A stretch of DNA of 64,000 nucleotides from Piedraia hortae CBS 480.64 (taxonomy: Eukaryota): NCBI GenBank assembly GCA_010093745.1, contig MU005957.1:310001-374000 (forward strand). Reading direction: 5' to 3'. Positions 1 to 64,000 of the stretch are shown piece after piece. How positions within the stretch are numbered: the first letter of the stretch is position 1; each line of letters begins with the position of its first letter. The notes under the pieces were generated by a model, which worked only from the letters and a program-made list of their open reading frames with translations, had not been told where the DNA came from and ran no database searches. Position numbers and translations under genes: made by a program.

Positions 1-585
1 AACTCAAGTGCTGTACGCCATAAACAAGTTCCTTCCGAACCATCGACGCAAGCAGAGCCAATGACACAGCCGTCCTCTTCGCCGCCTCCGCCGGCAAACC
101 CTAAACCGGTCAAACCACTGTCGACCGCAGCCCTACAATCCCTGCTTCCTAAACGAAGGCGAGTGCTTCCTTCTAGACATAAAAAAAAAACGGAATACGA
201 CTTGTCAGACTCAGAGGACGAGCTCACCTCGCACCGGCCTCGCCCGCGAAACGGGAGTACCACGGCAAAGAAGCCTCGGACAGCGCTTACTCCCAAAAAG
301 AACAAAACCAAGGCCAATCCTGCTCCCAAATCGACCACAAAGACCATCAAGACATACGGTCGCCCCCGTTCCACGGTCCCCGATGAGGCGAATGAACTAT
401 ACAACGTACCAGACGAGGGAGAAGGTGAAGACACGGAGCTGGCTGATGTCACCATGCAGGATGTCATTCGCAGCAAAGAGCTGGAGGATGCGAGGAAGAA
501 ATTTGCTGAGATTGATGCGTGGGATATGCAGTTTGAAACAGTTAGTCCGGATGACCATCGTAGCTCCAGTCAGGGCTGGCGATGA
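1..585 (+). CDS. 3' part of a low-complexity protein ending in a sororin-like C-terminal motif (5'-truncated by window)
   Basis: Frame is open from base 1 to TGA at 583-585. Basic/Pro-rich disordered body ends in ELEDARKKFAEIDAWDMQFETV, resembling the sororin C-terminal F-x-E-x-D-x-W/F-x-L-x-F-E motif. Confidence 0.6.
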   Translation, partial: NSSAVRHKQVPSEPSTQAEPMTQPSSSPPPPANPKPVKPLSTAALQSLLPKRRRVLPSRHKKKTEYDLSDSEDELTSHRPRPRNGSTTAKKPRTALTPKKNKTKANPAPKSTTKTIKTYGRPRSTVPDEANELYNVPDEGEGEDTELADVTMQDVIRSKELEDARKKFAEIDAWDMQFETVSPDDHRSSSQGWR

Positions 586-3500
586 CGAAAGCTCTATTCT
601 TGCAAGTGGGATGAATGGATGAGCTTTGACGAGTGATGTGTTTCGAGCGTGGTGTGGTTGCCATGTAGACCAAAATGTACCAATTTTTGCCCGTTCAATT
701 GCGTGAGGGGTGCACCTGCTTTCAAGGGTAACTCTGATCAGAAACTGGTTCTCTCAGAGGTGCCACAACAGACCCCTTGGACATTGCAGATTGCTCTGCA
801 TGAACCTCGTTCGATTCATTCTTCATGTCTCATTCTGGAACAGGCTGTTATTCATTTCAAATCGTCGAGCAAGGAAGCGTGAATGCATAGCGGGCTGTAA
901 GATCCGTCGAGAACATACGAGGAGAAACTTGCGACTCAGATGCCTTCCAAGATCAGGTGATTAATGACAGTTTTATTCACGTTGCACGTCAACGGCGGGA
1001 CAAGCGTGAACTGATCCGGTAGATGCGGTACTTGAACACAGCAGTCGAGTCCGCACACGCAATCATGTCGCAAGCGTGCTTATGGCCAACAGGCGATAGG
1101 CAGTGAATAAAGGAGATCAGACCAGCCGTGACAAATTCATCCGAAACTCAACGCGCAGTTTAAGAGAATCCCATGACAACACCGCACACGTGGCCGGGGA
1201 AGTCGGAATAACGGCCAAAAATAGGGCGTTAATGTCCTCTGCCGAAGGTCTCGTGCCTCGACAAGTTTCATCTTCACAAATACCGGAGGTCATGCCCAGG
1301 AGCCAAGTCATGGGAGGATGTCGTGCGCCTTGTCAAAACAGAGTAGGCCTCGTGCCGGCACCCGGCCCGCCTTCCGCGTAGATGCCCTGCCGAGCATGCC
1401 CAAGCCCTAGTTTGTACGACGTTCAGCTCTACCGTTCACGCGGTGAACGACTTTCACACGAGAGCGTGTTTGGTGGGGCTAAAAGGGCGGTGACCATTAC
1501 ATATCCAGGCACATCTTGAAGCTGCAGGAGACCGTGGGGATAAGTCCATTGTTTTTCTACCAGTTGGTGACTGAGACAGGACCAGATGCAAGTCGGCTGG
1601 AGTTGAGTCCAGTCGATTATCAGGGCCCAAACGTGGCTCGAGTTCAACCACACATTTTTGAGGTGTCCACAACGCTAGCGGTCAGAACAAAGAACTTTGG
1701 GTATCGCTGCAGTTATTTGGAGGCAAGCGATAGCGATCCAATCAGTTTCCAACGATCTGTGCAGCTAACCGAGAGTCTGTTCGCGGTCGGGAAAGCGGCT
1801 ATCTAGATGAAAGGCTGAAAAATTCTTCACAGCAATAAGAGCATGTCAGCTGCGGTTAAAACTAAAAATTGAACATATAGGGGCTGCATAAGGTACGAGG
1901 GATATTGGTTCGAGTGTGGCGCGCGCTGCGGCGCCAAGGCGCTGCACGGGCCAACAGACATCGTCCTCATTCAAACCCCCCCGCCTGCACCTTCTGCGGC
2001 GGGACAGCTCAGATGCATGGTGGCTAGGGCTCTCCAAATTACAATAATTATTATCATAAATTCATAATTACCCCCGATAATTTATCCCGACATAATTATT
2101 TACTATTTTTGGTTTGGCGTCGGCCCGGGACAACGGAACGTCCCGACAGCCAATAGAAGACATGGAAGGCTGCGGGTCGCCCGACGCTTCAAGAAGATAA
2201 TAGAATGTTGACGAGGCGGGCTCCATCTGCCTAGCAAAGGAGCTGGGGGAATAAATGAGTGGGTAATCCCCTCCCTCAGCGGAATCTGGACTCAACGGTC
2301 AAGGCTCTGAGCGCTTGTATGTCGAGGTGGTCGTCTAGTCCCCAGCATGCTAAAATGTGGGCGCAGTGGATAAATTATCCAAATGCGGGGAATAAATTAT
2401 CCTAAGAAATCTTTAGCTTTTATTATCATAATTTATGCTGGAGAACCCTAATGGTGGCTGACAAGGGTCGTTGATCGCCAAAGGGATGGGTGCATGGCAT
2501 ACTGCTGGCGCCATCGCCCGTTATTGTTGGGTGCTGCGAGAATCCATACGCGTCACAACCCAAGACCCGGGGATTAAAACAAGAATCAAAACAACCAAAG
2601 AAGAAGGAACGGCGAAACGCTCCCCGGACCCTGACAAAATCTGTCACACCGACGGGCCCTGGAAGTTGACAGCCCGTCCAGGACCAACCACTGTGTATCG
2701 TCCTAATCTGGTCATGAGCTTGCCCCCCACCCACTCCCTCAAAGAGTTCATCCACACCTTTTTCCAAGCCTTCGAATTGTCAGCTCTCGCGTGACCCGGC
2801 CAAACAAAACTCTCAATGACTGTTTCTTCTGAGGTTTGTGACATATCATTTCTGGCAATCGAATGGCTAGCTTTCTACAAGCTAGCTCTAGCGGAGTCCT
2901 GCATCAGATCCCTATCGGGTCCCGGCCCCCGCCTGAAGAGGCAGCAGAAGCAGATGTGCGGTTAAAATTTTTCTTGGCAATGCGAGCTCGTTGGCACCTT
3001 TTCAGGTGATTGATTATTTGGCAATCGCGGGTAGCTTTCCATGATAATGGTCCGCTTTGTGGGAGGTGGGCGGTGGGCGGTGGCGGAAGAAAGCTATGCA
3101 GACACGTAGCATATGGCAATAGGGATGACTTTTTGCCTCGAGTGTTTGCCGTGATGCTGCAGCTTATTCAATTGTGTTGATGACAATACCAAGAGGACTC
3201 TAGCGGCTGCAAACCCTGCCGGGCTCCCGCCGCAAGGAACGCAACGTTGAGTGGATTCGACGACGGATGGCGTTAAGCGGCTGGCCCTCCCTTGCGTCGG
3301 AGTTATAGATAGACTGCTTTCGGCGAGGGTGCCAGCCCATGCAGCTGTCCTCTGCTACCCTGACGCACGACGATGCAGTGGCCTGAGCGTGCTGGGTCTG
3401 CGCTCTTGCTCAAGTCTGACTGGACCCAGATTTCTGGGAGTCTTAGGTAGTCGATTCTGCTCTGGGCGCCAGAGATGAACGGGACTGACCAACCACAAGG

Positions 3501-4308
3501 CTGGTTATCCCTACTGTCACCTGCATCATTGCCCACATCAAAACATCATCAAGCCGTCGTCAACTGCTGTCTTTTTTCCAGAAAAAGTTGATTTCCTTTA
3601 GACCATCCGGCGCAGGCAAAGGAGTTATCCACCACTACACCACATTCACTTCACCATCGCTTTGGGTACAGTCGATCAATAACAATTTCACATTCACTGC
3701 TAACTCCATGACGCCCAAACGGTCGCTTTCTGGCTGACGTGACGGCGATTACGCTGATTGTGGCCCACGAGATTGACCGCAGCGATATTATTCACGCGCA
3801 TCGTCTCACCACTTACTGGCCTCGTCACCCTGCTCAGCCTCAAACATACCTTGAGCAACCCACCCGATACATCAACCCAGTGGTTGCCTCTTTTAAGTCA
3901 GGTGAGGAACCTTTTTTTCTGCTCTACTATGGATGCCACGGCAAGGCCGGTTGCTAACTAAGCTTCAGATATCGCCAAGTGAAAGAGAAAGAACACGATT
4001 GAACGGTTCGGCGACGTTTGCGAAGTTTGCGTATCGATCAGACGTCGGTCAAGAAGGCTGTCAGCATTGCGCCCTTGATCTCGACTTACAAGAACGTCTG
4101 GGTTGGATAGGGCGTGTGCAGTCTACCAACATCGAGCTGCAGAGGCAGGCAGCCACAGAGCCGCGTGCGAGACGTGGTACAATCGCTCATCGTAACCTGA
4201 CAGACGTGAAAGGTTCCTGGACGGTGGCCCGATCGAGTCCAACGACGGTTTCGATTGCTGTGGAACTATCAACCGATATTGGCGCCACTGATCGACGAGC
4301 AGATATTG

Positions 4309-7066
4309 ATGGGTTTGATGTTCGACATGGAACAAGGTATGCTGCCCCCTTCATTCTCGGCGAGATTGGCGCCTGCACCACAACGGACAAGACTGCTGTC
4401 ATTCGATCCAATGTCGTGGGGCGGGTGCCTGCGGACATGGCGATCAGATGCGTGCGACCTCAGACGTTGAGTGTGGGAGATTCTCCTCGTCGAGTCCACG
4501 ACCGTCCATGGGCCCGGCGAATAACCCTTATGCAAGCCTTCCTGTCGTTGCTGACAAGGATTGCAGGCCCTCTCCTTCCCCAGCAGATGCCCATGCACGA
4601 TTATACCATGTCAGATCACGATTTCAACGGCCAGTTTGCGGGCAACGGTCATCATACATCGTATGCCGTTGGCGGTGCCATGGATGGGCGTGGCCACTCC
4701 GCAGTATTGCCCCAGCCGGCGACCAATACCTATGCATACGCCTCGGGCAATCCCCCACATGGGACCCGGTTTGTTCCTGACCGCGCAGATGCTAGCAGGT
4801 AAGTGTGTCCCGCATTTATTGGCCCCGACTTGCAGGTGGCGTTGGCCATGATCTTTTTTCCGGATCACCAATCCTGAGAGTGATATGGCGGCCACGTTCA
4901 TGGAACAACCCAGCCACCTCCACGCCCCTCCCCCACCCTTTACTATCGCCCAACGCTGCGGCAGCGGGTAGGGCAGGCAGGAGGCAGCAGGCAGCGTCGG
5001 GATTCCCTGCCCCGGGCCATCCATACGGACTGCCTCCCGTACGCCCCACGGCTGCGCCCCTCTCGTCTTTCAGATCACGCGATTGGCGGCGATGGGGGGT
5101 GGACGCGGTGGCCTGAGCAGCTGTTCCCACTTCCTCGGTTGCGCCCAAGGTTACACAAACGCACCCACGCAATTTTAACCCTGCACCATCCGGAATCTAC
5201 GGCTGAGGCGAGTGGGGAGGTAACAAAGGCTAACAGTTGACGCACAGCACCTTCAGGGCCACAGGCCATTTTACCGACTCGAGCTCCGGCTCCATCTCCA
5301 CCAGTCCGTCCTCGGCCGCGTCGTACACGGCCTTTCCAGCAAACCATTACACAGCCATCCCACCCACCTTGGGGCCCGTACAACTGCCCCCGTCCTTTGT
5401 GCCCAGTTTTAATGCTGGCACGCGGCTCTCATCATTGTACGTGACTCGAGACTCGCCCGCTGGCTTCTTGACTTACAACTTGCAGCCCTGCCTCGTGCAT
5501 GCTACCGCCCCCCGTACAGGCAGCAACACGGTCTGATCCGCCAGCCTCGTCTACCGATCGCGAGGCTTACGCCACAACGGCTTCGTACGCTACCCGTCCA
5601 CCGCCCACCGTCTCATCTGGAAGCAGAAACGTCGGTTTCAGCACCTACCCTGACACGCCACGAATATTGACAGGTGCCACTTCCCCCACTTATACTGGCT
5701 ACGGCAGCTACATCCCTCCCATGGCTTCCTCGGCCGGCTGTCCCCCTACAAACGAGTCGCACCAGTTTCCGTGGACAGACCGCCAGTACCTGGCGACAAT
5801 GACGTGCGAGGGACAAGAAGTCACGCCAAACATCTTTGCAAGGGTGGAAAAAGGCTTCTTCAAGGCGCCCTCGGATCAAAAGTGGACTTGCTACCGACGA
5901 AACTACTTTTCAGTGACGTGTCATTTTGAACTACATCCTACAATCAACAATGCCCGTCTTTTTCTCAAGCGGGAGAGTTCTGCTGATCAGATGATTCAGG
6001 CGTTGGGCATGCGGCTGTCGGCATCTGTTGACGGCGCTGCTGGTAAGAGCATCGAGCTCGTGCAGCATACGCCCAAGCGCGACAGTGGACCAAAATGCAA
6101 GATTGAAGTCACAAAAGTACATCCAACGCCTCCTTCATCCACTCGAAACGATTCTGTCGCTGGTCATGTCGTATACAACATGCCGCACCCCAATGTTCAT
6201 GCACCAAACTCGGCACCTGGACCGTATTTGCCTTTGCAGGCAACTGGCGATGTCGGGAGCGCGCAGCCTGGCACATCCTCGCAGTCTGCCTATCCTTATG
6301 CAGCTTCGCCACTGATGCCGGGACACAACACCGCCCACACGTTTGAGCGCGTGCAGTTCAAGCAGGCTACAGCAAACAATGGAAAGCGAAGAGCGTCACA
6401 GCAGTACTTTCATCTCATTGCCGAGTTGTTGGCCGATGTGCGCAAGGACGGGGATGAGATGCCGGTCTGGGTCAAGGTTGCGCACCTGGTGAGTGAAAAG
6501 ATTGTTGTCCGCGGCCGATCTCCGAGTCATTATCACAATGAGGGCCAGAGCGGGCAGCCCGGCCGCAGTGGGGCGTCTGGCGGGAGCTTTAGCAATCCGT
6601 CCGGTGTCAGCTATACCGCCGTCGGTAGTAGCGGTTTCCGTGGTTCAACGGGGACGTTCAACGGCGCAATGGGCGGTGCGGGTGACTATCGTAGTCATTA
6701 CAACGTCGAGCACGGCTCCGACGGCTCCGACGGCTCCGACAGCAGTCCAATCAGCCCAGACGAGATTGTGCACTCGCCCGATACTGATCGGTGTGGGCCG
6801 GAAGGGTACCAGTACTTTCATGCTCCCGCATACGATGCAGTGCCATCTCAACCGTTTAAGAATGATAGATATTCGTCGACGGATCCTCGACAGTACTCTG
6901 TAAAAGCGGAGTATACAGACGACATGATGGGACGGGCGTGGCAAATGGGCGGCTGCAATCGGCTCACAGGTGTGTCTATGTCATGCTGTCAAAAGACCAA
7001 ACTGACGAAGTAGGTGCCGAGGCAAGTCGAAAATATTTCATGGATCTCATGGCCGGCTACAGCTAG
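4309..7066 (+). CDS. NDT80/PhoG-family DNA-binding transcription factor; predicted join(4309..4336,4567..4798,5248..5436,5486..6969,7014..7066)
   Basis: Motifs VEKGFF, WTCYRRNYFSV, IELVQHTPKRD, HTFERVQFKQATANNGKRRASQQYFHL and VVRGRSPSHY. GT..AG introns with matching phases were traced by hand; the 5' exons are less certain. Confidence 0.9.
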
Positions 7067-7467
7067 TGACGACTGGTTCAAACGACGCTCGCTGGACGGC
7101 GTCTTCAACGCCTTGTTGATTTTTCAGCTTGTTTTGTCGATGGCATGGAAACAGGGTTCATCACACACGCACGTACACGACTCGACGTGGTATTTTCTTT
7201 TAACGACTGGCATGATGATGATAGAAAAAAGGGACGACTGGGACTTGCGTAATCGTGTACGAGGAAGAGAAGGGAAATTCATTTGTAGGTTAGGTTGTTT
7301 ACAGTCTCGCAGGAGGCCCGATTGATCAGACGTTTGCTATTCCACTGTGCATCCGTAGTCACGTTCGTTGAAGTTTACTTCAACTTTAAGCCGCAACATT
7401 TTTGCGGGGTGACATCAACCTCACCCACAAATTGCGTCCTCAAATTCCTCCACCGCCCCCGATTAAA

Positions 7468-8304
7468 ATGGCCGACTTCCGCGCACTAATAACTTGGTCC
7501 CTCTCCGGCTCCCTCGCCTCATTCCTCCTCCCCCTCCTGTTGGTCATCCTCCTCCCCCCTCTAATCCACTTTTTACTCTACTACACACGCACGCGCTCCT
7601 CCTCCCCTTCGGGAACCCATATTCTCCTCCTTGGACCCAGTGGCGCGGGAAAAACAGCACTCCTCGTCCGTCTAGCCGGTGAGTCTGGCGAGACGCGGAC
7701 GTCCATCACTGGCAACAAAATCGAAACATCGCTGGGTGGGGAGGGGAGGAATACTACAAGTGACACGAAGGAAGAGAATAACACAAAAGGGGAGGGTGCA
7801 TATCGCTCAATTAACGACCCTCTTTCCCCCACCAAAACCAAAGTGATAGTAGAAGACACACCCGGCCACCCAAAACTCCGCCCCCTCGCCCTCAACTCCC
7901 TCGCCAAGGCCACAACCAACATCATCTTCGTAGTCGACAGCTCCCACCCCGCCTCACCCTCCACAGCGGAGTTTCTCTACCAAATCCTCGACTCACTCCT
8001 CCGCCGAGGCGCGAAAGCGAGGGTTTGTATTCTTGCGAATAAACAGGATTTATTCACCGCGTTGCCTGTGCAGAGGGTGGGGGAGGTGCTCGAGGAGGGG
8101 GTTCAGAGGGTTGTGCAGGGGAGGGTTGCTTCGCGCGCGTTGGAGTTTGAGGGGGAGAATGAAGGGTGGGATGCTTCACGGGGGTTTTCGTTTGAGGGGT
8201 TGGGGGAGGATGGGGTATTGGTTGAGGTTAGGGGGTGTGAGGCTATGAGTGAGGGGGGAGTGAGGGGGGTGAGGGAATGGGCTTTGGAGGGGAGAGGGGG
8301 GTAA
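7468..8304 (+). CDS. SRP102: Signal recognition particle receptor beta subunit (SRbeta GTPase)
   Basis: N-terminal TM helix, P-loop GPSGAGKT, DTPGHPKLR, IIFVVDS and ANKQDLFTA. ATG at 7468. Confidence 0.9.
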   Translation: MADFRALITWSLSGSLASFLLPLLLVILLPPLIHFLLYYTRTRSSSPSGTHILLLGPSGAGKTALLVRLAGESGETRTSITGNKIETSLGGEGRNTTSDTKEENNTKGEGAYRSINDPLSPTKTKVIVEDTPGHPKLRPLALNSLAKATTNIIFVVDSSHPASPSTAEFLYQILDSLLRRGAKARVCILANKQDLFTALPVQRVGEVLEEGVQRVVQGRVASRALEFEGENEGWDASRGFSFEGLGEDGVLVEVRGCEAMSEGGVRGVREWALEGRGG

Positions 8305-8427
8305 GGGAGTACCTATTGATGGGATATGATGGCTGAGGGAGTATGGATGGCAAGAGGGTTGGGCGTAATGATATATCATCTAGTTTCGTTACTACAGTCG
8401 AATTGCTTTTCAGGGGGGTTTTGTGGT

Positions 8428-11289
8428 TCATGTGGTTCGTTCTGGGTCGTTGGGGAGGGGGTGTATGGTTTCTTCTTGTTTGATAGGCTTCGGGTTGTTA
8501 GAAGTGGTGGGATCTTGCATCTCGCTCGAGTTCGTTACAGGTTCGGAGTCTGGGTGCCCCGTGGGAACCCCGTTCTGCAATGGTCCCTGACGCTCTGCAT
8601 CCACTGCATGGTCATAAGAGTGCTCCAGGTGGGGATAATACACGGGCTGATGAATATGCTGGTGAGGTGCCTGCGTTTCTGAATAATAGAAAGGCTGCGA
8701 GGAATGGAACGGCACCAGCTCGGCATCGGCCGGGACAGTCTGCAACGCATGAGAGAAGGCGTATCCGCCTGCAGGCGGGGGTGGTTCGTGAAGGTACTCT
8801 GGAGTCGGGGGCGGTATCGTTTGATGATGCATCTCGGTTGGGTGGAAAGACGGGGCTGGTGACTGTGTTGATGGGTGCGCAGCAATGACACTGTCGCTGG
8901 AGGTCGGACGGGAGGATGTTTTATCAGGGACCATCGCGGGCTTGGATGGATGTGGTTGATACGGACGAGGTAAAGTTTGATATGAAACCGGTGCTGCTTG
9001 GAAGGTGCGTCCTTGAGATGCCGCCAGATTCGAAGGCGGGTCGGCCTTGAATGTCGCCTGGTTTGAAGCCGGCTCGGTCTGGAGTGCCGCTTGAATTGAA
9101 GCTACTCCATCCTGGAAGGCATGTCCCTGAATGTGACCAGCAGAGACTGGCCGCGGCGGAGGCGCCATGTCACTCTTCCGAGCCCCAGACATGAGCTGCT
9201 TCTCCTGGGCCTTTTTAGCCGCATTCGCCTTCCTCGTCTGTGCGCCCTTCAAAGCTCTCGCCCTCAGCTGCTCTCGCCTCTCCTGCGAAACAGGATCAAC
9301 CAGCTTGACCTCGTGCAAACTCTTGGTCAGTTGCTCAAGAGGATCGTTCTGTGTTCCATCTGTTGGCGCACGCGCACGACTGTTAGCTCTCGAGCTCGAT
9401 GCTGTAGCTGTAGTGCGAGGCAATGCATCCAAGGTCTGTCTACGGTCGAAATTATAAGACTTTGCTTTTCGGTCTCTCAGCTGTCTCGGGCCCGTTTCGA
9501 CATTCATAGCATCCATCTTCCGAGATAGTGCTTCGGCAGAAACGGCCTTCTTCCTGCTAAGCTCCTCAGCCGAGCAGCTCTTAGTGGTCCGATCGACAGG
9601 TATCAAAACTTTAGCCAGCTCGTGCGTGGCCAGGACCCAATCCACATCAACCGAAGGCGGGACATAAACATCCCGAAACGTGCGTGACATTGATTGCGAA
9701 AACTTATCCCGATCAACGACCTTGTGCGTGAATGATTCGGTTGGAGACGCATACGTAGGCTGAACGTACTGTGCTCTTGGCTTTACAGCAGTTGTCTTCA
9801 TCTCAAGAGCTTCGAGACTGGCTTGTGACCACCATCCTTCGTCAAAGCCTCCATGAACCAAACCGGATATATGGCTCATCACGCCGCTGCAGAGGGCACG
9901 GTCGCTGTATCCGCCTTCAAGAACACTGATAACCCTCCCTTCACACCCCGAGGCAGGTTCCTGAGCAAGCCCAACCACGTCCCGAGTGAAGCGGGCGTAA
10001 AAAGACGTGGGAACATTAACTTTGTGCCTCTGCATACCTGAACTTTCCCATTCGCTTGCATCGAAGCCGGCAGAGATGAAAATTGCAGCCCGGGGAGGCG
10101 TCTTGTTTCCTCTGGCATTGTGCTGATGCAGAAAAATGCGTGCCTTGTCAATAATGATACGATATCTGCCTTCGTAGAGCTGCCAAAACTCTTCTTCCGT
10201 CTTCCACGGCTGGAGATGGACGTTCCATATATTCTGCCCGTGGGCGTATTCAATACACAGGCTTGCTGCTTGCACTTTCTCATCGTCCCCTGATTCACAC
10301 GGGTACGAATTGATGTCGTGTAAACTGTAGTAGGCGATATCCGGAGCCAGTCGGGACTTTTGTCTGGCAGCCCGTTTCTTCATGTTTGCGCTGTTGCGTT
10401 CCCAAGCAATAGTCTGCGAGCCGTCTCCATGATGAAGGTCAAAATCCAGAATGGCAACGTGCGTTAAGCCATATTTCTGGGCCGCGTATTCGATACCCAC
10501 ATGGACGTTGTTCAACCAGCAGAAGCCGGACGGATGGTCTGTCGAGCAATGATGTCCCGGAGGTCGGATGGCCACGAAGGCCCTCTTGGTAGGGGTAGTG
10601 AATACAGCATCAACGGCTTCTGCCACTCCACCCAAAGCTCCACGGAAAGCTTCTAGCGATCCAGGACTGAGATATAGGTCTCCCTCGTGCAGTCTTTGTC
10701 TCTCATCCCCCTCTGCCCGACCGACTTCTATTGTACCCGACGCCAGTTTTCCCTCAGCTCCATTACACATGTCTTGTAGCTCAGCCATCCAGGCTGTACC
10801 ATGCACGTTCGTCACGTAGGATTCCGTTACGTCCATGGTCCGACCCGTGCGGCGAATAGCAAACGGAGGACGACCAGTAGGTGCTCGTCCGGGAGCATTG
10901 GCGCCGCCGGTAAAGTGTCCTCCAAGCTGGACATATGCAGCTGATGCTCCCAGGACGCTGGCTAAGACCCTCTCGGGTCGTTCGACAATCAGATTCAGCG
11001 TCGATTTGCTCGTCTTGGGTCGGGAGAAACGATGTCCGTAGCAGGCGTCATGTAAAATGACGACGGTATCAGCATCCTGGCTGGCAGCCAGATGACGGTT
11101 GAAATGCTCCGAGGCGATCTGCGCAGCGGTGGTGGGAACGGGTTCTGGACTTGGTTCCATGGTTGAAAGACCAGAGGAGCGTCTGGACGTCATGCGGTCG
11201 AGAGATTTTCTGCTGTTTTTGGACACTTCGGGGGATCGACGGGCGCTCAGCGAGCTGGACGACCGCCGCGACTGATCATTCACATCCAT
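8428..11289 (-). CDS. HOS3: Histone deacetylase, HOS3-like
   Basis: [53 protein letters not shown] and [11 protein letters not shown], followed by a long disordered C-terminus. Confidence 0.93.
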
Positions 11290-11393
11290 TGTTGGCCTGC
11301 CACGCTCTGTCGCGTTCTGCCGGGCTTCTTATCGCGTCGTGTCGCGTCGCGTCGCGTCAGAATTGCGCACCAATCAGAGCCCATCGCACGGCC

Positions 11394-12074
11394 ATGGCCG
11401 ACAAAGACAAGAAACCGGATGAATTCTTCTACACGTGGGCCAATTTCTTCTCCATCCTAACCGGCCGTGCATCGTCACAGACACGAGATGGTTACTTTCA
11501 CGCCCGGGACGTGGCGCGCGAACAACTCGACTGCGCGCGCTGTGAAAAGGACAAGCGCTGGCTGTTCGCCTACTCGCCCATGATTCGGTTTATGAAGCAT
11601 AACATCGATCTACTCGGCCCAGCCGATGGCTCGGCATCGATTCACCCAGGCAACGTCCGCTGTCGCCGCTGCGAGACACACCAGTCCGGCGGCTTCGACC
11701 CCAACTACGGCATCCTCATCTGCGCCAACCACCTCAGAAATCGTGGCCATCTGGAGGACACGCTCGCTCACGAAATGGTCCATGCCTACGATTATCTGCG
11801 TTTCCGTCTCGACACCCAGGACCTCCGCCACGCGGCATGCATGGAGATCCGCGCCTCCACGCTCAGCGGCGAATGTCGCTGGACCCGCGAGTTCTTCACC
11901 AGAGGCCAGTGGAATATCACTCAGCAGCTGCAGGAGTGTGTCAGGAGAAGGGCCATCCTCAGCGTTGCGGCGAGACCCGCTTGCAAAGACACCGAACAGG
12001 CTACTCGAGTTGTCAACGAGGTCTGGGATAGCTGCTTCAACGATACGAGGCCGTTTGATGAGATATACCGATAG
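11394..12074 (+). CDS. ATP23: Mitochondrial inner membrane protease ATP23 (peptidase M76)
   Basis: [14 protein letters not shown], zinc motif [21 protein letters not shown] and C-terminal [16 protein letters not shown] at 11394. Confidence 0.95.
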
Positions 12075-12221
12075 AATATACCTGTTTAGATTATGTAAAA
12101 GTACTGCATAAACTTCGCGGAGACGCACAGATTAGACTTCAAGGAATGTTCAGTGGTGATCAGCAGAGACAACCGAGAAAAGCAACGTAAAACGTGAGTA
12201 CCGAAACTCCCATCGTATAGT

Positions 12222-13458
12222 TCACGACTCCTCTTTCTTCTTCTTCAGCTCGTCCTTGACCCCGCAATATTTCACAATCCAGGGATGTCTCTCCACATCC
12301 TCCAACGGGATTCTATCATCGGGATTCAACACCAACAGCTTCTTGATAAGATCCCTCGCTTCGGCCGAGACAAACGAAGGGATCGTCATCTCACCGCGCG
12401 TGATGCGCTTCTGCGTCATGACGGGCGTGTCCTCGAACGGCGCCTCTCCGACGAGAAATTCGTAAGTCAAAACGCCTAGGGCCCAGAGATCGACCTTTTC
12501 AGAATAGTAATTCTCGTCACGGCCAGGACGAATCATCTCGGGAGGGAGGTAGTCGAGGGTTCCGCACATTGTGTTGCGGCGATTGTTGGGCGCGTGAACG
12601 CTCCAGCCAAAGTCGGATATCTTAATCTCCCCATGCAGTCCCACGAGGATGTTCTCGGGCTTGATGTCGCGGTGCATGACGTGCTTGCGGTGAAGGTAGC
12701 GTAAAGCGGATGCCATCTGCGCAACATACTGAGCCGCCTGTTTTTCCGGGAAGCGCTGTGCACGACGGAGATGCTTATAAAGTTCGCCCTTTCCAGCAAA
12801 CTCCAAAATGAGGAAGATGCGTTTGCTGTCGTGGAAATGCCCGTATAGACGCAAGATGTTGGGGTGAGCGAGGTTGGACTGGATTTCAATCTCACGCCGA
12901 ACTTGCTTCTCAACCTTGCCTTGCTGCAGCTCTGACTTGTGCAGCACTTTGAGCGCACACACGAAGCCAGTGCTCCGCTCACGCGCCAGATACACTCGGC
13001 CGAATTTGCCCTTACCGAGCGGCTTGCCAATCTCAAACATACCCAGATGCCATTGCTTCGGCTTGGGCGCCGCTTGGGCGAGATCCACAGAAGCCGTTGA
13101 AGGCCGGCTCTCTACGCTGGAACGCTGCTGCTGGGACAGCTGAGAGGGCACGGTCACCCTGGTATGGACAATCTGAGGTGCCGGCTTGGCCGAAGTGTTT
13201 GCTTTCGCCGCGCTAGTCGCGTTGGCCGGAAGCTTCTGAAGCGGGAGCTTGATTGAACGATTCTGCGATGTCGATGCATTCAAGTTCACAGTGGAGATGG
13301 CATGGCTCAGCGAGCCCTGGAAATGGGTCAGACATGCGCTCGAAACCACCGTAAAAGCATACCTTGGCTTTGATTTGCGTAGCCGTGACATCGTAATTCT
13401 CGTCGTTGACCGTAATCCTCTCAAACTGCTGCTCCAGCGATTGAATGTCGGCCGGCAT
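12222..13458 (-). CDS. IPL1: Aurora-family Ser/Thr kinase; complement(join(12222..13316,13363..13458))
   Basis: [47 protein letters not shown] and [14 protein letters not shown] 46-nt GTATGC..CAG intron joins the exon 1 frame in phase. Confidence 0.95.
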
Positions 13459-13606
13459 TGTCGGATGAATAGTTTGCCGCGGAAGGTTAGGTGTTTGGAG
13501 GTGGAAAGTTGCCTGCGTGGGTGTAAATAGCCGTTGTCCCAGCAACGATGACCCCACTTGCCGGAAATAACTACCACCATCCACCCATCCTGCAACATGA
13601 AAGTCC

Positions 13607-14704
13607 TCAAACAGCCAGAGCATCGGTCAGGCTCTGCTGCAAGCTAGACGGAAGTTTTCTGCCAATGACAACAATGTCTCCTCTTTCCGCTGTGATCTTG
13701 TCCTCTGCACCAAAGATCTCAAAGACTTCCCTCACCCCCTGTAGCAGCTTCATCTCGCCATTGACCAAAGGCAGACGACCCTTGATACGATACACCTCTC
13801 CCGTGTCCTGAGTTGTAGTCTCTTGTCGTGTACCAGCCCAGAGAAGGGCACGAAGCCATTCATCTAGCTTGGCAAGTTGCCCAACACTCAACACGGGTAA
13901 GTGCAAAGAAGCGGATGTAATGGACGGATCAAGATGAGAATGGCCCTTGCTTGCAAAATCTACATCCACGCGATCGTAAGCATGTAGGTCTAGGACGAGG
14001 CCCTCCAACTGCGTCACGCGGGCGTGGTTGGTAACCTCGATCTTGGCAAGGGGGTTTATTGAACGAACTCTGTCTTTGACAGCCTGGAGGCCCGCCGATG
14101 ACACCAGATCCGATTTGTTCAGAATGATAACATCCGCATGGCTGATCTGCAGATGGGCAATCGACAGTGGGGTATGCTGATGGTCGGTCTCGGCCCTTTC
14201 TTCGGCAACGGGCTCTTCGAGAGACTTTATGCAATTCACTGCATCCACGAGCGTGACGATACCGTCGAGATAAATGGTACTTCCCAGCCCTTCGTCCAGC
14301 CAAAAAATCGGCGCAAGGTTTCCCGGGTCCGCCAATCCGGTGGTTTCTAGCAAAATGTAGTCGAAAGCACCCTGGCGACTCATGAGGTTTTCAATCGCGT
14401 TGACTCCGGAATCTTTGACTGAACAGCAGATGCATCCGTTTGCAAGCTGAAGCCATTCTTCGGCTTGAGTGTCACCCTGATTGACCGTCAAAGACTTTTC
14501 AATGTCACCGCTGTTGCCGAACTCGTTTAGTATTACGGCAATCTTCTTCCCATGGCGGGCTGTCAATATGTAGTTCAGTAGCGTTGTCTTTCCAGACCCC
14601 AGGTAGCCTGTTATTATCGTAATGGGTACTTTTGGAAACGCGCCTTCGCTCTCTTCGTCGGTTGGTACGGTAGCTATCAGCTGGGGCGGCTCATCGTCTT
14701 CCAT
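13607..14704 (-). CDS. CobW/COG0523 GTPase metallochaperone (ZNG1-like)
   Basis: [14 protein letters not shown], metal motif [20 protein letters not shown] and CobW_C YRIKG. Confidence 0.93.
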
Positions 14705-14872
14705 TTTTGTTGTTCAGTCCGGGAGGTCAAGAACAAAAGGTTTGAAGTCCTCCACACGTGCGGGGGTGGGGCAAGTCGAAGATTTCTAGTACCAAGCACG
14801 CTCCACCGCAGCAAATTCGTATTCTACACCAATGGTCATTGGCAATTTACACTCATAACTTACATGTAGACA

Positions 14873-16120
14873 TTACTTCTTCTCATCATCTCCCCCTTCC
14901 TTCTCATCCTTTGCCTCTTTGGGTGCCTCGTCCACCTCCCGCTTTGCCTCCTTAGCCTTATCCTCGGTTTCATCGTCATCTGTACTAAAAACCTCGACAT
15001 TTTCGCTCTCCGTCACGCCCTGCGGCTCATTACCAACATCTTCAGCCTTTTCGTCGATAGGCACATCGTCAATGGGTGTTTCCAGGTCCTCGCCTTCCAA
15101 CTCTTCCCCTTCCTCCTCGGGGATGACTGTGCTCACAGACGCAGAACGTCCTGCGTACAACCCGTCTCGCCTCATGACGACTCGTAGACGGTTGTTCTTT
15201 TTCCGGCCTTCAACCGGAACCTTTTCTTCACCATCTTCCTTTTCCGTGTCGTTTTCCTCACCGGTACTCTCGAAATCATCTGGAATGGTATATCCCTCTC
15301 TCGGAATGACTCCGTATGTCTCGCATACTTGCTTGAAAAATCCATATATTCCCGTCTCGCTTTCAACCCTTAAAAACACCTCCTTGTGCTGCGACCACGC
15401 ATGGGCATAGATTCTGTATAGGCGTCTGAAGACGTTTGTCAGCTCCTTCATCTGCAGAGCAAGGGTTTTGCTATCGTTCCCCAGTCCTAGCCGACTGGGA
15501 AACGTAACCGACGAAGTCAGAACTGTGGCCGCCCAGTCTAGCGTGTGGCAGCTGTAATCGATTGCGGCGCATGCTTTGGGTGGGTCATGAACGGCGCAGA
15601 GATACTGCCATTGGCTAACTTGCATTTCGGGACATGTTACTGCAGAGCAGGCGGGTGTGGCTGTTAACAAGGCCACGACAATGACGTTTGTTTTCAGGAC
15701 CAGAAATCGGCTGAGCTCGTACAGCCAGATTTCTTCAGAGGTATTTGGAGGTGGTTGCGAAATTTCTTCGGCATGGGCTGCAGAGAGGGGAACGGTCTGG
15801 TCTGACCCGCTGGGATGAGTGTAGCTGTGGTATAGAGCTTTCAGGTGCTCGGCCAGGGGAAACGCTGATTCTATCTGTGTCTTGTTAATATGACTTGGTT
15901 TGTTCGAGGTTTGGAGAAAACTCACGTCTTCCAGGGGAACCAGCGGCGGTCCTTCCATGTCTATCGCTTTACTACCAGGCCGTATGCGCCGCGATGCGTT
16001 TGAGTCCGTCGGAGCGTGGCTGGGCTCTTCCACGAGGGACATCCCGGGGGATGTAGGTATCGTTTGATCCTCTGCCATTGGTGGCGGTGATGGAAGTCGA
16101 GGCGATGCTGCTGCTGCCAT
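14873..16120 (-). CDS. MOB3: Mob1/phocein family protein (STRIPAK MOB3/MOB4-like); probable in-frame 51-nt intron 15875..15925
   Basis: WLYEL, CSAVTCPEM, WQYLCAVHDPPKACAAIDYSCHTLD, FPSR and RRLYRIYAHAW, with an acidic tail. A GTGAGT..CAG stop-free intron lies within the ORF. Confidence 0.88.
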   Translation of the reverse strand: MAAAASPRLPSPPPMAEDQTIPTSPGMSLVEEPSHAPTDSNASRRIRPGSKAIDMEGPPLVPLEDVSFLQTSNKPSHINKTQIESAFPLAEHLKALYHSYTHPSGSDQTVPLSAAHAEEISQPPPNTSEEIWLYELSRFLVLKTNVIVVALLTATPACSAVTCPEMQVSQWQYLCAVHDPPKACAAIDYSCHTLDWAATVLTSSVTFPSRLGLGNDSKTLALQMKELTNVFRRLYRIYAHAWSQHKEVFLRVESETGIYGFFKQVCETYGVIPREGYTIPDDFESTGEENDTEKEDGEEKVPVEGRKKNNRLRVVMRRDGLYAGRSASVSTVIPEEEGEELEGEDLETPIDDVPIDEKAEDVGNEPQGVTESENVEVFSTDDDETEDKAKEAKREVDEAPKEAKDEKEGGDDEKK

Positions 16121-16522
16121 GATCTGGTTGGCGCAATCACGCTGGCTCAACGGATGAAGTTGTCGTGATCTGACGGTGCGGGGCGGGCCGCCAAGTATGT
16201 GTCACGCACTCGGCGGCAGCTAGTTTGCAGCTATGTAGCCACACACTTCTACTTTCACCCAGATGGAATCACGGCTCTTCGCTTGTAACAAACGTTCTTG
16301 CGGCCAGAGAACACAGGTTTCCACCAAGCGTAGACTTACGAACACATTAGTTCGAACTGGCTGTTAACTATACAGGAATTGATAGAGGAATTGTGCTAAA
16401 TAGGGCTTGGTTATGATACGTTGAGCAACAACGGCCCATCTATCTCAATCTATTACAGCCCTGCAGATCCTACCCGGCTGTTTCAAAACTCGCTCGATGG
16501 TATAAAGCTGGAAACACAGACC

Positions 16523-17797
16523 CTAGTTGGCAGATCGCTCTTCCGCAATTTCGCTGGCTCGACTACTGGCTCGTCCGCTGCCACTCTCGTTACCAACCAA
16601 GTCGTTCATCTTCGCGTAGCCGGTGTCCTTAAGGGACATCATTGGTATCGGGAGTTTGCGTTGTGCACCGTCGCCAGTCTCCATGATTTCACTGATGCGA
16701 AGCCCGCTGTGTTGAGTTGGAACGTACGTTTGTGTTTGATCTGTAGCAGGCTCTACCGGTGCGAGTGCCGGCGGATGTTGTAAGCTGAGGTGGTGAAGCG
16801 TCGGCAATTGATACACACCCTGTGTCAGGTAGAGAGGCCGCAGCCGCGGGCTATGAGATGGCGTTGCCAATGGTGTGTGATCAGGCGTTGGTGACGCCGA
16901 TTCGTGCGGGGGCTCCGGCGAAGGAGGACTGGTCGAGTGTGGCGAGTTGGGCCGAGACTTCTTGTACGGTCGCCCACTGTCATCGTCGTCCTGTGAGTGA
17001 GAGCGAGACATGGGCTGCGACGCCGGGTTCGACGTATTTGTGTAATGATAGGATGATAGCGAGGGCATGCGGCTTCTCTGATAGGGGGATTGGTAGCCGA
17101 ATCTCGAACTTCGTGCGGGCGTAACATGATGCGCATTGCTGTGGTGGTAGGCAGGACCGGGACTCTCTACGTGCGAGGCGGCCGTAGCAAGCAGATTCAT
17201 GTCCATCGGTCGCGAGTGCGAGTGCATATTGGCTTGACTTATCTCCCCGCTAATGTTACGCGTCAGATAGGAGCCCGGCGGGGCTGACGGTGCAGCAGAG
17301 TAATGCATATTAGGTGAAGGCTCGGGCGAGTTTCGCCGTGAAGCACTGGCAGACGGAGGAGGGAGGTGATAGGTCTGGGGGGTGACAGGGCCGTGGCTCA
17401 TTGGGGCAAGAGGCCCAATCGCATGGTAAGGATGAGTCGTCGACGGCTGCGGCTGTTGTTGATGCTGCAAAACATTGACGTCGTAGGTGCCAGGCGGCAG
17501 CCCCGAATGTTGCAGGGCCGCGGCTGCTGCCGTCGCGTGTTGCTGCTTGTTGCTGCGTCGGGAATTAGGATTGTTGTGGATGCGGGTGTGGCGCGTCAGC
17601 TCGTCGGAGCGGCTAAAGCGTTTGGTGCAGCCGGGAAAGCTGCAAGCGTGCGGCTTCTCGCCCGTGTGGGTGCGGATGTGACGAGTCTGGTGCTCAAGGC
17701 GGTGGAAGGCCTTATCACAGAGATGACACTTGTACGGACGCGGAAGGTCGGGACGCTGATCGTCGGCGTTGTGGATGGCCGGCGAAGAGTTCGTCAT
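16523..17797 (-). CDS. creA: Carbon catabolite repressor CreA/Mig1, two C2H2 zinc fingers
   Basis: PRPYKCHLCDKAFHRLEHQTRHIRTHTGEKPHACSFPGCTKRFSRSDELTRH, Ala run, conserved TPDHTPLATPSHSPRLRP, and C-terminal QRKLPIP. Confidence 0.96.
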   Translation of the reverse strand: MTNSSPAIHNADDQRPDLPRPYKCHLCDKAFHRLEHQTRHIRTHTGEKPHACSFPGCTKRFSRSDELTRHTRIHNNPNSRRSNKQQHATAAAAALQHSGLPPGTYDVNVLQHQQQPQPSTTHPYHAIGPLAPMSHGPVTPQTYHLPPPSASASRRNSPEPSPNMHYSAAPSAPPGSYLTRNISGEISQANMHSHSRPMDMNLLATAASHVESPGPAYHHSNAHHVTPARSSRFGYQSPYQRSRMPSLSSYHYTNTSNPASQPMSRSHSQDDDDSGRPYKKSRPNSPHSTSPPSPEPPHESASPTPDHTPLATPSHSPRLRPLYLTQGVYQLPTLHHLSLQHPPALAPVEPATDQTQTYVPTQHSGLRISEIMETGDGAQRKLPIPMMSLKDTGYAKMNDLVGNESGSGRASSRASEIAEERSAN

Positions 17798-18379
17798 GGC
17801 TGCCTTCGAGCTGGGATGTGGGGTTATGGAGCAAATGGAGAGACTGTGGGGTTGTTATGTGAAAAGGTGGAAAAGGGAGAAAGCCGGGAGAAAGTGGGGA
17901 AGCCGCGCCCCGCTTTCCTCCGGCCGCACGCATATTCCCCCACACTTTCTCCGTTCCTGCGTCGGGCCGACGGCCAATCCCGTCCGGCCCATCCATTACG
18001 TGGCCTTGTCTTGTGGATTTTTCTGGAATCATATGATCGGCACCACAGGGTAAGACACCCCCGAGATCTTTGCTCTTAGGGCTGTTGACGCCCTGGTGCC
18101 GCAAAGCCTTCTGTACTCATGGGCGGACTACATTCTCCGCAGCCTCTTCGGCCGCATATCCACCCCTCGCCTCTGCGTCTTTTTGTCTCCACACGTCTGC
18201 AACCCCCCCCTGACATACTCGTCCTTGACATATCCCCCGCCACTTTCAATCCCGCTTTCCCCCCCCCCCCCCTCCCCACCCCACTTTCCGCAATCCCCAC
18301 CCCTGTGGCGCAAGTTACCGCCCTGTTTCTAGAGACACGCGATGATTCAACGCTGACGAAAGACACCCCCAACCAGGGG

Positions 18380-19492
18380 CTACTGGGCCTTCTTTCCACC
18401 CGGTGTCCCTTGCAACACCAAAGCCCCGTTGGCCTTCATCTCCCTCAGCGCCTCCTCCATCTGTCCTCGCTTTTGCCTCACCGCCTCATGTCTGCTTTCA
18501 ACTTCGGATTCAAACCGTCGGGCCGTCTGCCGCTTCTCCTGTCGCGCGCGTATGAGCTGCCCGACCGTCTCGCCAAAGCGCCCCACAAACCATTCCCCTG
18601 CTTCTTCCCATTCGCTAATGTCTAGGTGTGCAAAGAAGTCTACCTGGCGGTCTTGCGGGAGATGGGCTACCGCCATGAGCTTCTCCGCCAACGTCGTGAG
18701 TGGTCTCATGTCTGTCGGCCATTTGAAGGGGCCCGCATTGGGATCAAAGTCAAACTGCTCGTCCCGCAGCATTTTGAACTCCATTTGATAAAGTGATGGT
18801 GGCGCATGATCGAGTGAACCCTCTTCTCCGCGTTGCATATGATCCTGTAGGCGTTCGGAATCCGACTGCGGGACTAAAGGTCGTTCCGAATTTGCGTAGC
18901 CAATTGCCTGCGTCTCTGTGCGTTGCCTGCTTTTGGTGCGTGTTTTACTCGGTTGCTCAGACTGATGATAAACTTGCAAAGACGACGCCGTCTCTAAGGG
19001 CGCCGGCATATGCTCCGGTTGTGCTTGCAGCGGTAGAGGCTCCACATCATGCTGATGCTGATGGTCGTCTCTTAGTGGCTGCCAATCGGACTGGCGCCAT
19101 ATTGGTTTAATTGGTTTAGTTACAGGCGCTGGGATATGGACTTTTGGGGCGAAAGAGATGCGCGGAGCCGGATGTGACGGCTGTATCGAAGGATGCTGTG
19201 GTGGAGGAGAGCGCTGGCCTGACGTTGTAGAGGGATATGAGTCTCCCTTAACATAGTGGCGCGCGACCGGGGCGGAGAAAGGATTGACATCTCCGGCTTC
19301 GCTAGAATCGGCTGTAACGGTCAAATCTGTATCATCCAGGTTTCCCTGGATCAAGTGCGGTTGTGCGGTTGATAAGGCTATCGGTCGGGATGCGCCGACC
19401 GCTATAGTTCGCGGCTCAATGGCTTGATGCGACCGATTGCGCCCTTGAACAAAGCCCGACATGCGCCCTCTTCCTTCTTCCCGTAGAGCCAT
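18380..19492 (-). CDS. ECM11: ECM11-domain protein
   Basis: C-terminal FDFDP...QVDFFAHLDISEWEEAGEWFVGRF...RRFESEVESR coiled coil typical of the ECM11 domain. Start is ATG 19492 or 19462. Confidence 0.8.
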   Translation of the reverse strand: MALREEGRGRMSGFVQGRNRSHQAIEPRTIAVGASRPIALSTAQPHLIQGNLDDTDLTVTADSSEAGDVNPFSAPVARHYVKGDSYPSTTSGQRSPPPQHPSIQPSHPAPRISFAPKVHIPAPVTKPIKPIWRQSDWQPLRDDHQHQHDVEPLPLQAQPEHMPAPLETASSLQVYHQSEQPSKTRTKSRQRTETQAIGYANSERPLVPQSDSERLQDHMQRGEEGSLDHAPPSLYQMEFKMLRDEQFDFDPNAGPFKWPTDMRPLTTLAEKLMAVAHLPQDRQVDFFAHLDISEWEEAGEWFVGRFGETVGQLIRARQEKRQTARRFESEVESRHEAVRQKRGQMEEALREMKANGALVLQGTPGGKKAQ

Positions 19493-20498
19493 GTCGTTGG
19501 ATATGATTGACAACGGCACGGAACATGCAAACGTCGTGACTTTACACTCTTGGATGCCTCTACCACTACGGAATTACAGGTAATGACATCCGAGCTGTCA
19601 AACCTTGCTGATTCATATAATTTCTAACGTTTGAGCGTGCCAAAAATTAGGGTTACAATACACAACACGAACTGGAATGGGGAATTTGGGATCCTGTCAA
19701 GTTGGATGCTCAAGCCTCGATCTACGTAATGAGAATATGTATTGATTGATTGCAACCTATTTATTTCCGGTAACCAACGAGGCTCCATGGTGGTTGGAGT
19801 GCCCGTACTGTGCGCGGATGATCTTCATTTTCCTAGGCGCGAGAAGTATGCAGCAATCAACGGTAGAGTCTGTATCAAATCACGGAGATCCCCTGCCGTA
19901 AGGGAACAACTAAGCTGATAAACCCATCTTCTTTGCCTGCGTCAAGGCACCGGGCGAGCCCCTATAGGTGACCGCCAGCCACGGCAAGGTACAAGGTGTC
20001 CTGCCAGAAATACTTTATCACTGCCAAAAGGTGTGAATGAAGCATCTCATATGAGAGATCCTGATGGACATTACATCCCTAGAGGCCCTAAGGAATAATG
20101 CCCTGAGGTCATCTGACAAAGGCTTTCCGTCCTCAGCGGCTAAGTGAACGATCTCCTTCGCCATCGAAGCCAATTTTGTGCGTCCCGCAAGAGGATAGCT
20201 GTTGGTTCATTGGCTTCTGCCATGCCATTCTTGATTTAAATGAGGAAGGTGGGTTTCGACGAGGATGAGGAATAGACGCAAGTTAGGAGGAGCAATCTCA
20301 GGGGAAGGACACGTGAGGTGTGAGTTGGGCAGGTACGGACCGTAGAAAGGGGCATACTCGGCCGGGCGATTTGGTACAAGACTCAGCTCATCCCCAACCC
20401 AAACGTCGACGGGTGATCCATTAACCCACAATGGCTCCATTGGCCGCTGCATTCAAAGCTCCAAATACCATTTATGGACATGCCAAAGCTCTAAACAA

Positions 20499-22250
20499 CT
20501 ACATACTTTTGGACTTTTCTCCCGTTATGGTCATTCCTTGGCTCATACAGTATGGCATTGCTCGCGGCTCCTGGCCTTGTCCTTTGAGCACGGCGTGAAG
20601 GTGTTGTAGAGTGAGCTGTTTTAGCACTAATCGCTCCCGAATTTCAGTCCGTGCCTCCGCCCTCCGCCACTCTTTATCCTTTTCTGTTTCTAGTTCGTTC
20701 ATATGTATGTAACACTCCGCTTCTGCTTCGACATTTGACATTTCTTCGAGTCTCCTGAGAGTTTCTTCGAGTACCAATTTCGCCTTGGCCCATTGGCACA
20801 TCCTACAATAAAACTTCCCCAGGTTACTCGCAAGGTGCAGCGAAGTCAAATCCACATCAGAAGGGTTCACTTCCTTGTCCATTGCCCACAACCGCCCTGT
20901 GACATGAGCAGCTTGCTCTGTCATACCAGCAGCATTATAAACATCCACAAGTCTTCTGAGAATGCCATACTCTGTCACATCATCTATGCATTCAGCTTTA
21001 CCGATTCCTGCTGCGGCCCTTTCCAACATTTTGGCAGCATCTTCAACACGCGTTGGTTTCGCTCACTACCATGATTTCTCGCCAACGAGAAAAGAGTATC
21101 ACCCATATCGATTACGGTCTGGATGGTTGCGGAATCGTATAAACCCTAAATCTTCTCTCGCAAATATAATGTCAATTCTAGTACACGCTTAGCATACCAC
21201 AGGTCCTTTTCGCTTCGACAGATGAAGCTGCCCCAAGTGGTGCAGCGTCTCCAGTGTTGAAATATGTTCCTCCCTTAGGACTCTGCGCCTCACTATAAAG
21301 CTTGCATGTATGCGGTTCGCGCTTCGTCGAACATGCCACGGCGAAAGTACTCTAAACCTGGGTCAAGAGCTGCTTGCAGCGTTAGAAGGTGTTTAGCTCC
21401 TAGTCGAGACATGCACCATTTCAAGGCTTGCTCGCGAATGATCTGGGCGTTTTGCACTTCTTCAGGCCTCAGCTAGCCTATGTATTGCTTTAACAGTAAA
21501 AGGATTTCCTGCACCAAAGACCCTCTGCGCATTTCTTAGGGCCTGTAGGTACAACGATTCCACCACTGGTATAGCCCGCTCGTTATTGTCTAAGTTCGCC
21601 CCTATGGACCACCCTACGTGTCGCGACGATGACCGGCCATTGTACATTTCCTGAGCCACACAAACCATGGAACATGCTTACAGCTACTAGTTCCTCCTTT
21701 CTAGGGCCCAAAACCGCGCGTAGGCAGCGCGCACACATCCTCAAAACATGCTACGCGCTCGACACATCCCATGAATGAGGCTTCACAGGATACTGTCCAA
21801 ATGCTCTCTATGCGAAATGGAGTCGATCCGTAACCACCTCAAGATCCTTCGGGGCGGAATCTTGCCTCGTGTTCATGGAGTAAAATGCCAAGCCCCGCCC
21901 ACCCGGATCAACTTTTGGAGAATATCGTCCGAGCTGCAATCCAGGAGCATTTCTACCAAGGTGAACGTATCTTCGTGTTACCTCCAGAGATGGGAGCTGG
22001 CTAATCTCCAGCGGTAAAAACCTGATAGCATCCCACCCTTTCCCCACTGACCGGCTTGCATTTGATCAGTTGATTATATATCTGCGCGCATGTGCTGCCG
22101 GTTACGTGATCCTCGATAAATTCCAAATACTTCGCCGAAAGCTGCACCTCTTGGTGCGGAAGATGGTTCATATGAGCAAAAAGACCTCGACTCGCTTTGT
22201 ATGACGATCAAGACGAACTTCATGCTACTTTGGCAGGGAAGTCTCCTAAG
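20499..22250 (-). pseudogene. Degenerate TPR-repeat (kinesin-light-chain/NLR-type) gene, copy A
   Basis: Fragments LYLQALRNAQRVFGAGNPFTVKAIHRLAEA, EEHISTLETLHHLGQL and LHLASNLGKFY are broken by stops and frameshifts. The 5' boundary is approximate. Confidence 0.7.
21068..21343. repeat. Left arm of a ~280 bp near-identical inverted repeat (partner 23987..24267)
   Basis: Manual alignment of the reverse complement shows 7 substitutions and one 5-bp indel. Confidence 0.95.
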
Positions 22251-23299
22251 ACTTGGTTCCGAATGTCCTTTGAGCGAAACGAAAATCTACCGTTTTCGTC
22301 TTGGGAACGAAAACTATACGTCTCGCGACTATAATTATAAGTGAAGGCAGCAAATTTGTGACCGCTGACCCTGCTAATTGGGGCTCAAAGGCCTCTGACA
22401 GCATCGTTTATGCCTCCACAATTTGGCGACTCGTTCTCATTATGGAAAGCAATTGGCAGGCTAACGAGGGCGAATCTATTCTCCACGTCAGTCCTAGAAG
22501 ACTTTATCTTATCTGTCAGCCGGCAGACTTACGTAAGGATTCACTAAATGTCCACTCCACGCCTTGCGTTCCGCTTCAAACCCATCTCAAGTGTCCAAGT
22601 GTCCAACGGTGACTAGGCCCGCTTTGCATTTCGTTTCATTGCACGGCTGATTGTGCATGGCTGACGCATAGATCGCTTTGTCTTGTCCTTATGTAATTTA
22701 AAGAAAATTACATCACGGAAGGGTGCAGTATCGAGTAGGTACAGTATATGGAGCATGCTTACAGAATAAATTCCCGGCGATGAGATACGCCATGCAAAAC
22801 CCGCAGAGACCACCCCACCCCGCTTTTCCGCGCACGCCGATTCGGCAAATGACAATGCTGCCCTTCTTGCCACTTCGTGGGCATTGCTTGGGCGGACGAA
22901 TTGTTTATCGAACACCGAGGAGAGGGCGGGCGCACCCACTCCTCCCCAGACCTTGATCATCCGCCCGACCTAGAGGCAAATGCACCAGCAGCCGAACTCT
23001 TGTACAGCCCAATCTCGCTCGGGTGGCTTCTGCTTCCGGCCAGCCACGACGTTGTACGCCGTATGCGCGTGGCGCAGATGGGCGAGAACAACGCCAGCAA
23101 CCTGATGCTAATCCCATAAGTCCAGGTGATGGAACTGGCTCTTTGCCTTCATATGGTTGGCCGCTGCCAGGGCAATACTCAGTGGCATCCTTGGTAGCGT
23201 TGCCATGGCTTCGCGGAGGAAGTCCAACTTGCAAGCTTTTCGGCTGACACGACGCTTTTTGGGAGCTTGGGAAACGCTCATGAGCTTGGTGAACTATCG

Positions 23300-24936
23300 A
23301 GATTCGGGGGCCGTTGAAAACTTGCAGAGCGATCTTCAAATGTGACGAGATGAGAAAGGGCGAAAGACAAGAGGTCTGGAAGCATTGGTGTCGTCTAGGG
23401 CAAAGCTCTACATCATGGCAACCATTCGCCAGGGAATCGTAGAGGGATCGGAGTCGTTCCCATTACAGAGCAGATCGTGTGGGGTATTGATGTGCTTGTC
23501 AGAGTACCTACCCACATTGGTGTATTTCTGCAGGTGGGCCAAGAAGATGACGCAAGTATTACATCAGGCACGTGACCAAACTTCAGTACCTACAACTCAT
23601 ACTGTCTGAACTCGCAATGGCAAGCCAGATACAGGCACTCTTGGAGCGCTTGCTGCCCCTTCGTAGCCTCCTGATTTACGAACGCTATAGTATCAACTGC
23701 ACGGATATTTGCTCTCTGGCATTGCACGCGTATCTAGGCAGTAGCAAGCGAATGATACCGGCGGTGGAGCCGTTGTACCCACCGCTTTTACGCAAGATGT
23801 AGCGGGATCTAGGCGCTGGACATCCCCTTACGATTGAAGCAACAAACAAGCCAATGTATGGCCAGACGAGCCATAGAATCGTTACGCTTCGTTTACGAGC
23901 AAACCTTGAAAGGGCTGATGTCTCAACTAGGAGCCAGGCATATACTAACGTTGCAGGCAGCGCATGATCTAGGTGTACAATGCTGGCGCCGTGGCATGTT
24001 CGACGAAGCGCGAACCGCATACATGCAAGCTTTATAGTGAGGCGCAGAGTCCTAAGGGAGGAACATCTTTCAACACTGGAGACGCTACATCACTTGGGGC
24101 AGCTTCATCTGTCGAAAGGTCGCGAAAAGGACCTGTGGTATGCTAAGCGTGTACTAGAATTGACATTAAATTTGCGAGAGAAGATTTAGGGTTTATACAA
24201 TTCCGCAACCATCCAGACCGTAATCGATATGGGGGATACTCTTTTCTCGTTGGCGAGGAATCATGGTGGTGAACGACGCCAACGCTTGCTAAAAGCTGCC
24301 ATCGAAATGTGTGAAAGGGTCGCGGAACGAAAAGGTAAGCCTGGATGTACAGACGATGCATCAAAATGTGGCATTCTCAAGATTCTTGTGGAAGTTTACA
24401 ATGCCACTGGAATGAGAGAAGAAGCTGTTTCTGCCGCAGTTCGTGTTTTGGCTGTGGGCCAGGTGATATACCGTCGTCATGATAAACTGACTCTGAGCCG
24501 CCTAGAGAGTAACTTGGGGGAGTTATTTTGCGGGATGGGCCAATGGGCCAAGGCGAAGTCGGTTCTTGAAGAAACACCTCGAGGTATTGAGAATATGATA
24601 AAGATCGAAGGCAATGCGAAGGTGGACAGACGTGAGGATGAACCAAGAGCAGATAAGGAAGAAGAGTCCTACACGGCACGTGCTCCGCGGGACATTCTGG
24701 ATCGATTAGACTTGAAGGTGCTCACTTTGCAGCACGTTCAGGCCGCACACAAAGGGTTAGACAAGGATCTAAAGCATCGTATTTGGGAATATAAGATCAA
24801 TGCACTACAGGTCAGGAAACCAGCAAAGCAGTGTAAAAAGGGCCAAAGTATCACTGACGACGCCGTAGGTGGATTTCGTGAAATAGCGCGCAGACTACTA
24901 CATGACAGTCTACATCATACCACTTTGATTCCATGA
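23300..24936 (+). pseudogene. Degenerate TPR-repeat gene, copy B (inverted paralog of copy A)
   Basis: Consecutive ORF pieces in different frames (LGARHILTLQAAHDLG; RVLREEHLSTLETLHHLGQL; LESNLGELF) with internal TAG stops at 24035 and 24187. The 5' boundary is approximate. Confidence 0.72.
23987..24267. repeat. Right arm of the ~280 bp inverted repeat (partner 21068..21343)
   Basis: Same alignment; the ORF track also shows near-identical shadow peptides (SPTRKEYxPYRLRSGWLRN). Confidence 0.95.
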
Positions 24937-26383
24937 TAACAATGTCTGGGATGATCCCAAGTATCTGGTGATTCTTTGTCCATATGATTACGTGACTTTC
25001 TGGAGACCCTTGATGCTGAATCAAACTTTCGAGTACTTTGTACCCGTGAGCGTAATTGTATCATGTCAGCGAAGGTCAGATGTCCAGCTTCATGATCTCT
25101 TCGCATGACGATATTCGGCACGCCCGTGTGGTCGTCCTTTGCTCTATATGTTCTCGCTTGGCTTTGCGAAGCGCGAGAGCAGCAGGGAAGCGAGATGCAG
25201 TGCCTCTTCTCCACCTCGGGCATGAATGATCCGACACATCTGGATATGGACGCACCAGCGTCCAAAGTCTTGATATGCCTGGTCGCGCTAAGGGTCGCCC
25301 AAAGGCTTTCCGATCGCGGCTTCGTAAGCCGTAAAATCATGCCTGATATGTGCCAACATGGCGCCAACGACCTGGCTGGCGCCCTACACTAGCCTGGATT
25401 GACGCTTGCCGGCTTTCTTTGCCATGTGCTCGGCCGCTGCTCTGGAAATGCTCTTGCGCATGCCCGGGAGCATGGAGTCAGCCTTGCTGACAAACTCAAG
25501 TTTGAAATCTCTGCTTCCACATGGCTCAACAGCCTGGCGCTGTGTTTGAAGGCCCATTCGGTCGCGAAGATATGGCGTGATGCGGGTAGGGCTAGATGGT
25601 TGTGTGCCTGGCATACATGCGGTCGAGATGCTTTGTTCCGAACTTGAGATGTTTTTTTGTTGTTTTCTGCGGTTTGCAACCTGGCCTTGGACAGAGGCCA
25701 GCGCTCAGTTAGATAGACTCCTCCCATCAAGAGGATACATCGATGGTGATCTTATCATCTTCTTGTCTGTCTCATTGCCACACATTTCCCTCCTTCATCC
25801 CTCGAGCTCATTGCGTTGCTTAGTACATGGTAAGGGCAAGTGTGTGAGGTGGTTTCTGACAGGTGGTGCCAGAAGTTTGAAATACGCTGTCAGGTTCCGG
25901 CAGGCCACTGACAAAGGGTGTGAGCACGAGAGAGCAGAGTAGACTCTAAGAAGAAGGGGTCAAAAACGCCCGGAAATCATGGTGTGCTTGGGCCCCAAGA
26001 CGTGGGGCGGTTGTGCTTCCACAGGTGAGAGGGATTGACATAAGCATTACGTCAGGCACGTGATCCGACTTTAGTTTGCGAACGTAGGAGATCCTTAATA
26101 CAAGTTCCAACGCTTAGTTATCGCTCTACGTTAGCATACCGATTTCAACATGCGGCTCTTCCTGCTGCTGATATATCACGTGCTCTCGAGCAAGAAGGCC
26201 TATAGGTTGGATGAATAGCGACAATACCAATGATTACATGGAAGTCCGTTATATCATACCTATATATCCCACATATTGAACGTCGAATGTCATCGTAAGA
26301 CATCGAAATTACAGTCAGGCCAGCTGAGTAGTAGTACCTACAATACCAGTGTACAAAGACAGGGATCCAGGCCAACAGTTTGG

Positions 26384-27013
26384 TCACATCTGCCCTGTCC
26401 CGTTACAACTATGCATCCAACCATTATACTCCGGGAACAATGCGTTGTTCGCTGTGTCTCGTTCCGCCCACTCCTCTCCATCATCTGTGTATAAAGGGCC
26501 CACCATCCATTCTGGCAACCACGGCGGACAACTCTCGGCTCCATATGAAGGAAAGACAGAGGGGTCGAAGCCAGGGAAGATCTCATCACCGAACCCCACC
26601 GTTGGGCATGGAATTGGCTCAAGGCTTGGTCCAGTAGACAGTGGTGTTTCGGTCCAGATTGAAGGCGTTTCAGGCTCAAGGCTCTCAATGGGACTCGGGT
26701 CCATATCTGCAGTTCGCTGCAGGATCTCTTCAAGCTTGGCTGGAGTCAATGGCAGGAATATAGGCCCGAAATTTTCGAGCCCGTGCACTGCCTCTGGGAC
26801 ATAAGTCGACTCGGGGTCGGGGCCTTTTGGAACTTCTCCCAATCCAGGGCCCTGGCAGTTACCACCCTGTTTCCTCTGCTCAAGACATTCTTTAAGACCC
26901 CATCGTAGAATCCTGACATACTTCTCGAGCGTTTCGGCTTTCTTTTTTCGATCTGAGCGAAGTTTGGCTTGTGCATTGCGGTTGCGTAATCTGCGCTCCT
27001 CAGGCGTAAACAT
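26384..27013 (-). CDS. bZIP-like protein with basic region, short zipper and acidic/Pro-rich tail
   Basis: EERRLRNRNAQAKLRSDRKKKAETLEKYVRIL matches a fungal bZIP basic region (N-x-x-A-Q-x-x-x-R). ATG at 27013. Confidence 0.6.
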   Translation of the reverse strand: MFTPEERRLRNRNAQAKLRSDRKKKAETLEKYVRILRWGLKECLEQRKQGGNCQGPGLGEVPKGPDPESTYVPEAVHGLENFGPIFLPLTPAKLEEILQRTADMDPSPIESLEPETPSIWTETPLSTGPSLEPIPCPTVGFGDEIFPGFDPSVFPSYGAESCPPWLPEWMVGPLYTDDGEEWAERDTANNALFPEYNGWMHSCNGTGQM

Positions 27014-28095
27014 GCTTCTTCTGGCCTGCCTATGAGCTCTGACTGTTGGTGCTGCTGCTACACACAACACTCAGTTTGGGCCTGACTTAAAGGTGAGGGC
27101 AGTTGGGTATACCATTCCAATTGATCAACCTCTTCTTGGGAATACCCGAGGTAGACATGTTGACAGTTGAAAATGACTTTGTTGACAATGGATGGTGACT
27201 TGAATGTTTCTGAACGCTTCGACTTACTCCCGGACATACACAAGTGAACGAGCTGTGGGACAAACTGGACATGAGAGGATTTTTAAAGAACTACATAGCA
27301 CGCCTATCCACAAGAACATCGTCCACGGCAATGTCGCGCATACCGAGTGCTCAGCCTAGATGCGTTTTGCCTGTGGCTCAGCCCAGGTACACTCGGATCG
27401 TCCGAGTGACTACCCAGGCACCAGATCGCCGATCGAGTCGGATAGATCCGCTGTCTGGATGCAGGAACGAGACCCAATGGGTGGGCAGTTTCAGACCCAG
27501 CTAAGTTAAATTTGGAGAAGGCGGCCAATGATAATCGCACATGCATTCCCCTAGTGGATGCCTTTTCAGGCTGTGCCAGTAAACGTGGCTCATGCGAGTT
27601 CGCCTGTGACTAATCACGGGGGAATATTCAGCTGTAAACTTGGGGCAGTGGCTTTCTGCGCTGCTGGTTGGAGTTTGAGCCGTAGCACGTTCTCGAACAC
27701 CCGTTACAACGGCAATCATGATGCAATATTGCATGGAGCAGGATCATGAGTGGTTCAGTCATTGGAATTTCATGGCCCTGGTATTAGGAATCATCAGGGA
27801 CAGGCTATGCGCAGTCTTCCAAACCCGGGGGCTGTTTACGGAGCGTGTGGATGCTTATCAAGCGCGGGTCATGGGGTCACGACAACATGCACGCAAAGGT
27901 GGTGGTCGTCACAAGATACATGCGGGAGACGACTAAAATAGGTACAACGTGGACCTTCTGCACATTTGATTGGGCGTTGCATCCACAATCATAGAAGAAT
28001 ACGAAGCGCATGCGTCTGGACATAAACATGGAAACAATGCTTGTGAACGAGAAAGGAGTTCTAGATGCTTTCTCGAGCATGTTCAGAAGGCGTGT

Positions 28096-29247
28096 TTACC
28101 GCCAAGAAACGACGTCAGTTGGCTCATCCCATAGCTCCAAGGCTAACTTGCAGTCCAAAGCTTCACCACCGTTAGCGGGTGGGAGGCGCCACACGGTGAA
28201 GCCGAACCCGCTCATCTTCAAACTTGTGACAAATGGGCCCATGATGAGTCGGACAACCCCGTAGTTTCTGTGAGCCAATTCGGTGTTCGCCGACATCGCA
28301 AAGCGAGCCAACACCTCGTCTGAAGTACTGCCCAGTGAGTTTACCAACAGCACTACTCCTCCGTCAGCTCGCTTGTCCTTTGGCGCAGACGAAAAGGGTA
28401 TGAATGCACGATCTTGATCCGAGGTATCCAGTAGAAGATCTAGCATGCGAGAGATCAAGTCTTCGGGTGATGGTATTGGTGACAGTTGCTGCAGCCCAGG
28501 CTCACCGTGGGCACCCATTCCGAGTTCAATGGTGGCAGCTGGGAGCTTCTGAAGTTCGGTGATGGTGGCATTGGGCAGTGCAACGCTATGTTTTGATTCT
28601 CAGCCAAAGTGAGGTTCCCCATATAATTTCTCTTACCGATCAAAGGCCACACCAATCGTTCCAACGTTGGCCGCAACGTATTCCATAACCTCAGCCACCC
28701 GCTCTAGAGATTCCTTTCTCTGGGCCAAGGCACACGCACATTTGAGCGCAACCAAATGGCCAGACAAGCCGCGTCGTCCCACTTTACCACCTTTCTTTCG
28801 TCCTACAGCTACATCGTCTCCGACGGGGGTGAAATGAACACGATAACCGGCAGCCTGGGCATGTGTGATGGCAAGGCCTGCATTCAACATGTCGCCCGTG
28901 TAGTTCCCACAGACGACCAGTGTTCCATGGCCCTGGCTGCCGTCTGCGGGCTGACAGCGTTTGATGGCCTCGAAGATCTGGGCAGCTGTAGGCGAAGCAA
29001 ATATGTCTCCAGAGACATATGCCGATAAAAAATTATGTCCTACGAAGCCGCCGAACATTGGCTCATGTCCACCACCTGCAAAGGCCACAGTGGTGACATG
29101 ATCTTTGGCGAATTCAGCGATGTCTTGGCGCAAGACGATCTTGTATTCTGCATCGTATACAAGCGATGGTTTCAGTCGAGTGAGGCCTTCGAGGGCATCC
29201 GTGATGGCCTCGGCCGGTTCGTTGATCCAATGGAACGTTTCAGACAT
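28096..29247 (-). CDS. Dihydroxyacetone-kinase Dak1/DhaK domain-only protein; complement(join(28096..28585,28637..29247))
   Basis: GGGHEP, GDIFASP, NYTGDMLN, GDDVAV, GRRGLSG, IELGMGAHGEPG, LLVNSLGST and TSLKMSGF. One 51-nt GTAAGA..TAG intron in phase. Confidence 0.9.
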
Positions 29248-29463
29248 CCCTCCATCTTCGGGGAAGAAAGGCTGGATGGTACATGAACCCCCTCACGCGT
29301 GATGAGCGGAATCATGACGGGATTCCTAATGAAGTAAATCCGAAGAGCCGATGTGATTACTAGCATACATTACAGTTTTGTACCAATACAATTGCGACGA
29401 CGCCTCGCTCCAATCACCATCCAAAAAGAAGAAAGACGAACGGCAACGCCAAGAAGAAACAAA

Positions 29464-29836
29464 TTATTCCTGCTTTCGCCAGTTTGGCGCATCGCTCCGA
29501 CGCTGTGTCTGACCGGCATTTTGCTGTTGGGGAAACATTGGCTTCGGAACAGGCAGCTGTCCAAAAGCCTGTAACGCACGCTCGGCGGCGTCCTCGCGAG
29601 CATTGTGAACATACTGGCCATCGTACCAGTGACGGGCCTCGAAGAAGTGTGGGCCAACCTGCACGGTGCAGCTCCAAGCGGTGCGGCCGCCTCGTCTGTC
29701 GGACACAATCTGAAAGATGGGAGCCAGATATCCTGAAGCGCGGCAGAACTCTTGATCTCCCGTCAGCCCATTCCAATTCTTCCATCAATATCATCTTACC
29801 TGTCAGCATAACCTCTTTGGGGGACGCGTAATCCAT
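29464..29836 (-). CDS. Small (107 aa) conserved fungal protein with a dsRNA-binding-domain-like fold; complement(join(29464..29750,29800..29836))
   Basis: Spliced product MDYASPKEVMLTEFCRASGYLAPIFQIVSDRRGGRTAWSCTVQVG...NAREDAAERALQ fits the dsRBD alpha-beta-beta-beta-alpha pattern (L-x-E-x-C...P-x-F/Y...A-x-x-x-A-A-x-x-A-L). 49-nt GTAAGA..GCTGAC..AAG intron. Confidence 0.75.
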
Positions 29837-29914
29837 TCTGTCTGTGACAACGCTTGCGTAGGATAGTCAGAGGGAGAGTCTGCGAAAAAGGGAACAGAGC
29901 AAGAAGAGTGTTTG

Positions 29915-31040
29915 CTTGAAAGGAAGAGGGAGGATGATTGCTCTTATACCAACCAACCCCCAATGATCAGGCAACCATCCCAAGGGAAAGGGAAGGGAGG
30001 GTTGAACACACAACACACACGTTCACACTTTTCCCATACCCAGAACGTTTTCCTTATCCTCATTGCCGGGTTTGCTCAGCACCCCAAGATAACACTCCCG
30101 ACTCCGCGAAACCCCCGTCATACATATGAAATATTAAACCCATACGGCAGGTACCCGAGAGCCAACACGGGAGAAGATCGAAGAGAAAACAAGCACCGAA
30201 ACGTGATGTTTGCGATGCACACTCTTTTGTTCTTCCAACAAGAGAAAAAAAGTTGTTTGTCACCCGAGATGTGCAGGAACATCTTCCCACCATACGTTTT
30301 TTTACACAACGGAAACTTGTTTGTCTCCCGAAATCAAAGACGACACGAGGTTTTGTTTGTTCCTTTCGCTTCCCGCTAGGTAAGGAGGTAGGAAAGTAAG
30401 TCTCACACGGACATCACCCCATCATAGAATTCACTACTGCGAGCGAGAGAGGAGACATTCTGCTCACGCAACAGCAGCGTCAGCAAATCACGCAATTGTG
30501 GTTTGGTTGGGACCAACCGGGAATTTTGTTATCCCAGTTGGGTCGTTACACAACCAACGGCGGTCGTACGAACGGTTTGGGATCCCGACAAACAGAACCC
30601 TGTTTCACGTGTATGTCTTTTCGGGAATTTCCCGTTGGGTGACAAATGCGGTGAAAGCAAACTCCTTTCGAGTTTACTGCTTCGCTGTCTATTTCGTTCG
30701 TTTCTCTTTCCTCTTGTTTTCCTATTAGTTCTGCTTTAGGCTTCTCTTTCCACTGTTCGTGCTCTCTCTACTTGGTTTGTGGGTTCTTTCTTTTGCCACT
30801 GATCATTTCGCTTGGGTTTTGTGATTTTGTTTGTGTGGTTTCGTCTCGGGGGGAAGGAAGGCTTGATCACACCAACGTAAATGTGGTGTGTGTGTTCAAC
30901 TTTTTGCGAGACCTGTTCATGGCACGTGCTACAGAAAAGGCAAATGGTGTAAGGAAACAAGTGAGGTGGAATAAAGGTAGGAGGGACTCTTCCCACCATG
31001 AAGCTTGGACAGGTATCCTCTCCCTTCTCATTTCTGTTTT
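29915..31040 (+). ncRNA. Putative large structured non-coding RNA (candidate telomerase RNA; identity unproven)
   Basis: At least six nested long-range helices plus local hairpins. Non-Watson-Crick pairs are mostly G-T on the + strand. No credible ORF. Confidence 0.5.
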
Positions 31041-31153
31041 GTTTACCGACGAAATGATCACGTTCTGGTCGTACAAAGATTCTTCTCGAATATGCTCAAG
31101 ATTACTTTGGCCCATATCTTTTTGCCAACTGAGCTTCTTCCTCCGTCAGAGTG

Positions 31154-32854
31154 TCAGAATAGAAGCAACCACCCGCATGCCACGAGCATCAAGACGACGA
31201 CAGCTTTCCTGCAGTAAGTTACACGACTGACGGCAGAGGCTGCAGTGGCAGTGGTACTAGATGTAACGCTTTCGGTGCTGCTTGTCCCCGTGGTAGCAGG
31301 CGACTCGGTAGTGCTGGCGGCGGCCGTACTACTCTCAAAAGGACGGCCGTTGAGAGGTACCGCGGCGATGCCGGTAACCGTGCCAATTTTGCTTTGAGCC
31401 GTACTCACAAAGAAGCTCGCAGGCGTGTCCGTGCCCGGAGGTGCTATGCTATAAGTCTATCGTGTTGCCTTATTGCTCAGATGTTGGCTCGCTGCGCGCG
31501 CTACGCCGAAAGGTCCGACTTCGACAGTGGCAGTTTCCCTCCTCCCAGTGCTGTTCGTACGCGCTTGCGCTATGGATACTTGGCCTTTGTCGAGATCAAG
31601 ACGGTATACTGGCTTCGTATAATGGCCTCGCCTATTATTGAGGCGTAGTATGGACTGGTCAATTCGGGGATTATGAGGAGCTCGCACAGCGTGTCTGCGA
31701 TGTCGGGGTAAGGAATCGGTTGTTGCGTCTCGGTTTTGTTGACAGGAACGAGTATATAGCTCACGCATCGGAACGTTGGTTGTAGCTGCATTCGCAAAAG
31801 TGAAGGTTAAGCTGTCGTTTTGGTCTCGGGAGGGAGCAAGGGGCAGTAAGTTCGTCGTCAATGTAGAGAAAAAATCGGTTGAATGTACTCGAGGTAGTAG
31901 TGAACAGGTACATACCATGCAGCAGTGCCCACAGCCAGTAGGGCGGTCAGAGCATTAGTAGATGTATCATTGCTGTCTGTTATCTTGTCGAGTCCGCCCG
32001 AATAGAGCGTGGTGAAGTTGTCGCCGACCGTGATGCTGAGTCCAGTCAGAGTAATGTTGACGCTTTTGACTATGCTAGAGCCGACCTCTGGGTGTAGATT
32101 GAGCGTTGTCAATGGGCCTGTGTATTTTGATTTGTCGATTCCGCCAGAGAAGATAGAACCCGTTGATGCATCATCATTGAGATAACAGAAGTATAACCAG
32201 CTGTTGATGACGCCTGTATCCCGCAGAATTTCGGATAAGTTGGGATAAGAACCGCTTTAGGTCTCTATAGCTGAGTAACCGACGCCAAGTAAGTCCGTGA
32301 CGCTCAGTAGCTGGCTGCTCGTAATGTCCTCAGCTAGTCCAAATTACACATTATCGAGGCGCACATTACCAATTCCATCTGTATCTATGGCATAAGGACC
32401 TGTCAAAGGCGTTCGAACGATAGACGCGTTGAATGCCGGGGCTTGCTTAACCACACGGTAGGAGCTTGATTTGTCGGGGTCGAAAGAGCCGTCGCGACAC
32501 TTGATAGGTTCATCCTCTCCCTCGCAAATGGCAGATGACGAGTCAACAAAGTTCAAGTCAGAGGCTCCGGATGAAAGCACTAGTATCTGGTCCTGCGGGG
32601 GGTGATCCAACCGTAACGTTTACATAGTATGTACCACCCCTGGTCCAGGTTTAAGCAATGTACAATGTTGTTTCGAGCGTGTCTCGCTCTAGGAGGCCTT
32701 GATGGGATCAGCATTTGGCTAATCATTCCAAGATGGCTGATGGAACTTGGTTACCTTGAGTGATACGGGATTTTTGGAGCTGGTGGTTAAACCTCAAAAC
32801 GGGCAACTCAGGAAGGGCCAACACGCATACAGCAGATACGAAAGTTGGCTTCAT
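31154..32854 (-). pseudogene. Decayed secreted/GPI-anchored A1 aspartic protease (yapsin-like)
   Basis: Signal peptide MKPTFVSAVCVLAL, YYVNVTVGSPP, FDPDKSSSY, LLGVGY, YPNL and GGIDKSKYTGPLTTL, then an S/T-rich and hydrophobic C-terminus. Multiple stops and frameshifts; both DTG motifs are lost (LSSGAS, LAVGTA). Confidence 0.85.
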
Positions 32855-33069
32855 ATTGGTCAGGAAGGCGACGACGAGGGAAGTACCCCATTGTTGTTGA
32901 AGCCTTAGATCCCGCAAGAGCTAGCCGACAAAGGATAGAAAGTGGCGCATCAAATTTCAGCCTTGTTGCTCCCGCCCGGGGGCTCGGGTCGTCGTCATTG
33001 TGCTTGAACATGAACTGCCTTGTCCACACAGGTATCTATAATGAATCAAGCCAGTTCAGGCCGTCATGG

Positions 33070-33840
33070 CTATTTCAAAGTGCCAATGTGAACAACAAGA
33101 TCACCATGTCCTAAAAAACCTTCAGGCATCCTCCAAGTGTGAAAGAACCGGCTGAAACGCAGCAACCACGCCGCGAAGATGTCTTCTTGTCGAAGATGTT
33201 GAGCAATGATGCAAATAGCTGGCCGCAGACGACAGATATCCGTACAGGTTTGAACAAAAGGTGCAATGAGAGCCTCGTTGTAGATGCAATCACAGGCGAT
33301 TACAACATCGATACCTTGTCCCAAACCATGGGATCGTAGCTGTAACCCTATGTCGGTTTCCTCCCAGTCTAGGGGCATGACTTTGATGCTATCATAGCCT
33401 TCCACGTTGGCACGTAGTTGTTTGAGGGTATGAAACTGGTCAGTAGCGATGACTGTTTTCACAAACGGAGCCAAGACACGTGCCAACAACCCTGATGTAC
33501 CCGAACCGAGCTCCAACACTGTTGTTTGGCTGTTGAAAACGTTTGCCTCCCCTCTCAGTTCGCATCGTGGATCTGATATGGACTGGGCAAACGCAAGAGA
33601 GGTCCGCCACAACACTGCTCCAGTCGTGCCCTTTGATCCCTTTGACAGTAACGCACCAGGCGACTGCATGACCATGTAGTCTTTGTTCCCAATCGTGATA
33701 TCTAGCTCCTGGGCTCGTGGATTCACCATACCAAGGCCGGTCAGAGCCGATGCGCGAAAGAATAGAGAGAAAGTCTCTTCATCCACGTCGTCGACTTTGA
33801 GCCCCAACTGGTCTAGGAACCCTAAAGTATTCCCAGGCAT
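33070..33840 (-). CDS. RKM5: Methyltransf_16-family protein lysine methyltransferase (RKM5-like)
   Basis: QSPGALLS...GTTGAVLW, VLELGSGTSG, ATDQ, LDWE and VIACDCIYNEALIAPFV. ATG at 33840. Confidence 0.85.
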   Translation of the reverse strand: MPGNTLGFLDQLGLKVDDVDEETFSLFFRASALTGLGMVNPRAQELDITIGNKDYMVMQSPGALLSKGSKGTTGAVLWRTSLAFAQSISDPRCELRGEANVFNSQTTVLELGSGTSGLLARVLAPFVKTVIATDQFHTLKQLRANVEGYDSIKVMPLDWEETDIGLQLRSHGLGQGIDVVIACDCIYNEALIAPFVQTCTDICRLRPAICIIAQHLRQEDIFAAWLLRFSRFFHTWRMPEGFLGHGDLVVHIGTLK

Positions 33841-34036
33841 GATGGTGGGATGGCGCTCTGCAGAATTGAATTTGCCAAGGAAAGCATATGTGAAACACGT
33901 GTTTGACGAGCCTTCAAGTCTTGTATAGGATGAGCAACACAAACCATGAACGAGAGGCTTTCGCGGAGCATATACATGAACGGGCATAACCTATGTATCC
34001 CACCACCATCCTACCGGTCTGATTCATCATTCGTCA

Positions 34037-36293
34037 TTAACCGCTATAAGCCTTTTCAATCTCCTTTTTGTACTTTTCCAACAGGCCTTTCCGGTTCAAT
34101 TTCTGCGCCGAAGTTACAAGCCCCTTAGTGTGTCAGTATCATGGCTACGGATTAAAATGAGATGCTTACGTTCTGAGGTGTCCATTCTTCATCAGACAAC
34201 ACGACTCCTTGGATGAGCTCGATTCCTGACAATCCACCTTTACGACCTGTGGCCTGCATTGCTTCCAGCATGGCCGCATTGACTTTCTTGTTGCTGCACA
34301 GTTCATCCAAGCCTCCACTGACCCCATGTTCAGAGGCAATCTTCTTCAATTCGCGTTCCACTGGAACAACAATTGCAACTGGCTTATTCTTGTCTTGCGC
34401 AGCATGAACACAGATATTGCCGACTGCAGGGCAAGAACGGTAGACAGACTCCAGCTTCTCCAAAGCGATATACTCACCGTTTAGGGTTTTAACCAAGTTC
34501 TTCTTCCGGTCGATGATGTTCAAGTTACCAAGAGTGTCAAACTCACCAATGTCGCCCGTCTTGAACCAGCCATCATCGGTGAACGATTCCTTGGTCTCCT
34601 CTTCCAGATCAAGGTACCCCTTGGTGACAGCTGGTCCGCGAATCCAAATTTCACCCTGAGGAGGCGTGTTGGTTGAAAAGTAGCCAGCGTCAGCAAAATC
34701 GACCAACTTGATCTCGACAGAGCTGGGAACCTCGCCAAGTGCTGAGTCGGTCCATGCAAGAGGATCCATCAGTGCACCCATTGCAGATGTCTCGGTCAGA
34801 CCATAGCCACTAATCATAGGAGCGATGACCATGGAGATGAACCGCTGCGTGTCCTTGGCAATTGGCCCTCCGCCATTCATGCACACCCTAAGGCGACCAC
34901 CGGTGGCTTCCTGAACCTTCTTGAAAACCACAGAATCGACAATGCTGGCGCCTACACCCGAAAGAGGCAGATAGTTGGAGTTTGACATCATAAAGCTCTT
35001 GGTGTGCAGAGCTCCCCAGAACATATTTCGCACAATGGGGTTCATCTGCTGCACTTTGCTCACGACACCCTTTTTGACCGTTTCCCATACAGCAGGTACA
35101 CCAACCAGGATGGTTGGCTTAAACTCGGCGATATCCCCACGGCAATTTCTCATACTGGCGTCCGAAATGGTTTTCGCATTACCATATCCCATGGTTCCTC
35201 CCCAGTACAGACATGCTCCCTCAAAGACGAACTCGAGGATGTGAGCCAAGGGAAGGTAGGTCAAGAGTCCATCACCGGGTCCAAGGTCCGGGCCGACAAT
35301 GGTGTCAACACCGGCAATGGCGGCAAGAACATTTTGGTGCGTAAGCAATACGCCCTTGGGAGGTCCAGTGGAGCCCGACGTGTACATGATGCAACACAAA
35401 TCCTCGGGCCGAGGTGGTGACGGATCTATAGGATGGCTTTCCCCGCGCTTCACAAGCTCTCCGAAGCCCATGACAGTCAGATGAGGATGAACCGCAGTCA
35501 GCTTCTGGATATCGGCTTTGAGCGTGTTTGGGTCTGTTTTGGAGGTTGCTCCATCGTCATCATTGTACACGACAAATTTGATGTCCTTGGCCTCGTTCAT
35601 CGGATTGATGAGCTTTGTCAAAAGGTGGGGATCCAGGAAGATAGCTTTAGCATTAGTCTGCATCAACGAATGCTTGAGACCCGTCTCGCCCAGCGTATCA
35701 TATGCAGTGACAATGGGCATGTTCTGACTGTGCGCGCCATGAGCGAATGCCAGCCAGTAGGGATGAGTGGCAGCAAAAATGTGCACGCGATCCTGGTGCT
35801 GCATGCCTAGCGACCGTAGGCCGGCGCCCACTTTGAGTACTAGTTGCTCGTACTCGACAAAGGATATATACTCGTAGGGGCCGAGTTCAAAATATGTCCA
35901 TTTCTTGGGAACCTCTTGTTCCTTCCCATCCACAATCTTCTTGATTTTCTTCTCCTCTTGGTGTAGACGTATCAGCTTCCTCTTGCCGAGAGCCTTTGCG
36001 TTGCCGAAGCGCTTGCTGGAATGCTTGATGATATCGAAAGTAGTCAGAACCTCCGGATCAGGTGATGCCAGCAGACTGTCTTTGGTACGTGCATTGCGGC
36101 GAGGAATCGTCTCGCCGTCCACCTTCTGGCAGCCGGGAACCTCCACCGTGTAGGGAGGGCGCTTGTAGACCTTGGGCTGCGGCGCTATGGATCGCAAGTC
36201 TACATGTTCTACATCTACCAGATCATGCGTCTGGTTGGAAAGAGCAAAGGGCAACATACCAGCAGTCTCCAGAGCGCCGTCAAATACAGACAT
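34037..36293 (-). CDS. FAA1: Long-chain fatty acyl-CoA synthetase; complement(join(34037..34123,34170..36293)), possible further short in-frame intron near the 5' end
   Basis: IMYTSGSTGPPKG, YLPLAHILE, GYGLTET and GWFKTGDIG. The last exon GLVTSAQKLNRK follows a 46-nt GTAAGC..AAG intron. Confidence 0.95.
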
Positions 36294-36457
36294 GTGTCGG
36301 GAGGACAGATGTGGGGGACGTTGAAGACCTCAGCCATTCGTGACGTCATTAACTAACTCATATCAACACGCGTGATTTGTTCACATGTGGTCAGTAAAGC
36401 ATTTACATCTTCACATCCAGTTCCGACAGACGTTGGATAGAATAAAACAGTATAAGG

Positions 36458-37984
36458 TCATAGTTTAAAACCCGGCCTGAACCTGTCATCATCGCATGTG
36501 ACAGAAAAATTGTCCTCGTCAATATCTATGTCGCCCAATCCAGAATCCATACGACGACGGCTTTTGCGAATTTCATCGTCAGCAACGTCGACTGCAGCGT
36601 CGTCCTGACGGGATTCGCTCGTCGATTTGGCATTGTGCTGAAAGGACTGTAGAAGCGTGCTGGCAGTGGCCCGTTCCTGTGGCCTATTTCGCAAACACGT
36701 ATCCACTATGTCACAATAGAACTCTGGCGCATCAGTAGTGGACAGTGGTGTCAGGTCATCTTCTCGCTCTGGCTCGGAACAAATTTTTGCAATGGCCCAC
36801 AATACCATGCCTAGCTGGTAGAGATCCGTCTTGGTGCTGATGCACATGCCAATCCGCTGGCCGCTCTTGATGAGCGGCTTCAGCTCTGGCGGCTCCCACC
36901 CAATTGGACAGCCTCGACGATTGATGTCAATTATGAGTGCGTCATCGTTCTCATCAATGACAATGTTGGACAGAGTGAAATCGCCTTGGACATAACCCGC
37001 TTCGTGGATACTTGAGAGGGCTTGCACAATCTGCTGTGCCCACTTTACTCGCCTGTCCCAGGACAGCTCGTCGAGTCCAGTAGCCCTCTCTAGAATGAGT
37101 CCCAATGTACCTTTGGAAGCGTAAGAGACCAACAGACCCTTTACCAAGGGACCCTGGTCCTGGTTTTCTTCCTCGCCAGGCGGGTCATCTACCACCAATC
37201 CTTGGAGCTGTACCACGCTCGGGCAACCCTGCAGATTGTTCAGCGCATTGACTTCGTACATGAATTCGTCCAAAGCGTAAGGGCCGGGGATCTCCTTCTT
37301 AATGAGCGCAAGGCCGTCGACCTTCACTTTGTAAACATACCCGGATAAGTGAGAATCGAACTGAAGCTCATTTTCACGGTAATGGAGCGTCTGAATATGC
37401 ATAAAGAGCGAGAGCGTAGGATACTCCACAATCTCATTTGCATCCTCTTCGACATGGATGCACATTCGCTCACCCTCATCATATTCCACTCTCAAGTTGG
37501 TAACAGTGTTGTAGAATGGAATTTTATGCAGGCTCTCACGGAGGGCTTCATATATCTTGCACGCCTTTTCTTCTTGGGAAATTAGGCAGTCTAAACCCCC
37601 CAGCTCTGATGATTTGGGAATGTTTCCATAGTCGACTGAAACAGTGACACGGTACCACTTGGATGAGGGATCAGCGTAAGTTACGAAGAATTTCTCGCGC
37701 TGGGACCTGTCCCGGAATTGCATGCTCAAGTTAAGGATCCAGAGACCGTCAATGTTGCTTTGGACGTCACGCATAGTCTCATCCGGTGGGAAGTCGTAAA
37801 TAGAGGCTGAATCATGCAATCCGCCAGACAGCCATGCTGCGAAATCGTCATGGTTATCGCCAAAATCGTGTGAATCGGGCATGGGATAGCTTTCGCCATT
37901 AAGCGCGTCTGGTGAGGTCTGGCAACTGCTCTCTTGCAGGAGAGTGCTTGCTTTTGACCAGGTCGGATCGGTAATGTATGGCAT
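36458..37984 (-). CDS. Fungal protein-kinase-like protein with divergent catalytic motifs
   Basis: HLSGYVYKV, IKKEIPG, YEVNAL, HEAGYVQGDFTLSN, IIDIN, GWEPPE and KTDLYQLGMVLW. Conserved N-terminal LSMQFRDRSQREKFFVTY. Confidence 0.85.
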   Translation of the reverse strand: MPYITDPTWSKASTLLQESSCQTSPDALNGESYPMPDSHDFGDNHDDFAAWLSGGLHDSASIYDFPPDETMRDVQSNIDGLWILNLSMQFRDRSQREKFFVTYADPSSKWYRVTVSVDYGNIPKSSELGGLDCLISQEEKACKIYEALRESLHKIPFYNTVTNLRVEYDEGERMCIHVEEDANEIVEYPTLSLFMHIQTLHYRENELQFDSHLSGYVYKVKVDGLALIKKEIPGPYALDEFMYEVNALNNLQGCPSVVQLQGLVVDDPPGEEENQDQGPLVKGLLVSYASKGTLGLILERATGLDELSWDRRVKWAQQIVQALSSIHEAGYVQGDFTLSNIVIDENDDALIIDINRRGCPIGWEPPELKPLIKSGQRIGMCISTKTDLYQLGMVLWAIAKICSEPEREDDLTPLSTTDAPEFYCDIVDTCLRNRPQERATASTLLQSFQHNAKSTSESRQDDAAVDVADDEIRKSRRRMDSGLGDIDIDEDNFSVTCDDDRFRPGFKL

Positions 37985-38411
37985 CTTGCTGCCTCAGTGT
38001 TCAAATGGTCACGCGCGCAGATGCTGAGAATAATTTGAAGGTAATCATCTTACACGAGTTACTCGAGCAAGAGCATGAGGCGACATGGGAACCGCTGTTA
38101 TTTAGATTTTACAAGGCAGTGAGGAGAAAATGGCGTAACTATACAGCTGCCAAATTAGAGCCGAGCACAGCCCCAAAGGACGCGCAGGAATGGGTGATGA
38201 GGTGCCACCAACGTGCACCCGAGAGCCTGCTTGCCGCTGAGCAATTTCCATTCTTGGCCATGCGAATTTAGCCAGTCTGCTTTCGCCCACAAACTGTAGA
38301 TCCGGTGCCGGCCAAAAAGCAATTCGCCAATGAGAGCTCGTATCTGTACAGGGTGGCCCGGTCCCTATGCACGTTTCTTTTTCTTCGCTATGATAAGGGC
38401 TCATGGTCGCC

Positions 38412-39620
38412 TTAAAAAAGCGCCAGGCTCTCGCGCAAGGCGATATACTCGCTATCTGCATACCCCAGGATATCAGATATTTGACCGCTTTTCACGCCTT
38501 TGATCCGTTTGATCTCTGTCGCAGAGTAATTGACCAGTGCGCGACCTACCTCATGGGCACCATTCAAGCCAACTGTTCCATTGGGTATGACAGACAGGCG
38601 CACACACTCTTGTTGCCCGAAAATGCCCTCAACATCGACCACACCCACCGGGAGCAGACCGGCTTTAGCAGCAATTGCGGCGTGGGCTCCGGCATCAATA
38701 TAAACGGTGCCGTGCGGCGCCAGTCCATGTAAGAGCCAGAAATACCGGTCTCTGATTGGGTTTGGGTGTGGCAGAAATCGAGTGTGAAGCGGTGGAGCCT
38801 GTACTGGAAGCACCCCAGCCTTTTGCTGTTCCACGTGATGCACAATCGCTGCAATGCTGCCCGGTCTGCTGCTACGTGCGATGATGGTGGTGACACCCGC
38901 GGCCGTGGCAAGACGAGCCGCCACAATCTTCGTTTCCATGCCTCCTGTCCCGAGGTTGCTCCCCGCAGAGCTCGTGTCAGCTTCCAGCTTGGAAATGTCG
39001 TTTACAACCTCAATGGCTCTGGCGTCTGCGTGTGTTCGAGGGTTCTTATCGTACAGACAATCCACGTCAGTCATTAGGAACAAATAGTCAGCCTGAACCA
39101 TGCCTGCAGTAATGGCCGAGAGCGTATCGTTGTCTCCAAACTTGATCTCCTGTACACTGAGCGTATCGTTTTCATTTACAATTGGGATTACTCCAAAGCT
39201 CAACAACTCCCCAAAGGTATTTTGTGCGTTGAGGTACTGCGTTCGGTCCGCAATGTCATTGCGAGTCAGTAAGATCTGTGCTACAGGCTGGCGCACATGA
39301 GCGAACAGCTGGTCGTACATGGCCATGAGCTTGCACTGGCCGATGGCTGCCAACGCCTGCACCTGGGGAAGGTGTTTGGGACGACGGTCTAGGTCCATCT
39401 GTCTGAGAGCCATTCCAATGGCTCCGGACGAACAGATGACAACATGATGGCCGTCTCGCCGAAGCGCGACTGCCGTCTCCACGATTGAGCTCAATATGGA
39501 GAGGCGCGGTTCGTGCGTGCCCTCGTCCACGATAGACGAGGTCCCTGATCATTAGCAACCGCACAACCTTGGACAGCCCGTCTTACCGAGTTTGATGACT
39601 ATAGTGGTGTGTTTCTTCAT
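38412..39620 (-). CDS. PRO1: Glutamate 5-kinase with PUA domain; complement(join(38412..39544,39587..39620))
   Basis: IVIKLGTSSI (across a 42-nt intron), SSGAIG, PIVNENDT, KFGDNDTLSA, GTGGMETK and GLLPVGV. Confidence 0.95.
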
Positions 39621-39690
39621 CTCGCTGTAGCTACCCAAGGCGAAGATAAATTCCACTGGTGCGCGCTGTGGGGACGCGGCACGTTTGACA

Positions 39691-40476
39691 ATGGCACAAG
39701 ACGTGCGTACTTACTCGGCCAATGGAACCTGGCGCGTGAGCACGCGCAAGCGACCTATTCTCAAGGCCCAGCCCATTGAGGAGCTTTCCAAGGAAATTGG
39801 CATTCCAATTCCTGAAATGATTTTTGGGGACAACTATATAGAAATTGTGCATAAGCCCACGGGATGGAAGCTGGAGTTCAATGCCCGCGATGCGCTGGAC
39901 CGAGTCTCCAAGACCGACAAAGGCATGCTGCAAGTGGCCGTGGCGGAGGAGTGGAAGAAAGAGCGTAGCCACAAAGACGAGGTTCGCACTGTGGTTAAGC
40001 CATTTGACTGGAGTTACAGCACAGACTACAAAGGTACCACGATCAGCGGACAGGCAAAAGGCTCTTGGATGCCGTCTAATCAAACGGAGCATCCCATTCG
40101 CATCGATTTACTTTCAAGGCCCGATCCTATCTTGTTCTTCGACACAGTCGATCTCTACGAAGATGAGCTTGCTGACAACGGCATCGCACTCTTTTCTATC
40201 AAAGTACGAGTCATGCCGGAACGTCTCTTGCTCCTTAGTCGCTTCTTTCTTCGCCTGGACGGTGTGGTGGTTCGCATTCGCGACACGCGAGTCTACATAG
40301 AGCTCGGAAGCAAGACAGTCGTGCGGGAATACACGGCTAAAGAAGAAAAGTACAAAGCTTTGAGAGACAAGCTGGGCGGATCCACGGATAATGTCACATC
40401 GATACTGAGGGACGGGAATCGCCTGGCCCCCCTCTTGCCCACAGTGGAGCAGACGACCGATGTGTGGGAGTTTTAA
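39691..40476 (+). CDS. TIP41: TIP41-like PP2A regulator
   Basis: PEMIFGDN, KPFDWSYSTDYKGT, LYEDELADNG and RFFLRLDGVVVRIRDTRVY. Confidence 0.95.
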   Translation: MAQDVRTYSANGTWRVSTRKRPILKAQPIEELSKEIGIPIPEMIFGDNYIEIVHKPTGWKLEFNARDALDRVSKTDKGMLQVAVAEEWKKERSHKDEVRTVVKPFDWSYSTDYKGTTISGQAKGSWMPSNQTEHPIRIDLLSRPDPILFFDTVDLYEDELADNGIALFSIKVRVMPERLLLLSRFFLRLDGVVVRIRDTRVYIELGSKTVVREYTAKEEKYKALRDKLGGSTDNVTSILRDGNRLAPLLPTVEQTTDVWEF

Positions 40477-42029
40477 AGGTTTAGAGCAATGCAAGCTCGA
40501 TGAAAGCCATTGAGCAGAATGCATCCAGGTCTGCAGCAACTTTCCACCAAAGCTGCACCAGTTATGTTCGCGCAGTTTCCACTCGGGAAGACTGGCCCCG
40601 CGTTCCCTGCAGTTCCTAGAACTGCGGTAATCTGCAGCACAGAAGATCGTACCTCGTGATGAAACAATGTTAAGACAGTCCATAGGGAGACGCCGTGTGC
40701 ATCCCACGCCTCGAGTTACAACGATCATTCCGGCTTTTTCATTCTTTTGTGTGCCTACTTTTCATTGTCAACTTTTTGTAATGATGAATAACTGCACGCA
40801 AAGGGTCGATTGAAGGATTGATAAAGGTACTAAAAGACAGGTCGTTTGAAATTCATCACCTGCGGATAAAGTACAGTCGAGCGTGAAGATGATGAAGTGG
40901 GTGTGTTATGTGGCAAATCAGCCAGCAGCAAAGGCTCATCCTGCCTGCTATCTAAACCCAACATTCGCCCACACCTCATGATTAGACTGCTCGCAGTCAC
41001 ATAATAGCCAAAGCTCATCCATAACCATCCCCTGCCTCACCCATTTTATCGAGACGCCGGTCGCTTCGTCGACCAATTTGACAAGATTGTATGTCTTCAA
41101 GGATAGACTGTCTCCAGCCGGGGATTGTCTCATGCAAAATATCCACCTGGCCCACACTCTGGGGGTTGTGCGGAAACCAGGCAGAAAATCTCGCCAAGTT
41201 AAGTAATGGTATTACCTGACTTGTGTCCGCCTATCTGTGTACAAGCTTACCTTGACCCTCGTCGCCCCACTATGCGCCAAGCACAACCACGGTGTGGCCG
41301 ATGGCTGATGAGGCAGGGTAATGTCCAGAGAGCAAGTGTCAACTTAAATGCGAAGATCTCAATGTGTGAGTGCGAAATGTACCGGGCGTCAAAGAGAAAA
41401 ACTAGTAGAGCAAATCAATCGTTTCTTGGCATTCAAATTAAACATCCTTGACCCCTGACAGGAGATACTCCCTTACCTTATTTATGTCACTTTACCCACC
41501 CCCTTTTGTACCGGCGATCATCATGGCAGATACTGAGTTCAGCTAATCACCATGTCGGTGTCAAGCCGGACATGCTCACAAGTTGATAGCAGCAAACCAA
41601 TCACTGGAAATGCTGGTCCGACGGGAGGGTCAACCAGCTGGAAGGCCTCATGTCAATGGCGATGTCATGACAGCGGTCAGCGGCGGCAAGGGCCGGGCCG
41701 GTCGATCTCCCGGACTTCCCTGCTGCACATCTTGCAGTTACCGGCCATGTCATTCGTCGAGTTGTATAGACCGGCACCCAGCACTGCCTTGATCAAGAGA
41801 CGGTTTTTTCTAGAAACTGTCGGTGCTGCATGTCATGACAACCCGTATGGCGCCAGTTGAAATAGTCGACAACTCTCAAGTTTCACGGACTCTGCAGAAG
41901 TTGCATCTCGGCTAAGGCCATCCAAGACGGCTAATGCAAACGGTCTTGGCACAGAGGTAACGCCGTGACGCCATCCAATCGTCGATCAAGGTGCTGTAAT
42001 CAGAGACTCTTTTTGCCAACGACTTGGCC

Positions 42030-43306
42030 ATGGAAACAACCTTTATTTCAATCCACGACCTGACGGAAGAGGCGCGAATTCTGTATTCGTCAGATTCGGT
42101 TGTCGACATTCTCGGCTACACACCCGAGGAGATTGTGAACCGGTCGGCATGGGACTTCTTTCCCAGCAGCGACCTGGCCAATGCTCGTCATGTATATCAG
42201 CATCGTGTTGCCACTGACAAGGCTGCCGTGCTGGTATATTGCAACATCAGGAACAAGCAGGACCAATGGGTCGGCTGCGAGGTTGTTTTCACGATCGTGT
42301 ACGATGTAATGATCGTCTGCACCAGCACCTATACCCAGGGCGAAGCCAGTCAAAGTAGGTGAGATCGGGGAAGTGGAAGCGAAGGCTGATCGCTGCAGGA
42401 CGTGCCATCGATGCACCCATTATTCGCCGCATGTTCTCGTCGTCTCCCAACGATCCGCGCTACCATATGCTCTCCCATTTATCCCCAAAATTCCAGCAGG
42501 ATAGTGCGCCAGAGCTCCACGAGCCGCGTGCAGCCCTGTTCCTCAACCGCTTCACGCGAACATTAACCATCATGTATGCCACTACAGGCATACAGGAAGT
42601 GCTCGGCATCCCTGCTGCAGATGTGCGCGGGCGAAGCTTTTACTTTTGCATTGCAGAGAATTGCCTCGCCGATGCCGTCAGATGCTTGGAGACTGCCAAA
42701 GCAAATTGCTCGATTGCATATCTGCGGTGCTGGTTCCGCGACCCACGCATCGACGATTATTCACCGTCGGTCAGCCAAACCCACATGAGCGATCCTCCCC
42801 TGGAGATCGAAGCAGTTGTTTCCTGTTCCTCGGACGGGCTAGTTGTCTGCCTCCGTAGAGCAAGGCCCATGCTCCCGTCTGTGGCCGGACGGGGCGTTTT
42901 CGCGGCGCCCTGGGCCGAGCAGCCGATTTTGCCGCCATTTGAACACCGCCAAGGGTTTGAAAATACCCGGTTTGCCCCCTCTTTGGGCCCAAGAAGCGCA
43001 CAAACCCCTCAACAGCCGTCATTGCAGCATCAGCAAGACTTTTTAAACGCCATCCGCCAACAGGCAGTTTTTGCGTGGGCGATCACGGGAACAAATGGAA
43101 GTATGGCTTCGTATGCTAGAAGTAAGCCCTTGGGAGGCGCCGTGCCGCCGAGTGGCATCTCTGTTTGGGAGAACGAGGCCAAGGCTGGCGGTATTGGCGC
43201 CCAAGTCGATGGTAGTAATGATCGAAAGTCGGGTGATAACGGAAGACTTACACCGCAGTTCTTTGGGGACCCAGGCGTCGGGCACGGCTCAGGCAGGTCT
43301 TTATGA
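42030..43306 (+). CDS. Conserved fungal tandem PAS-domain protein; join(42030..42354,42399..43306)
   Basis: PAS-like segments ILYSSDSVVDILGYTPEEIVNRSAWDFF and TIMYATTGIQEVLGIPAADVRGRSFYFCI. 44-nt GTAGGT..GCTGAT..CAG intron in phase. Confidence 0.85.
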
Positions 43307-43601
43307 CTTTCATGCTTGTAATACCGCTCAACATAGATTTCAGCGGGCAACAATTGAAACGTGCAGAAGTTTCCTCGTCAGTGTAACTCAGCCGGGCTGT
43401 ATTGACGATGCAATCCAGTGGATCTTGATCATGGGACAAGAAACCTGATGGGCATCACTTCTCAGCCTAGCGACCGCTCCACAAACGCACAGCATCTGCA
43501 TGCACGTGGCGTTGCACAACAATCAAGATGGAAAGCCAAGCAAGCAATGTTTCAAGCATAAAACTTGCCGGGCTGGCCCTCCATGTATTTCAAGATTCGA
43601 G

Positions 43602-45200
43602 ATGAACCTGCAAATGCCATGGGAGGGCATGGGCGACATGTACACCGAAGGCTATGCGTTTATGTTCGCATTTGCTGAATCGCTCGGCATCAAGGTGCCT
43701 CAGCTCATCATCATCCCGAGCATCATTCTGGCAGTCAGTCGTCTGTTCAACAGCATCTGGTGGTATATCGAGCTTACCTTGAGGCGGCTTTTCATGACGC
43801 GAATCACCATTGATGCAACAGACCGCTATTTTTACGTGGTTTCCGAGTGGATGGTCTCGCATCCTGAATTGACATGGCACCAACGAAGGTATCGAGTCAG
43901 ACACAACAGCGGCTGGATCCCAATAGAGTATCGAAGCCTCTCAGACAGCGACAGCAGCGACGATGACGACGAAAACTACAACGACAAGAAGAACTCTCCC
44001 CGCCCTCCCATCCTCGAGCCCGACCGTGGAAGCCAATGGATCTGGCACAACGGACGCCGGATCTTCTTCGACCGTATGCAACGCGAACATCCGCAGACAC
44101 ACACAGGCCACTACGGCCGTCAAGGCGACGGGGACCAAGACATCATCATCCTCAGCAGCTGGGGCTGGGGACTTGACCGTCTACGAGACTTCCTCACCGA
44201 AGCCGATGCCTTCTCTACGCGCAAATCTCGCGGCCGCACAGCAATCCACTACCCCAGCCCACGACACAAGCTCAAGCACGGCGGTCCCGTTTGGCGCCGA
44301 TGTAGCGTGCGTGATTCCCGACCTCTGGAAACCGTCATCCTCGACACCGCCCAAAAGGAACTCATCCGAGAAGACATGCGAAGCTACCTCCAATCCAAAA
44401 CCGCAAAATGGTATGCAGAGCGCGGTATCCCCTACCGAAGGGGTTACCTCTTCCACGGCCCGCCCGGAACAGGTAAAACTAGTCTCTCATACGCCCTCGC
44501 CGGCGTCTTCCACCTGGGAATCTACGTAATCAACCTCCAAGAAGCAACCCTAACGGAAGAAAGGCTCATAAACCTCTTCAGCGAATTGCCAAAACACTGC
44601 ATCGTCCTCCTCGAGGACGTAGACGCCGCAGGCCTAGAAGTTCGTCGCGAAGCGACCCTCTCTCCAACCCACCCACAACCACAACATCTTCAACAAACCA
44701 CCCCCCCCCTTTCAATCTACGACTCAGATAGTCCACCTCCCCACCCCATGACCGCAGGCCGCAGCCACGTCTCTCTCTCCGGACTCCTAAACGCAATCGA
44801 CGGCGTAGCCTCCCACGAAGGCCGCGTCCTAATAATGACAACAAACTACCCCGACCGTCTCGACACAGCCTTAACCCGTCCCGGCCGCGTCGACCTAACC
44901 ATAAAATTCACCCACGCCAACCATGACCAAATCAAAAACCTCTTCATAGGGATGTATACTCACCCCCTTCCCAAACTCTCAACAGCAGCGAAAGATACCT
45001 CCCCGGGGGGTGTGGATGATGTGGATGTGAGCGTCCTAGCGGAAAATTTCGCAGATATAATCCCCGAAGAGAGCTTCACCCCCGCAGAGATTCAGTCGCT
45101 GTTGATGATGTATAAAGGTGAACCTGTCAAGGCTGTTGAAGTCGCACCGGGGTGGGTTGAATCAAAGAAAAAAGGGGGTAATAAGAATAAGAAACGTTGA
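43602..45200 (+). CDS. BCS1-like AAA ATPase
   Basis: N-terminal TM and BCS1_N-like region, RPLETVILD, WYAERGIPYRRGYLFHGPPGTGKTS, LLEDVD, SLSGLLNAIDG and ALTRPGRVD. Start codon uncertain. Confidence 0.9.
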   Translation: MNLQMPWEGMGDMYTEGYAFMFAFAESLGIKVPQLIIIPSIILAVSRLFNSIWWYIELTLRRLFMTRITIDATDRYFYVVSEWMVSHPELTWHQRRYRVRHNSGWIPIEYRSLSDSDSSDDDDENYNDKKNSPRPPILEPDRGSQWIWHNGRRIFFDRMQREHPQTHTGHYGRQGDGDQDIIILSSWGWGLDRLRDFLTEADAFSTRKSRGRTAIHYPSPRHKLKHGGPVWRRCSVRDSRPLETVILDTAQKELIREDMRSYLQSKTAKWYAERGIPYRRGYLFHGPPGTGKTSLSYALAGVFHLGIYVINLQEATLTEERLINLFSELPKHCIVLLEDVDAAGLEVRREATLSPTHPQPQHLQQTTPPLSIYDSDSPPPHPMTAGRSHVSLSGLLNAIDGVASHEGRVLIMTTNYPDRLDTALTRPGRVDLTIKFTHANHDQIKNLFIGMYTHPLPKLSTAAKDTSPGGVDDVDVSVLAENFADIIPEESFTPAEIQSLLMMYKGEPVKAVEVAPGWVESKKKGGNKNKKR

Positions 45201-45362
45201 GGGATATGTGGATTGGTTAGATTGTGAATTAGGTGGCGTATTTGTTTCTTTGGATGGTCTGTTCTGTGAGACTTGGTGGGTTGTTTTTTGGGTTTGGTCA
45301 AGTAGAAAAAAGATATCGTCAAGGGATGTGTGTTAGTGATGCTGAGGAAAAAAAAATATTTG

Positions 45363-45474
45363 GGGTCCAACCGGGATTTGAACCCGGGGCCTGTCACATT
45401 CTCTGATCAGGTTGGAACCAGACCTGGAAAGCAGATTTCCCGAAGCGACAATCATACCACTAGACCATTGGACC
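45363..45474 (-). tRNA. tRNA-Pro(CGG) with 40-nt intron (45399..45438)
   Basis: Acceptor stem GGTCCAA/TTGGACC, A box TGGTCTAGTGG, anticodon arm GTCGC-TT-CGG-G^T-GTGAC, T arm CCGGG-TTCAAAT-CCCGG, and a downstream T-run terminator. Confidence 0.95.
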
Positions 45475-45620
45475 CTGTTATAACGTTATAAGCAGGAGGT
45501 TAAAATTTATACAAAGTGCATAGATGTTGCCTTTTTAGAAAACATCTTTCATGATGGCTAGTCTGCACACTCATTAGAGTGATAACGGTGTTATGCACAG
45601 GAGTACAGGTACAATTACAT

Positions 45621-47431
45621 CTAAACGTCGGACAGACTGTCGTAGACGATACTCGGCTTCTGCCTTACCCCATCAGAACTCTCCTTGGACCCCAGCTGAC
45701 TTTTCCTATTCCCGCGGGAATTCGCGCGTGCAGAATGCTGTGGACAGACGGGTGCTGCCTTACCCGTGTAATTGGGATTCAGCGGACACAACGGACTGTT
45801 CGGTAAGTGATCGGGTATACTCGTGGCGACCTTTAGCTTGGGATCCCAGGCTTCATTCTCAGCTGCGTCTTCCACTGATATGCGCAACTGCCTTTCTTCT
45901 GTGCGTTTGGCGTCGTTGAAACGTTGGATATAGGGCGTTTGGACAAAATCAGTCACCTCTAAGCTGTATTCCACCGGACCTCCGAGCCCCGTCGATGATG
46001 TGCGATTTGACTTATCCCGGCGCAAACGGGGGGCTAGCCCGGTAGAACGATAACCTGGTGAATCTTCGCCCTCATGACTAGACGTGCTGGTGCTGCCAAA
46101 TGAGTTGCGTATGTGACGTGGCACAAGATTTTTCCAGATGAAACGAGACGTCCCACCAGGACTAATTTGGCGAGACGTTCCAGGAGGAGAGCCTGGAGGA
46201 TTATCGACAGGTGATGGCAAGTCTTTGAACGAAGTCGTTGATTCGGAATGATACACAGGGTCTGTCGCCAAAGCCTGGCGTCGCAGCAACGGCGGCCTGG
46301 GAGGTAAAGGATGGTTGTAAGGGCTGGCAGGACCTGTCGCTATGCCGTCTGAGACGGCTGACACTTGACGACGCAACGGCATTCGGTCCCTCAAAAGCTC
46401 AGCCTCTTGAATGAATGCCAATCCAGGTACTTGTAGGGACGTCGCTGAAGAACTTTGCTCCTGATTTGGCTCGCTTGGTGATCGCCCTAAAAAGCTCTTT
46501 TGAGTGCTTTCGGACCAGCTTCTCAGGTGCAACTTCGGTCTGCTGAACGGGGTCACATCCTTTGAAGGCTCTTCATGCTGAGAGAAGAACATTTCGGTTC
46601 GGTGGCGATGTCTGCCTGACCGTAGCCGTGGCTTCCACAATTTCCATGACGATGGGTGAGGTGTTGACGGCTCTGCAAGTGTTGCTGAAATGGACGTTGT
46701 CCTTACATTATCGTCCATGGGGCTTAAGGGAGTTCCTTTGGGCGAGCCAGAGTTAGGCGCTTCGCTGTCGGGTGACAGCGGCCCAAGATCCGGTGTATAT
46801 TCCATTAATCTCTTCGACAGTAAGGCGCTGTGAAAGTATGGCGACGACGTGCCAAAGTTCCACCCCGGGGTAAGAACAGCCTGTGCCGCTCGTTGGTCTG
46901 CTTTGGAGGAGCCCGAGTGCACGGCTTTCCAGTGCAAAGCTCCAGTCGTAGCGTGTCTCGGCCTGGGACTACCCACGTTGCCTGTCTCACTTCTCCTGGA
47001 AGCTTGTGTCGAAGGCATACTCTACTGAAATTAGGGCTGTGCGCCAGTCAGGATAAACTACATACCAAAGGAGCCGAGCTCGCGTCAGACGCCTGTGATG
47101 ATGCAAAGTCAACTGTAGAGACAAGCGTATCCTCGACTACGACTGGTTCAGGGGACGATATTAGCGTTGATCTGGGTTCCGGAGATGGTGATTTCGGTCG
47201 AAAAGGTAGGTTCCCCGATAATAAACGTTTCTCGTCAGTGAGCAAACGCTTATCAACCTTTGGCCTACGTAGCAAGTACGCAAAGCTACTACCAGAAGAT
47301 CTTGTCAGCACAGACGCAGACGACTCCGGGCTTGTGGTGGCCTCGCTGTTGGGTCGGGATGGAGGGCTCGTCTTGTCCTTTACACCCTCGCTACGTGAAT
47401 ATGTCAGAAAGGTTCCAATATTCACTTCCAT
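45621..47431 (-). CDS. Ser/Pro-rich hypothetical protein with conserved C-terminal Cys/His motif; complement(join(45621..47021,47066..47431))
   Basis: Two ORFs joined in phase by a 44-nt GTATGT..CTAAT..TAG intron. Motif PDHLPNSPLCPLNP...VCPQH. Confidence 0.7.
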
Positions 47432-47546
47432 AGGTGGATCACATACCTTATTTCAGCTTCCTCATGCTTGTTCAGTGCCTTCAGATGCTGCTCCGCTGAT
47501 GCCTTAAGTGCCATGCGATAGGCAGATAGGGACAAGGAGGTTGGTT

Positions 47547-48017
47547 CTACGAGCTCCTCTGCGGACTTTGTTCCTCGTAACGGAGGTAACGATCTGTCTT
47601 GGCTGGTCGACTGCGGTTTTGATTCGGCATCTTCTCCGCCTTTTCCTGCGAGGAGCTCGGGGACGGAGACTGTTGGTGACGATTCGTGCGATGCCCCTCC
47701 GGCTGCGGGGCTTGGCGACGGGTACGACGATGATCGGCCGTAGTGCGCTCTCCTCTGCAATATGTCTCCTCGCGTGGCGTGCGGGAGTTGGGCAGGCGGT
47801 CTGGAGAGGGCGAACGTACTCGGAAGCGACGGCGATCGCCATGGCTGCGACTCGCATTCTTCTTCGCCTGCTGCTTGTTCCGCTCTTCTATCTCCGCCTT
47901 GTCCTTGAAGCACATGAACGGCTGTGCGACGCATATTATCGCAGTTGCGAAGCTAGCAAGAAGGAATAGTCCGCGTCTATAATTTGATTCGTCTTTGACC
48001 TTGTGGGTTCGTACCAT
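47547..48017 (-). CDS. Hypothetical Arg-rich protein with one hydrophobic segment
   Basis: ATG-initiated ORF of ~156 aa in a gap between genes. No recognisable domain. Confidence 0.35.
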   Translation of the reverse strand: MVRTHKVKDESNYRRGLFLLASFATAIICVAQPFMCFKDKAEIEERNKQQAKKNASRSHGDRRRFRVRSPSPDRLPNSRTPREETYCRGERTTADHRRTRRQAPQPEGHRTNRHQQSPSPSSSQEKAEKMPNQNRSRPAKTDRYLRYEEQSPQRSS

Positions 48018-48609
48018 TGTCAAAATCGATCCTTAGGTGAGCATGAACGATGTATAAGAGTGGTAGGGGTAAGGTTGGTATTTTGAAGTTTTGAGCGTGT
48101 CGCAGGATGTGTGGTGCACGAAAAGGGAAATCCACGTGCGATGCCAAGAGCTGGCTAATCGCATTTGAGGAAGGTACGACCAATGGTGGGGCCACAACAT
48201 CAAAATTGTCAGACCACTATTTCCCTTCCGAATTGCAATAGCCTGTGCACCAAAATGTATTCCTTCCATAATGGAAATGGTTCTTGCTTGTAAGCATGGA
48301 GGTTTTAGCCTAGTAAGCGTGATAGACGTAACCATGATGGCTGTGGATATGACGGGGACAATTTTTCGTAATGTATCATTTCCAAGAGCAGTTCTCCACT
48401 AGAGTAGTTTGGATAGTCACCTAAAGTTTCTATTCCAACAAAGGCGATGCTGATGACTGGGCCGTGAGGAAACTGCAGCCGCACAGATGAAGTCGGGACG
48501 GGAGCTTCCCGATTGGCTGTGCCGTACACTGCGACACGCGACTTGCACGCCTGACTCAGCTGTACATTGGCAACGCCAACACCCGACAGCAAACAAATCC
48601 TTGAAGAAA

Positions 48610-49875
48610 ATGGAGCACGATCCATTGCTATTACTGCGGAATAGTATACTCAACAAACAGCCGCTGCCGATACCATCCAAAGACGAGGATCCAGCGACCG
48701 GCGCGGACACTACGTTGTCACTATCCGAGGCGAATTACCTCCACTTCAACACACAGTCGGCCCAAGATGGCCCACATCATATCGCACTGCCGCTCACCCA
48801 TCCCACGCGCTTTGTTTCACCATCATCAGGCCACAAGGCGCTGGACCTACGTTCGGCATATCTGTGCTGGTTGCATCGCGATAGTAACGCGGCGCAATAC
48901 ATTGCAGACTGTACGAAAATCTCCGATGAACTGAGGCTGGCTGGCAAAGAGGAGAAGGCAACCAATCTGGTGTTTGCCGAGCGTCTTGATTTGAACGGCT
49001 GGCTGAACGGCCAGATAGGAGAGTCTGAAAGCGAATTCATAATGAGTGCTGATGGAGGACGCCTAAAGGGGGCTGGAAAAACCGGACTGGATGATATCGA
49101 AATGGGAGACGTGGGTGGCGTGGATCGGGAAGCGGAGCGACAGGAACAGGAAAGACTGCAGGAAATCTATCGGGGTGAGCGTGTGCTTATGAATCATAAC
49201 ACGGTACTCAGAGGGCTCAAACCCCAAGATTTCAGCGACTTGCGGAAGAAATACAGCCCTCTCTTCCTGGATAGATCAAGACAGGCTGCTCCACAGGCCA
49301 CGGCGCCTGCGGCTACTAACGGTGGCATTCGGCCCCCGGTCAAGCCGGCCGCTAATAGACGACCGGAGCCCATAATCCTGCTGTCGCCGTCGGCCTCCAG
49401 CTTGTTGCGAATGTCCAACATCAAGTCTTTCCTTGAAGAAGGCCGTTATATCCCGCCCGAAACGGGCACTAGTGGGGCTAATATCCTGCATCTAATGCGT
49501 ACGCTGCCTTCCATTTCTGGGAGCAAGCCAGTTCGGTTCATTCTGGTCGACGATCCGTCCACGTTCCGGCCCGACTACTGGGACCGCCTGGTGGCTGTGT
49601 TCACAACTGGTCAAATGTGGCAGTTTAAAAATTACAAGTGGCAGCAGCCAGGTGACCTGTTCAGCCATGCACTGGGCATCTACGTGGGGTGGAAAAGCGA
49701 GGTTGTGCCGGAAACCATCAAGGGCTGGGGCCGCGGCGTCATGGTGGCGCAGATTGACAAGGTAATTCCAGGGCAACCGCGGTGGCGGGACCGTGAAGTC
49801 GTCGAAGAAGTGTGGAGAGGCATTGAGGAAAGAATGCGGGCCATGGGCTGGGGTAGGGAGAGACGAGCAGCGTAG
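48610..49875 (+). CDS. CDC73: PAF1 complex subunit Cdc73
   Basis: DPLLLLR N-terminus, PIILLSPSASSLLRMSNIKSFL, YWDRLVAVFTTGQMWQFKNYKW and RWRDREVVE. Confidence 0.93.
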   Translation: MEHDPLLLLRNSILNKQPLPIPSKDEDPATGADTTLSLSEANYLHFNTQSAQDGPHHIALPLTHPTRFVSPSSGHKALDLRSAYLCWLHRDSNAAQYIADCTKISDELRLAGKEEKATNLVFAERLDLNGWLNGQIGESESEFIMSADGGRLKGAGKTGLDDIEMGDVGGVDREAERQEQERLQEIYRGERVLMNHNTVLRGLKPQDFSDLRKKYSPLFLDRSRQAAPQATAPAATNGGIRPPVKPAANRRPEPIILLSPSASSLLRMSNIKSFLEEGRYIPPETGTSGANILHLMRTLPSISGSKPVRFILVDDPSTFRPDYWDRLVAVFTTGQMWQFKNYKWQQPGDLFSHALGIYVGWKSEVVPETIKGWGRGVMVAQIDKVIPGQPRWRDREVVEEVWRGIEERMRAMGWGRERRAA

Positions 49876-49955
49876 AGTACGCTCGCCTAGAGGTGGATTG
49901 TAGGTTAATGGGGAATTCCAATTCCAGATGGACGTTCATACAATAGGTATCTCGT

Positions 49956-51605
49956 TTAATCATCTTTCAATTCTCTACGTCCCCGAGATGTGACGGCTGT
50001 ATAGTTGCTGCTACTGCTGTTTACGTCCAATTCATCCGTCATCTCAATCAAGTCACCAATGGAAGAGTCGGGAGCGGATCTGCTGGGCCTCTCTAGAGGG
50101 CTCACGGCCTCCTTGGTTTGCATTGCTATACGTCGCACCCAGGACTCGATTGCACCACCAACCTGTCCAACATTGATATTTAGGGGACCATTCCCCGGCG
50201 TAGATGGACGAGATATAATGGGAGAGTCGGCAGAAAAGGGCATTTCTGGCATCAGCCAGCCAAGCTGCGACTTTGGAGGAGCCACGTCCGGCAGGTGTTT
50301 GGCAAAGAACTGGTTCAACGGATCCTGTGCTGGGCCTGGATGGTTGACGTTGCCATCTAATGTACCCACACCGCCTGGACCGGCCAAGTACGACGGAAAG
50401 TAGCCGTTGGAGGCGCTGCTGCGTTTCCGTTGGTGCCGGCGGCTTCGAGGCTGTAAATCACCTGCAGGGGATGAAGCAGTCGAATCAACGGCGGACCGCG
50501 TGCAGTCCAGGGATGAGCTCGGCGTGCCTTGCTCGGAGCCGAGACTCTTCCTACGCGCGGGCGGGAAGTATGCCAGCGTCCTTCGCGAGAGACGAGCAAT
50601 TTCCGTAGGCCGATTGGAGCCTGGGAGGAGCACCCAAGAATCATGAGTCCACCGAGGGCCAGACTCGACGCTTGAAGTGGTGCGTTGCAGACCATAAAGA
50701 GACGATGGAGCTTCAGCACCATATCTCTGCGCTGATCGGCCCCTTGTAACGGTACCATCTCCAACGTCTTCGGCCGGCTCCAGTGCGTCGCTGTCTGTAG
50801 TCAATAGGTCCACGGCTGTGGCATCAGTCACCGGCCGGCCTTTAACCTGGCAGGCGTCTACGGGAAGAACGAGGACCCGCCGAGCCTGTGCTGTGTCATT
50901 AGGCCACATGCGATTGGCCTTGCGAATCATATTGCTAGAGCAGTTGTACTTAATGGCAATGCCGGCCAGCGTATCGCTCTGATCAACGTGGTGCAGGTAT
51001 ACGAGCGTTTCCCGGCTCTCGCCTTCACCCGGTGGAGCAGAGATCGAGTGCGCATCTGATAGCCTTCTCTTAAATTTGCCCAATGTGTCGGCATAGCTTG
51101 ACTGATCCTGCATCATCATGTCCTTTCGCTTTTGCATTCGCACCGCCGCTATGCGCTCTTCGTTTGTGCCGGTGCCGATCTCTCCAGTGGCACTTGTGGC
51201 AGCTGGTGTTTGAGGACCCCACTGAGCTTGCGACTTGCGGTTGACCGAGCGTGGGCCGAAGAAACCGTCCAGCGGCCCTCGAGCCACTGTAGGGCCTTCT
51301 TTGGCCGTTTCACCACTTAGCAATTCAAACGCCATGCCCTGCAATGACGACCATGAGTGGCTCCAAAGCCCCGAGGCTCCACCTGGCACCTGTGTCTTGC
51401 CTACTCCATTTCCCCTGCTTGACGGCTGGCTCGGGCTGGTGCTCGGCCTCGAAGGATGTGAGGCCGGGATGGGCGACGCTCGTCGGCTTGTCAACTGCGT
51501 CGATTGCAGTGCCGATTTCCTAACCGACGAAGCCGCTGCATCCGAAGTGCTGCATTGTTGGCGGGGGCGGAGGGAGGAGGAGCGCGGGGCGGCATTGCTG
51601 TTCAT
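49956..51605 (-). CDS. Intracellular LysM-domain (CBM50) protein
   Basis: VYLHHVDQSDTLAGIAIKYNCSSNMIRKANRMWPND...LVLPV. No signal peptide. Confidence 0.85.
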   Translation of the reverse strand: MNSNAAPRSSSLRPRQQCSTSDAAASSVRKSALQSTQLTSRRASPIPASHPSRPSTSPSQPSSRGNGVGKTQVPGGASGLWSHSWSSLQGMAFELLSGETAKEGPTVARGPLDGFFGPRSVNRKSQAQWGPQTPAATSATGEIGTGTNEERIAAVRMQKRKDMMMQDQSSYADTLGKFKRRLSDAHSISAPPGEGESRETLVYLHHVDQSDTLAGIAIKYNCSSNMIRKANRMWPNDTAQARRVLVLPVDACQVKGRPVTDATAVDLLTTDSDALEPAEDVGDGTVTRGRSAQRYGAEAPSSLYGLQRTTSSVESGPRWTHDSWVLLPGSNRPTEIARLSRRTLAYFPPARRKSLGSEQGTPSSSLDCTRSAVDSTASSPAGDLQPRSRRHQRKRSSASNGYFPSYLAGPGGVGTLDGNVNHPGPAQDPLNQFFAKHLPDVAPPKSQLGWLMPEMPFSADSPIISRPSTPGNGPLNINVGQVGGAIESWVRRIAMQTKEAVSPLERPSRSAPDSSIGDLIEMTDELDVNSSSSNYTAVTSRGRRELKDD

Positions 51606-53420
51606 CGCCAATCAAACTGCGTCGGGGCGAGCGGCATGTGGAAGGGGAGTCGCGATTGGAAGCCTCGCCTGCGAGATTCTTTGGATTGTTATCTATTTGC
51701 AAAGGCCAGCCGCGCATGGCAGTCGCAGTGGCTCAGGGCCCACAGGCTGCGACAGACCGAGGGCCCGGCCCGGCCCGCAAAGGCCACGCAACTATGATTT
51801 CACATGGCGCTTCAAGTCCCATCATGTCACAACGCGAGGCTGAGGACGAGGGGTTGGGGCCAGGGAATGGATGAGAGACAAAAGGGCAAGGAGCTTCAAA
51901 GCAATGGGCAATGGACGAGAGGGCTGCGTAGATCCTTATATAGACGGAGAAAAAACGCATGAAGAGAAGAAAAAAGTCAGTGCCACTTGAGTGTGTGCCG
52001 CAGAATGGGGTCGCTAGGCTCGGGCCGTGAGCCGACCGGGCCCTTCCGCATGACGTAGGCCCCGAGTTCCTGACACATCAAGTGTTACCTTTGAGCTGAT
52101 CACCTATGCTGAATAGACAGGATGGAATTCAGCCCAGTGCCTACAGCTCGCATCGCTGGGTGGTGTTCAAGTTTTTTTCTAAATTTGTGGATAGGCTTGA
52201 CCGAAGATGTTTAGCATGCATCGCAAAGGGCTTAGTATCTTTTTCATTTTCAATTTTTTTTTTTTTGGGAAAAGCTCAGTTTTATTCCGGAACAGGCCAA
52301 GCAGACCTTGCCACATTTGGATGGGTCCTCATACAACTTCAAACATTTGAGACTCATTCATTTCCCGTCCCTAGGGCTTAAGAAAGCTATCATACAACAT
52401 GAATAAAACACCGCCATTACATCGCCTTGCAGGCTTGACTGTGTATACGAGTAGGTTTGGGTTTGGGGATCGACTTGCAAATTTGTCACGTGTGGGTTGA
52501 TATATAGATGATGTGACGTGACGTCACGCAATCCGTATGACGAACCATCATCAGTTAGTGGGGGCGTGGCAGATTCATATGCATACGTTCTATAGTTCTA
52601 GTACCCGTACTGCGGATACTAGGATTCTGTAGTACAAGTTTTGACACCCTATCTGGACCTCGTTGTTCCGAGAGACAATGCGTGGTGGTACTGACACCAT
52701 CTGATTTGCACTGACTGATAGATAATCCTGAATATCTATATACAGTGCCCCCTTTCCTCGGAGCAAGGGCATTTCTTTGTCGTTGAATGCGCCGCCCGAC
52801 CAGATGGCTGTCAAATCTCGTATGTTAACGAGCTGCAAAAACGATGTCGTTGAGATTAACTACTGCTTTTAAACCGGCCATTGGTCGGAGCGACGCCCGA
52901 CGGGTGACACTACTGCATCCAAGTTGAAGCCTTTTGGTGGACAGACCCCCCCTGGACGTTGACATGGCAGGTGCTATTAATAGACGGTGGAGCCGAACAC
53001 GTCAACTCAAAAATCAGCCGAAGACGAAGCCATTCCAGCATCAGAGCAGCTCGTATCGTTGGTTAAATATCCCAATGACAGAGCACGGCAGTATGAAGAA
53101 AGATATGTAGCAGCACAGAGCATTGTCCAGGCCATAGGGACACTGTAGGACGGAAATACAGGTCATTATAGCGAGATGCACGCGTGCACTCCCCGGATCT
53201 ACATGGTCAACCTGGCAGCCGGGACTGCCGGGGGTTGCATCGGGCGAAACGCTCGAGTCAATGCCGATGCAGTAATATGCGACACCTGGACGTCCGCTAG
53301 CGAACCTTGGCAGTCTCGTGTCCCTGCACCCTGCGCTGGGGCTCGAGACGGGTTATAAATCCAAGTGTTTGTCCCTGTTCGTTTCCATCATCTCTCTCTC
53401 TCTCTCTCTCTATCTACACC

Positions 53421-55547
53421 ATGCGGGCCGGCGCTTCTCTCCTTCTTCCGCTGTTCGCCGCGGCCTTTGCGGCCGACCCAGAGCTCAACTTCTATGGCTT
53501 GAATGCCGAAACGTCTGCGGCACCGTGCACTTCTATCGTTACGCCTGGACAGATGTCCACCCCTTCAATCGCTTCCACCCCCAAGACATCTGGTACGACG
53601 TTGCTCAAGAAACCGATCGTTGCCAACTCCACCGCCCCTGCAGTAGGGCCGACAGGAACTGGCCTGGGCGGGACCGGCTCAGTACAGAGATATGCTGGTG
53701 AAACGCCCAAGGATTCCATCATCTACGAGACTTATGTCGGAACCAAGAGCATCCCTAGCCAGGCTGCGTCCAGCCTTATAGACTCCGGTCAAACCTCGCT
53801 CACTCCACCATCGACACTGTCCATCACTGTTCATGGGAATGGCACGCACCATTCTGCTACTAGTAGTGGTTCGTATTCCTCAGCAACGCCCTCGGCCGAC
53901 AACTGCACCAACAAGACGGACCATGTCTTGGAAAAACGCCAAGCTGCGAGCTGCGCCAGCCTCTGCTCTTCCCTCACCACGCTGAACGGCTACTCGGTAA
54001 CGCCGATTTCGTGTGTGCAGCGCTCAGCCAACACTGCGGTCAGCGTGGCCAGCGGACAGGCCAATGCCCAATGCGGGTCTTCGTTTACTCCCACCGTTGA
54101 CATTTGCCAAGTCACTCTCAACGTGAAGACCAGCGGCACGGGCAGCACGTACATGGAAGTGTGGATGCCCAGCGGCTCCCAGTGGAATGGACGCACCATG
54201 AGCACCGACAACGGCGGACTGAACGGCTGCGTGCACTATGTTGACATGACTTACGTGTCTGGCCTGGGCTTTGCAGCCATTGGCGACAATGCTGGCCACA
54301 ACGGCTCATCGTTCGACGGCTCGTGGATGCTGAACAACAACGAGGCCATCATTGACTGGTCATACCGCGCCCGCCATGCTTCGGTCACTCTTGGCAAGCA
54401 GATTGTCAGCCGCTATTACGGCCGTGGGGCGGACTGGTCTTACTACATTGGCTGCTCGGCTGGCGGGTCGCAGGGTCTGCAGTCGGCGCAAAAGTATCCC
54501 AATGACTTTGACGGCATCATCTCGGGTGCTTCGGCCAACGATTTCAACCATCTTCAGGCGTGGAGCGCCCATTTCCGGCAGCTGACTGGAGTGCGTGGCA
54601 ACGCAAGCTTCTTGGAAGAGGCCGATTGGACCACCGTGCAGTCGTACATCTTTGCCCAATGTGACCAGGCCATTGATGGTGTTAATGACGGCATCCTCGA
54701 GGACCCGACGCTCTGCAAGTTTGACCCTTCAGTGATTCCCGTCTGCTCATCCACCACCACTTCGGGATGTCTTACGTCTGCGCAGATCCAAACCGTCCGC
54801 AGCGTCTTCCAACCGCTTTACAACGCACAGAACCGTCTAATCTACCCTGCCCTCGTGTTGGGATCACAGATTGACGCGTTCCGGCTGGGATTGTTGTCCG
54901 GCAGCATCCAGGGCATTGCGCAGGACTTCTTCCGCGGAGCAGTGTACAACAACTCCAACTTCGACGTCACGAAGCTCAGCACAACAGACTATGCGCGGGC
55001 AGATGCTTTGGACAACCTGCACGGCAACCCGAGCGCGTTCAACGGCGATCTCAGCCAGTTCCGGTCGGCTGGCAAGAAGTTGATCATGTACCACGGCATG
55101 GCCGATCCAATGACGTCTGCCCTCAACAGCCAGCGCTACTACCAAAAGGTTGCACGCACGATGAACATCGACAACACGGCCATGGACGACTTCCTGCGCT
55201 TCTTCCGAATTTCCGGCATGGCGCACTGTGGCGTCGGTGGCATTTCCGGCGCCGGTGCGTGGATGTTTGGCCAAAACGGTGCCGCTTCTGGAGCACCAAA
55301 CAACATCGTCCAGAACCTCGTCGACTGGGTCGAAAACGGCCAGGCACCGGATACCCTTCTGGGGACCAAGTTCTGGTACGACCTCCCCTCTCTCGGCATC
55401 GAGTTCCAACGCCGTCACTGCCGCTACCCCTACCGCACTACATATGTCTCTGGAGACAGCACGGATCCGAACAGCTGGGATTGCGAATACATCTCCAACT
55501 GGCAGAACTGTGCGGGCGTCACCTGCAATTCGGATGGGACGTTTTAA
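53421..55547 (+). CDS. Secreted tannase/feruloyl esterase with long S/T-rich N-terminal region
   Basis: Signal peptide MRAGASLLLPLFAAAFA, WNGR, nucleophile motif GCSAGG, YHGMADP, GMAHC and LVDWVENGQAP. Confidence 0.93.
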   Translation: MRAGASLLLPLFAAAFAADPELNFYGLNAETSAAPCTSIVTPGQMSTPSIASTPKTSGTTLLKKPIVANSTAPAVGPTGTGLGGTGSVQRYAGETPKDSIIYETYVGTKSIPSQAASSLIDSGQTSLTPPSTLSITVHGNGTHHSATSSGSYSSATPSADNCTNKTDHVLEKRQAASCASLCSSLTTLNGYSVTPISCVQRSANTAVSVASGQANAQCGSSFTPTVDICQVTLNVKTSGTGSTYMEVWMPSGSQWNGRTMSTDNGGLNGCVHYVDMTYVSGLGFAAIGDNAGHNGSSFDGSWMLNNNEAIIDWSYRARHASVTLGKQIVSRYYGRGADWSYYIGCSAGGSQGLQSAQKYPNDFDGIISGASANDFNHLQAWSAHFRQLTGVRGNASFLEEADWTTVQSYIFAQCDQAIDGVNDGILEDPTLCKFDPSVIPVCSSTTTSGCLTSAQIQTVRSVFQPLYNAQNRLIYPALVLGSQIDAFRLGLLSGSIQGIAQDFFRGAVYNNSNFDVTKLSTTDYARADALDNLHGNPSAFNGDLSQFRSAGKKLIMYHGMADPMTSALNSQRYYQKVARTMNIDNTAMDDFLRFFRISGMAHCGVGGISGAGAWMFGQNGAASGAPNNIVQNLVDWVENGQAPDTLLGTKFWYDLPSLGIEFQRRHCRYPYRTTYVSGDSTDPNSWDCEYISNWQNCAGVTCNSDGTF

Positions 55548-55611
55548 TTAATAGATTTGGTTTGATGATGGGATGATCTTCTGTCGTACTGTTTGCAATT
55601 AAAAAGCCTTT

Positions 55612-55613
55612 CC

Positions 55614-55644
<31 letters not shown>

Positions 55645-55653
55645 ACACACACA
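55612..55653. repeat. C19 homopolymer followed by (AC)n microsatellite
   Basis: Seen directly between the convergent esterase and HAUS6 genes. Confidence 0.9.
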
Positions 55654-55656
55654 TGA

Positions 55657-57114
55657 CTACTCCCTAACCAAAGGTGAAGGGCTCTTTGCCAGCCTCGGTC
55701 GGGGTTTGAACACGCTGTCGTAGTCTTCTACAGTCAGATCCATCTCTGGTGTGGCGAGGAATCGCCCCCTTTCTCCATCGTCCCTTTTTCCCGCGTGCTG
55801 GTTCTCTGGACCAACGGACGATGTCTTCAGCAAAGGGGAAGTCCGTGGTGTGTTCTGCGCAAGTGTAAATGCCGTGCGTTCAGCCAACGAGACGACGCCC
55901 TTGGGTGGATCAGACTGCCGCGGCGTACTCTGCGCCAGCGTGCGCGCCGTCCGGTTCTCTAACGAGACGTTCTTGGGCGAAGATGGCGGATCCGACTCCC
56001 GCGGTGCAACTTCCACCCTGGACGGGGGGAGTGATCCTCCGTGCACCGATCGTGGTTCTTCTCCGGATACCTCCCTCCCCCCCTCCACCACCTCTCCCCC
56101 CTTCTCCCTCTTCGTAGGCGACCTGGGCGGCTTCCTAAACCGCAACGCCAGCGTCTTAGTTTTCGACTCCTCCCTCCTCCGCACCTCAAACTCGCTCTTC
56201 ATCCTCGCCACAATCACAGAAAACTCGTCCTCCCCTGCTGCCCACGGCGACGGGGCCCCGTTCGAAAGAACAAGTCCCTTATGTCTGGTAAACACCCCCC
56301 TCCTCTGACGAGACGGCTCACTCGGTGGGAGCGGTAACTCCTCCAGTATGCCCTCCCACTTCCGCAGGCGGGATGTATCGCTTCCCGCCAGTTCGAGGGG
56401 TCTGTTCCCAAACAACGCATCCTTGAGCTCTTCACCCCCCCTCCAATTCCCCTCCAGCTCTCTGTACAGCTCCTCCGCGCGAGCAACCTTCTCATTCTTG
56501 TAAGCAGATTTTCTTAGGGCAGCTTTCTGCTCCATTAGCTCATCTTCCCTCTCCTCCAACTGCTTGGTAAGGCGGGTGTACTGTAGGCCTGCTTCGCGCA
56601 ATTCCCTCTTCGCTTGGGCAATGCCTCCCTGGTGAGCTAAAATCAAGGGCTGGAGGAGCGACACTTCGTTTTGGTTGAGCTGCTTTGCGAGGCCAATTCT
56701 CTCTGCGACAGGTCGGGGGGCGGAGTGTTGGTTAAGTAGAATCTGCTGCTTCTGCTGCAGCACCACGCCCGCAAACGTGAGACAAGTCTCCCAGAACCTC
56801 TCACCGTGGCATTCATCTAGCATCGTCCTGCGAACGATTACGTCCCCGAGGACACCATTTTTTTTTAGGTCGGTGAGACACCGGAAGAGCGCGGCTCGAA
56901 GGTTGCGGCTTTGGAGGGGGTCGAGGGGGGGGAAGAAGGGTTGTAAGCGGTCGGTTGTGAGGGTAGGGTTGTAGAGGTGGTAGAGGTGGTAGAGGGCTGT
57001 TTCCACGGCGCGCACGCGATTGCTCGTGTCGGGCTGGACAAAGACGGCGACGTCGACGGCGGTGGGAATCAGTTGACTCAGTACCGAAGCAAATAACGCG
57101 CACGTTTGGGACAT
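55657..57114 (-). CDS. HAUS6: HAUS augmin-like complex subunit 6
   Basis: HAUS6_N-like PFFPPLDPLQSRNLRAALFRCLTDLKKNGVLG..VRRTMLDECHGERF, a coiled coil, SLAERT repeats and FKPRPRLAKSP at the end. Confidence 0.85.
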   Translation of the reverse strand: MSQTCALFASVLSQLIPTAVDVAVFVQPDTSNRVRAVETALYHLYHLYNPTLTTDRLQPFFPPLDPLQSRNLRAALFRCLTDLKKNGVLGDVIVRRTMLDECHGERFWETCLTFAGVVLQQKQQILLNQHSAPRPVAERIGLAKQLNQNEVSLLQPLILAHQGGIAQAKRELREAGLQYTRLTKQLEEREDELMEQKAALRKSAYKNEKVARAEELYRELEGNWRGGEELKDALFGNRPLELAGSDTSRLRKWEGILEELPLPPSEPSRQRRGVFTRHKGLVLSNGAPSPWAAGEDEFSVIVARMKSEFEVRRREESKTKTLALRFRKPPRSPTKREKGGEVVEGGREVSGEEPRSVHGGSLPPSRVEVAPRESDPPSSPKNVSLENRTARTLAQSTPRQSDPPKGVVSLAERTAFTLAQNTPRTSPLLKTSSVGPENQHAGKRDDGERGRFLATPEMDLTVEDYDSVFKPRPRLAKSPSPLVRE

Positions 57115-57131
57115 TTGCGGGATTTTTTTTT

Positions 57132-57137
<6 letters not shown>

Positions 57138-57168
<31 letters not shown>
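57138..57168. repeat. (TC)n microsatellite in the HAUS6/HD divergent gap
   Basis: Seen directly. Confidence 0.9.
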
Positions 57169-57171
<3 letters not shown>

Positions 57172-57174
57172 ACA

Positions 57175-57883
57175 ATGGCTTCCAAGTGGACGGTTGAGAG
57201 CGGTGAGTTGGGGGTAGGGGGGGAGGAGAACAGTGGGAGCGAGGGAGCTGATGTGTGGCTATATAGCGCTCAATGCTGTTGCCCGTCGCCCGGTGACTAA
57301 ATCCGCGTCGCCCGTGCCGTTTTTTCATCTCATCGAACGTCTCAAGACGACGCCGCGCGAGGGATGGCGTCGTTGTGGTGTCTCCGATGGAGAGAGCATT
57401 GCGGACCACATGTACCGCATGTCGCTGATGACGATGCTGGCGCCGCCGTCTCTACGCAGTCGTGTTGATGTCTCTAAATGCGTAAAGATGGCTTTGGTAC
57501 ATGATATGGCTGAGAGCCTGGTCGGAGACATAACGCCGGTGGAGGGCGTTCCCAAGCACGAGAAGAGCCGGCGGGAAACGGAAACCATGGACTACATCTG
57601 CAAGGAGCTACTGGGCAACGTAGACGAGGGAGAGCAGGGCAAAGAACTCAGAGAACTCTGGCAAGAGTACGAAGAGTCCGAAACCTTGGAAAGCAAGTTT
57701 GTGCACGACGTTGACAAGATTGAGCTTTTGCTACAGATGAATGAGTACGAGGAGAAGCTGGACGGGGGAAAAGACCTGGGAGAGTTTGCGCGCGTTGCCG
57801 AGCGCGTGGTTCTGCCCGAATGCAAGGAATGGGCGAACGAGCTATTGGCAGAGCGGCGAGAGTTTTGGGCCAGCAAACAGTAG
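57175..57883 (+). CDS. HD-domain 5'-deoxynucleotidase (HDDC2/YGK1-like); join(57175..57202,57267..57883)
   Basis: LKTTPREGW, ESIADHMYRM, MALVHDMAESLVGDITP and FVHDVDKIELLLQ. GTGAGT..GCTGAT..TAG intron in phase. Confidence 0.92.
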
Positions 57884-57887
57884 ATAG

Positions 57888-59558
57888 ATGTCTCGCACAA
57901 TGCGCACCAATATCCGCATCGTCTGTGCCGCCGTGGCCGCCATCTGCGTCTTGTGTTTTGCCTGGCAGTGGTTGCTGCCAAGAGGTGAGTTTACTGCAGG
58001 CGCCTGGTCTGCCCCCTCCGTCTTTCTTGGTCTCTTCTCTGCTGACCTGCTGGTTGTCCAGCCGGCCGCAACGACGCAGCCCTACTGACCTACCGTCGTC
58101 AGCTAGTCGAGCAAGCATTCCACCATGCATGGAAAGGCTACACCGAGTTCTGCATGGGCCACGATACCATGCATCCCGTCAGCAACACCTGCGACGACGA
58201 CTTTGGCGGATGGGGTGCCACGACCATTGACTCGCTGACGACGGCCATCATGTTCGGTGCAGAGGACGTGGTGAAGCGGATTCTGCAGTTCATCTCAACC
58301 GTCGACTTTCACTCGGTTGCTGGCGACGGTACAAGCATCCAGTTCTTCGAGGTAACCATCCGCCATCTCGGCGCCATGTTGTCTGCCCATGACCTTCTCG
58401 ACGGTCCTTATAAACACATGGTGCCTGACGCCGAGCTAAGGCAGGGTTTATACGATCAAACGGTGCGTCTGGGCGACGTCTTGGCCTGTGCCTTCGACAC
58501 TCCATCTGGAGTGCCTCGGAACTGGGTCGATCCAGCCGCATGCAAGACCGACGGTGGCTCGTCCAATACCGTGGCTGGAGCAGGGTCGATGATTCTGGAG
58601 TTTGCAAAGCTCTCTGAAATCACGAAAAAACCAGACTACGCTGCCAAGGCCCAAAAGGCGCAGAGCTACCTCCTCAGCCCATTTCCGCCCGAGAACGAGC
58701 CCTATCCTGGTCTACTAGGCTCGTATATCAATGTCAAGGCAGGCGAAGTAATGGGCAAGAGCGGCAGCTGGGGGGCTCTATCCGACTCCTTCTACGAATA
58801 CCTCCTCAAAGCCTATCAATACGACCCAAGCACATATGGCTCCTATCTCGACCGATGGAAACTCGCCGCCGATTCCACAATCCGCCACATTGCCTCTCAC
58901 GCCCTCGGCCACGACAGACTGACCTTTCTCCCCTCCTGGGACGACCAAATGCTCACCTACTCGATGGACTCCCTGTCGTGGTTCGCCGGCGGCAACTTCA
59001 TCCTCGGCGGGATGCTCACGGAAAACGCAACCCTCACCAAATTCGGCCTCTCGATCGCCGAAGCGGCCCATTTCGTCTACGGCTCGACGGCCACGGGTCT
59101 GGGCGGGGAACACATCATCTGGTCACCAGACTGTCGTGAGCCTTGGAGCGATAAGCCCTGCGATAAGAGCTCTTCCATCCGTCTCCGCGACGGGACATTC
59201 AAACTCCGCCCCGAAGTGGTCGAGACGTGGTACTACGCTTACAGAGCAACAGGCGACTTAAAGTACCAAGACTGGGCGTGGGCCGCGTTTGAAGCAATGC
59301 TAGCCTACTGTCGGACAGAGACGGGGTTCAGTGCGATTTCCAATGTCGATGTCGTCGATGGAGGGGAGAAGCTCGACGTGCAGGAGTCGTTTCTCTTTGC
59401 GGAGATGTTGAAGTATATCTGGCTGATACATGTGAGTGTTATGTGTAGAAGCGAGTCAGATCTGACAGGAATAGGACGACGGTAGCAAAGCTATCCACGC
59501 GGGCGCGAAGAGCGAGTGGGTGTTTAATACCGAAGCGCATCCGTTCAGAGTTATTTAG
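57888..59558 (+). CDS. GH47 alpha-1,2-mannosidase; join(57888..57984,58062..59431,59475..59558)
   Basis: N-terminal signal anchor, GWGATTIDSLTT, FEVTIRHLG, DSFYEYLLK, LRPEVVETWYY, QESFLFAE and last exon WVFNTEAHPF. Confidence 0.92.
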
Positions 59559-59726
59559 TAGAGCTGTATTGTAGCGGGTCGGGTCGGGCCGGACCGATTC
59601 TTCCCACGCTTCATCAATCGATCCGTACGGCACCCGCAGACATTGAAGGACGTCGAGGGACACAGCAGGGGGGCATCAAAAGTCACCGCAGACACCTAAA
59701 GCCACCGCAATCCACCGTCAACACCA

Positions 59727-60395
59727 ATGCCTCCACCACGCCTAAGCAGGACAGTAGTAACTCCCAAGCGCGCCACTCGCCCAATTCGCGCAGCATCCCT
59801 CCTCACCGCAACCAAACCCACCGCGAGGAATACATCCCCCCTCCACCGCCGCCCACCCACCTCCCACCCCTTCCCCCTCCGCAACCTCCCCACACCAGCC
59901 CACCCCCCGAAGGAGTCTTCCCCAACCGACCCTTCGCACGGCTTATGGTCCTTCTTCCCCCCTCCCCGTACCCTCCCCCTCACCCCCGAGACCCTCCAAC
60001 AGCACGGCGGTGCGTGGAGCGCAGCATTGCTCCGCCCGAAATCCTGGTCCGACCTCCATTCCCTCTACTGGGTCTGCGTCCGCGAGAGGAATATGCTTTA
60101 TACGAGTGAGGGGGAGAGGGAGAGATTGATCAAAGGGGAGGGGTATGGGAAGTACGAGTTTGAGGTGAGAGTTTCCCAGGTGGAGAAGACGATGGAGAGG
60201 ATTAGGGGCGTGTTGAGGGAGAGGTATTATGCTTGGCAAGAGGGGAGGGGGGAGGCCATGCGGGATGACGAGGTGGATTTGTATGCTGCTGCGGAGGGGG
60301 GGGTGGGGTATGTACCTGGGGGGAGGACTAAGGGTGGGGAGGGAGAGAATGCTGGGGGAGAGAGAGGGATGTTGATGGGGGGAAAGGGGTCCTGA
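59727..60395 (+). CDS. MRPL4: Mitochondrial large ribosomal subunit protein uL29m (MRP-L47 family)
   Basis: Basic presequence, HGLWSFF, GGAWSAALLRPKSWSDLHSLYWVCVRERN and TMERIRGVLRER. Confidence 0.9.
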   Translation: MPPPRLSRTVVTPKRATRPIRAASLLTATKPTARNTSPLHRRPPTSHPFPLRNLPTPAHPPKESSPTDPSHGLWSFFPPPRTLPLTPETLQQHGGAWSAALLRPKSWSDLHSLYWVCVRERNMLYTSEGERERLIKGEGYGKYEFEVRVSQVEKTMERIRGVLRERYYAWQEGRGEAMRDDEVDLYAAAEGGVGYVPGGRTKGGEGENAGGERGMLMGGKGS

Positions 60396-60550
60396 GGGGG
60401 TGAGGGGTGGAGGGGGTTAGGAGAGGGGGAAAGGGATGGGGAATGGTCTATATGGAGTGGGTTTTGAATGATGGAGGAATTACATGGATGGGCATTCTTC
60501 ACGGACGGATTAAATGGAGGGTCAATGGAATCGTCAACAATGTAGAATAA

Positions 60551-61954
60551 TTACTGCTCAGCAAGGTTCTGTCTATCCTTCAACTCAACCTCCAACTCGT
60601 GTCCCTCACAACGACGATAGATATCACGCACGTCATCGGTCATGGTTTCAAAGTGCGAGCTTGCATCGTACGACTTGCTGATGTAGACGTGATCCTTTGA
60701 GCCGTCTTCGATTGGAGCATAAATCGGAATCGGAGGACCCATGAATCGCTCCTCGATCTTGCCCAGACGTTCCAAACCAGGCTGCAGCTCCAGATGATGA
60801 TTAGCATTCCCCTCGGCCATGGTCGAGACGATGGCAATGTAGTATCCCTTTGGACACACGTTGTGCGCGCTAGACACCATGGCGATGTAAATGTCATGCT
60901 TGCGGCCGATTTGACTCTGTGGCAGAATCAGCTGCAGAGAGTCGGCGTTGTCCGTCTTGTCGATTGGATGGTTCAGAATACAAATTGCCTTTAGCATATG
61001 GCCGACGACCTTGACTTTATCAGGAAAGTACGAAGGGTCGGCGATGATTTTGGAACATTTGGTCTCGAATTTCATGCCTTCGCCCGCCTCGTCTTTTTCC
61101 TTCATCGTCGCCCGGATGCCGCATACTTTGCCGTCGTCGCCGTACTTGACCTCGTCGACGTTGGCGTTGAGCATGTACGTCCCGCCGTAGATGGCTGAGA
61201 GTCGGGCAAAGCCCTGCGGTAGCTCGCCTAGACCGTAGAGCGGATAGATGTACGGACTCTTTCCGTAACGCGCCATGCTGTTAACATACAGACGAATGCG
61301 CTCGACACAGTCCTTGGCCATGCCCTTTTGGTCAACGTAATCGTCATTGGCATACAGGGCCATGGAATGGCCGACGAAGTCACGCGTCGACGGCTCGAGG
61401 CCAAACTTGTCGTATACCTGCTTCATGGTCGTCTGGGCCAGATTCATGCCGTTGTGGGTCGATGGATTGTCCTCGTCAAAGGCGCCAACCCATTGCAGAA
61501 AGGTACGGGCCCGACGCTTCTCGAAAAGACCCATCAAAGGGCTGCGAAGGGCTTCTCCCGCATCGCTGGGCACCTTGGCTACCGTCGCCTTGGGACCGTT
61601 GCCCTGCTGCACAAACGAACCGGCCACCTGCTTGAACTCGAGATAGCGGGTGACGTCGGTGGAGACGAGGATGTTGGTCAGCTCGCCGTTGCTCATCAGC
61701 AGCTTCGGCACCAGGTCAATGTTCCACTCGCTCGGCCGTCCGTATTTCTTCCACGGCTCGGTGCCGGCCTCGAAGTTGCCGTAGCGGCGGAACAGCGTCT
61801 CCAGGTTCACCGACGCCGCCTCGCCGCCGTAGTGGTCGTTGCGGTCCATGTGCAGCACCTTTTGGCCCTTGACCGACAACACGCCGCTCAGAATGCATTC
61901 CGTCAATCCCGTGCCGAGCACCACGGCGTCGTATTCGGGCGCAATCTCATCCAT
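60551..61954 (-). CDS. GDI1: Rab GDP-dissociation inhibitor
   Basis: YDAVVLGTGLTECILSG, DRNDHYGG, WNIDLVPK, GELPQGFARLSAIYGGTYML and SYDASSHFET. ATG at 61954. Confidence 0.96.
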   Translation of the reverse strand: MDEIAPEYDAVVLGTGLTECILSGVLSVKGQKVLHMDRNDHYGGEAASVNLETLFRRYGNFEAGTEPWKKYGRPSEWNIDLVPKLLMSNGELTNILVSTDVTRYLEFKQVAGSFVQQGNGPKATVAKVPSDAGEALRSPLMGLFEKRRARTFLQWVGAFDEDNPSTHNGMNLAQTTMKQVYDKFGLEPSTRDFVGHSMALYANDDYVDQKGMAKDCVERIRLYVNSMARYGKSPYIYPLYGLGELPQGFARLSAIYGGTYMLNANVDEVKYGDDGKVCGIRATMKEKDEAGEGMKFETKCSKIIADPSYFPDKVKVVGHMLKAICILNHPIDKTDNADSLQLILPQSQIGRKHDIYIAMVSSAHNVCPKGYYIAIVSTMAEGNANHHLELQPGLERLGKIEERFMGPPIPIYAPIEDGSKDHVYISKSYDASSHFETMTDDVRDIYRRCEGHELEVELKDRQNLAEQ

Positions 61955-62161
61955 GATGGTGAAGGTGAGACCCCGCCCCCGCCGTTCAGGGATGTCGAGC
62001 GGGGCGGTCCGGTCCGGTCCGTTGTATATATCATGCAAGAGTACGAGACCCGAATGAAAGAAGCATCACATTTGCAGTTGGGCAGCTGCACATTAAGCAT
62101 CGAGCTTCTACTATTGTCTAGCTAAGCTGCCTTTTTTTTTTTTTTTTTCTTTTTTTCCAAT

Positions 62162-62653
62162 TCAGTCGTTCCAAATATCCTTGACATAGCCCTCCGTCAA
62201 CTCGGCGTCCTCTCCATATCTGCCAATGTCAGTCGAATTTCCTTACTGGCGCCTGACAACTCACATTTCTTGCCACTTTGTAAACCCTCCGTCGAGAAGA
62301 TAGACCTTTTGGGCAGCCCGCACATCTGCTCCGTCGCTTCTTTTGCCCACCTTACCATTCTCAACCATGCAATCCCGTTCCCTTAGATATCTCAACGCGC
62401 TAGCCGGTCCCCGTTGCTGTGAGAGCGAGCAGTGGAAGACGACGGTATCGTCATCTTTCAAGGTGCGAACAAGCTCCGGAATGCGATAGTCGTGGGTGTT
62501 TACAGGAACGTTCCTGCACCCGACGATATGACCGCCAATGTAGTCGCTATCGCGCACATCTATGATTGCCAGGCCCGGCTTCTTGGCGCGCACCAGCTGA
62601 GCCAGAGCCTCGCGAGAAATTCGAGGAAGAGTGGCGATGCTACAAGCGGACAT
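62162..62653 (-). CDS. YCH1: Cdc25-like rhodanese-fold phosphatase/arsenate reductase (Ych1/Ibp1); complement(join(62162..62219,62265..62653))
   Basis: IIDVRDSDYIGGHI, CX5R motif FHCSLSQQRGP, LLDGGFTKWQ and last exon YGEDAELTEGY. Confidence 0.88.
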
Positions 62654-62798
62654 GTTGTAGACAAAGACAGACATGAAGTCATACCCCCCATATACGACCT
62701 TTTTGCTCGTCTTCATCACCGCCAGCCTGGCTCTTTTCCAGCTTTCACGGGCGTTTTCTCCCAGACTCTTCTCTGTTAGACAGTTGACTCTCGGTTCA

Positions 62799-64000
62799 AT
62801 GGCTCCAAAGGCATACAGGCAGCCGCCCCAGGCCCCGCCGCTCTTCACGCACACGCCTCGGAGCCTCCTCGCGACGACGGACGCGCTCATTGACAGAAGC
62901 CAGAAGCTGCAGGACCGCATCGTCGACGAGGTCAAGGCCGGAAAGGCGACGTTTGACAACGTTCTCGTCCCGTTTTCCAGAGAAGACAACCAGATGACGC
63001 TGGAGAGCCACATCATCGGCTTCTACCAGGCCGTCTCGACCGACTCCAAGCTGCGCGATGCTTCGACGGAGGCGGAAAAGAAGATGGAGGACTTTGCCAT
63101 CGAATCCAGCATGCGTGAGGACATCTTCAAGCTTGTGAAGGAGGTGTACGAGAAGCAAAAGGATGACGAGAAGCTGTCCCCTGAAAGTCGTAGGCTGCTC
63201 GAGAAAGACTACAAGGGATACATCCGCATGGGTCTGGATATTCCGGCCGGCGAGAAACGGGACCGGTTCAAGACGATCCAGAAGCGTCTTTCCGAGATTT
63301 CCATTACCTTTCAGAAGAACCTGAACGAAGAACAGGGCGGGCTCTGGCTGACTCCCGAAGAGCTGGAAGGCGTGCCGTCGGACGTCACCTCTAATCTCAA
63401 GAAAGGCGACGACGGAAAGCTCTGGTTGACTTTCAAATACCCAGACCTATTCCCGACGCAAAAGTACTGCAGGAATGCAGACACGCGGAAGAAGGTCGCC
63501 ATCGCCAACGAGAACAAGTGCAATGAAAACGTCGACCTGTTCAAAGAGGCCGTGGTCCTGCGTGATGAAGCGGCAAGGCTGCTGGGATACCCCAACCACG
63601 CTGCGTTCAGAATTGAAGATAAAATGGCCAAGACGCCCAAGACGGTGGACGATTTCCTAGCTGACCTTCGCAAACGTCTCTCTCCAGGCGGTGACAAGGA
63701 GCTCGAGAAGCTGAAGCAGCTGAAAAAGGGCGAAACTGGCGAAGCGGACAGGTATTTCCTCTGGGACCACCGCTACTATGATACCCTCATGCTGGAGAGA
63801 GACTACCAGCTTGATCAGAACCGCATTGCCGAGTACTTTCCCCTTGAGTCTACCATCAACGGCATGCTGGAGATCTTTGAGCATCTCTTTGGCATGGAGT
63901 TTGTCAAGCTAACGGGCGAAGATTTGGACAAGATATCTGAAAGCGGCAAGGGGAAGGATATCGTCTGGCACGAGGATGTGCAGGTATTTTCGGTGTGGGA
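62799..64000 (+). CDS. PRD1: M3-family metallo-oligopeptidase (Prd1/MepB/thimet-like), 3'-truncated by window; in-frame upstream ATG at 62673
   Basis: Not in the ORF track because it runs off the window. Translates MAPKAYRQPPQAPPLF...ATFDNVL...LRDASTEAEK...MREDIFKLV...TFKYPD...LRDEAARLLGYPNHA...KMAKTP...IAEYFPLE...VWHEDV. Confidence 0.9.
   Translation, partial: MAPKAYRQPPQAPPLFTHTPRSLLATTDALIDRSQKLQDRIVDEVKAGKATFDNVLVPFSREDNQMTLESHIIGFYQAVSTDSKLRDASTEAEKKMEDFAIESSMREDIFKLVKEVYEKQKDDEKLSPESRRLLEKDYKGYIRMGLDIPAGEKRDRFKTIQKRLSEISITFQKNLNEEQGGLWLTPEELEGVPSDVTSNLKKGDDGKLWLTFKYPDLFPTQKYCRNADTRKKVAIANENKCNENVDLFKEAVVLRDEAARLLGYPNHAAFRIEDKMAKTPKTVDDFLADLRKRLSPGGDKELEKLKQLKKGETGEADRYFLWDHRYYDTLMLERDYQLDQNRIAEYFPLESTINGMLEIFEHLFGMEFVKLTGEDLDKISESGKGKDIVWHEDVQVFSVW

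Follow-up and report, generated by a model that had tools for sequence, protein, structure and literature searches.

Telomerase RNA of filamentous ascomycetes is 1.2–2.4 kb in length, contains long-range helices, and carries an Sm site, with the consensus AU4-6G, near its 3' end. At SRG1-SER3 of yeast, intergenic read-through or upstream non-coding transcription runs over the promoter of the downstream gene. Here we analysed a segment of about 1.1 kb in a 64-kb window (the whole stretch of DNA studied, to which all positions refer), which a preliminary description had presented as a plus strand RNA with a long nested multi-helix fold. The segment resembles telomerase RNA of filamentous ascomycetes in its size range, its predicted long-range closing helices, and the U-rich motif after the terminal helix; it differs in having no CCCTAA/TTAGGG, no Rfam telomerase match, and no canonical Sm site. 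The excerpts of the literature on the Piedraia hortae genome, on Piedraia lncRNA, and on structured lncRNA of Dothideomycetes contained no account of such an RNA. Our analysis suggests that the segment is probably, though by no means certainly, the inner part of an ordinary transcribed spacer, formed by the trailer or read-through of a pseudogene together with the promoter and leader of a dsRBD gene.

Genomic context and flanking genes

The window belongs to Piedraia hortae: the product of a gene neighbouring the segment was 100% identical to a hypothetical protein of strain CBS 480.64 (107 aa). The excerpted text of PMC7082219 describes the P. hortae assembly as the smallest among Dothideomycetes, with 16.95 Mb and 7,572 genes, and names P. 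hortae as the species with the fewest genes of any Dothideomycete (PMC7082219). The locus comprises the following features:

29464..29836, minus strand: predicted gene of a single-dsRBD protein, 107 aa
about 29751–29799, minus strand: annotated intron of the dsRBD gene
29837..31153, minus strand: whole spacer of 1.3 kb, from the stop codon of the pseudogene to the ATG of the dsRBD gene
29915..31040, no strand assigned: segment of the preliminary description, non-coding, with self-complementarity slightly above chance
31154..32853, minus strand: aspartyl-protease-like pseudogene (Pfam Asp, E 1.9e-21 across two in-frame stops)
29475..32696, no strand assigned: unbroken cover by one RNA-derived contig of 4628 nt, which resumes at 32754–34122 after a spliced intron

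Both genes flanking the spacer lie on the minus strand, with the aspartyl-protease pseudogene upstream and the single-dsRBD gene downstream. The spacer is about 3–5 times as long as the median coding gap of 270–390 nt, a crude estimate from the 64-kb window, and the window contains four more coding-poor gaps of 1.2–1.8 kb by a crude codon-usage measure. Strand composition is mirrored across the segment, the left part being A/C-rich and the right part G/T-rich. A 22-nt direct repeat with 86% identity lies close to both segment ends.

The downstream neighbour, previously described as dsRBD-like, is a genuine single-dsRBD gene by its relatives, profile comparison, and predicted fold. Its protein had 84 fungal relatives, with Salinomyces, Baudoinia, and Elasticomyces among the source genera; the next-best matches after the identical one were 66–77% identical, and the named matches came from Dothideomycetes, Eurotiomycetes, Sordariomycetes, Leotiomycetes, and lichen-forming fungi. 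All 84 were named only hypothetical, uncharacterized, or DRBM-domain proteins. A Pfam search of the protein yielded nothing at E up to 0.01; the family profile compared with PDB matched HYL1 at E 0.0015, as well as other dsRBDs. The AlphaFold model (mean pLDDT 79.6) had a predicted alpha-beta-beta-beta-alpha order (H6-18, E24-32, E35-44, E47-50, H60-74), and its best Foldseek matches were the dsRBDs of HYL1, TRBP, DRB, and Staufen, the E values being as low as 9.1e-05 and the TM(target) as high as 0.85.

In the protease pseudogene, the N- and C-terminal parts sit in different frames from the Pfam Asp match. The first catalytic motif, which in the consensus of aspartyl proteases is DTG, is SSG. 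The pseudogene is transcribed, and its first intron (32697–32753) was spliced out in the RNA contig. A broken yet transcribed protease gene fits gene loss under way in a reduced genome.

When metagenomes were scanned with the dsRBD protein, 2 of 97 pattern matches were confirmed, giving two related dsRBD loci, L001 and L002. Only the coding part of their dsRBD genes could be aligned with the window, and their upstream DNA before the ATG amounted to about 440 and 190 bp, respectively. The gene downstream of the L002 dsRBD gene is a membrane-protein-like ORF (as read from its translation) vs. Dak1 in the window; therefore, synteny is not kept.

Transcription across the spacer

A single sequencing run carried the locus. 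It was labelled 'RNA?' and was taken as RNA-derived because three stretches with CT..AC ends were skipped and one contig had a poly-T loose end, which marks a minus strand 3' end. The 4628-nt contig spans the whole spacer unspliced and joined to both neighbour genes; the contig itself gives no strand, level, or ends. Three contig joints were found outside the spacer, all with the CT..AC ends of minus strand introns, and none inside it. The spacer is transcribed, with low-level DNA carry-over in the run still possible. A discrete RNA bounded by 29915 and 31040, as the preliminary description had it, is not supported: the sole RNA contig passes both positions and extends into both neighbouring genes. 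The segment is nevertheless present in this contig, which could represent either strand.

Several other observations were made on the same contigs. The dsRBD intron (29751–29799, minus strand) was retained in the only RNA contig covering it, whereas the introns of neighbour genes were removed; intron retention, antisense or read-through RNA, or low expression are possible causes. A 46-nt intron at 34123–34168 (minus strand) was removed just before the apparent stop of an acyl-CoA-ligase-like ORF (34152–36329), and therefore the real C-terminus of this protein differs from that of the plain ORF. The last exon of the acyl-CoA-ligase-like gene abuts a methyltransferase gene. One contig chains the transcripts of four consecutive minus strand genes.

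Coding content

The segment had been called ORF-poor, which proved inaccurate: in five of the six frames, stops are scarcer than expected from composition, and ORFs between two stops reach 170 and 191 aa. No coding content was detectable in it. A Pfam search with the six read-through frames of the spacer (X at stops) returned only DUF7193 at E 0.098. Three queries were sent to large protein databases (the 138-aa ORF, one plus frame, and one minus frame). Neither the 138-aa ORF nor the plus frame 29839–31152 had protein relatives in these large sets, and the minus frame 29839–31152 matched none of 1.84 billion proteins at E up to 0.001. Codon-usage scores of spacer ORFs ranged from -0.11 to +0.08 per codon vs. 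0.15 for long genes, this score being a weak discriminator. A relic of a paralogue was not supported either: comparing 208 window ORFs with the spacer by tblastn produced nothing significant, the lowest E being 0.004 in a tiny database.

Stop-type trinucleotides (TAA, TAG, TGA, and their complements) were depleted in 29837–31153, with 72 observed vs. 103.6 +/- 6.8 in dinucleotide shuffles and 83–90 in block-12 to block-50 shuffles. With an observed-to-expected ratio of 0.70, the median across the window being 0.87, the spacer is on a par with those coding pieces in which the depletion is strongest.

Complementary arms and helices

All seven complements that had been reported as perfect were indeed perfect (7/7), and the terminal helix (29922–29935/31015–31028) was imperfect, as described. 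Two pairs with long arms are:

30001..30012, no strand assigned: left arm of the 12-nt perfect complement (partner 30889–30900), in part similar to (CA)n/(TG)n; paired with probability 0.95 on either strand
30889..30900, no strand assigned: right arm of the 12-nt perfect complement (partner 30001–30012)
30256..30265, no strand assigned: left arm of the 10-nt perfect complement (partner 30637–30646); pair probability 0.98 on the plus strand and 0.94 on the minus strand
30637..30646, no strand assigned: right arm of the 10-nt perfect complement (partner 30256–30265)

The long nested fold as a whole was recovered in part. Six of its eight helices occurred in the plus strand MFE structure, with 5/6 to 12/12 of their pairs, while two were absent, namely 30185–30193/30713–30721 (0/9 pairs) and 30911–30916/31009–31014 (0/6 pairs). 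Helices 30001/30900 (12-nt), 30157/30766 (6-nt), and 30256/30646 (9–10-nt) persisted on both strands in three larger contexts (1.3–1.8 kb). Extended to 19 nt, the inverted pair 30001–30012/30889–30900 was 84% complementary.

The complements exceed chance only mildly. The longest perfect one in the segment measures 12 nt; among dinucleotide shuffles, 150 of each kind, 4.7% of the global and 8.7% of the block-100 set reached that length. Complements of at least 8 nt numbered 19 vs. 11.3/12.2 expected (2%/5.3% of shuffles get there), and those of at least 6 nt numbered 188 vs. 156–164 expected in shuffles. Complements of 6 nt are uninformative: with 156–164 chance complements of at least 6 nt in 1126 nt, a nested picture can be assembled from 6–9-mers in every case.

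The three best of 1400 anti-diagonals clustered at centres 30454.5–30464.5, the best having 34.8% Watson-Crick pairs vs. a mean of 25.3%, and the nested pairs of the preliminary description share a common centre near 30457. A decayed long palindrome was not supported: the gapped arm-to-arm alignment was not significant against block-25/50 shuffles. The left arm aligned to the reverse complement of the right arm with z 0.8–0.9, a value equalled by 18–25% of 200 local-composition shuffles, and transition-type mismatches were not enriched on the best anti-diagonal (106/465 vs. about 116 expected). A precursor of hairpin siRNA or milRNA, for which we required a near-perfect duplex of about 20 bp or more for Dicer, was rejected with a longest perfect complement of 12 nt and 34.8% Watson-Crick pairs on the best anti-diagonal. 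No target-site duplication was seen by reading the flanks of the 12-nt inverted arms, the inverted pair itself being present and perfect. No further copies of the segment were found in the other 62.7 kb of the window (best off-diagonal E >=0.86).

Clustered short palindromic binding sites were rejected as well, as 6 palindromes with arms of at least 4 nt were counted vs. 9.65 expected. Two single palindromes may be noted as candidate binding sites: a perfect one of 13 nt at 30622–30634 with a CGG-N7-CCG layout, and GCACGTGC at 30922–30929 in the spacer, which we take to be E-box-like.

Folding energy and strand

The minimum free energy of the segment 29915–31040 calculated with RNAfold was -342.3 kcal/mol on the plus strand and -349.0 kcal/mol on the minus strand. 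The plus strand folded better than composition-preserving shuffles by a modest margin, with z -2.16 against 39 global dinucleotide shuffles (1/39 equals it) and -2.45 against 39 block-100 shuffles (0/39). The minus strand was better than the plus strand, with z -3.01 (global) and -3.74 (block-100), equalled by 0/37 shuffles in each set. Mirrored composition alone was rejected as the cause of the fold: block-100 shuffles folded no better than global ones, with mean energies of -319.7 vs. -326.9 (plus) and -320.0 vs. -324.7 (minus).

As a natural background, we folded 1126-nt pieces from the remainder of the 64 kb, each compared with 8 shuffles and scored with the SD set to 8. Since the shuffles had a pooled SD of 9.16, this scale makes z values slightly generous. 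On it, the segment had z -1.93 (plus) and -3.04 (minus). The 28 evenly spaced background window-strands had a mean z of -0.08 with SD 1.36; of 34 window-strands (these 28 and 6 added ones), three were at or below -1.93 and one was at or below -3.04. The three other ORF-poor gaps folded for the added ones gave z from +1.4 to -1.6. The self-complementarity of the segment is in the lower tail of, yet within, the range seen elsewhere in the genome, and the margin by which it folds better than chance is modest and unremarkable for this genome.

A scan of 200-nt pieces gave z <=-3 for 1/42 values of the region (30500–30699, minus strand, -3.78) vs. 1/86 background values (39350–39549, plus strand, -4.34). 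The strongest local fold signal was then delimited as:

30470..30700, minus strand: central piece of 231 nt, which includes the 30648–30680 hairpin

On the minus strand, this piece had -81.8 kcal/mol and z -4.79, which none of 200 shuffles reached, its boundaries having been picked after the 200-nt scan; on the plus strand, z was -2.34 (3/200 shuffles).

Two places elsewhere in the window deserve mention. The 200-nt piece 39350–39549 (plus strand), with the most extreme of the 86 background values, z -4.34, lies at the start of two divergent ORFs, 38415–39548 (minus) and 39631–40473 (plus). The 1126-nt piece 1500–2625, with z of about -3.1 (plus) and -2.8 (minus), is as strong as the studied segment; it lies partly inside another coding-poor gap (754–2461), and the shifted window 1045–2170 is weak (-1.15, -0.14).

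The imperfect pairs had been reported to be mostly G-T on the plus strand and had been read as pointing to a plus strand RNA. This bias was not reproduced, with 44 G.U pairs in the plus and 36 in the minus strand MFE structure. Mirroring either structure onto the opposite strand loses these 44 or 36 pairs, and the structures of both strands share only 164 of about 355 pairs. Some details do favour the plus strand: the terminal helix has a pair probability of 0.87 on that strand only, and hairpin 30484–30505 depends on a G.U pair whose counterpart on the minus strand is C.A. Taken together, the assignment to the plus strand does not stand: folding is better on the minus strand, the two strands differ little in G.U use, and it is the minus strand that carries both flanking genes and the three introns observed. 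By z-score, the minus strand is the better candidate.

Comparison with known RNA classes

The preliminary description had noticed no diagnostic RNase P/MRP, SRP, or spliceosomal snRNA motifs, in agreement with our scan of the 64 kb on both strands with Rfam 15 covariance models, in which 0/4227 families reached the gathering score. A relaxed scan of 29300–31700 with E up to 10 returned only AniS, snoU83B, and Yar_2, all at the chance level of E > 2; AniS scored 18.8 bits vs. a gathering score of 50. A tRNA search found none in the segment. Neither TTAGGG nor CCCTAA occurred in 29915–31040 on either strand, a TTAGGG-type repeat being assumed for this fungus, and the nearest copies were at 24186 and 33820. 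The motif ATTTCTG (31030–31036), which had been likened to an Sm site, has a C interrupting the U run, and no snRNA model matched.

Oligo-T runs are present in the segment, T7 at 30297–30303 (plus) and A7 at 30245–30251, which is T7 on the minus strand. A transcript of RNA polymerase III is expected to be free of oligo-T terminators within the strand that is transcribed. The T7 and A7 runs inside the segment thus argue against such a transcript on both strands, and this class was rejected.

Discussion

The reading that we consider probable is that of the inner part of an ordinary transcribed spacer. Transcripts from the still-active promoter of the pseudogene would traverse the spacer as trailer or read-through, and the dsRBD gene would have its promoter and CT-rich leader in the left part of the spacer, so that 29837–31153 as a whole would correspond to pseudogene trailer plus dsRBD promoter and leader. 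The self-complementarity would be a by-product of mirrored composition and a few short motifs occurring in two orientations and not a selected RNA architecture. Counted in favour of this reading were the gene context, the RNA contig, the modest fold excess, the limited number of pairs shared by the two strands, the unalignable arms, the absence of Rfam and tRNA matches, and the similar gaps nearby; counted against it were the minus strand z, the weaker folding of the three other ORF-poor gaps, the z of 30470–30700, the spacer size in a compact genome, and the stop-type depletion.

An unlikely but serious alternative is a functional structured RNA of the minus strand, which would serve as a long 5' leader on the dsRBD mRNA or stand alone as an upstream lncRNA, with its core at about 30470–30700. 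It is favoured by the better folding of this strand over the whole segment and, most of all, in the centre, by the orientation of the flanking genes and observed introns, and by the continuity of the RNA contig; the unskipped dsRBD intron in the contig would fit an RNA other than mature mRNA dominating there. The related loci L001 and L002, however, align in the coding part only, with short upstream DNA. The central piece was picked after a scan, a z of -4.34 exists elsewhere in the window, and a 1.3-kb leader would be expected to hold many upstream AUGs. What keeps the minus strand RNA alive is the spacer size, the central minus strand element, and the stop-type depletion. In a bolder version, to which we give a slim chance, the long base-paired RNA of the minus strand and the stand-alone dsRBD protein would form a cis-linked pair, the protein binding its own upstream RNA in autoregulation or as a dedicated partner. 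Such a pair would explain why 1.3 kb of non-coding DNA was kept in the smallest known Dothideomycete genome.

Slightly less probable than a functional minus strand RNA is a functionless relic, in which genome reduction would have left the eroded remains of a lost gene, or of an ancient foldback or inverted duplication. The adjacent protease pseudogene in the Dothideomycete with the fewest genes, the coding-like low level of stop-type trinucleotides, the clustering of the best anti-diagonals at 30454.5–30464.5, and the 22-nt direct repeat near both ends are consistent with it. On the other side stand the lack of a Pfam match in the six read-through frames and of protein relatives for the three queries, the insignificant arm alignment against local-composition shuffles, and the absence of target-site duplication by the 12-nt arms and of copies in the window.

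A discrete plus strand non-coding RNA of about 1.1 kb (29915–31040), arising for example from the dsRBD promoter in divergent or antisense direction, is very improbable despite the six recovered helices, the plus-only terminal helix and hairpin, and its presence in the RNA contig. Of the natural window-strands, 3/34 match its z of roughly -2.2 to -2.5, G.U pairs show no bias to the plus strand, the contig passes both boundaries, ATTTCTG is not a canonical Sm site, and the ends of the segment had been chosen to suit the terminal helix.

If the segment is indeed the inner part of an ordinary transcribed spacer, it is a calibration case, in which nested complements of 6–9 nt picked by eye are expected by chance in 1.1 kb and mirrored strand composition lends the spacer the look of a giant hairpin. 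If the minus strand reading is true, the locus would join a long structured RNA and a single-dsRBD protein into one compact, genetically linked unit that is open to direct testing.

Among the known systems, foldback or MITE-like elements and hairpin-siRNA loci share with the segment the outer 12-nt inverted arms, the mirrored composition, and the nested complements near 30457, but differ from it in that its arms are unalignable beyond composition, its longest duplex is 12 bp, and neither target-site duplication nor copies in 64 kb were found. Upstream transcription of the SRG1-SER3 type in yeast differs in that the upstream unit here is a pseudogene, the RNA contig here carries no strand, and a regulatory effect would be hypothetical. 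It is the same as the present locus in having tandem same-strand genes, a non-coding RNA over the spacer to the downstream gene, and no coding content in that spacer.
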